Shown piece after piece: positions 1-18,890 of a stretch of DNA of 18,890 nt. This DNA comes from a virus (lineage: Duplodnaviria > Heunggongvirae > Uroviricota > Caudoviricetes). The notes under the pieces are model-generated. The model had not been told where the DNA came from and ran no database searches. It saw nothing but the letters and a program-made list of their open reading frames with translations. The stretch lies in the IMG/VR virus record IMGVR_UViG_3300017989_002952, positions 1 through 18,890 of that record. One strand, 5' to 3'. The first letter of the stretch is position 1. The number at the start of each line of letters is the position of its first letter. A program made the position numbers and the translations under genes.

Positions 1-1
1 A

Positions 2-3000
2 GCATTTGTGAGATCTGGAAATACAATGTACTGTTACATTGATGGAGTGAGACAAGACGCTGGACAAACATTCACAGGCACAGTTTATAATAATTCTAGC
101 GAATACATGTACGTCGGTGCACTGTATTACAATAGTGCAACATCTGATCACCTCAAAGGTTATTTGGACGAACTTAGAATTTCAGTGGGAACCGATAGAG
201 GTTGGACAGGTTCTACTATTACAGTTCCGACTTCTCCTTATGATGAGTTGACTTGGAATGATTTTGTGGTTTCAAGTGTTTCTGCAGACTTGACAATCGG
301 TCATGTTGAGTTGCTTGCAACGACTACAACTGTACAATCAAACGTGGCAGACGCCACTCTAGAACTTGGTGAGGCTGCAGATCTTTCAGGAACGATATCT
401 TTTAGTTCAACAACTAGCTCATTTATGATTCTCGGCACTACAGAAGTATTGTCAGCTACGGTTAATATAACTTCAGAAGTGGATGCAGAGCTGGCAGCAG
501 GTTTGTTAGAATCTCTGTCTGCTACAATTAACGTTGTGTCTAATCTCACTGCAGCTGTATTAACAATTGGTATCGCAACGCCGTTGTCTGCAACTTGTGC
601 AGTCATCTCGAATACATTTGCTAACTTAGAACTTGGTGTTGACGTACCCCTGTCTGGAACCGTAGGCATAACAAGTGAAGTAGATGCGGAAATTGAACTT
701 GGTATTGTTGAGATCTTAGCATCTACAGGTCCAATCACATCGGTTGTGACAGATACAGATTTAACTCTTGGTATTACAGAGGATTTGACATCCACACCAG
801 GAATTACAACAGAAGTTGATGCATTTATTGACCTGGGTGTTTCTGAACAACTCTCTGCAACTACAAATGCAGTAGTGTTAACAACTGCCTCGATCGCGCT
901 TGGTGTGGTTGAGATTCTTGCTTCATCTGCAACCAACACATCTGTCACAGTTGGTTCTCTACAATTAGGACAGGGTGAAGATCTAGCAGGACCTTGTAAT
1001 ATCACAACAGAATGTGATGGTCTTCTCTCAATCGGTATTGCTGAGATCTTAGCATCAACATCTATTGGTACAGCTGTTGCTACTGCTAATTTGGGTTTTG
1101 GTGTAACAGAACCTCTAGAACATACGTTGTTTAGTGATGTGATCACAGGTGGTAATGATTCATATACAAAACTACTCCTCCACTTAGATGCTGACAGAGG
1201 AAATACGGGACACGCAATATACAACAATGGAAATGTAGTCCTTGATGCATCTACTATGAAGTTTGGTTCTGGTAGTTATGACTTTGATGGAAGTTCTTGT
1301 ATCGATGTTGTAGATCATGCTGACTGGGATTTTGCTTCAGGTAATTTTGTAATAGATGCATGGATCAAAACTGCTTCAGGATCTACAAGAACAATCGTTG
1401 GTCAGAATATCTCAGGTGGTGCTGACATATGGCACTGGAAATTGAAGAGTGATAATTCTCTCCAATTTGGTATAAGAGTAAGTAGTAGTTGGACCTTTAT
1501 CTTTAATCCAACGGGAACAACTGTTCCTAGTGATACATGGAGTCATGTAGCTGTTGTTAGAAGTGGTAATACATGGAACATGTACATTGATGGAACGAGA
1601 GTTGGACAAACTACATACTCTGGAAGTGTTCCAAATATCTCCGGACAACCCATGAGAATTGGTAGAGTATACGGTGAGCCAGACTTTGATGGTCAGATGG
1701 ACGAGTTCCGTATTTCTAAGGGAACTGATAGAGGTTGGACAGGAACATCATTTACTCCAGCAACTAGTGAATGGTCTTCAGACTCATATACAAAACTCTT
1801 GCTTCATATGAATGCTGATGACTCGGGTGAGAATCACAATGTTACATTATATGGTGATACAGCGCCTGCGCCAGGAAATACAAAATGGAACGGAGCATTC
1901 TACTTTGATGGGACTGGTGATTACATGACAGTTCCTGATAGTGATGACTGGGATTTATTTGGTGGAGATTTTGTTATAGATGCTCAACTAAATTTTGACG
2001 ACTACTCTAGTCATAGAGGAATTATAGGTCAGTATGTAGATGGTAACAACCAATGGGGTCTCTATTTACAATCAACTGGTGTTCTAGTTCTGTATGGAAT
2101 TAACGGCAGTACAAAATTCCATTATGAAGCATCATTTACAACTACAGGTTCATATGTGCATATAGCTATCGTAAAATCAGGTAGTAATTGCTACATGTTC
2201 GCAAATGGTTCTGCCCTCTCAGTTACCGCATATACGGCATTCAGCGCTATGAGCAATCTAGCTACTCCACTACAAATTGGAAGATATAGAACTTCTGATT
2301 ATATGAAGGGACATATTGACGAACTTCGTATTTCAAAAGGAACTGATAGAGGTTGGACAAGTAGCTTTACCGCACCACCCTCTCCATATGATGATTCAGA
2401 AGAGCAACAAGTAAGTTCTTGGTTAGTACAATCAGTTGTAGCTGGTGATATCACTCTTGGTGTTATTGAAGTGTTAACTGCTGAGTGTGTATGTTGGACT
2501 TCTATTTCTGGAAGTATAGCTCTTGGTGTTGTAGAAATTCTCGCATCTTCATCGACGACCGCATCTGTGGTTGATGCTGATCTTCATCTTGGTGAAGAGG
2601 TAGATGTGAGTGGTCCCTGTGCAGTTGTATCCAATGTAGCTGATACAACATTAACTCTCGGAACAACTGAGCTGCTTGCTTCAACAGCAGGATACGGAAA
2701 TGGTGCTCAAGCAGAATCTACAACAGCTGGTCTGTTATCAGTCGGTCTTGTTGAAATTCTTGCTGCGACATCTGTATACACTTCAATTGTACAAGCTGAT
2801 TTAATTATTGGTATTGATGAAGAATTAACTTCAACACCTCTAGCACAATCATCTACTAGTGGTGTATTGACTCTTGGTATTACAGAACCATTATCTGCTA
2901 CAAATGGAGTTGTTAGTGTCGTCAACGGTGACATAACTCTCGGCGCTGACGTTGTTGTTTCTTCTAGTGTTCTTGTACAAAGTGTTGCTAATGCAGGTCT

Positions 3001-5257
3001 TACACTTGGTGTATCTGAATCATTGTCAGCAACAGACAATGTTCAGAGCTCATTACAAGCAACTTTAGTTCTTGGTCTTACAGAAGTCTTAACAGCTACA
3101 ACCAATATTGTATCTGTAACCACTAGTGACCTTACATTGGGTATTGTTTCTGATTTGACAGTCACTTGTGTGGTGGTTTCAACAACTGCTGCAGACATAA
3201 CTCTTGGTATTACAGAGGTGTTATCATCTACAATTAATTGTCAAACTGCTGTGGATGGCGGCCCACTACTAACTGGTGGTGCAGAAGAATTGTCATGTCA
3301 AGCACAAGTAGTATCTAACATAACTGCTACCCTAACACTCGGTATTTCAACAGTGTTATCTGGTTCAACATCTGTTGCATCAAATGTTGTATCATTTATT
3401 AATCTCGGTGTTTCTGAACCACTTACAGCCACTTCAACACTAGCTTCTAGTGCAACTGGTGATGTAACTCTTGGTGTTGATGTTGTCTTCACTGGTGGAG
3501 CGAATGCAGTTTCATCGACTGCTGGGGATCTATTCATTGGAGCATTTGAAATAGTTACTGCTTCGTCCTCTACAACCTCAACAGTGACTGGTTTATTATC
3601 ACTTGGTATTGTTGAAGTACTTGCATCAACTGGTCCAATTACTTCTAGTGTAGTTGCGGATCTAACACTTGGTGTTACAGAACCACTGTCAGCAACTACT
3701 ACCTCTACATCTGCTGTGACCGGTGATTTGAGTCTTGGTGCTGCTACAGAACTCACTTCAACTTGTGATGTTGTATCAGTAACTGCTGGTTCTATTGCTA
3801 CAGGTATTGTTGAGGTTCTTGGTTCAACTGCTATAACTGCATCTGTGGTTGATGCTGAGTTAACGCTTGGTATTACTGAATCTCTTAGTCATACAGCGGC
3901 TGGTGGGTTAGATGAAGATACTGTATTGCTACTCCACATGGATGACACGGGTTTAACAGACTCATCACAATATAGTCACACTGTTACAAAGAATAATCAA
4001 GTTGATAGAAGTGGTGCACATAGCGTATTTGGTGGCTACAGTGCAATATTTGATGGAACTGGTGATTATTTAACAGTGGGTGACAGCGATGATTGGGCTT
4101 ATGGAACTGGTGAATTTGTAATTGATATGAGAATTCGTTTTACCACAGTTCCAAGTGGTGGTTCATGGTGTAATATCGTAACCCAGAAAGAATCTGGTGG
4201 TTGGACTAACTATTTCCAACTATACTATGGTGATTCACAGAAATTCGGAGTTGATATATATGTTGGTGGGACACGTCATATAAACTTGTGGACCAACTTT
4301 ACTCCATCTGCTGATACATGGTATCATTTAGCACTGGTTAGAGATGGTAATGATTTTAGAATTTATGTAGATGGTACAGATAGAACAAGAACGGACACAG
4401 GAACTTATCAATGGTCTGGTTCTATTCCTAATTATAATGCTGATCTTTGGATCGGGTCTATAAACGGCGGATCAACAGCAAATGATTTTGACGGCTACAT
4501 AGATGAGCTTAGAATTTCTAAGGGTACAGATAGAGGTTGGACAAGCAACTTTACTCCACCAACTCAAGCATACTCAGCCGGTTACGTTATTTCATCAGTT
4601 GTAACTGGTGAACTGACCCTTGGAATAGATGTTGTACTCACAGGAACTTCAACAATAGTTTCCACTGCATCTGCTGGTGTCCTTGCTACAGGTATAGTTG
4701 AGGTCTTGGGTTCTTCTAATACGACTGTGTCAGTTGTTTCTGGTGAATTACAAACAGGCACTACAGAGGTCCTCTCATCTTCAATTAGTCTTATAAGTGT
4801 TGTAACTGACGCCGCATTAATTATTGGTGTTAATGAATTGCTTGCTTCAACAGCAATAACAACAGCAGCAACAGCAGGTGAATTAACACTTGGGGTTGGT
4901 TACTATATCTCTGGAACAGCGGAATGTGTATGCTCAGTAGATGCTGTAATGTTCTTCGGTGTGACAGAACTCCTTGGTTCTTCAATAATTTCTGTATCTT
5001 ACACAGTAGCGGAACTCGACACAGGTCTTACAGAACTCCTTGCATCTACTGTTATAACAGCATCAGTAGTTGACGCATGGCTGTACAGAGGTTCAGAAGA
5101 AATATTGGCTGGTTCAACAGTCATGACCTCAATAGTAACAGGGGTAATCGAAATAACTGCACTTGCATTGACAAATGCTGGAGGTCACGGGACAGTAGAA
5201 CATAACGTTGGAAGGTTTTCAGGAGGAAATATTTCACCAGCTCCAGAGGTAGAATAG
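2..5257 (+). CDS. Giant virion fibre/adhesin-like protein with 22-aa repeats and four LamG/ConA-like domains (5' truncated)
   Basis: The frame is open to the left edge (AFVRSGNTMYCYIDG is mid-domain), so the track's GTG at 8 is not the real start; stop TAG at 5255-5257. Lectin-like domains at about 2-250, 1148-1780, 1781-2395 and 3911-4580 carry HVAVVRSG/HLALVRDG, YIDG and DELRISKGTDRGWT motifs typical of phage LamG-like domains. They are separated by LxLGxxExL repeats. Confidence 0.85.
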   Translation, partial: AFVRSGNTMYCYIDGVRQDAGQTFTGTVYNNSSEYMYVGALYYNSATSDHLKGYLDELRISVGTDRGWTGSTITVPTSPYDELTWNDFVVSSVSADLTIGHVELLATTTTVQSNVADATLELGEAADLSGTISFSSTTSSFMILGTTEVLSATVNITSEVDAELAAGLLESLSATINVVSNLTAAVLTIGIATPLSATCAVISNTFANLELGVDVPLSGTVGITSEVDAEIELGIVEILASTGPITSVVTDTDLTLGITEDLTSTPGITTEVDAFIDLGVSEQLSATTNAVVLTTASIALGVVEILASSATNTSVTVGSLQLGQGEDLAGPCNITTECDGLLSIGIAEILASTSIGTAVATANLGFGVTEPLEHTLFSDVITGGNDSYTKLLLHLDADRGNTGHAIYNNGNVVLDASTMKFGSGSYDFDGSSCIDVVDHADWDFASGNFVIDAWIKTASGSTRTIVGQNISGGADIWHWKLKSDNSLQFGIRVSSSWTFIFNPTGTTVPSDTWSHVAVVRSGNTWNMYIDGTRVGQTTYSGSVPNISGQPMRIGRVYGEPDFDGQMDEFRISKGTDRGWTGTSFTPATSEWSSDSYTKLLLHMNADDSGENHNVTLYGDTAPAPGNTKWNGAFYFDGTGDYMTVPDSDDWDLFGGDFVIDAQLNFDDYSSHRGIIGQYVDGNNQWGLYLQSTGVLVLYGINGSTKFHYEASFTTTGSYVHIAIVKSGSNCYMFANGSALSVTAYTAFSAMSNLATPLQIGRYRTSDYMKGHIDELRISKGTDRGWTSSFTAPPSPYDDSEEQQVSSWLVQSVVAGDITLGVIEVLTAECVCWTSISGSIALGVVEILASSSTTASVVDADLHLGEEVDVSGPCAVVSNVADTTLTLGTTELLASTAGYGNGAQAESTTAGLLSVGLVEILAATSVYTSIVQADLIIGIDEELTSTPLAQSSTSGVLTLGITEPLSATNGVVSVVNGDITLGADVVVSSSVLVQSVANAGLTLGVSESLSATDNVQSSLQATLVLGLTEVLTATTNIVSVTTSDLTLGIVSDLTVTCVVVSTTAADITLGITEVLSSTINCQTAVDGGPLLTGGAEELSCQAQVVSNITATLTLGISTVLSGSTSVASNVVSFINLGVSEPLTATSTLASSATGDVTLGVDVVFTGGANAVSSTAGDLFIGAFEIVTASSSTTSTVTGLLSLGIVEVLASTGPITSSVVADLTLGVTEPLSATTTSTSAVTGDLSLGAATELTSTCDVVSVTAGSIATGIVEVLGSTAITASVVDAELTLGITESLSHTAAGGLDEDTVLLLHMDDTGLTDSSQYSHTVTKNNQVDRSGAHSVFGGYSAIFDGTGDYLTVGDSDDWAYGTGEFVIDMRIRFTTVPSGGSWCNIVTQKESGGWTNYFQLYYGDSQKFGVDIYVGGTRHINLWTNFTPSADTWYHLALVRDGNDFRIYVDGTDRTRTDTGTYQWSGSIPNYNADLWIGSINGGSTANDFDGYIDELRISKGTDRGWTSNFTPPTQAYSAGYVISSVVTGELTLGIDVVLTGTSTIVSTASAGVLATGIVEVLGSSNTTVSVVSGELQTGTTEVLSSSISLISVVTDAALIIGVNELLASTAITTAATAGELTLGVGYYISGTAECVCSVDAVMFFGVTELLGSSIISVSYTVAELDTGLTELLASTVITASVVDAWLYRGSEEILAGSTVMTSIVTGVIEITALALTNAGGHGTVEHNVGRFSGGNISPAPEVE

Positions 5258-8200
5258 TATGGCGAGAGATGATGTAGTTTTTCGTAATCGACTAAACGTA
5301 AAATGGCATCGTGATTTTAGAGCTTACCTTGTAAAATCTGATGTCAATACTGCGGTCGGTGCGGAACTCACACTTGGTACTACAGAGGTGTTGGAGGCGA
5401 CAGCTAGTGGTGTAGCTGCGGCTGTCGCCAATCTCACCCTTGGAGTAATTCATCCCATCTCAGGCGGTGTTATTTTAGCGTCCTCGACTGATGCTACATT
5501 AACACTCGGAGTGGTTGAAGTGCTCTCTGCATCCACATCCTTTACGTCCGAAGTAGACGGTTTTATAACTCTTGGTGTTGCTGTCGATCTCTCTGGTACA
5601 GCTTCTGCTATAACAAACATAACTGCGAGTCTCGAGTTTGGTGTTGTTGAGCTCCTTGGTGCTTCATCTTCTTCTGCATCAACAGTGGCATCTGAATTGA
5701 CTTTGGGCGTCACAGAGTTAATGACAACAACATCAGCAACCTCTTCGGAAGCCGATGCTCTATTAACTATCGGTGTATTTGAGCTTCTTGGGTCGTCCTC
5801 GACCACATCATCTGCAGTTGGTGGCGAGTTAATCCTTGGTATTACTGAGGAATTATCTGTGTCCGCTGGTGCTGTAGCTGACGCATCTGCTGATTTGAGT
5901 CTTGGAGCTGATACAGATCTTGAAGCAACTCATTTAGTTCAATCAAGCGTTCAAGCTTCTCTTGCTCTTGGTGTTGTTGAAGTTCTCGGTTCTTCATCCT
6001 CAACTGCATCTGTTATTGATGCTGGTCTCACATTGGGTATTGACGAGGTTTTATCAGCCTCTTCTGGTAGCAATTCTAATGTATCTGCGGACTTAACGCT
6101 AGGCGCAGACCAAGCTCTTTCCTCAACTGCTGTTATTGTATCGACGACTACAGCCTTATTAAGCCTTGGTGTTGTTGAAGTTCTCGGTTCTGCTGTAGTC
6201 ACCTCTTCCACAGTTGACGCTACCCTCACTCTTGGTATTGACGAAGTATTGTCTGCGACCATTACAGCACAATCTTCAATTAGTGCATTCTTAATTCTTG
6301 GTATAACAGAACCTCTAAGCGCCTCTACCGACTCCTCAACGTCTGTAACTGCTGATTTGACCATTGGTCACGTTGAACTTCTTGCTTCAACTGCTATCTC
6401 GGCTTCGGTTGTTGATGCTGATTTGGAGCTTGGTGCAGATACGGCCATTGGTGGTGGAGCTGCTGCTGGATCAGTTGTAACTGCTAATCTGTTTATTGGT
6501 CTGGTAGAGTTGCTTGGAGGTTCTGCTATCTCGGTGTCCATTACAGATGCAGAATTAACTCTTGGTATTGTTGAAGAACTATCAGCAACAACAGACCCAG
6601 AAGTCCAGATAAGTGGTATTGCAATACTTGGTACAACTGAACCTCTGTTCTCCGGTGTCGTGATTACAAGTGAATCTGATGCTCTCTTGGCAGTAGGTGT
6701 TGTTGAAATACTTGGTTCAACTGCTGTCACTTCTAGTACTGTAACTGGTGGTCTTGACCTTGGAGTTGTGACTTCCCTCTCCGCAACGGCGATTATACAG
6801 TCGTTCGTACAAACCCCTGTCTTGGTATTGGGTGTTACAGAACAACTGTCAGGGACGTCGTTTAGCTCGTCTGCTGCGGACGCAACAATAAGCACTGGAG
6901 TTATAGAAGTCCTCACAGCAGGATCTGCATGGGTATCTACCACATCCGCATCTGATTTAACTCTTGGACAGGGAGAAGACCTTACAAGTTCTCCGTTAGT
7001 CCAATCAGATGCAAATGCTTCTCTGCTACTTGGTGTTGCTGAGGATTTAAGTGCTACAACAGGTGGAACAAGCAATGTGACTGGGGAATTAACACTTGGT
7101 ATTGCAGTTGTGCTCTCTGCAACTTGTGCAGTCCAATCACTTGTTGATATTGCTACCCTCACAACTGGTGAGCCAGAATATCTCACGTCCACGTGTAGTA
7201 TCCAATCATCAACATTTGCTTCACTACTACTTGGTCAGGATGAGGTATTTACAGGAACCTCGACGATCCAATCAGACATACAAGGTCTCCTAATTACTGG
7301 TATTCTTGAGATACTAGCATCCAGTTCAATCTCAAATTCAGTTACAGTTTCTGACCTGGTTATTGGAACCGACGAAGTGTTAGAATCTACTCATTTGGTT
7401 ACGTCAAGTGTTAGTGGCTTCTTAATTCTTGGTGTTGATGTTCCATTATCAGGAACTATAAATGTACAATCTGCAACTATTTCTGATGCTGCTCTTGGTA
7501 TCAACGAATATATGTGGGGCGACTCTATTATTCAATCAGCTACTACAGTTGATCTCACATTAGGACATACTGAGAATTTAAAATCATATTGTGATCTACA
7601 GACAAATTGTGGTGGTCTGTTATCAGTAGGTGTTGTTGAAATACTCGCCTCTACAAATATAACATCATCCGCAACGGCTGCTGATTTAACTATAGGTATT
7701 GAGCATCCAATATCTGCTACCTCAGATTCTACTGCGAGCATAACTGCAATTCTAACATTGGGTGTTGAAACTGCAATTTCTGCAACTTGTGATGTTGTAA
7801 GTTATGCAGTTGCTGAACCTCTATGGTTGGGTGTAAGTGAGCTTCTCGCATCAACAAACATAACATCTTCAATAACAACTGCTGATCTAGGTCTTGGTGA
7901 ACCAGAACCATTATCTGCTACATGTAATGTTATATGTGAAGTAGATGCATTCGTCAATCTTGGTGTTGTTGAAGACTTGTCACACTCGCTTCTTGTTCAA
8001 TCTTATGTTGCACCTGCTGACACAGTGGTTGGTGGTCCAGTTTCTGTTAGTGCAATTAATGATGTTGAGTCGTATGCCATCGCCGACCTTGTAACAGGAG
8101 ATGCAGAAGAACTCTCTGGTAGTTGTACTATTACATCCGAAGCAGATTGTGGCATTTTCGTTCTACTTCTGGGAAATGGTTCCTCAAACCCAAAAGTGTT

Positions 8201-10580
8201 GGTCTATCCTTCTGAATTAACTCTCGGACAGGGTGAACTATTCTCAACATGGAACCCAGTTTATTCAAATGTTGTTGCCGATCTGAGTCTTGGTGGTGTT
8301 ATTGAGCTTACATCGATGCTCAAATGTAACGCAGTCTCAACATTGTCTGCACCACAGCTTATTACTGGAGAAGTTTTAGATCTCAGTTCTCAAGTTGACT
8401 GTACATCAGTAGTTCTAAATACTCTGGACCTTACTGTTGGTAATCTTGGTACAGGACTTTCAGAATCTGAGTCATACGCATGGGCAGTTGGTCTCTGGAT
8501 TGGAACTGTCGAGCAACTCTCTGCAACGGCATATCCTTCACCAAATGTCGCAACGACTGGTGTGTTGATTAATGCTGTTGACCTTAGCAGCACAGTATCA
8601 GCTGTTCTGACCATTACACCACTACTAGGGGTTGGTCCGGCGTTGTCTGCTGGAGCGGACGCAGTCTCTTCAGTAACAGCAGATCTAACAATCGGCGTCA
8701 TTACTGAATGTTCGGCTACTTGTGTGGTTGATTCTACAGCAGTAGCTGATACATTCGTGTTTGGTGCCCCTCAACAACTCGAAGCTACTTGTGATGTTGA
8801 ATCAAACACTGTTGCGTTCTTATTCACTGGAGAATTCGAGTTAATCTCAGCCACTTGTGACGTTCAGTCAAATGTTGGTGGTGCTTTACTAACAAACGTC
8901 CAAGAACTTTCAGCGGATTGTCAAGTAGACTCAACAGCGGTCGCTACGACATTGATCATACCAGGTGTTGGAGAAGACCTAGAAGGCTCTGCTAATGCTG
9001 TATCTTATGTTACAGGTGAACAGCTAATTATAGATTACATTGGTTTGTATGCATCTACAGATGTGACTTCAAATGTAGTTGCCAACCTCGAAATTGAACC
9101 AGAATTATCTGCTACAATCCTTGTCCAAAGTTATATCCCAACGCCGTATTTATGGACAGGAGAATCAGAGACTCTCGCAGGCACAATTTTAGTTCAATCA
9201 GATATATCTGATTGTGATCTAATACTTGGTGTTCTTGAACTTCTTGCTAGCTCGATCCTTGCTCCAGCAAGTTTTCCACCACCAGAGTTGACAATAGGAC
9301 AGACAGAGGATCTCGAATCTACACACTTCATTGAATCAATAGTGAGTTCCAACCTCACACTTGGAGTTTCTGAGGTTCTGACCAGTACAATCAATGTACA
9401 ATCGAATGTAACTGCTGATCTTGAACTTGGTATTGTTAGAGTCCTTGAATCCACAATTAATCTACAGTCAGTTGTAACGAACACTATCGACCTTGACATC
9501 GGACAAGTCGAGGTTATGGAAGGTAGTTGTTTTATCGAGAGTGTTGTTGATGACGGCTTGCTTGTTGGAGAACTCGAAGACTTATCCGCCACTTGTGATT
9601 GTATCTCAACTATAACGGCTGATATGTATGCGGGCGCTGTAGAACATATTACTAGCACGGTGTCCATCGTGTCAGTTGTAGGACCTGTAGATGTCGATTT
9701 TGGACAACCAGAAGACCTCTCAGGAACTGGTGGAATTCAATCTGTCATTACTGCTGCATTCACGCTAGGTGTAAGTGAGGGGCTTTCAGCAACTCAGGGT
9801 ATATACTCGACTGCAACTGCGACAACTCTAGACATTGGTGTTGCTGAGGTCCTTACATCAACTTGTCATATACAATCATTTGCAGAAGCACATCCGACTT
9901 ACGGAGTTGAAGAATCATTATCTGCTACAATATCTGTATCGTCTGATGTAGCAGACTCAACACTTATTCTCGGTGTTGTTACAGAACTTACAGCCACTGC
10001 AATTGCTGATTGCTTTGTAATTGGTTACTTAACAAGAGGTTACATTGGTTCTGCTTCTATTTATAGTGATGTTGCGGCAGACTTAACTATTGGAGCCGTT
10101 GAGGATCTCACTGGTACAGTTGCTTGTGATTCTACAGCAGTTGCAACAACGCTTGTGGTTGGTGGAGCAGAAGAGCTTACTGCCACTTGTTTTATCACAA
10201 CACAAATAGTTGATCCAGATCTCACATTTGGTGTTCCAGAAGAGCTTACTGCCACGGCTGTTTGTGATTCAACTGCAGTTGTTGCCACGATTGGTATTGA
10301 ATTTGAATGCAGAGGTGCTGCGTCTTGTGCTTCTTCAGTAGATGCGGACCTCATTCTTGGTATTATTACAGATCTTACAGCTACTTGTCAGATAGATTCA
10401 ACTGCTGTAGCTACAACTATCGATATTCCAGGTGTCGCAGAGCCAATGGAAGGTTCTGCTGACGCAACCTCAAATGTTGCTGCAACTCTTACACTTGGTT
10501 ATGAATTGGAGCAGCTGTCTGGAACTTGTGATTGTACATGCACTATAATTAACGCAGCAATTGAGATTGGTGTTGCCTTA
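281..10580 (+). repeat. Coding tandem repeat of about 22-23 aa, consensus ADLTLG(I/V)xExL(S/A)(A/S)Txxx(x)SxV, shared by both giant ORFs
   Basis: Visible throughout both translations. The exact 27-mer cttggtgttgttgaagttctcggttct occurs at 5967-5993 and 6165-6191, 198 nt (3 x 22 aa) apart. Confidence 0.9.
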
Positions 10581-11159
10581 GGCAGACGAAGAACTACTTA
10601 TGATTTACAATATTGGTTCGCAGAATATGTAAGAACCAGTAGAATGAACAAGGCAGAATTTTCTTTTACCGCAAAAGACAGGAGACACTTTCAACAAAAA
10701 TCATTTATAGAGTTATTATTTAATGATGAATATTCGGAGACTTCATATAGATATCTATACAGGGAGGAAACTGAAAGACACTTGTGGCCGGTGCCTGTTA
10801 GAACAAGATTGATGATTCGCCCAAGTTCAGCACAATTCTTTGTGTGTGATAATGATAGTACAGCAGTTTGTGATGTGAATTTGTATGGGTTAGGATCTGA
10901 TGATATTGTTATGCTTGACAGACTTCTTGTTTATCGATTGGAGCCACACAATGCAACTCTTGTAGGCCTTGATTATGAATCCTTAACTTCGACCTTGTCC
11001 AAACTGATTTATATGTATTTAGAGCTTAAATTGCATAATGATTGGTCGAGGTATGATCATGAATCTTTGATTTCAGCATCAACTGATTTATTGGAACAGA
11101 TGTATGAATCATACTTACAAGAGAACATTTTTAGAACCGTCGCAGAAAGAGGGATTTAA
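5259..11159 (+). CDS. 1966-aa repeat fibre-like structural protein with a ~190-aa non-repetitive C-terminal domain
   Basis: ATG lies 1 nt after the upstream stop. About 1750 aa are the 22-aa repeat, followed by a globular, aromatic-rich domain from about 10581. It sits directly upstream of the baseplate-like gene. Confidence 0.8.
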   Translation: MARDDVVFRNRLNVKWHRDFRAYLVKSDVNTAVGAELTLGTTEVLEATASGVAAAVANLTLGVIHPISGGVILASSTDATLTLGVVEVLSASTSFTSEVDGFITLGVAVDLSGTASAITNITASLEFGVVELLGASSSSASTVASELTLGVTELMTTTSATSSEADALLTIGVFELLGSSSTTSSAVGGELILGITEELSVSAGAVADASADLSLGADTDLEATHLVQSSVQASLALGVVEVLGSSSSTASVIDAGLTLGIDEVLSASSGSNSNVSADLTLGADQALSSTAVIVSTTTALLSLGVVEVLGSAVVTSSTVDATLTLGIDEVLSATITAQSSISAFLILGITEPLSASTDSSTSVTADLTIGHVELLASTAISASVVDADLELGADTAIGGGAAAGSVVTANLFIGLVELLGGSAISVSITDAELTLGIVEELSATTDPEVQISGIAILGTTEPLFSGVVITSESDALLAVGVVEILGSTAVTSSTVTGGLDLGVVTSLSATAIIQSFVQTPVLVLGVTEQLSGTSFSSSAADATISTGVIEVLTAGSAWVSTTSASDLTLGQGEDLTSSPLVQSDANASLLLGVAEDLSATTGGTSNVTGELTLGIAVVLSATCAVQSLVDIATLTTGEPEYLTSTCSIQSSTFASLLLGQDEVFTGTSTIQSDIQGLLITGILEILASSSISNSVTVSDLVIGTDEVLESTHLVTSSVSGFLILGVDVPLSGTINVQSATISDAALGINEYMWGDSIIQSATTVDLTLGHTENLKSYCDLQTNCGGLLSVGVVEILASTNITSSATAADLTIGIEHPISATSDSTASITAILTLGVETAISATCDVVSYAVAEPLWLGVSELLASTNITSSITTADLGLGEPEPLSATCNVICEVDAFVNLGVVEDLSHSLLVQSYVAPADTVVGGPVSVSAINDVESYAIADLVTGDAEELSGSCTITSEADCGIFVLLLGNGSSNPKVLVYPSELTLGQGELFSTWNPVYSNVVADLSLGGVIELTSMLKCNAVSTLSAPQLITGEVLDLSSQVDCTSVVLNTLDLTVGNLGTGLSESESYAWAVGLWIGTVEQLSATAYPSPNVATTGVLINAVDLSSTVSAVLTITPLLGVGPALSAGADAVSSVTADLTIGVITECSATCVVDSTAVADTFVFGAPQQLEATCDVESNTVAFLFTGEFELISATCDVQSNVGGALLTNVQELSADCQVDSTAVATTLIIPGVGEDLEGSANAVSYVTGEQLIIDYIGLYASTDVTSNVVANLEIEPELSATILVQSYIPTPYLWTGESETLAGTILVQSDISDCDLILGVLELLASSILAPASFPPPELTIGQTEDLESTHFIESIVSSNLTLGVSEVLTSTINVQSNVTADLELGIVRVLESTINLQSVVTNTIDLDIGQVEVMEGSCFIESVVDDGLLVGELEDLSATCDCISTITADMYAGAVEHITSTVSIVSVVGPVDVDFGQPEDLSGTGGIQSVITAAFTLGVSEGLSATQGIYSTATATTLDIGVAEVLTSTCHIQSFAEAHPTYGVEESLSATISVSSDVADSTLILGVVTELTATAIADCFVIGYLTRGYIGSASIYSDVAADLTIGAVEDLTGTVACDSTAVATTLVVGGAEELTATCFITTQIVDPDLTFGVPEELTATAVCDSTAVVATIGIEFECRGAASCASSVDADLILGIITDLTATCQIDSTAVATTIDIPGVAEPMEGSADATSNVAATLTLGYELEQLSGTCDCTCTIINAAIEIGVALGRRRTTYDLQYWFAEYVRTSRMNKAEFSFTAKDRRHFQQKSFIELLFNDEYSETSYRYLYREETERHLWPVPVRTRLMIRPSSAQFFVCDNDSTAVCDVNLYGLGSDDIVMLDRLLVYRLEPHNATLVGLDYESLTSTLSKLIYMYLELKLHNDWSRYDHESLISASTDLLEQMYESYLQENIFRTVAERGI

Positions 11160-11181
11160 ACCATAGAGAGGAGATAAAACC

Positions 11182-12966
11182 GTGTTTACACCAGATGATT
11201 TTTGGAGAATTTTTAGAGTTCTGAAAGATCCGACTGACGTAGATTCTCGATTAGATCCAAACACGAAAATTTTAGCCGAATCTGAACAACAAACATCTAA
11301 ACAATTCTTCTTAAACACATTAGACCAAACTGCACACCTTACTGATGACTACAAAAGATTGAGAGACTTCTTAGTTGATTGGTATGCTTCACACAAGACT
11401 ATTACGTCTACACAAAAATCCATCACAGACGTCTACTCTCTGCCTTCTGAGCATGTAAGTGAGCTTATTCGCAGTTTTGGTTTTACATACGGTTTAAACC
11501 TTGTTCCTCTCACAAATAAAGTAAATATGTTTTTGGATCTGGTAAACCTTTATAAGAAGAAGGGCACGCCAGAAGCAATGGCGGACATTCTTGACTATTA
11601 TGGTTTCTCTGACGCAGACATTATTGAATACTGGTTAGTCAAAGATCAATTTGGAAACCTAGTATTCAGAGGTCATAATGTTCGTCGTTCCGCAAGTGGT
11701 AGTACAGCTCTATTAGATGAAGATGTAGCCTTTGACACAATGACTGAATTTGATCCTCACTGGCTTTTGACAGAGGCTCAAATCCACAATTTAATTGCTA
11801 ATAATAAAATCAACCTACCTTCAAAGAGTCCGTTTTTCTCACTAAGTTCTGTGTTCTCAATGAGAAAACTCGAGTCTGCTATGGCGATTATGTCTCGAAT
11901 TGTTCAAGATGAATATGAGAGGTATTTTGTAAACGGACTGTCGCTTGCACAAAATTTACAGATTAGAGGAATTGGGTGGTCTGCCTCATTATTGGAAGTT
12001 TATCTTGCTTGTATCTATTGTTTTGAAAAATTGTTTGGAACAATGTCAGGAACAAGCGACCTTCGGTATTTATGTTATGATGGGACGGTAGAATACAATA
12101 CAGACGATCCTCCTTCACCAATAAATTTAGACACACTCGTTACTGAGTATGAGAATCTTGTGACTGATGCGCCAACGAATAGAGATGATAGAACAACTCG
12201 ATTAGCAACATTTGAAGCAAATTGGACAAGGGATTTGTCTACGAACATTTTTGATTCGAGCGCCTATGTTGCAGCCACTCTTTTAAATACAATCAATCCG
12301 TCGTTAAAAGCTGAGTGTGACTCATGGTTCGTACAGAATCAAGAGGACTTCTTAATTTCTTATTTGATCGGGACATTAGACAATTGGACTAGGACTAGAA
12401 TTGATACACAGACACCAAGTCTTGTCGTCACGATCTTAGGTTTTGGATTCCGAGAAGAGGTTAGTAAGATTATAGAATTCTTTAAACCATATCGTGCAAG
12501 ACTTGCGTTCCTCGATACGGCTTATGCAATTAGGAATCCATTAACTGAATCCATTAGGTTAGACAGTGCTTTAGAACAGACAAACATTGAGCAAAGCCAC
12601 ATTGACAATGTAAATGTCCATGACGATGATCATTTGGACATGCAGCTAGACTACTCGTTCTATGACAATGTCACAGCAATGGATTGTGCTGGAACAACCC
12701 ACGTTGGTTATGACAGAGGCGGTTTTTATGATGAAGCGTTAATGTTCTGTGATCTTTTAGATATTGTCACAGGCCAGGTTTTTGATGGTCTTGATACTGT
12801 CAATGTTACAGACGACTTCTCTGTTGGGTTCCCAATGACTTTCGAAGACTTTCCAAGGGGTTACGGACCCCCAGCACAGATGGATTCAGGAAATACCTAC
12901 GATCAACTATTACAATCCCCAATCGTGGATGATCGTGATCATTTAGAAATTGTTTCCATCCCATAA
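11182..12966 (+). CDS. Putative baseplate wedge / tail protein I-like subunit (594 aa)
   Basis: GTG start with SD agagaggag. The motif FLDLVNLYKKKGTPEAMADILDYYG resembles the LYxxKGT signature of P2 gpI / T4 gp7-like baseplate proteins. Acidic C-terminus; structural gene context. Confidence 0.6.
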   Translation: MFTPDDFWRIFRVLKDPTDVDSRLDPNTKILAESEQQTSKQFFLNTLDQTAHLTDDYKRLRDFLVDWYASHKTITSTQKSITDVYSLPSEHVSELIRSFGFTYGLNLVPLTNKVNMFLDLVNLYKKKGTPEAMADILDYYGFSDADIIEYWLVKDQFGNLVFRGHNVRRSASGSTALLDEDVAFDTMTEFDPHWLLTEAQIHNLIANNKINLPSKSPFFSLSSVFSMRKLESAMAIMSRIVQDEYERYFVNGLSLAQNLQIRGIGWSASLLEVYLACIYCFEKLFGTMSGTSDLRYLCYDGTVEYNTDDPPSPINLDTLVTEYENLVTDAPTNRDDRTTRLATFEANWTRDLSTNIFDSSAYVAATLLNTINPSLKAECDSWFVQNQEDFLISYLIGTLDNWTRTRIDTQTPSLVVTILGFGFREEVSKIIEFFKPYRARLAFLDTAYAIRNPLTESIRLDSALEQTNIEQSHIDNVNVHDDDHLDMQLDYSFYDNVTAMDCAGTTHVGYDRGGFYDEALMFCDLLDIVTGQVFDGLDTVNVTDDFSVGFPMTFEDFPRGYGPPAQMDSGNTYDQLLQSPIVDDRDHLEIVSIP

Positions 12967-13014
12967 GAGATACGTTCTCTACGAATATCAATGGGTTACA
13001 TTCTACCTTCGCGC

Positions 13015-13030
13015 AGAACATATATTAAAT
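13015..13030 (+). promoter_or_regulatory. Candidate phage promoter motif AGAACA-N5-TAAAT (copy 1)
   Basis: agaaca tatat taaat lies in the intergenic gap before the phosphoesterase; the same motif with the same spacing occurs at 16504-16519. Confidence 0.4.
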
Positions 13031-13067
13031 ATCCTGTGTTTAATAACCCGCATAGAGAGGTATGAAT

Positions 13068-14306
13068 ATGCCAGCTGCTAAGTATCCAGGATTAAAAAAA
13101 TGGGTAAAGAACAAACTAATAGAAGGAGCAAGACCAGGAGATATTTATGAAACTGCAGTTAGGCGGTTTCGTTATGAAAATTCGCAAGATCAATTTGGAC
13201 ATTATTGTAGAGGAGTAAGGAGAACAGAAAAACTCCCACCAGCAGGACCCGCCAACCAATACACCAACGGAAATGGACACACTGAAGAACCAGTTGACGA
13301 AGATGCGGCGTTATTCCTGGCTGCTGTCCAGAATAAGAAACAGGTTGAGGTCCTAGCATTATGTGAGCAATTAGATTGCAAACCCAAGCAAATATTTGAA
13401 TATGTTGAATACTTTAGAACAAAAGGTGTTGAACTATCACTACAAAGCGGTGTTATCTTTTTCAACACTTCAGCACCAGCAGCAGTTGAACCAGTGTCTC
13501 AAATTGCTGAGACTGAGATTGTCTTTGGTGTAGCTTCTGATTTACATTTTGGATCAAAACATTGTCAAATAACTGCTCTAAATACCTTCTGTGAGATATG
13601 TAAAAAGAAGGGAGTTAAACACATGTTCTCACCTGGAGATGTAGTAGCAGGTTACAATGTTTATCCTGGTCAACAGTTTGATGTTTATGCTTTATCAGCT
13701 CAAGAACAAGAATCATCAGTTGTAACAAATTTACCAACAGGTTTTGAGTGGTATCTGCTTGGTGGAAACCATGATTATGCTTTTATTAAAAGAGGTGGTG
13801 GACATAACCCAGTCTTGTCTATTGCATCTCAAAGAGAAGACTGCCATTATGTTGGTTTCGATCAGGCAATTATTCCTATACTCAACGGTGTTGATTTATC
13901 TATGTGGCACCCAAGTGGAGGCGTCCCTTATTCGGTCTCATATCGACTCCAAAAGGGTGTAGAACAGATCGCATATAGTGAACTCACCAATATCGTTCGA
14001 GGAGTTAAAGACAAACCCACCATAAGATTTATCCTTTCAGGTCATTTACATATTCAAATGCAAGCATTGTTTGGGAGTATTTTTGGTTGTCAGTGCGGTA
14101 CATTTGAAGGACAAACAAATTACTTGCAGCGAAAAAACCTTGTCCCAAATATTGGTGGTTATATTATTAAAGCTGAGCTTGGTAGAAACGGTTTACTAAG
14201 AAACTTTGAAGCTAAATTTTATGTATTTGAAGAAGTTGAGGACGACTGGAAAAACTATAGACATTCAGTAATCTCACCAAAAATAGAGAAGCCAGTTTTT
14301 GCATAA
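13068..14306 (+). CDS. Calcineurin-like metallophosphoesterase with an N-terminal putative winged HTH (412 aa)
   Basis: All five motifs are present: SDLHFG, PGDVVAG, GGNHD, WHPSGG, SGHLH. ATG 13068 is 7 nt from SD agagagg; ATG 13062 is an alternative start. Confidence 0.9.
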   Translation: MPAAKYPGLKKWVKNKLIEGARPGDIYETAVRRFRYENSQDQFGHYCRGVRRTEKLPPAGPANQYTNGNGHTEEPVDEDAALFLAAVQNKKQVEVLALCEQLDCKPKQIFEYVEYFRTKGVELSLQSGVIFFNTSAPAAVEPVSQIAETEIVFGVASDLHFGSKHCQITALNTFCEICKKKGVKHMFSPGDVVAGYNVYPGQQFDVYALSAQEQESSVVTNLPTGFEWYLLGGNHDYAFIKRGGGHNPVLSIASQREDCHYVGFDQAIIPILNGVDLSMWHPSGGVPYSVSYRLQKGVEQIAYSELTNIVRGVKDKPTIRFILSGHLHIQMQALFGSIFGCQCGTFEGQTNYLQRKNLVPNIGGYIIKAELGRNGLLRNFEAKFYVFEEVEDDWKNYRHSVISPKIEKPVFA

Positions 14307-14307
14307 C

Positions 14308-14331
14308 AAAAATGGGGACCTCCTATCCCCA
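14308..14331 (-). terminator. Intrinsic terminator of the leftward operon
   Basis: Stem tgggga (14313-18) / tcccca (14326-31), followed on the minus strand by TTTTT; it sits at a convergent gene junction. Confidence 0.65.
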
Positions 14332-14508
14332 AGGTTTAAGCAATCTTTGCGCTGCGTCAAACCCAAACTCACGGGTGACCAGCACAAAGATTGCTTGCAT
14401 TATTGAAAGTTTAGCGGCTTCAGAGGTATGACTTGGATGATTGTCTGCATACTGAAGAGCTCGCGCTAATTGACTAATCATTGTTTTGTCATCGTGTGAC
14501 GTTTTCAT
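14323..14508 (-). CDS. Hypothetical protein (61 aa)
   Basis: ATGA overlap with the upstream stop (14505-14508) indicates translational coupling. Confidence 0.65.
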   Translation of the reverse strand: MKTSHDDKTMISQLARALQYADNHPSHTSEAAKLSIMQAIFVLVTREFGFDAAQRLLKPWG

Positions 14509-15344
14509 ATTGGTGATGGTATCCCCTCTCGGTTACAGAAGTTGATGAGGTCGTCTTCAGTAATACTAGAGTTCGGGTTAGTTTTGATGGTTCCGGCTCT
14601 GTGCATTCCAAGTTGTATCCATTCATGTGGATAATACTTATGAAATTTATCCAGTATTTCTTTCGCGGATTCTGGACTTATTGGAGGATTACAACCCTTA
14701 GCAACATCATCAAAACTCCCTGTTGTAACGAATATATTCAGAAACGCCGCAATTGTAATACCCAACTCACCTACAGCATTCTCATCCCCAACTCCAAAAT
14801 ATTTCTCGATAAATTTATCCTTTTCCTTTTGTTTAACACGTTTATTGAGGATGTAATGCAAGGTCCCTTTTGAGGAAATTCCGAATTTCTCCATCGTAAG
14901 ATCATAAGATCGACATTTCTGATAGAACGATCTCACCTCATCATTGTCGTACTTCTTGAGATGAGACGCCGCATTTTTAGAGCACCGTTTGTGGGTCTCT
15001 TCACCTTTAAGTTGTTCACTTTCTTTGAAGGTCATCAACTCGATGTTACTCTTTCGAATATTCATTGGATTGCTATCAAGATGACGTATAACCAAGTTCG
15101 GATCGAAAATTTTGTCTCCAAACTTTTGGTACGCAGATAGCTTTCCAGCCTCGACCTTCAAGTGTTCTCTGTTTGGTCCACGAACAGAGAATCTAGGGTT
15201 ATAGTTTTTACCGGAAGCGTTTAACCTCAACTTTTTACCGGTAACACCAATCACATCATTACCAACTACTCGATATCCTTTTTCATAGGCGAGTAGTAGA
15301 GCTTTCACCGCCTTACTCGGTTTTGTCTGGTCGCTTTGGTACAT
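14505..15344 (-). CDS. HNH (HNH_3 / I-HmuI-like) endonuclease-derived protein, probably inactive, fused to a C-terminal HTH-like domain (279 aa)
   Basis: ATG 15344 with SD GGAGGTG (the track's TTG start overlaps the SD). Contains the KLSAYQKFG...VIRHLDSNPMNIRKSNI HNH core, an HTH-like SYDLTMEKFGISSKGTLHYIL, and a ~100-aa extra C-terminal domain. Confidence 0.75.
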   Translation of the reverse strand: MYQSDQTKPSKAVKALLLAYEKGYRVVGNDVIGVTGKKLRLNASGKNYNPRFSVRGPNREHLKVEAGKLSAYQKFGDKIFDPNLVIRHLDSNPMNIRKSNIELMTFKESEQLKGEETHKRCSKNAASHLKKYDNDEVRSFYQKCRSYDLTMEKFGISSKGTLHYILNKRVKQKEKDKFIEKYFGVGDENAVGELGITIAAFLNIFVTTGSFDDVAKGCNPPISPESAKEILDKFHKYYPHEWIQLGMHRAGTIKTNPNSSITEDDLINFCNREGIPSPI

Positions 15345-15549
15345 TGTGTTCACCTCCAATATGTATCATTTCTAGTACAACTTCGTCAAAATCTACCATA
15401 ACATCATCAATCGTAGGAACCGGTTGGCCGCTTTCCTTCAATCGACTTTCAAACTTTTTCCGAAAGTCATCCAGATATTCTATCAACATCTTCTGGATAC
15501 CTTCTTGATATTTTCGCCATGCTTCACTCGACATGTCCAAAATGTTCAT
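15313..15549 (-). CDS. Hypothetical protein (78 aa)
   Basis: ATG 15549 with SD AAAGGAG, 2 nt after the upstream stop; starts MNILDMSSEAW. Confidence 0.7.
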   Translation of the reverse strand: MNILDMSSEAWRKYQEGIQKMLIEYLDDFRKKFESRLKESGQPVPTIDDVMVDFDEVVLEMIHIGGEHNVPKRPDKTE

Positions 15550-15551
15550 AA

Positions 15552-16445
15552 TTATTTCTCCTTTTGATGTAGTTGAATTATCTCTGCTGGTTTTGGTGGA
15601 AAGAAGTTTTTCCATGCTTCTGGAAAATCATTCTCAAGTTTTATCAAAAGTTTCTTAACCCTTGAGCCACTGATAACTGGAGTACATACTCGACCTGTTG
15701 GTGCATATTTTCCAGTATCTTTGTATACCTTCAGGAAATCAGTGATCGAAATTCCAAGAGTTCCGTTTTTACCAAAAGTTTGAGCTGCCCATGTCATCTT
15801 CTTAATCTTCTCTCTTTCGGCTTCAACTTCTGCAACATTCTTGATGCTGGCGCTAGTCAACTTAGCTTTTGGTAAATTCAAACTTTCATACTCATAGTAG
15901 AGGTCAGTAACCCGAATACACTCAACAAAACTTCCTAGAAATGAGTAGACGTTCTGTAATAGCTTACTGATAAGATGTACTATACACCAGTTAAAGTGTG
16001 TAGCATCTTCCTTTCTCCAGGTTGTGCTTTCATTCCTAAGAATACCGTCTATATGGTTTACACGAAAGATCCTATTATCTGGTTCTGAGTACATTGACTT
16101 ACCACCGCTGAAACGTAGCCAATCATGATCAATAGGATCTGGAATCGAGACACATAAATGATCTACGGGCGACCATTCTAAAACCAAGTTGTTCTTACTA
16201 GTAAGATACAGAAAGAAGTACGCCTTGGGTTTTCGACGATGACCATATTCATCATACAATTTTTCAAGATTCCAGTTAGAAGGGTTCAGTAACTCATATA
16301 CTCCTTGATTTCCTTGCCACTCAACAAGCTCATCGACTACACTGTCGATTATTTGAACACAGTAGTCGTTCCAACCTTCTTCAATGTTAGTAATACTTCT
16401 TATTTTCAGAACTTCGTCCTGCGCCATTCTTATTAATTCATGCAT
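15552..16445 (-). CDS. Hypothetical protein (297 aa) with a C-terminal HTH-like domain
   Basis: ATG 16445 with SD AAAGGAG. Its C-terminal 49 aa are paralogous to the C-terminus of the HNH fusion. Confidence 0.75.
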   Translation of the reverse strand: MHELIRMAQDEVLKIRSITNIEEGWNDYCVQIIDSVVDELVEWQGNQGVYELLNPSNWNLEKLYDEYGHRRKPKAYFFLYLTSKNNLVLEWSPVDHLCVSIPDPIDHDWLRFSGGKSMYSEPDNRIFRVNHIDGILRNESTTWRKEDATHFNWCIVHLISKLLQNVYSFLGSFVECIRVTDLYYEYESLNLPKAKLTSASIKNVAEVEAEREKIKKMTWAAQTFGKNGTLGISITDFLKVYKDTGKYAPTGRVCTPVISGSRVKKLLIKLENDFPEAWKNFFPPKPAEIIQLHQKEK

Positions 16446-16503
16446 ATTTATTTCTCCTTTCATACAATAGATTGTTTCGAGCTCGTTTAATAATATATAT
16501 AGT

Positions 16504-16519
16504 AGAACAAACTATAAAT
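16504..16519 (+). promoter_or_regulatory. Candidate phage promoter motif AGAACA-N5-TAAAT (copy 2)
   Basis: agaaca aacta taaat lies in the divergent intergenic region, about 75 nt before ATG 16593. Confidence 0.4.
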
Positions 16520-16539
16520 GGCTCACTGTTTTAACCTAA

Positions 16540-16573
16540 ACCGACTTTAAATCATTCTAAGATCTTAGTCGGT
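16540..16573 (+). promoter_or_regulatory. Possible 5' UTR stem-loop / operator
   Basis: accgact (16540-46) pairs with agtcggt (16567-73); a perfect 12-bp palindrome ctaagatcttag lies at 16557-68, just upstream of SD aaggagg. Confidence 0.35.
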
Positions 16574-16592
16574 GATCTTGAAGGAGGAAAAC

Positions 16593-17465
16593 ATGGTGTA
16601 CAGCAGTCAATTTGTCGCAGTAGTAAAGTGTAATGGTAAAGTCCTTCGTGAAAGAAGTGACGTAGTAACCCTTCCATTTGGTGCTGAATATTCCCTTCTT
16701 TTAAAGAATCTCTCACCACGTAAGGCGTCCGTCAATGTTAGTATTGATGGTCAGGACGTTCTGTACGGAAATTCTCTTATCATCGACCCAAATTCTGAGA
16801 CTGAATTAAAAGGTTTTCTTGATGGGATGACAGTCCGTCATCGCTTTAAGTTCATTCAGAAAACCAAACAAATTCAGCAACATAGAGGGGATAAACTTGA
16901 CGATGGAATAATTCGTATCCAATATGCTTTTGAAGAGCAACGAGTCATCAAGAGAAAGACTATCCTTCATGAGCATCACAAACATGAACACCACCATCAT
17001 CACCATCATAGAAAAACCCATTGGTATAATTATGACTACTACCCACCACTATTTTCTGATAGTAAAGGAGTGGGTTGGGATGATAGTGGGAATGTCTACG
17101 GTTCTTCTGATCAGCTCGTAGGTTCTTCGTTGACATGTAACTCTGGTGGCAGAGGTTTAGAAGGTGAAGTATCTAATTGCTTCTATTCAAATGTCTGTGA
17201 AGATTCTCTTGACGATGCTCCATTGGACGATGAAGGAATCACTGTCCAAGGATCCCAAACCAGACAAGATTTTCATTATGATACTATTGGTAAACTTGAG
17301 CCTTCTCAAGTTATTATTTTAAGACTCAGAGGTCAGACTTCAGGTGGAACAAAAGTTAGTAAACCTGTTACAGTCAAAACTAAATTTCAGTGTCCCACTT
17401 GTGGAACAAGGTCAGGTTCACGAGCCAGATTTTGCGCTCAATGTGGAACTAACTTAGAAATCTAA
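16593..17465 (+). CDS. Hypothetical protein (290 aa) with a beta-rich N-terminal domain, a His-rich tract and a C-terminal zinc ribbon
   Basis: ATG 16593 with SD aaggagg. HEHHKHEHHHHHHH at 16968-17009; CPTCG...CAQCG at 17391-17447. Confidence 0.85.
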   Translation: MVYSSQFVAVVKCNGKVLRERSDVVTLPFGAEYSLLLKNLSPRKASVNVSIDGQDVLYGNSLIIDPNSETELKGFLDGMTVRHRFKFIQKTKQIQQHRGDKLDDGIIRIQYAFEEQRVIKRKTILHEHHKHEHHHHHHHRKTHWYNYDYYPPLFSDSKGVGWDDSGNVYGSSDQLVGSSLTCNSGGRGLEGEVSNCFYSNVCEDSLDDAPLDDEGITVQGSQTRQDFHYDTIGKLEPSQVIILRLRGQTSGGTKVSKPVTVKTKFQCPTCGTRSGSRARFCAQCGTNLEI

Positions 17466-17497
17466 ACAAAAAATAAACAGTGATCCATTTCATGAGT

Positions 17498-17530
17498 TGT
17501 GGGGAGTCCTTTTGAGACTCCCCACATTTC
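17498..17530. terminator. Strong hairpin, probable bidirectional terminator
   Basis: Perfect 11-bp stem tgtggggagtc / gactccccaca with a 7-nt loop, followed by tttc on the + strand. It lies between the zinc-ribbon gene and the array. Confidence 0.75.
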
Positions 17531-17537
17531 GTCCGTA

Positions 17538-18426
17538 AATCCACAGTATTCCATAAATTTCTGTCGCTCAGGAACGCATTACACAAAACTCTAAGATTAA
17601 TTTGACCCCACAGAATCGTGTAAAACACTACGTTAGTGTTTCCCAACATATCCAATGTGTTCTTATCAATTTCTATTGGAAGTTTTACGGGACGGTTCTC
17701 TTTTTGACAAATCATCATAGGTTCGGATCTCATCGAGCAATAATGTCAACAAAATCTGATCCCACATCACCGCATCTAAGCGTATCGAATTCTATCGTAC
17801 TCCACGGTATCGTGAACAACATAATACCACAATAAACCCAAATCCGTCACAATGTTTGAAGACCCATGCGATAAGATTAACTAGTGGACGACTTGTAATC
17901 GCACATTATTAAATCGAACAGGTTGTGATGTCACCCTATCGAATGGTAAGGTGCATGTTATAATACCACATCACACTACACCACACTCAAACGAAACCAA
18001 CATTATCGAACAGAAACCAACATTATGGAACGGAAGCCGATGTTATAATATTACAAGATGGATGCAAAAGTACCAAACAGCATCGCACCTAGTTATATAG
18101 AATCTAATTCTAAAGAACCTTATTAAAAGTTCCACGCCACTACGCACTACGACAAGATAAATGTTCGAATCGCTTCGAATTCTACGAAACATCAAAATGG
18201 AACGGAGTTGATTGGTTCCAAATCGATATGACGTTTTCACACATTATAGAACTGAATAATACACGTTATAAGATACAACAGCATTCGTTGCTTTGCGACA
18301 GGACTTTATCGGATCTTTTCGATTCGTATCGAATTGGATGTTGCATATCACGAGGTAATATCGCAACGCACCAGACGATATTGTATTTCATTGGATTGTT
18401 TGTAATACGTTGTCGCTTTAGACTTG
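17538..18426 (-). repeat. Cryptic pentamer array (AY+NNN on +, NNN+RT on -) in 12 blocks; candidate VIPR-like guide-RNA array
   Basis: Of 173 registered first positions, 142 are A, 23 T, 8 G and 0 C; 17955-18055 has 21 consecutive A at 5-nt spacing. All 11 register shifts are +2 (a 7-nt step). The repeat is seen directly; strand and RNA function are inferred. Confidence 0.9.
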
Positions 18427-18439
18427 ACGTAAGACAGGA

Positions 18440-18487
18440 TGGTTGGGAGGAGACCCAACCACCCCCAGCTAGGCTCCGTCTAGCCTA
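18440..18487 (-). other. Two GC-rich hairpins forming a putative array leader / processing signal
   Basis: tggttggg (18440-47) / cccaacca (18454-61) and taggct (18470-75) / agccta (18482-87), between the stop of the 99-aa ORF and the first array unit. Confidence 0.6.
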
Positions 18488-18784
18488 ACAACAGCAGGCA
18501 GCGAGCTTCTTTCGAAGACGCTCCCGATTTTTGTTTTCTTTCTCTTTCAGGTCAAGTTTACGAGAGTTGTTATGAACTCTTCCAAGAGAAGCGACGGCAT
18601 TTGCTCTTGGAATAATTGCGTCATCGTCAACCTTCACTGTCTTCTTCAGCATACATGCTACAGGGTCTAAAATCTTTTGCATTTTGTAATAACCTCCCTT
18701 TCTTAGTCCGCGTCTCGCTTTTCTCAACCTAGAGATCGCTTTGTTTCTTTCTGGCGTTAAGCCACGAATACCATATTTCTTCAT
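18485..18784 (-). CDS. Very basic small protein (99 aa), probable nucleic-acid-binding accessory protein of the array locus
   Basis: 29 of 99 residues are K or R. ATG lies 1 nt after the upstream TAA; the sequence ends AACCC. Confidence 0.65.
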   Translation of the reverse strand: MKKYGIRGLTPERNKAISRLRKARRGLRKGGYYKMQKILDPVACMLKKTVKVDDDAIIPRANAVASLGRVHNNSRKLDLKEKENKNRERLRKKLAACCC

Positions 18785-18785
18785 A

Positions 18786-18890
18786 TTAAGCCGCTTTCAA
18801 TTTTTTGGATATCACCCCACTCTTAACATTTACAAGCTCGATATGTTCAGGTGGACAGTTATACATTCCGAAATTCGCTCCGCGCCTAGC
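18786..18890 (-). CDS. C-terminal 34 aa of a gene entering from the right edge; candidate RAMP/Cas7-like (Vipr-like) effector
   Basis: Not in the ORF track. The minus strand from 18890 reads ARRGANFGMYNCPPEHIELVNVKSGVISKKLKAA*, then TAA-t-ATG into the next gene. RRGANFGMY loosely resembles a RAMP G-rich-loop end (R...GxFGxF); the identity is inference only. Confidence 0.4.
   Translation of the reverse strand, partial: ARRGANFGMYNCPPEHIELVNVKSGVISKKLKAA

Follow-up and report, generated by a model that had tools for sequence, protein, structure and literature searches.

What does a phage encode in a stretch of DNA where every fifth base is constrained and three of the other four vary almost freely? 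The question is raised by positions 17538-18420 of the window, which is the whole stretch of 18,890 nucleotides analysed here and belongs to a 105.6-kb contig of an IMG/VR phage carrying tail sheath and virion genes. The earlier note, made from the letters, had proposed a cryptic guide-RNA array of a VIPR-like system. VIPR is a relative of CRISPR described in 2026 which, according to the text of that report, reads DNA in a gapped manner (bioRxiv 10.64898/2026.04.26.720920). We examine the array, the adjacent operon, the decoded guides and their candidate targets. On this material, positions 17538-18420 are very probably a divergent VIPR system's guide-RNA array, which sits on an accessory island of an uncultured marine jumbo phage.

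Architecture of the array

Phase tracking reveals one constrained base per five throughout 17538-18420 when register jumps of +2 are allowed at 11 seven-base joints; in a fixed modulo-5 register no signal is seen. The autocorrelation that had been named as a check gave z = 6.0 at lag 5 against Markov-1 shuffles and z = 5.3 to 3.8 at lags 10, 15, 20 and 25, and lag 4 is depleted. Along the 105.6-kb contig, this array is the single strong lag-5 zone. Tandem Repeats Finder and a direct-repeat finder, applied to 17400-18890, are both blind to it, so that the label ‘cryptic’ is apt.

On the minus strand the unit is T-NNN-R (T-N1-N2-N3-R). The fixed position holds a plus-strand A, corresponding to a minus-strand T, in 135 of the 166 full units (81%) and a plus-strand C in none. 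The base beside it is a plus-strand pyrimidine, hence a minus-strand purine, in 143/166 (A in 54%, G in 33%). The three free positions contain 0.02-0.04 bits each, with every base at about 25%, and the G+C content of the variable positions is 49.5% vs 39% phage-wide. When the units at block edges are added, the fixed position comprises 144 A, 22 T, 9 G and 0 C (n=175). The count given in the earlier note (142 A, 23 T, 8 G, 0 C; n=173) was reproduced once the +2 jumps were allowed, and the pyrimidine bias at the next base and the free variation of the other three, as claimed there, both hold. The constant dinucleotide is almost its own complement, and the transcribed strand can therefore only be inferred.

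The array falls into 12 in-register blocks of 60-107 nt, whose phases (3,0,2,4,1,3,0,2,4,1,3,0) advance by +2 at each joint. The features are as follows:

17538..18420, minus strand: array of 12 guide-like blocks with 11-20 pentamers each (autocorrelation, phase tracking on both strands, unit statistics)
18420-18341, 18340-18263, 18262-18191, 18190-18128, 18127-18060, 18059-17953 (plus coordinates): first six blocks
17952-17881, 17880-17814, 17813-17747, 17746-17681, 17680-17598, 17597-17538 (plus coordinates): last six blocks
17598..18341, minus strand: 11 joints, each a unit of 7 instead of 5 bases, with the loose consensus T-N-N-A-N-C-T (phase tracking)
about 18341/40, 18263/62, 18191/90, 18128/27, 18060/59, 17953/52: joints 1-6
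about 17881/80, 17814/13, 17747/46, 17681/80, 17598/97: joints 7-11
18421..18490, minus strand: leader with two strong hairpins of 8 and 12 pairs (-33.6 kcal/mol, z -4.3)
17480..17545, minus strand: 12-pair hairpin (17500-17527) that trails the array at its distal end (-25.6 kcal/mol, z -4.4)

The guides of the window are tail-less and the seven-base unit is their sole separator. The +2 punctuation is also present in two sister arrays (L009 and L022, described below), and in L022 the joint reads TTCAYAA. As RNA, the array blocks are unstructured (z -0.6 and -0.9); hairpins are confined to the two ends of the whole array. The leader extends from the stop codon of a 99-aa gene to the first guide, no U-run follows its hairpins, and the terminator scan found no terminator-like site there. 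The trailing hairpin is also located directly past the convergent plus-strand gene 16572-17465. Promoter and terminator scans at the locus stayed at chance level; the four promoter-like sites in the locus scan are all on the minus strand. Rfam matched neither the array nor the non-coding region upstream, and a structured RNA region of 1 kb upstream, considered as a source of vrRNAs, was rejected as it lacks a 5-nt rhythm.

Operon proteins and sister loci

A minus-strand operon of two genes, which encode proteins of 351 aa and 99 aa (the latter basic), is situated directly upstream of the array:

18786..18890, minus strand: last 35 codons of a Vipr-like RAMP gene (P0001, 351 aa; from translation), which extends to contig position 19841
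18485..18784, minus strand: gene for a 99-aa, very basic, predicted-helical protein (P0002) with homologous partners

A RAMP/Cas7-like gene had been expected past the window. It is present, co-oriented with the minus-strand reading of the array, and its nearest structural relatives are the founding Viprs. The part of P0001 within the window harbors the glycine-rich loop GAIGARRGANFG; the family (44 representatives) has the consensus GLGGRRxAGYGxW, and its G-loop profile matches the G-loops of Csm4 and Csm3. The AF2 model (pLDDT 86) is that of a Cas7-type RAMP, with a core of about 250-290 aa and a lysine-rich N-terminal extension. Foldseek against the PDB listed 50 matches, all of which are CRISPR effector entries, mainly Csm3 or other Cas7-type RAMP chains, and the comparison with Csm3 yields Z 13.0 (VIA-align). 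When the model was searched against 2.3 million AFDB clusters, the top five matches (A0A1F4YLN4, X1U2U4, A0A2D6XG06, A0A661D0E2 and A0A0F9A1L0; E 3e-9 to 2e-5) were exactly the five founding Viprs of 10.64898/2026.04.26.720920, placed above all CRISPR RAMPs. Judged from the model, P0001 is a stand-alone RAMP of the Vipr clade, endowed with an RRM core, a G-loop and a predicted thumb.

Searches at the sequence level returned little. With phmmer, P0001 alone found nothing meaningful in the PDB; its family profile did not match the 195-aa candidate Vipr of Escherichia phage SUSP1 (hhalign, single-sequence target), and tblastn recovered no relatives among cultured phages. Neither operon protein belongs to a family in Pfam, PADLOC or PHROGs. 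P0002 is the conserved small partner, a candidate vap or small subunit; its model is poor (pLDDT 61, three helices).

Homologues of P0001 at 33-40% identity are found in four other loci of the same layout (L009, L013, L022 and L023). In L009, L023 and L022, the RAMP gene is followed by a homologous small protein and then by a T-NNN-A array, and in L013 the array is upstream of the RAMP gene. Small-protein homologues of 105-117 aa come after the RAMP gene in L009, L010 and L013, and the small partner is conserved in four loci. The arrays comprise 13 guides in L009, 16 in L023 and at least 54, about 58, in L022, where they span 3.3 kb in the same genomic slot of a 308-kb phage. The final base of the unit is A in 69-74% and G in about 10% of cases in L009 and L022. 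Two further contigs, compared by gene order only, have the same order and a gap of 1.1-1.2 kb. Recurrence in relatives with different variable bases, another check proposed beforehand, is thus observed: the protein pair and a 5-nt array occur in independent loci and the variable bases are unrelated.

Array and operon together are, as far as genome comparison indicates, an accessory island (contig 17484-20875). Its slot is empty in one relative and occupied by a ParB-like gene in another, and a related strain diverges from the start of the array region. The contigs L007 and L008 match the window without a difference and so show no strain-level variation of the array. The neighbours of the island are phage structural or unknown genes, and a search of the flanking ORFs for cas and defence genes found none (ten ORFs against Pfam and PHROGs, four against PADLOC). 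The Zn-ribbon protein encoded at 16572-17465 was considered as a part of the system and rejected, as its family has >1,000 members and is also present in relatives without the island.

Decoding of the guides and candidate targets

The code statistics are based on 99 guides pooled over the arrays. The free triplets can be read as contiguous antisense codons in which the third base is opposite the wobble position. With this gapless decoding, stop codons are depleted solely in antisense frame 1 (26 observed vs 37-40 expected, p about 0.002 pooled); for the 12 guides of the window alone, 2 are observed vs 3.9 expected, which is not significant. Antisense frame 1 is open in 76/99 guides and is the frame of all five interpretable guides. 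Furthermore, permutation of N3 (p 0.002) links this base to the neighbouring codons, with stops avoided, and similar guides differ mainly at N3. All guides appear to run antisense to coding strands.

One excisionase-like gene next to an integrase is the common target of guides from three arrays (L009, L022 and L023). A seed that combined a similar pair of guides, one of L009 and one of L022, and did not specify N3 retrieved one IMG/VR contig, in which the site is in an HTH_17 ORF adjoining an integrase, in the predicted frame. L009 guide 1 matches this site in 26/30 contiguous bases, all four mismatches being at N3, and an unrelated L023 guide matches the same site in register in 28/36.

A zinc ribbon is spelled by one guide of the window itself:

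18191..18262, minus strand: guide 2, with the zinc-ribbon knuckle motif NGGCGHRWFTLDE (contiguous triplets, antisense frame 1)

L009 guide 5 spells LVADGGCGHEWYT, and 6/9 of its codons aligned with guide 2 differ just by synonymous third-base changes. The guide 2 motif is found in frame in the zinc-ribbon genes L026:4725-4955 and L029:1654-1857. Against L029, guide 2 matches in 24/28 N1N2 positions (86%), the best case for any guide of the window; L029 was found with a seed from guide 2 itself, and outside this seed 6/10 N1N2 positions match. The same seed gave eight metagenome matches, several of which are due to chance, and L029 is the clear in-frame homologue. Two other sequences (L028 and L031) carry the zinc-ribbon motif after a nearby cysteine.

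An exact natural target was found for none of the window's guides. Guide 0, searched as exact 24-mers with skip 0 and skip 1, had no match in IMG/VR, and wobble-free seeds of window guides 2, 4, 6 and 10 found no exact target in viral, metagenome and genome collections. The seed matches of guide 5 were discarded, as these are low-complexity acidic repeats only, with the free positions at chance level. Self-targets on the own contig (skip 0, 1 or 2), matches to the loci of local relatives and cross-targeting among all 99 guides are likewise at chance level. A lack of self-targeting is also reported for published VIPR.

Over five guide-target pairs, mismatches number 8 at N1, 8 at N2 and 30 at N3. 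N1N2 matches amount to 21/22, 17/20 and 21/24 for L024 and, next to the 24/28 of guide 2, to 23/28 for L029. The agreement of N3 with the target is about 55-80% in the L024 group and 29% against the distant homologue L029. This distribution suggests that N3 is read with tolerance. From the alignments, each unit would address three target nucleotides, two of them strictly, with the codon wobble at the discontinuity. The identifiable target classes appear to be small DNA-binding regulators of other mobile elements: excisionase-type HTH proteins encoded beside an integrase and NrdR/Ogr-like zinc ribbons. The earlier note had counted a lack of external matches among the findings that would speak against its reading; here the guides, once decoded, correspond to real genes in other elements. 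By analogy, the role is likely the silencing of competing integrative elements or phages.

We propose the following mechanism. The array would be transcribed together with the operon. One RAMP protomer would then cover each unit, keeping the constant U and the purine sequestered and the variable bases exposed, comparable to published Vipr with GGY, and the seven-base unit would break the register of the filament and so delimit the guides. In a protein-coding target, N1 would pair with the second and N2 with the first codon position, and N3 would face the wobble base of the codon before; the 5-nt unit would therefore read three target nucleotides gaplessly, with wobble tolerated.

The same locus and ribonucleoprotein might instead be directed at mRNA, with an antisense filament which blocks translation or recruits decay, like the Csm3/Cmr4 backbone of type III CRISPR. 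The guides apparently are all antisense and in a fixed codon register, unlike published VIPR, whose text reports targeting of both DNA strands (10.64898/2026.04.26.720920); however, roadblock polarity on DNA can also yield a strand bias, and the guide-RNA strand is itself inferred. The closest solved structures are the RNA-targeting Csm3 and Cmr4, whereas the characterised Viprs all bind dsDNA according to the texts of the VIPR papers (10.64898/2026.04.26.720920, 10.64898/2026.04.26.720927, 10.64898/2026.10.15.759431). If both strands of the duplex were RNA, three of the four N3 mismatches seen with L009 guide 1 would become G-U pairs, yet the operon has no nuclease or signalling partner. On balance we regard action on mRNA as rather unlikely. 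Only tentatively do we put forward the composite picture of a lineage with a gapless, antisense, one-register triplet code which may act on mRNA and not on dsDNA, with very long arrays that lack tails (12 to about 58 guides each) and have seven-base breaks. If true, this lineage would give VIPR a second reading rule and a second target type, distinct from the first.

A different explanation dispenses with guides: the array could be a periodic scaffold that nucleates or titrates the RAMP or another multimer (for packaging, as an origin or as a decoy) and whose variable bases drift. The constant positions alone would be enough for protein binding, and the array is placed between convergent genes with hairpins on either side. 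Drift is at odds with variable positions near 25% per base and a G+C content about 10 points above that of the phage. In addition, the variable bases carry codon-frame information and match real genes in frame, and unrelated arrays share variable content at the amino-acid and not at the nucleotide level. A scaffold is thus very improbable. Simple sequence without function, such as a pentanucleotide microsatellite in decay, could account for recurring units (TTCGA seven times, TNCGA often) and one 20-nt local duplication. It is hardly conceivable, since decay would hit all five positions equally, whereas the array keeps two and has maximal entropy at the other three, with regular +2 punctuation in independent loci and a tie to one protein family at 33-40% identity.

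Comparison with published VIPR and CRISPR systems

We return to the preferred reading, that of a divergent VIPR system. The earlier note presents VIPR as a RAMP protein with GGY/NN pentamers that recognise gapped targets in rival phages, in line with 10.64898/2026.04.26.720920. Its further statement that GG is not conserved also stands, the constant part being U...R, and of its two options, a divergent variant or a parallel system, the divergent VIPR variant is supported by the Vipr-type RAMP, the recurring arrays and the in-frame gene matches. In the window and four sister loci, a Vipr fold is associated with another constant motif and a free base at the published first-G position; the guides are arranged head to tail, a 7-nt register break replaces the tail, and the choice of strand is apparently fixed. 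Should these differences be confirmed, programmable five-base guides could be designed under broader rules (units with three informative bases, no PAM, multiplexing in long arrays), and 99 natural guides would be available for testing the reading rule. Marine jumbo phages would then target excisionase-type and zinc-ribbon regulators of integrative elements, and the use of VIPR as an inter-element weapon would extend past enterobacterial phages.

The type II exemplar in the published texts is Escherichia phage SUSP1, with Vipr, vap1 and four vrRNAs (10.64898/2026.04.26.720920, 10.64898/2026.04.26.720927, 10.64898/2026.10.15.759431); we confirmed its YNNGG arrays in KT454805.2. Both systems are phage-borne, minimal two-gene operons with a single small RAMP, flanked by arrays whose five-base units combine fixed with hypervariable positions, about 9-16 units making up a guide. 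Three target nucleotides per unit, a codon register and wobble at the discontinuity are shared too, here derived from natural matches, as are the lack of self-targets and the choice of regulators of rival integrative elements. However, the constant part is U...R (A > G) here and GGY there, and the base at the G1 position is variable here and tracks the target wobble, with no evident skipped base. Each SUSP1 guide ends in a conserved, structured 3' tail or pseudoknot of ~40 nt, in place of the 7-nt unit between guides here. Moreover, there are 12 guides here and about 58 in L022 vs 1-4 in SUSP1, the RAMP is larger than the SUSP1-type of about 180-200 aa, and the guides are apparently antisense only.

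Non-canonical units in print include NNNGG, YNNNG and NNNNG (methods of 10.64898/2026.04.26.720920) and GAC/NN, CAC/NN, WGT/NN and TGH/NN (text of 10.64898/2026.10.21.760802). These resemble the present array in being five-base units with fewer or different fixed bases beside a Vipr-like fold. YNNNG is similar in having one pyrimidine, three free bases and one purine, with G relaxed to R or A here; in NNNGG, YNNNG and NNNNG the purine is fixed as G, whereas 54% of the units in the present array have A and 33% have G. The legend of fig. S18 of the VIPR paper describes ‘staggered’ tail-less arrays in other types, which likewise do without separate tails. The running texts of the VIPR papers contain no three-free-base reading rule, 7-nt punctuation or equally long jumbo-phage array; going by the same texts, the variant may overlap one of the seven published VIPR types.

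Lastly, the Cas7 backbones of CRISPR effectors (Csm3, Cmr4, Csf2 and type VII Cas7) share with P0001 the RRM core, the loop rich in glycine and the predicted thumb hairpin. CRISPR-like long direct repeats and spacers are absent from 17400-18890, and the period is 5 nt here vs 6 in class 1 CRISPR. A further proposed likeness to these backbones is that each protomer would cover a set number of guide nucleotides and bases would be flipped at regular intervals.

Five-base array and its genomic setting

Relative to Markov-1 shuffles, autocorrelation of the 889-base gap peaks at lags 5, 10, 15, 20 and 25, with z values from 6.0 at lag 5 down to 3.8, and shows depletion at lag 4. The five-base periodicity claimed in the earlier note is thus confirmed. 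No signal appears when the gap is read in a single fixed register; the register was resolved with sliding windows and a five-state phase tracker. These delimit 12 blocks of 60-107 nt each, strictly in register internally, with a +2 register shift at each joint, so that one heptamer occurs per 11-20 units. The blocks, which we treat as candidate guides, read A-Y-N-N-N on the plus strand and T-N-N-N-R on the minus strand. Of 166 full units, 135 have the minus-strand T and 143 end in a purine (A 89, G 54), and the middle three positions carry 0.02-0.04 bits apiece. The GG expected of VIPR, a published CRISPR-related system combining a Vipr protein with vrRNA guides, is not conserved; the description as a divergent variant stands. 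When units at block edges are counted too, the fixed position holds A, T, G and C in 144, 22, 9 and 0 of 175 cases on the plus strand, reproducing the initial count of 142, 23, 8 and 0 of 173.

The array is the sole strong lag-5 zone within the 105.6-kb contig and is invisible to Tandem Repeats Finder and to a repeat finder. Its free positions have a G+C content of 49.5%, compared to 39% for the genome, and the guide blocks are unstructured as RNA. The features of the locus are as follows.

Features of the array locus (window and contig coordinates)
Window 16572-17465, plus strand: 297-aa zinc-ribbon gene, left of the array, carrying a zinc ribbon at its C-terminus and a run rich in histidine, HEHHKHEHHHHHHHRKTH
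Window 17538-18420, read on the minus strand: five-base array
Contig 18784-18485, minus strand: small partner gene, 99 aa, very basic, in an operon with the 351-aa gene
Contig 19841-18786, minus strand: RAMP gene, 351 aa, right of the array, coupled to the 99-aa gene
Ahead of the array on the minus strand: two strong hairpins (z about -4.3 each)
After the array in the minus-strand direction: one strong hairpin (z about -4.3)

Several details were observed inside the array. The longest guide block (17953-18059, 20-21 units) contains a 20-nt tandem duplication of four units at 17993-18035, which suggests that arrays could grow by unit duplication followed by divergence. Guide ends at 17806-17831, 17945-17970 and 18040-18055 share TGTGG TATTA T.... 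on the minus strand beside the 7-nt joint. The region has four promoter-like matches, all on the minus strand; two of these overlap the shared ends, which may be per-guide promoters or processing signals.

The window forms the opening 18.9 kb of an IMG/VR contig. CheckV rates the completeness of the contig at 26%, hence it is a fragment of a very large phage; this phage is present in metagenomes of marine sediment and seawater. The array sits between two convergent gene units, and tail sheath and other virion genes follow immediately right of the window. Comparison with relatives defines contig 17484-20875 as a variable island, the slot being empty in one relative and occupied by a ParB-like gene in another. 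The 297-aa zinc-ribbon gene was considered as a member of the island and rejected, its family of more than 1,000 members being kept beside the sheath module of related large phages. In a second strain from the same samples (runs X1 and X3), the zinc-ribbon gene is about 80-88% identical over window 16582-17473, and its contigs diverge completely from 17473 on, at the island edge. Upstream of the RAMP gene, the island contains a G+C-rich, gene-free segment of about 1 kb (contig 19842-20875) that lacks a 5-nt rhythm and matches nothing in Rfam. A comparable G+C-rich non-coding segment of about 0.7 kb (L017:3597-4293) lies beside a ParB-like gene in the same slot of a related phage, and homology with that phage starts again at 20876.

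Elsewhere in the window, two adjacent very large plus-strand ORFs (2-5257 and 5259-11159; at least 1751 aa and 1966 aa) precede genes for a 594-aa virion-structural-like protein and a 414-aa calcineurin-like phosphoesterase, in an order matching the relative L020. A 284-aa minus-strand ORF (14505-15359) matches HNH endonucleases weakly (Pfam E 9e-4; PHROG E 7e-5) and is probably a homing-endonuclease-like gene.

The adjoining RAMP protein and its recurrence

Annotation of the genes right of the array revealed a minus-strand operon encoding the 351-aa RAMP and the 99-aa basic protein. The 351-aa protein has no family in Pfam, PHROG or PADLOC. An exhaustive search gathered 44 cluster representatives with a common core of 250 residues and the consensus GLGGRRxAGYGxW near the C-terminus. 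In the PDB, the family profile picks out the glycine-rich loops of Csm4 and Csm3 at E 0.01-0.3, and RAMPs make up seven of its eight matches. The AlphaFold2 model (pLDDT 86, pTM 0.79) was compared with the PDB by Foldseek, and all 50 matches listed are CRISPR effector entries, mainly Csm3 or other Cas7-type chains (best E 1.6e-5). An independent structural aligner gave Z 13.0 for Csm3, with RAMPs throughout rows 1-38, and matches in BFVD and the ESM Atlas are viral RAMP-like proteins. In the AlphaFold cluster library, the top five matches are A0A1F4YLN4, X1U2U4, A0A2D6XG06, A0A661D0E2 and A0A0F9A1L0; every CRISPR RAMP ranks lower. The same five accessions are the hits that founded the Vipr family (bioRxiv 10.64898/2026.04.26.720920), and we regard this match of the predicted structure as decisive for the identity of the protein. 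Sequence similarity between the family profile and the single 195-aa protein of the SUSP1 locus, presumed to be its Vipr, is undetectable.

The same locus was sought in relatives, and RAMP homologues with T-NNN-A or related arrays were found. Homologues of 33-40% identity occur in the same arrangement.

Related loci (RAMP, partner protein and array, in gene order)
L009: 294 aa, 105 aa, about 0.8 kb of T-NNN-A units; 13 guides
L023: 279 aa, 121 aa, 1.3-kb array; 16 guides
L022, a 308-kb phage contig: 291 aa, 71 aa, 3.3-kb array; at least 54 guides (up to about 58)
L013/L014: array upstream of the RAMP gene

Two more contigs, compared by gene order only, have the genes in this order and then 1.1-1.2 kb free of genes. 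Homology among the small partner proteins extends over four loci. L009 guides comprise roughly 9-14 units (mostly 10-11) with two extra bases between guides, and L022 joints read TTCAYAA. The L022 array occupies the same slot, with sheath-side genes on one side and a convergent downstream gene on the other. On the gene-sense strand of all four downstream arrays T is conserved more tightly (82-99%) than the purine or A; array orientation is therefore fixed relative to the operon. Taken as a whole, the VIPR-like reading of the earlier note is supported by a Cas7-type RAMP adjoining the array and structurally closest to the founding Viprs, and the window locus is probably a VIPR-type guide array with its effector.

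Side features of these loci deserve mention. A repeated AT-rich non-array element with TATAAT on the gene-sense strand breaks the L022 array twice (7088-7178 and 7609-7700) and may act as an internal promoter dividing it into sub-arrays. L022 guides 35 and 44 (about 7352-7408 and 7936-7986) are near-duplicates, with one triplet TGA versus TGG in the sense frame. L013:1-3100 has zero called genes; within it, a repeat of roughly 20 nt, ...TTTAACTTATATAAACAATTACAGAAC..., occurs many times in the AT-rich stretch 2200-2600 upstream of the array.

Free bases and candidate targets

The free bases are named N1, N2 and N3 in minus-strand order. Among similar guide pairs within or between arrays, 8 of 12 free-position differences fall at N3. 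The triplets of all 99 guides (window, L009, L022 and L023 pooled) were joined gaplessly and all frames were compared. Stop codons are depleted solely in antisense frame 1, where 26 are observed versus 49 expected from position-wise shuffles; permuting N3 alone, or whole triplets, lowers the expectation to 37-40 (p about 0.002). The depletion is significant in L022 alone (13 versus 20, p 0.014) and has the same direction in the window, L009 and L023 (marginal in the last, 5 versus 5.4); it is not significant in the window's guides alone. In this frame, N2 is codon position 1, N1 is position 2 and N3 is the wobble of the preceding codon.

A seed from similar L009 and L022 guides (18 specified bases, all N3 free) matched a single IMG/VR contig. 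The site lies in the exactly predicted frame and spells KLGGSLFF; the minus-strand ORF around it encodes an HTH_17 (excisionase-type) domain and immediately precedes a tyrosine integrase gene. L009 guide 1 matches it at 26 of 30 contiguous bases, with all four mismatches at N3. An L023 guide from outside the seed finds its best match in the 14.5-kb locus at this same site, in register (28/36 overall, 21/24 at N1N2). Two other seeds with 18 specified bases yielded zero matches, so chance matches at such stringency are rare.

The decoded peptides are NGGCGHRWFTLDE for window guide 2 (18191-18262) and LVADGGCGHEWYT for L009 guide 5. They agree at seven of nine aligned residues, and six of the nine codons differ by a synonymous third-base change only. 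A degenerate zinc-ribbon seed located the motif in frame as the second knuckle of a small zinc-ribbon protein, encoded by a 76-aa ORF in phage contigs L025 and L026, and a second seed found a 67-aa ORF (L029:1654-1857) reading LVEDGGCGHRWFTVE. Guide 2 agrees with the latter at 24/28 N1N2 positions and only 4/14 N3 positions, which marks it as a homologue of the guide 2 target rather than the target itself. An exact natural target for any window guide was not found in the public sequence collections scanned. Summed over five guide-target pairs, mismatches at N1, N2 and N3 number 8, 8 and 30. The nameable targets appear to be small DNA-binding regulators encoded by integrative elements or other phages, which would fit the published role of VIPR. 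It is unlikely that the guides target mRNA rather than DNA, an option suggested by their apparently antisense-only character and by the Csm3-like fold of the effector model.

Proposed mechanism and comparison with published VIPR systems

The available text of the founding preprint (10.64898/2026.04.26.720920) describes VIPR as a small RAMP, usually one accessory gene and vrRNAs of 9-16 YNNGG units with a structured tail. Target pairing involves the NN bases, and every third target base, usually a codon wobble, is skipped. In the structures, one protomer covers each unit, with the flipped GGY lodged in protein pockets and one target base extruded per unit (10.64898/2026.04.26.720927). We infer that T-N1-N2-N3-R maps onto Y-N-N-G-G, with T standing for Y, N1N2 for the two pairing bases, N3 for the first G and R for the second. 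Such a mapping requires the gene-sense (window minus) strand to be the RNA, in agreement with the fixed co-orientation. The geometry would then match published VIPR, with each protomer spanning three target nucleotides, two of them read strictly and the wobble base located at the discontinuity. In this lineage the guide base opposite the wobble would be free and tend to match it, so that the readout would be effectively gapless and wobble-tolerant; on the sequence evidence, we lean towards such an antisense code. The seven-base unit would throw the next protomer out of register, so one filament may end there and the next begin; equally, it could mark a cleavage site.

The same available text lists seven VIPR types, alternative units NNNGG, YNNNG and NNNNG, and staggered tail-less as well as ribozyme-separated arrays, and places VIPR in conflict between mobile elements. 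What is available of a later preprint (10.64898/2026.10.21.760802) adds 21 clusters with other motifs of three fixed and two free bases. The SUSP1 locus, the type II exemplar in an Escherichia phage, and its YNNGG arrays were re-found in this analysis. Compared with the YNNNG units as described there, the window units share the layout, but they end in a purine, mostly A, without requiring G. What the window locus contributes is a U...R motif with 7-nt punctuation, array lengths of up to about 58 guides in jumbo phages, and the agreement of three independent lines of evidence on a single reading frame.

Follow-up and report, generated by a model that had tools for sequence, protein, structure and literature searches.

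VIPR (Viral Interference Programmable Repeat), reported in 2026, combines a minimal RAMP protein and a small accessory gene with vrRNAs built from GGY/NN repeats (10.64898/2026.04.26.720920). The NN bases of these guides pair with DNA, while every third base of the target, usually the wobble base of a codon, is skipped (10.64898/2026.04.26.720920). In the solved VIPR structure, the pyrimidine at position 3 of the repeat (Y3) occupies a pocket of the protein, facing away from the base that is skipped (10.64898/2026.04.26.720927). VIPR systems are mostly encoded by viruses or proviruses, and their vrRNAs are processed to about 100 nt, associate with Vipr and carry a conserved, structured 3' tail. 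Non-canonical repeats have also been published, among them NNNGG, YNNNG and NNNNG (10.64898/2026.04.26.720920) and GAC/NN, CAC/NN, WGT/NN and TGH/NN (10.64898/2026.10.21.760802), and published work counts 667 classified systems and 21 non-canonical clusters, with a Vipr tree of seven types. VIPR itself, its non-canonical repeats and its tail-less arrays are already on record.

We analysed a stretch of viral DNA of 18,890 nt (hereafter, the window) that carries a tandem array of five-base repeats next to a RAMP gene. An earlier note on this DNA, made from its sequence, had proposed that removing two constant bases from each pentamer reveals contiguous coding sequence, with the third base retaining target information. 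We read positions 17538-18421 as a vrRNA guide array whose repeat is non-canonical, belonging to a VIPR-family system in an accessory island of a large tailed phage, and we assign this reading a probability of about 0.65. On this view the locus adds one more, unusual case to a system already known; the data do not back the three-base reading.

Phage and accessory island

The window makes up the leading 18.9 kb of a phage contig of 105.6 kb, and the same DNA recurs in sediment and seawater metagenomes, in contigs of 180 and 184 kb. The carrier is an uncultured large tailed phage, with contigs of up to about 180 kb. The locus lies among virion-protein, sheath and HNH genes, as expected of a virus-encoded system. 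The whole island is missing at the same position in related phages, although these have the flanking sheath, Zn-ribbon and g20996 genes in common with this one, which indicates a mobile accessory module. The features of the region are listed below; the array was delimited by periodicity and composition, and the hairpins were read from the sequence.

16572-17465, + strand: C-terminal zinc-ribbon protein, 297 aa, convergent with the VIPR operon
17498..17526, no strand assigned: G+C-rich hairpin GTGGGGAGTC-loop-GACTCCCCAC, probably a terminator used from both sides or the edge of the array
17538..18421, - strand (probable): vrRNA-like guide array, 12 units
17538..17599, - strand: unit 1, 12 pentamers + 2 nt, ends AAGAT TA
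17600..17686, - strand: unit 2, 17 pentamers + 2 nt, ends AAGTT TT
17687..17738, - strand: unit 3, 10 pentamers + 2 nt, the least regular, with a stop in the frame read by the earlier note
17739..17815, - strand: unit 4, 15 pentamers + 2 nt
17816..17882, - strand: unit 5, 13 pentamers + 2 nt, AAGAT TA at 17873 followed by 3 extra nt
17883..17954, - strand: unit 6, 14 pentamers + 2 nt, ends AAGGT GC
17955..18061, - strand: unit 7, 21 pentamers + 2 nt, ends AAGAT GG, internal duplication
18062..18133, - strand: unit 8, 14 pentamers + 2 nt, ends AAGTT CC
18134..18200, - strand: unit 9, 13 pentamers + 2 nt, ends AAAAT GG
18201..18267, - strand: unit 10, 13 pentamers + 2 nt
18268..18344, - strand: unit 11, 15 pentamers + 2 nt
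18345..18421, - strand: unit 12, 15 pentamers + 2 nt, with a stop in the frame read by the earlier note
18441..18489, no strand assigned: two short hairpins, GGTTGGG..CCCAACC and TAGGCT..AGCCTA
18485..18784, - strand: accessory protein P0002, 99 aa, basic, directly after vipr
18786..18890, - strand: 3'-terminal part of the vipr-like RAMP gene (whole gene at 18786-19841 on the contig; P0001, 351 aa)

On the minus strand, the gene order is vipr-like P0001, then P0002, then the array. The two short hairpins at 18441..18489 fall between the stop of the accessory gene and the array, and the hairpin at 17498..17526 lies between the convergent Zn-ribbon gene and the array. The latter was not called by a simple terminator scan because it is not followed by a T run.

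Several other features of the neighbourhood were recorded. Directly upstream of vipr there is a gene-free stretch of 1.15 kb with 46% G+C (contig 19842-20995; L001:2842-3995), which contains A-first pentamer runs on neither strand and gave no Rfam match; located in the same inserted island, it may be part of the system. In the contig of the homologue P0010, the array is likewise followed by a zinc-ribbon gene at the equivalent position, and a homologue of the window's zinc-ribbon protein is kept in the VIPR-less relative L048. A second variable region is found beside the VIPR island, consisting of three genes in window 13062-16463 that are absent between the adjacent homologues in L048:

13062-14306: Metallophos/exonuclease-like gene
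14505-15359, - strand: HNH-endonuclease-like gene
15552-16463, - strand: 303-aa gene of no assigned function

Anatomy of the array

Cut on the + strand at the block starts given in the earlier note, positions 17538-18421 form 12 units, arranged head to tail, with a total of 172 pentamers. Unit lengths are 62, 87, 52, 77, 67, 72, 107, 72, 67, 67, 77 and 77 nt, all of them 5n+2, so each guide unit comprises 10-21 five-base repeats. Position 1 of the pentamer is A in 141 cases (82%), T in 23, G in 8 and never C (0.83 bits); position 2 is T in 88, C in 54, A in 24 and G in 6, T, C and A together accounting for 166 (96%). Positions 3, 4 and 5 (N3, N4 and N5) have near-maximal entropy, 1.97-1.98 bits each. 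The repeat can, thus, be written A-Y-N3-N4-N5 on the + strand and N-R-U/NN on the gene-sense (minus) strand. The two leading bases, described in the earlier note as constant, are not: AT occurs 64 times, AC 49, AA 23 and TT 19, besides others.

Most units end in AAGWT plus 2 nt: seven of them in AAGAT, AAGTT or AAGGT followed by two bases, and one in AAAAT+GG. No long conserved 3' tail is visible after the units, where AAGWT+NN is the only mark. Tandem 5-nt repeats with fixed and hypervariable positions, at roughly 9-16 per guide, are expected of VIPR, and the array contains repeats of this kind. It does not contain the fixed GGY trinucleotide alternating with NN; in its place are an A (82%), a T, C or A, and a fully variable third base. 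Neither Tandem Repeats Finder (TRF) nor reading of the repeats revealed CRISPR-type direct repeats of about 23-50 nt with spacers of similar length, both giving the 5-nt frame and one 20-nt duplication. The RAMP gene is the sole cas-like gene at the locus, which does not have the makeup of a CRISPR array. Given the period of five, 17538-18421 is not a coding region and the short ORFs found there are incidental. No Rfam family matched at gathering level, and scans for promoters and terminators gave no useful information.

The array sequence is identical in four independent contigs. Among the sequencing runs listed as containing the locus, none is of RNA. No variant array was found in the contigs of four source-sample runs, which yielded one 36-nt look-alike: a 297-nt contig from one of these runs matches 36 nt of unit 11 (window 18300-18335) with six differences. 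Its flanks resemble another pentamer array (AAGAT GA .. ATCCC ATTAC), which suggests that a second, partly related array exists in the same community.

A RAMP-fold protein and a small basic partner

P0001 (351 aa) begins with a lysine-rich N-terminal extension of roughly 65 aa, and it has no sequence match in Pfam or the PDB. We retrieved 44 sequence relatives and used 39 of them to build an AlphaFold2 model of the core (pLDDT 85.7, pTM 0.79). A Foldseek search of the PDB with this model gave 62 matches at E<=1e-3, and the top 50 listed were mostly Csm3/Cas7 subunits of CRISPR systems of types III, IV and VII, together with other RAMPs such as Cmr6. Among the AFDB clusters, X1U2U4, the Vipr reference (10.64898/2026.10.21.760802), ranked second (E 2.9e-7, TM 0.70 by hit). 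P0001 also contains a G-rich motif, GARRGANFG, which appears as G.RR.AGYG across the family alignment. The model, thus, predicts a RAMP fold for P0001, as required of a Vipr protein, which is a minimal RAMP made up of an RRM core, a G-loop and a thumb.

The gene that follows encodes P0002, which has no match in Pfam. Homologues of P0002 are encoded directly after vipr in loci L002 (E 6e-7) and L044 (E 2e-4), and the small protein of L052 is linked to P0002 only via the proteins of L002 and L044. In six loci, vipr is followed by a conserved small partner of 66-121 aa. P0002 is a candidate vap-like accessory protein.

Homologous loci

Homologues of P0001 could be traced to contigs at 30-40% identity. 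A-first pentamer arrays with three variable positions were present in all five homologous loci with enough readable flank. The arrays were as follows:

L043: 191 pentamers, A-Y-NNN, with AAGAT/AAAGT marks
L044: A-T-NNN, with a conserved inter-unit element of roughly 40 nt
L002/L003: array upstream
L052: array downstream of vipr
L053:5118-8582: 3.4 kb, about 40 guides and about 500 A-T-NNN pentamers, on a 163-kb phage contig of the same ENA study series

AAGAT/AAAGT marks recur in L043, L044 and L002/3, and L053 has a longer conserved inter-unit element instead. The variable content differs in each of the six homologous loci.

The L053 array is the largest seen. It follows vipr and a 71-aa accessory gene in an AT-rich phage and adjoins a sheath gene, as in the window's phage. 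In locus L002, which encodes homologue P0008, hardly any genes were called over the 3 kb upstream of the array (L002:1-3130). In this locus, a promoter-like motif (TATATATATTAATTAATGAATA) occurs five times, tandem repeats are found at about 2220-2620, and stretches at about 560-1050 are rich in G+C and look structured.

The array beside a Vipr-matching protein of the Cas7/Csm3 fold, the small basic partner and the occurrence of the same array type in five homologous loci place the system in the VIPR family. The absence of GGY lowers its claim to the canonical type but not to family membership, since the published descriptions allow 'a related consensus'. If the system works as VIPR does, one Vipr protomer would cover each five-base repeat and three RNA bases of the repeat would be held by the protein, away from the target. 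N4N5 (on the + strand) would pair with DNA, and every third target base would be skipped and flipped out. The 7-nt mark AAGWT+NN would shift the register by two, ending one filament and starting the next, like in 'staggered' arrays. We infer by the same analogy that the outcome would be the silencing of genes of rival elements.

Transcribed strand

The array RNA probably comes from the gene-sense (minus) strand. In six out of six loci, the A-first strand is the one antisense to vipr, regardless of whether the array is upstream or downstream; the repeated promoter-like motif of L002 lies upstream of both array and vipr on the gene-sense strand; the array is located between the stop of the accessory gene and the shared hairpin; and the gap of only about 11 nt between the hairpin at 17498..17526 and the first repeat is too short to hold a + strand promoter. 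These four observations make the minus strand the likelier one. Its RNA would read 5'-N5'N4'N3'-R-U, that is, repeats of the form 5'-[N3' R U][N5' N4']-3'.

It is also conceivable, albeit doubtful, that this VIPR-type array is transcribed from the + strand as 5'-A-Y-N-N-N, convergently with the genes for Vipr and its partner. In that case A-Y-N would directly correspond to G-G-Y, and each guide would have the AAGWU+NN mark at its 3' end. The order constant, semi-constant, degenerate, N, N is that of GGY/NN and of the published YNNNG, and the base composition fits best as + strand sense codons. However, the antisense orientation in 6/6 loci, the position of the L002 motif and the short distance between hairpin and array all speak against the + strand.

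Role of the third base

The units at their given starts, the decoded strings and the peptides of the earlier note could all be reproduced letter for letter from positions 3-5 of the pentamers. Its count of two stops in the claimed frame was also correct, whereas the other two frames contain 6 and 10 stops rather than 5 and 9. The proposal that follows from this decoding is that all three variable bases derive from the target, so that either each repeat pairs through three RNA bases, with the other two flipped out and every target base read, or guides are acquired by templated addition of three bases at a time. We consider this improbable. N3 is indeed as variable as N4 and N5 (1.98 bits), and the claimed frame has the fewest stops. 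Yet, when N4N5 were kept fixed and N3 was shuffled among pentamers, 4.2 stops were expected against the two seen (P=0.15), a deficit within chance that does not establish contiguous coding sequence. The scarcity of stops in the claimed frame is due mainly to the small number of TA or TG in N4N5. If either codon-phased orientation is allowed, all 12 units are open, compared with a null mean of 10.3 (P=0.10); thus, the window's statistics lie at P=0.10-0.15 and none is significant. A codon-usage likelihood based on the phage's own codon table gave P=0.066, with a score of -20 compared with +16 +/- 5 for codons of its own genome.

Pooling seven arrays of the clade (91 clean runs, 714 codons) gave 22 stops versus 28.4 expected (P=0.063), and 82 out of 91 runs were open in either orientation versus 77.1 expected (P=0.046). 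True contiguous gene fragments would give essentially no stops in the right orientation, and what is observed here is at most a weak trend: in-frame stops, made with N3, occur in 19 out of 91 guide runs, and 9 out of 91 have stops in both orientations. N3-dependent stop avoidance is, thus, not significant in the window (P=0.15) and no more than a trend in the pooled set (P=0.063). The pooled trend leaves room for some target memory in N3, and there is a slim chance that N3 pairs with the third base of the target or keeps a decaying copy of the wobble base.

Base composition was more informative about the phase of the guides. N4 is G-rich, like codon position 1, and N5 is G-poor, like codon position 2, in the window and, independently, in L043. 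Assigning N4N5 to codon positions 1-2 is favoured by 4-7 bits over the next assignment and by at least 20 bits over any N3N4 assignment. The earlier proposal that the pentamers are locked to codon phase with N3 at the wobble place is, therefore, favoured by composition in both arrays, and this phase is what the published VIPR rule prescribes, the skip coinciding with the wobble base. There is no depletion of TA or TG in N4N5, so the case for a coding origin of the guides is a weak one.

The composition of N3 itself departs from the genome background, as a target-derived base might: C accounts for 32% in the window, compared with about 20% in the genome (chi-square about 16.6), which indicates that N3 is not simply drifting. 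N3 is also C-enriched in L043. In L044 it is T-rich (T 44%), a skew expected of a handle base and one that counts against target derivation. The A/T richness of N3 in L053 (71%) tracks the AT-rich context and is uninformative. Among arrays, the G+C of N3 follows that of the surrounding DNA roughly, but not consistently. In the window, coupling of N3 to position 2 and to N4 gave uncorrected p-values of 0.015 and 0.009, respectively; being weak there and not reproduced in L043 or L044, this coupling was dropped as evidence. Unit 7 contains a 20-nt internal duplication (17993-18035) whose copies, over the four compared pentamers, differ only at two N3 positions (ATCGA/ATGGA and ACAGA/ACGGA) and decode to a repeated, acidic peptide-like string. 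Differences restricted to N3 are compatible with either reading.

In solved VIPR complexes, the base equivalent to N3 is buried in the protein and points away from the skipped base, which also disfavours a role for N3 in pairing. Most likely, N3 is a degenerate handle base that stands opposite the skipped wobble base and does not read it. It would be the degenerate member of the protein-held triplet, accommodated in a pocket without specificity and corresponding to the Y of GGY or the W of WGT/NN. The blocks are guide-sized and adjacent to a RAMP gene; that they are gene fragments written 3 nt at a time does not follow from these results, and nothing in the data shows triplet recognition or triplet acquisition.

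Target searches

We searched for targets with the decoded units both as contiguous three-base strings and as gapped patterns (N4N5x) in which every third base is left free. Local searches covered all 12 units, and scans of the collections (viral contigs, metagenomes and genomes) covered 10, with gapped patterns of eight units in viral contigs and of two in prokaryote genomes. When compared with their own 105-kb contig, requiring three of three or any two of three bases, all 12 decoded units gave best scores equal to those of shuffled controls, and a six-frame peptide search of the same contig did no better than shuffles. The decoded strings also performed no better than shuffled pentamers against 0.5 Mb of related and random viral loci. 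The earlier note had itself held that such a result would tell against its claim.

Searches of larger collections with contiguous decodes led to the same outcome, which further weakens a three-base code. Units 17955, 17600 and 18268 (units are named here by their starts) gave only chance matches in blastn searches of 50,697 phage records, and a contiguous 24-mer of unit 18062 had no match in the metagenome collection. Among the gapped patterns, units 18201, 18062, 17883 and 18134 had no match in viral contigs, while units 18268 and 17955 (16 specified bases each) had 35 and 22 matches, respectively, all at chance level on extension. Gapped units 17883 and 17600 had no match in the prokaryote genome collection, nor did gapped unit 18062 in the metagenome collection. 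Guide runs of at least 10 pentamers from five homologous arrays (52 out of 67 runs) scored like shuffled sequences against this phage and the 0.5 Mb of loci.

One candidate was rejected. Gapped unit 17739 (18 specified bases) had two identical matches in viral contigs, located antisense and out of codon phase in a 937-aa gene, and neither could be extended.

With no target under either rule, a match at N3 could not be scored, and the searches do not directly tell the two-base and three-base codes apart. For an uncultured marine phage, absent targets say little about the code. They could also be taken to mean that the array holds no guides and is a periodic DNA or RNA element, for instance a protein-binding or packaging scaffold for the RAMP-like protein. 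The lack of TA/TG depletion in N4N5 and the weakness of the intrinsic coding signals would agree with such an element. This explanation is, nonetheless, very improbable. The hypervariable positions keep a strict 5-nt frame, in guide-sized units beside a Vipr-matching RAMP partner, and the content of these positions differs in each of six loci, as a programmable guide array predicts. Furthermore, published VIPR targets came from pangenomes of named hosts, E. coli and Pseudomonas (10.64898/2026.04.26.720920), and no comparable set of host genomes is available for this phage.

Comparison with described systems

A guide array of the VIPR family being the preferred reading, the closest relatives are the type II VIPR systems of Escherichia phage SUSP1 and a Pseudomonas fulva prophage (10.64898/2026.04.26.720920; structures in 10.64898/2026.04.26.720927). 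The system shares with them a phage-borne minimal RAMP protein with a small accessory gene, guides of about 9-21 five-base repeats in which some positions are fixed and others hypervariable, and a composition consistent with a variable pair on codon positions 1-2. It differs from them in that A-Y (R-U on the opposite strand) replaces GGY, leaving one strongly fixed base and three hypervariable positions instead of two. In place of a long structured 3' tail there is the 7-nt AAGWT+NN, with a register shift of 2, and the Vipr protein carries the lysine-rich N-terminal extension of roughly 65 aa.

Like the published non-canonical repeats, this array consists of divergent pentamers beside a protein of the Vipr fold, with one degenerate position in the triplet. 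On the gene-sense strand, N-R-U/NN is a relaxed form of WGT/NN. As written in the text of the publications, the published variants keep at least one specified G or C, whereas here a single position admits G, and only in a minority of repeats, while the degenerate position is unconstrained (1.98 bits). Relative to those text descriptions, the differences are, thus, the absence of a fixed G, the single strongly fixed base and the free third position. Two further differences from what is described there are the AAGWT+NN punctuation that recurs in the window, L043, L044 and L002/3, and the lysine-rich extension of Vipr. The staggered vrRNA arrays, as presented in the legend of fig. S18 (10.64898/2026.04.26.720920), also have abutting guides without long spacers or tails; according to that legend they overlap by 1 nt, whereas the boundary here is a semi-conserved pentamer plus 2 nt.

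The Cas7 backbone of class 1 CRISPR systems (type III Csm3/Cmr4) is another parallel. The protein fold is alike, as would be the periodic flipping of bases along the guide, but the period is 5 nt rather than 6 nt, and the present system is phage-encoded, with neither a repeat-spacer array nor other cas genes.

Implications for the VIPR family

The clade described here keeps the protein fold, the five-base frame and the gene order, while the guanines of the repeat have been lost and its third position has been freed. It would, thus, reveal how much change the repeat 'handle' can undergo with the protein still counting in fives, and it offers a natural test of the role of the third base in recognition. 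If it were true that N3 reads or retains the target, this would bear on how VIPR guides are made. Specifically, a retained copy of the wobble base in N3 would mean that guides are written from target DNA by templated acquisition, a process so far unknown for VIPR.

Follow-up and report, generated by a model that had tools for sequence, protein, structure and literature searches.

Two coupled genes on the minus strand of a viral DNA fragment, one encoding a protein with a predicted RAMP fold and the other a small, highly basic protein, appear, with a probability that we put at about 0.8, to constitute the protein half of a divergent VIPR-type system of a large uncultured marine or sediment phage. 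The VIPR systems were first described in 2026, as minimal readers of DNA that are guided by RNA and that may be ancestral to CRISPR effectors. They combine a lone RAMP, Vipr (about 20 kDa, with an RRM core, a G-loop and a thumb), with a vap accessory gene; most of them occur in phages, and their classification comprises seven types, with six families of vap (10.64898/2026.04.26.720920). The vrRNAs of these systems comprise 9-16 YNNGG units, with the variants NNNGG, YNNNG and NNNNG also mentioned (10.64898/2026.04.26.720920), and one Vipr protomer binds each unit and sequesters its constant bases (10.64898/2026.04.26.720927). In VIPR systems, a structured 3' tail, which is conserved, comes after each repeat tract, and the RNAs are expressed and co-purify with Vipr. 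The locus analyzed here is genuine and does not represent a categorically new kind of system; rather, its RAMP clade is divergent and its accessory family is undescribed. On the basis of the fold, the G-loop, the genomic context, the phage origin, the 5-nt array and the accessory gene, all of which were found, we classify the locus as VIPR-like in function and architecture.

Genomic context of the coupled genes

The window, that is, the entire stretch of 18,890 nucleotides that was analyzed, is the start of a virus record of 105,615 bases (C1) that is estimated to be about 26% complete, and the two coupled genes lie at its right-hand edge (Table 1). That the locus is encoded by a virus is indicated by the classification of the record and by the adjoining tail sheath and virion genes; the phage gene neighbours are those for the tail sheath, virion proteins, an HNH endonuclease and giant Laminin-G proteins. 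At the other end of the locus, a convergent zinc-ribbon gene (16572-17465, plus strand) faces the end of the array, with a hairpin between the two. The beginning of the window (2-11159, plus strand) is occupied by two very large adjacent ORFs, of at least 1751 aa and of 1966 aa, the first of which contains four Laminin_G_3 (concanavalin-like) repeats and the second of which has no family match; these probably encode fibre or adhesin-type virion proteins.

The 105.6-kb contig, which represents about 26% of the estimated genome, contains no match to the PF03787 and PF01867 profiles, and no Cas1, CRISPR array or CRISPR-like spaced repeats were detected in it; the RAMP family is represented by a single copy. 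Phage records in GenBank yielded neither a DNA nor a protein match to the locus, and a pattern scan of IMG/VR yielded no confirmed relatives. The sequencing runs listed as carrying the DNA of this locus include no RNA run; they are sediment and seawater metagenomes, which may be the source samples. Two near-identical contigs (L002 and L003) are 100% identical to the locus over 4.5-5 kb and thus offer no microdiversity for a test of selection.

Table 1. Features of the predicted operon and of the adjacent array (window positions; the prefix C1 denotes positions in the complete record)
Feature	Position	Strand	Remarks
Full RAMP gene	C1:18786-19835	-	349 aa (P0003); full open frame C1:18786-19841
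vipr-like RAMP gene, 3' end (last 34 codons and TAA)	18786..18890	-	translation ARRGANFGMYNCPPEHIELVNVKSGVISKKLKAA, then stop
99-aa accessory gene (P0001), vap-like by position	18485..18784	-	ORF, 29.3% K+R, pI 10.5
Internal SD-like sequence AAGGGAGG	18700-18693	-	precedes in-frame Met35 ATG 18682-18680
Two adjacent hairpins, operon end	18436..18489	-	z -4.0
Candidate vrRNA array, non-coding, unit U-NNN-R on gene strand	17540..18435	-	5-nt periodicity blocks
12-bp GC-rich hairpin, far array end	17498..17526	.	z -4.5; 0/200 shuffles as stable

The RAMP gene and its family

The original prediction pointed to a truncated gene at the edge of the window, with a product ending in RRGANFGMY...KLKAA, and proposed that the sequence to the right be retrieved. 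The gene end is present on the minus strand, and the contig does continue beyond the edge, where the remainder of the gene, which encodes 349 aa in full, is found; its likely start is the ATG at 19835, located 7 nt after the ribosome-binding site AAAGGAGG. An exhaustive profile search against 1.84 billion representative sequences delineated a family of 45 representatives, mostly of 240-290 aa, that share the conserved blocks PLNVF.RD.Q, P.IGAH..GAFRD, HLRK.V.V.PHHIF, GQQP..V.GF..YEVI.PP and, at the C-terminus, GLGGRR.AGYG.W. The RRGANFG motif that had been noted from the window belongs to the last, C-terminal of these blocks, a glycine-rich loop (GAIGARRGANFG, residues 312-323) that begins just outside the window and ends inside it. 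Across 42 sequences, R318 and G323 do not vary, and G312 and G315 are almost without variation; elsewhere in the family, there is an invariant aspartate (D164), and a histidine (H226) and a glutamine (Q259) are nearly invariant.

Searches of Pfam, NCBIfam, PADLOC, PHROGs and PDB sequences (the latter with phmmer and with the profile) gave no match for the 349-aa protein, and the sequence searches yielded no signal apart from coiled-coil noise, which affects the N-terminal helices, and a match to Csm4 that is not significant (E 0.93). These N-terminal helices form a Lys-rich hairpin (residues 7-62; C1:19640-19835), with 28.6% K/R over the first 70 residues of the protein. The hairpin is present in about a quarter of the family members, being longer and more basic in L011, and could be an added DNA-binding or oligomerisation arm.

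Structure prediction for the RAMP protein

In an AlphaFold2 model of the 349-aa protein, built on a 42-row alignment (pLDDT 86.3, pTM 0.74), the helical hairpin at the N-terminus spans residues 7-62, and residues 73-343 form a core of mixed alpha/beta structure. When the core was compared with 48,161 PDB representatives using an aligner independent of Foldseek, all the top-ranked matches were Cas7-type CRISPR RAMPs, with no Vipr chain among the PDB matches. The best match is Csm3 (6ae2_B; Z 12.5, 166 aligned residues, rmsd 3.6), followed by 9g9a_D (Z 11.9), 6s6b_I (11.8), Csf2 (7jhy_e, 11.6) and the type VII Cas7 (8yhd_G, 11.3), with further Csm, Cmr, type IV and type I-D chains at lower ranks; Cmr4, like Csf2 and the type VII Cas7, is matched at Z 11-12, and the Z-scores range from 12.5 to 9. 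The remaining non-RAMP matches align only the N-terminal helices, to generic helical hairpins. The Foldseek comparison with Cas7/RAMP structures that the original prediction had proposed agrees, in that all 39 PDB matches at E < 1e-3 are chains of CRISPR effector complexes (probability 1.00).

Among predicted structures, the best matches in BFVD are viral proteins of 194-252 aa (E 7e-11 to 6e-7), one of which is named 'Cas system-associated RAMP' and two of which come from archaeal viruses, and the nearest ESM Atlas clusters consist of proteins of 209-232 aa that are 88-98% viral. The glycine-rich loop follows the last helix (298-308) and precedes the last strand (332-335), which is the canonical position of the RAMP G-loop. 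As for the thumb, a hairpin that in Vipr flips the constant bases, the model contains beta-hairpins at residues 158-178, 244-259 and 269-286. Judging by the model, the 349-aa protein is a stand-alone RAMP with a Cas7-like fold. The RAMP identity, which had initially depended on a single weak motif, is thus backed by the fold, and the motif itself turns out to be the conserved G-loop.

The small basic protein

The coupling of the two genes that was originally described is evident at the junction (...GCT TAA T ATG AAG...), where the RAMP stop codon and the start codon of the accessory gene are separated by one T, and the fraction of lysine and arginine given for the small protein, 29%, matches the measured value (Table 1). 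Three parts can be distinguished in the protein: the N-terminal peptide, which is rich in arginine (residues 1-34, 38% K/R), the centre, and a helix at the C-terminus that is rich in lysine and arginine. No match was found in Pfam, NCBIfam, PADLOC, PHROG or PDB sequences, and a search with the single sequence retrieved only the protein itself, called as a 65-aa form (P0007). Pairwise comparison with P0009 gave an E-value of 5e-4, and relatives align at 22-30% identity. The homologues share an N-terminal motif YG[IL]xG..E.N....RLR, a central A.A..G/AN and a basic C-terminal helix with EK(R/K)R, and a search with a profile of eight homologues retrieved 22 small proteins, none of which has a name or a Pfam domain. 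Between homologues, pN is lower than pS both in the N-terminal peptide and in the rest of the protein (for L007 compared with L026, 0.38/0.70 in the peptide and 0.18/0.88 in the rest), which indicates that the whole 99-aa frame behaves as coding. At all eight loci compared (the window, L007, L011, L014, L015, L016, L024 and L026), an SD-like run precedes a conserved in-frame internal ATG by 7-12 nt, so that the short, 65-aa isoform may be produced as well.

Given that the small gene overlaps the RAMP gene in relatives, we also considered a programmed frameshift that would join the 3' end of the RAMP gene to the small ORF; this was rejected because of the clean TAA-t-ATG junction in the window and the separate SD-like sites of the small ORFs.

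The AlphaFold2 model of the 99-aa protein is poor (pLDDT 57). According to a weak model, the protein is all-helical, and the structural neighbours that the ESM Atlas gives for its own weak model of the protein are generic helical bundles and are uninformative. The predicted complex of the RAMP with the small protein has a median score of 0.25 (mark 0.32), which counts neither for nor against binding. The small proteins comprise a new, unnamed family of vap-like accessories, for which we infer a role from charge, helicity and exclusive linkage: our best guess is a nucleic-acid- or filament-binding cofactor.

Hairpins and the 5-nt periodic array

The operon ends with two adjacent hairpins. Hairpin 1 (18489-18468) has a stem of 8 bp, and hairpin 2 (18465-18436) has a 12-bp GC-rich stem and no U-tract after it; the pair has a minimum free energy of -33.6 kcal/mol, and none of 200 shuffled sequences folds as well. 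The stop codon of the 99-aa ORF was originally placed inside the first hairpin of a leader. The UAG (18487-18485) is indeed located in the 5' arm of hairpin 1; the hairpin pair, however, is not conserved in most relatives (not in L007, L011, L014 or L026), which leaves the designation 'leader hairpin' unsupported as a feature of the family.

Downstream of the hairpins is a region of about 0.9 kb that contains no credible genes, and in which no Rfam family or tRNA was found. The local period-5 power in this region is 1.16, compared with a shuffle mean of 0.74 (sd 0.07), that is, a z-score of about 6; the respective z-scores for relatives are about 10 in L007 and L011, 7.0 in L014, 9.1 in L024, 8.0 in L026 and a weaker 3.2 in L015. 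The signal is absent in coding controls (z about 0) and in the 1.1 kb of non-coding DNA upstream of the RAMP gene (C1:19842-20995; power 0.67). Autocorrelation along the gene strand, which involves no assumptions on the unit, gives correlations of +0.23 (lag 5) and +0.21 (lag 10) for T in the window array, and +0.23 to +0.28 at lag 5, with about the same at lag 10, across six loci; a purine is favoured at +4. The period is carried by T, which together with the purine four bases on gives the unit U-NNN-R, with one strongly constant base (U), a weaker purine and three free bases, and the register blocks agree with this unit. The periodicity comes in blocks of about 8-16 units separated by phase breaks, and the region is a candidate array of vrRNAs that would be transcribed from the same strand as the two genes.

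The transcription unit of the array and that of the convergent gene probably both terminate at the hairpin that separates them. In this region, sigma-70 promoter-like sites are not enriched, and no intrinsic terminator pattern was found. Within the array, TGTGGTATTATAACAT and TGTAATATTATAACAT repeat about 85 nt apart (17955-17970 and 18040-18055, minus strand), and GATTATAATACCATCGG, which is similar to the array repeats, occurs in the distant relative L026 (4340-4460); the repeated TGTGGTATTATAACAT/TGTAATATTATAACAT motifs are candidates for per-guide promoters or 5' handles. A 94-aa ORF (17449-17733, minus strand) extends from the distal part of the array across the terminal hairpin into the 3' end of the convergent gene; it was called (as 89 aa) in one assembly and not in another, has no family match and is probably spurious.

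Conservation of the gene order in relatives

A homologue of the small gene directly follows a RAMP-family gene in independent loci from metagenomes, namely L004/L011 (117 aa), L007 (105 aa), L014 (called as 66 aa, or 91 aa if the conserved extension at the N-terminus is included), L015 (97 aa), L016/L017 (110-113 aa), L024/L025 and L026, often overlapping the 3' end of the RAMP gene; in L018, the start of the small gene is truncated. The exception is L019, where the small gene (73 aa) is located about 630 nt downstream. The same association emerges when the search starts from the accessory side: two profile hits from the longest contigs, P0070 and P0061, are each immediately preceded by a gene for a 284-aa protein that matches the RAMP family profile with a probability of 100% (hhalign; E about 1e-64). 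Thus, whichever of the two genes is used as the starting point, they are adjacent at every locus that is long enough to judge, with the spacing of about 630 nt in L019.

Non-coding DNA that shows the 5-nt period (U-NNN-R) comes next after the small gene in seven of eight loci and is 0.5-1.2 kb long. The order of effector, accessory protein and RNA array, which had been taken to fit an RNA-guided ribonucleoprotein, is accordingly borne out by the predicted RAMP fold and by the conserved three-part synteny: the upstream gene encodes a RAMP fold and not some unrelated known protein, and 5-nt periodic DNA accompanies the homologues of the small protein. VIPR, the published kind of system that the locus resembles, was not named in the original prediction.

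Two relatives have additional features. In L016 (4331-4420 and 2700-3000), a canonical terminator consisting of a hairpin and a U-tract (z -3.35) follows the small gene, and a short T-NNN-A tract is located directly upstream of the RAMP gene; since this periodic tract is upstream and not downstream, the position of the array is not fixed in the family. In L024, a gene for an Acb2/Tad1 hairpin domain protein (a family of anti-CBASS/Thoeris sponges; 4957-5223) is found 3.6 kb downstream of the RAMP-accessory module, a hint that the module sits among counter-defence genes.

Alternative explanations and a proposed mechanism

A fold match alone cannot tell function, and RAMPs include Cas6-type endoribonucleases; the RAMP might, like Cas6 or Cas5, work on its own in binding or processing RNA, cutting or chaperoning the non-coding transcripts next to it, and not be a filament-forming effector that presents guides; the small protein would then serve as its RNA chaperone. 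In favour of this reading, the conserved D164, H226 and Q259 could be catalytic, and strong hairpins flank the array. However, the best structural matches are backbone Cas7-type subunits, with no Cas6 among the top-ranked identified chains, and the strict 5-nt period, which spans tens of units at several distant loci, is not predicted by a cleavage site whereas it is what the binding of one protomer per unit predicts, so we regard this explanation as improbable. We are about equally sceptical of the possibility that the 99-aa ORF has no dedicated role alongside the RAMP, either because only the 65-aa form is made or because the product is a general nucleic-acid-binding or regulatory protein that happens to share the transcript. 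The 65-aa gene call on record, the internal SD-like sequence before Met35 in all eight loci, the lack of similarity to Vap1 or any family in the searches made and the poor structural model are all compatible with that possibility; the N-terminal peptide that the short form would lack is, nevertheless, conserved in sequence, with pN below pS, and of the 22 unnamed profile hits, both that could be examined for context are directly behind a RAMP-family gene, in an arrangement that often involves overlap. Such tight, exclusive linkage at roughly 25-35% protein identity argues for a shared function.

The 5-nt stretch could also be thought of as a DNA element, such as phased binding sites or bent DNA, that is recognized by the small protein and to which the RAMP is unrelated. 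A period of five nucleotides equals half a turn of the helix, the small protein is strongly basic, and sigma-70-type promoters are not enriched in the region. Still, the partner gene encodes an RNA-binding RAMP fold, the period is interrupted by phase breaks into blocks of about 8-16 units, like separate guides, and the same layout in phage SUSP1 yields vrRNAs that have been detected experimentally (bioRxiv 10.64898/2026.04.26.720920); we consider a DNA element very improbable, more so than either of the preceding alternatives.

The reading that we prefer is, then, a VIPR-type system, and the following mechanism can be proposed for it. The 349-aa protein would be the analogue of Vipr, with an RRM core, a canonical G-loop and a lineage-specific N-terminal hairpin. 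By analogy with SUSP1 Vipr, its protomers may polymerise along the small RNAs of the array, one per 5-nt unit, holding the constant bases U and R and presenting the variable bases to the target nucleic acid; in this way, a competing genetic element would be silenced in a sequence-specific manner. The 99-aa protein would be the system's own accessory factor, produced by coupled translation and possibly also from the internal start, and its Arg/Lys-rich helices would most likely bind the guide RNA or the target DNA, or else the RAMP filament.

A more specific version of this scheme, which we consider rather doubtful, although less so than the alternatives above, is that the locus represents a distinct VIPR type. 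In such a type, the RAMP would hold only one or two constant bases and present three, for example reading whole codons instead of reading two bases and skipping one; it would depend on an obligate Arg-rich partner unrelated to Vap1; and this partner would exist as two nested isoforms, with the peptide specific to the long one tethering it to the guide RNA or the target DNA.

Implications

The locus extends VIPR to a lineage of large marine or sediment phages. It is set apart by a RAMP that has no detectable sequence similarity to the studied type and is larger, by three free bases per unit, and by nested starts in the genes of a new accessory family. Should the reading of the three-base unit depart from the 2+1 rule that has been published, programmable recognition codes would span a wider range, and the small partner could show what accessory factors contribute to such systems. 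In terms of annotation, a fold and a likely role can be suggested for two 'hypothetical' families, which comprise 45 RAMP representatives and about 20 small accessory proteins.

Comparison with VIPR and CRISPR systems

Compared with the backbone subunits of CRISPR types III, IV and VII (Csm3, Cmr4, Csf2 and Cas7), the RAMP described here is similar in fold, with Z-scores of 9-12.5 over about 145-185 aligned residues and with a co-located G-loop in the predicted structure. It differs from them in that sequence identity is only 8-16%, in that there is no match to the Pfam RAMPs and there are no cas partners, CRISPR array or Cas1, and in the unit length, which is 5 nt and not 6 nt.

The closest parallel in organization is phage SUSP1 (type II), in which YNNGG tracts (KT454805, 29170-29229 and 27802-27949) flank the genes for a 195-aa and a 146-aa protein on the same strand, and in which both Vipr and Vap1 are needed for resistance to its satellite (10.64898/2026.10.15.759431). 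As in SUSP1, a lone RAMP with a C-terminal G-loop is encoded by a phage in the absence of a CRISPR array or cas genes, and a small accessory gene is located directly downstream on the same strand, followed by a long non-coding run of tandem 5-nt units with constant and variable positions, which gives the order vipr - vap - array. In contrast to SUSP1, no periodic tract of the same type lies upstream. The RAMP is also longer, with 349 aa (240-290 aa being the family norm) compared with 195 aa, and carries a helical insertion and the N-terminal Lys-rich hairpin; the protein is 1.3-1.8 times longer than the published Viprs (about 20 kDa). The accessory protein, in contrast, is shorter, with 99 aa (all-helical in the weak model) compared with the 146 aa of Vap1.

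At the level of sequence, the RAMPs of different types lack similarity to one another. Comparison of the RAMP family profile with a four-member profile of Viprs from SUSP1 and from Gordonia, Mycobacterium and Vibrio phages, all of type II, one of the seven published types, gave a probability of 1.5% (hhalign; E 0.034), and the small protein, whether as a single sequence or as a profile, matched Vap1 and the proteins in the Vap1 position with a probability of 0.1%; the 99-aa protein is thus not Vap1 and can be called vap-like by virtue of its position.

The G-loop of SUSP1 Vipr has the sequence G-V-G-D-W-R, where D177 and W178 read the two guanines, whereas the G-loop here is G-x-x-G-(G/A)-R-R, a difference that would fit a different constant part. 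The unit itself differs, U-NNN-R having three free bases compared with the two free and three constant bases of the SUSP1 unit YNNGG. Non-canonical VIPR clusters have been obtained in language-model screens, with the units GAC/NN, CAC/NN, WGT/NN and TGH/NN, and all 21 Evo-PIN clusters retain a fixed trinucleotide (10.64898/2026.10.21.760802). In common with the non-canonical arrays, the locus analyzed here combines a 5-nt period, in which the constant part is not GGY, with an adjacent Vipr-like fold. The texts consulted describe the YNNNG class without naming its loci, its protein families or any accessory genes; among the listed non-canonical VIPR forms, it is this class to which U-NNN-R is closest.
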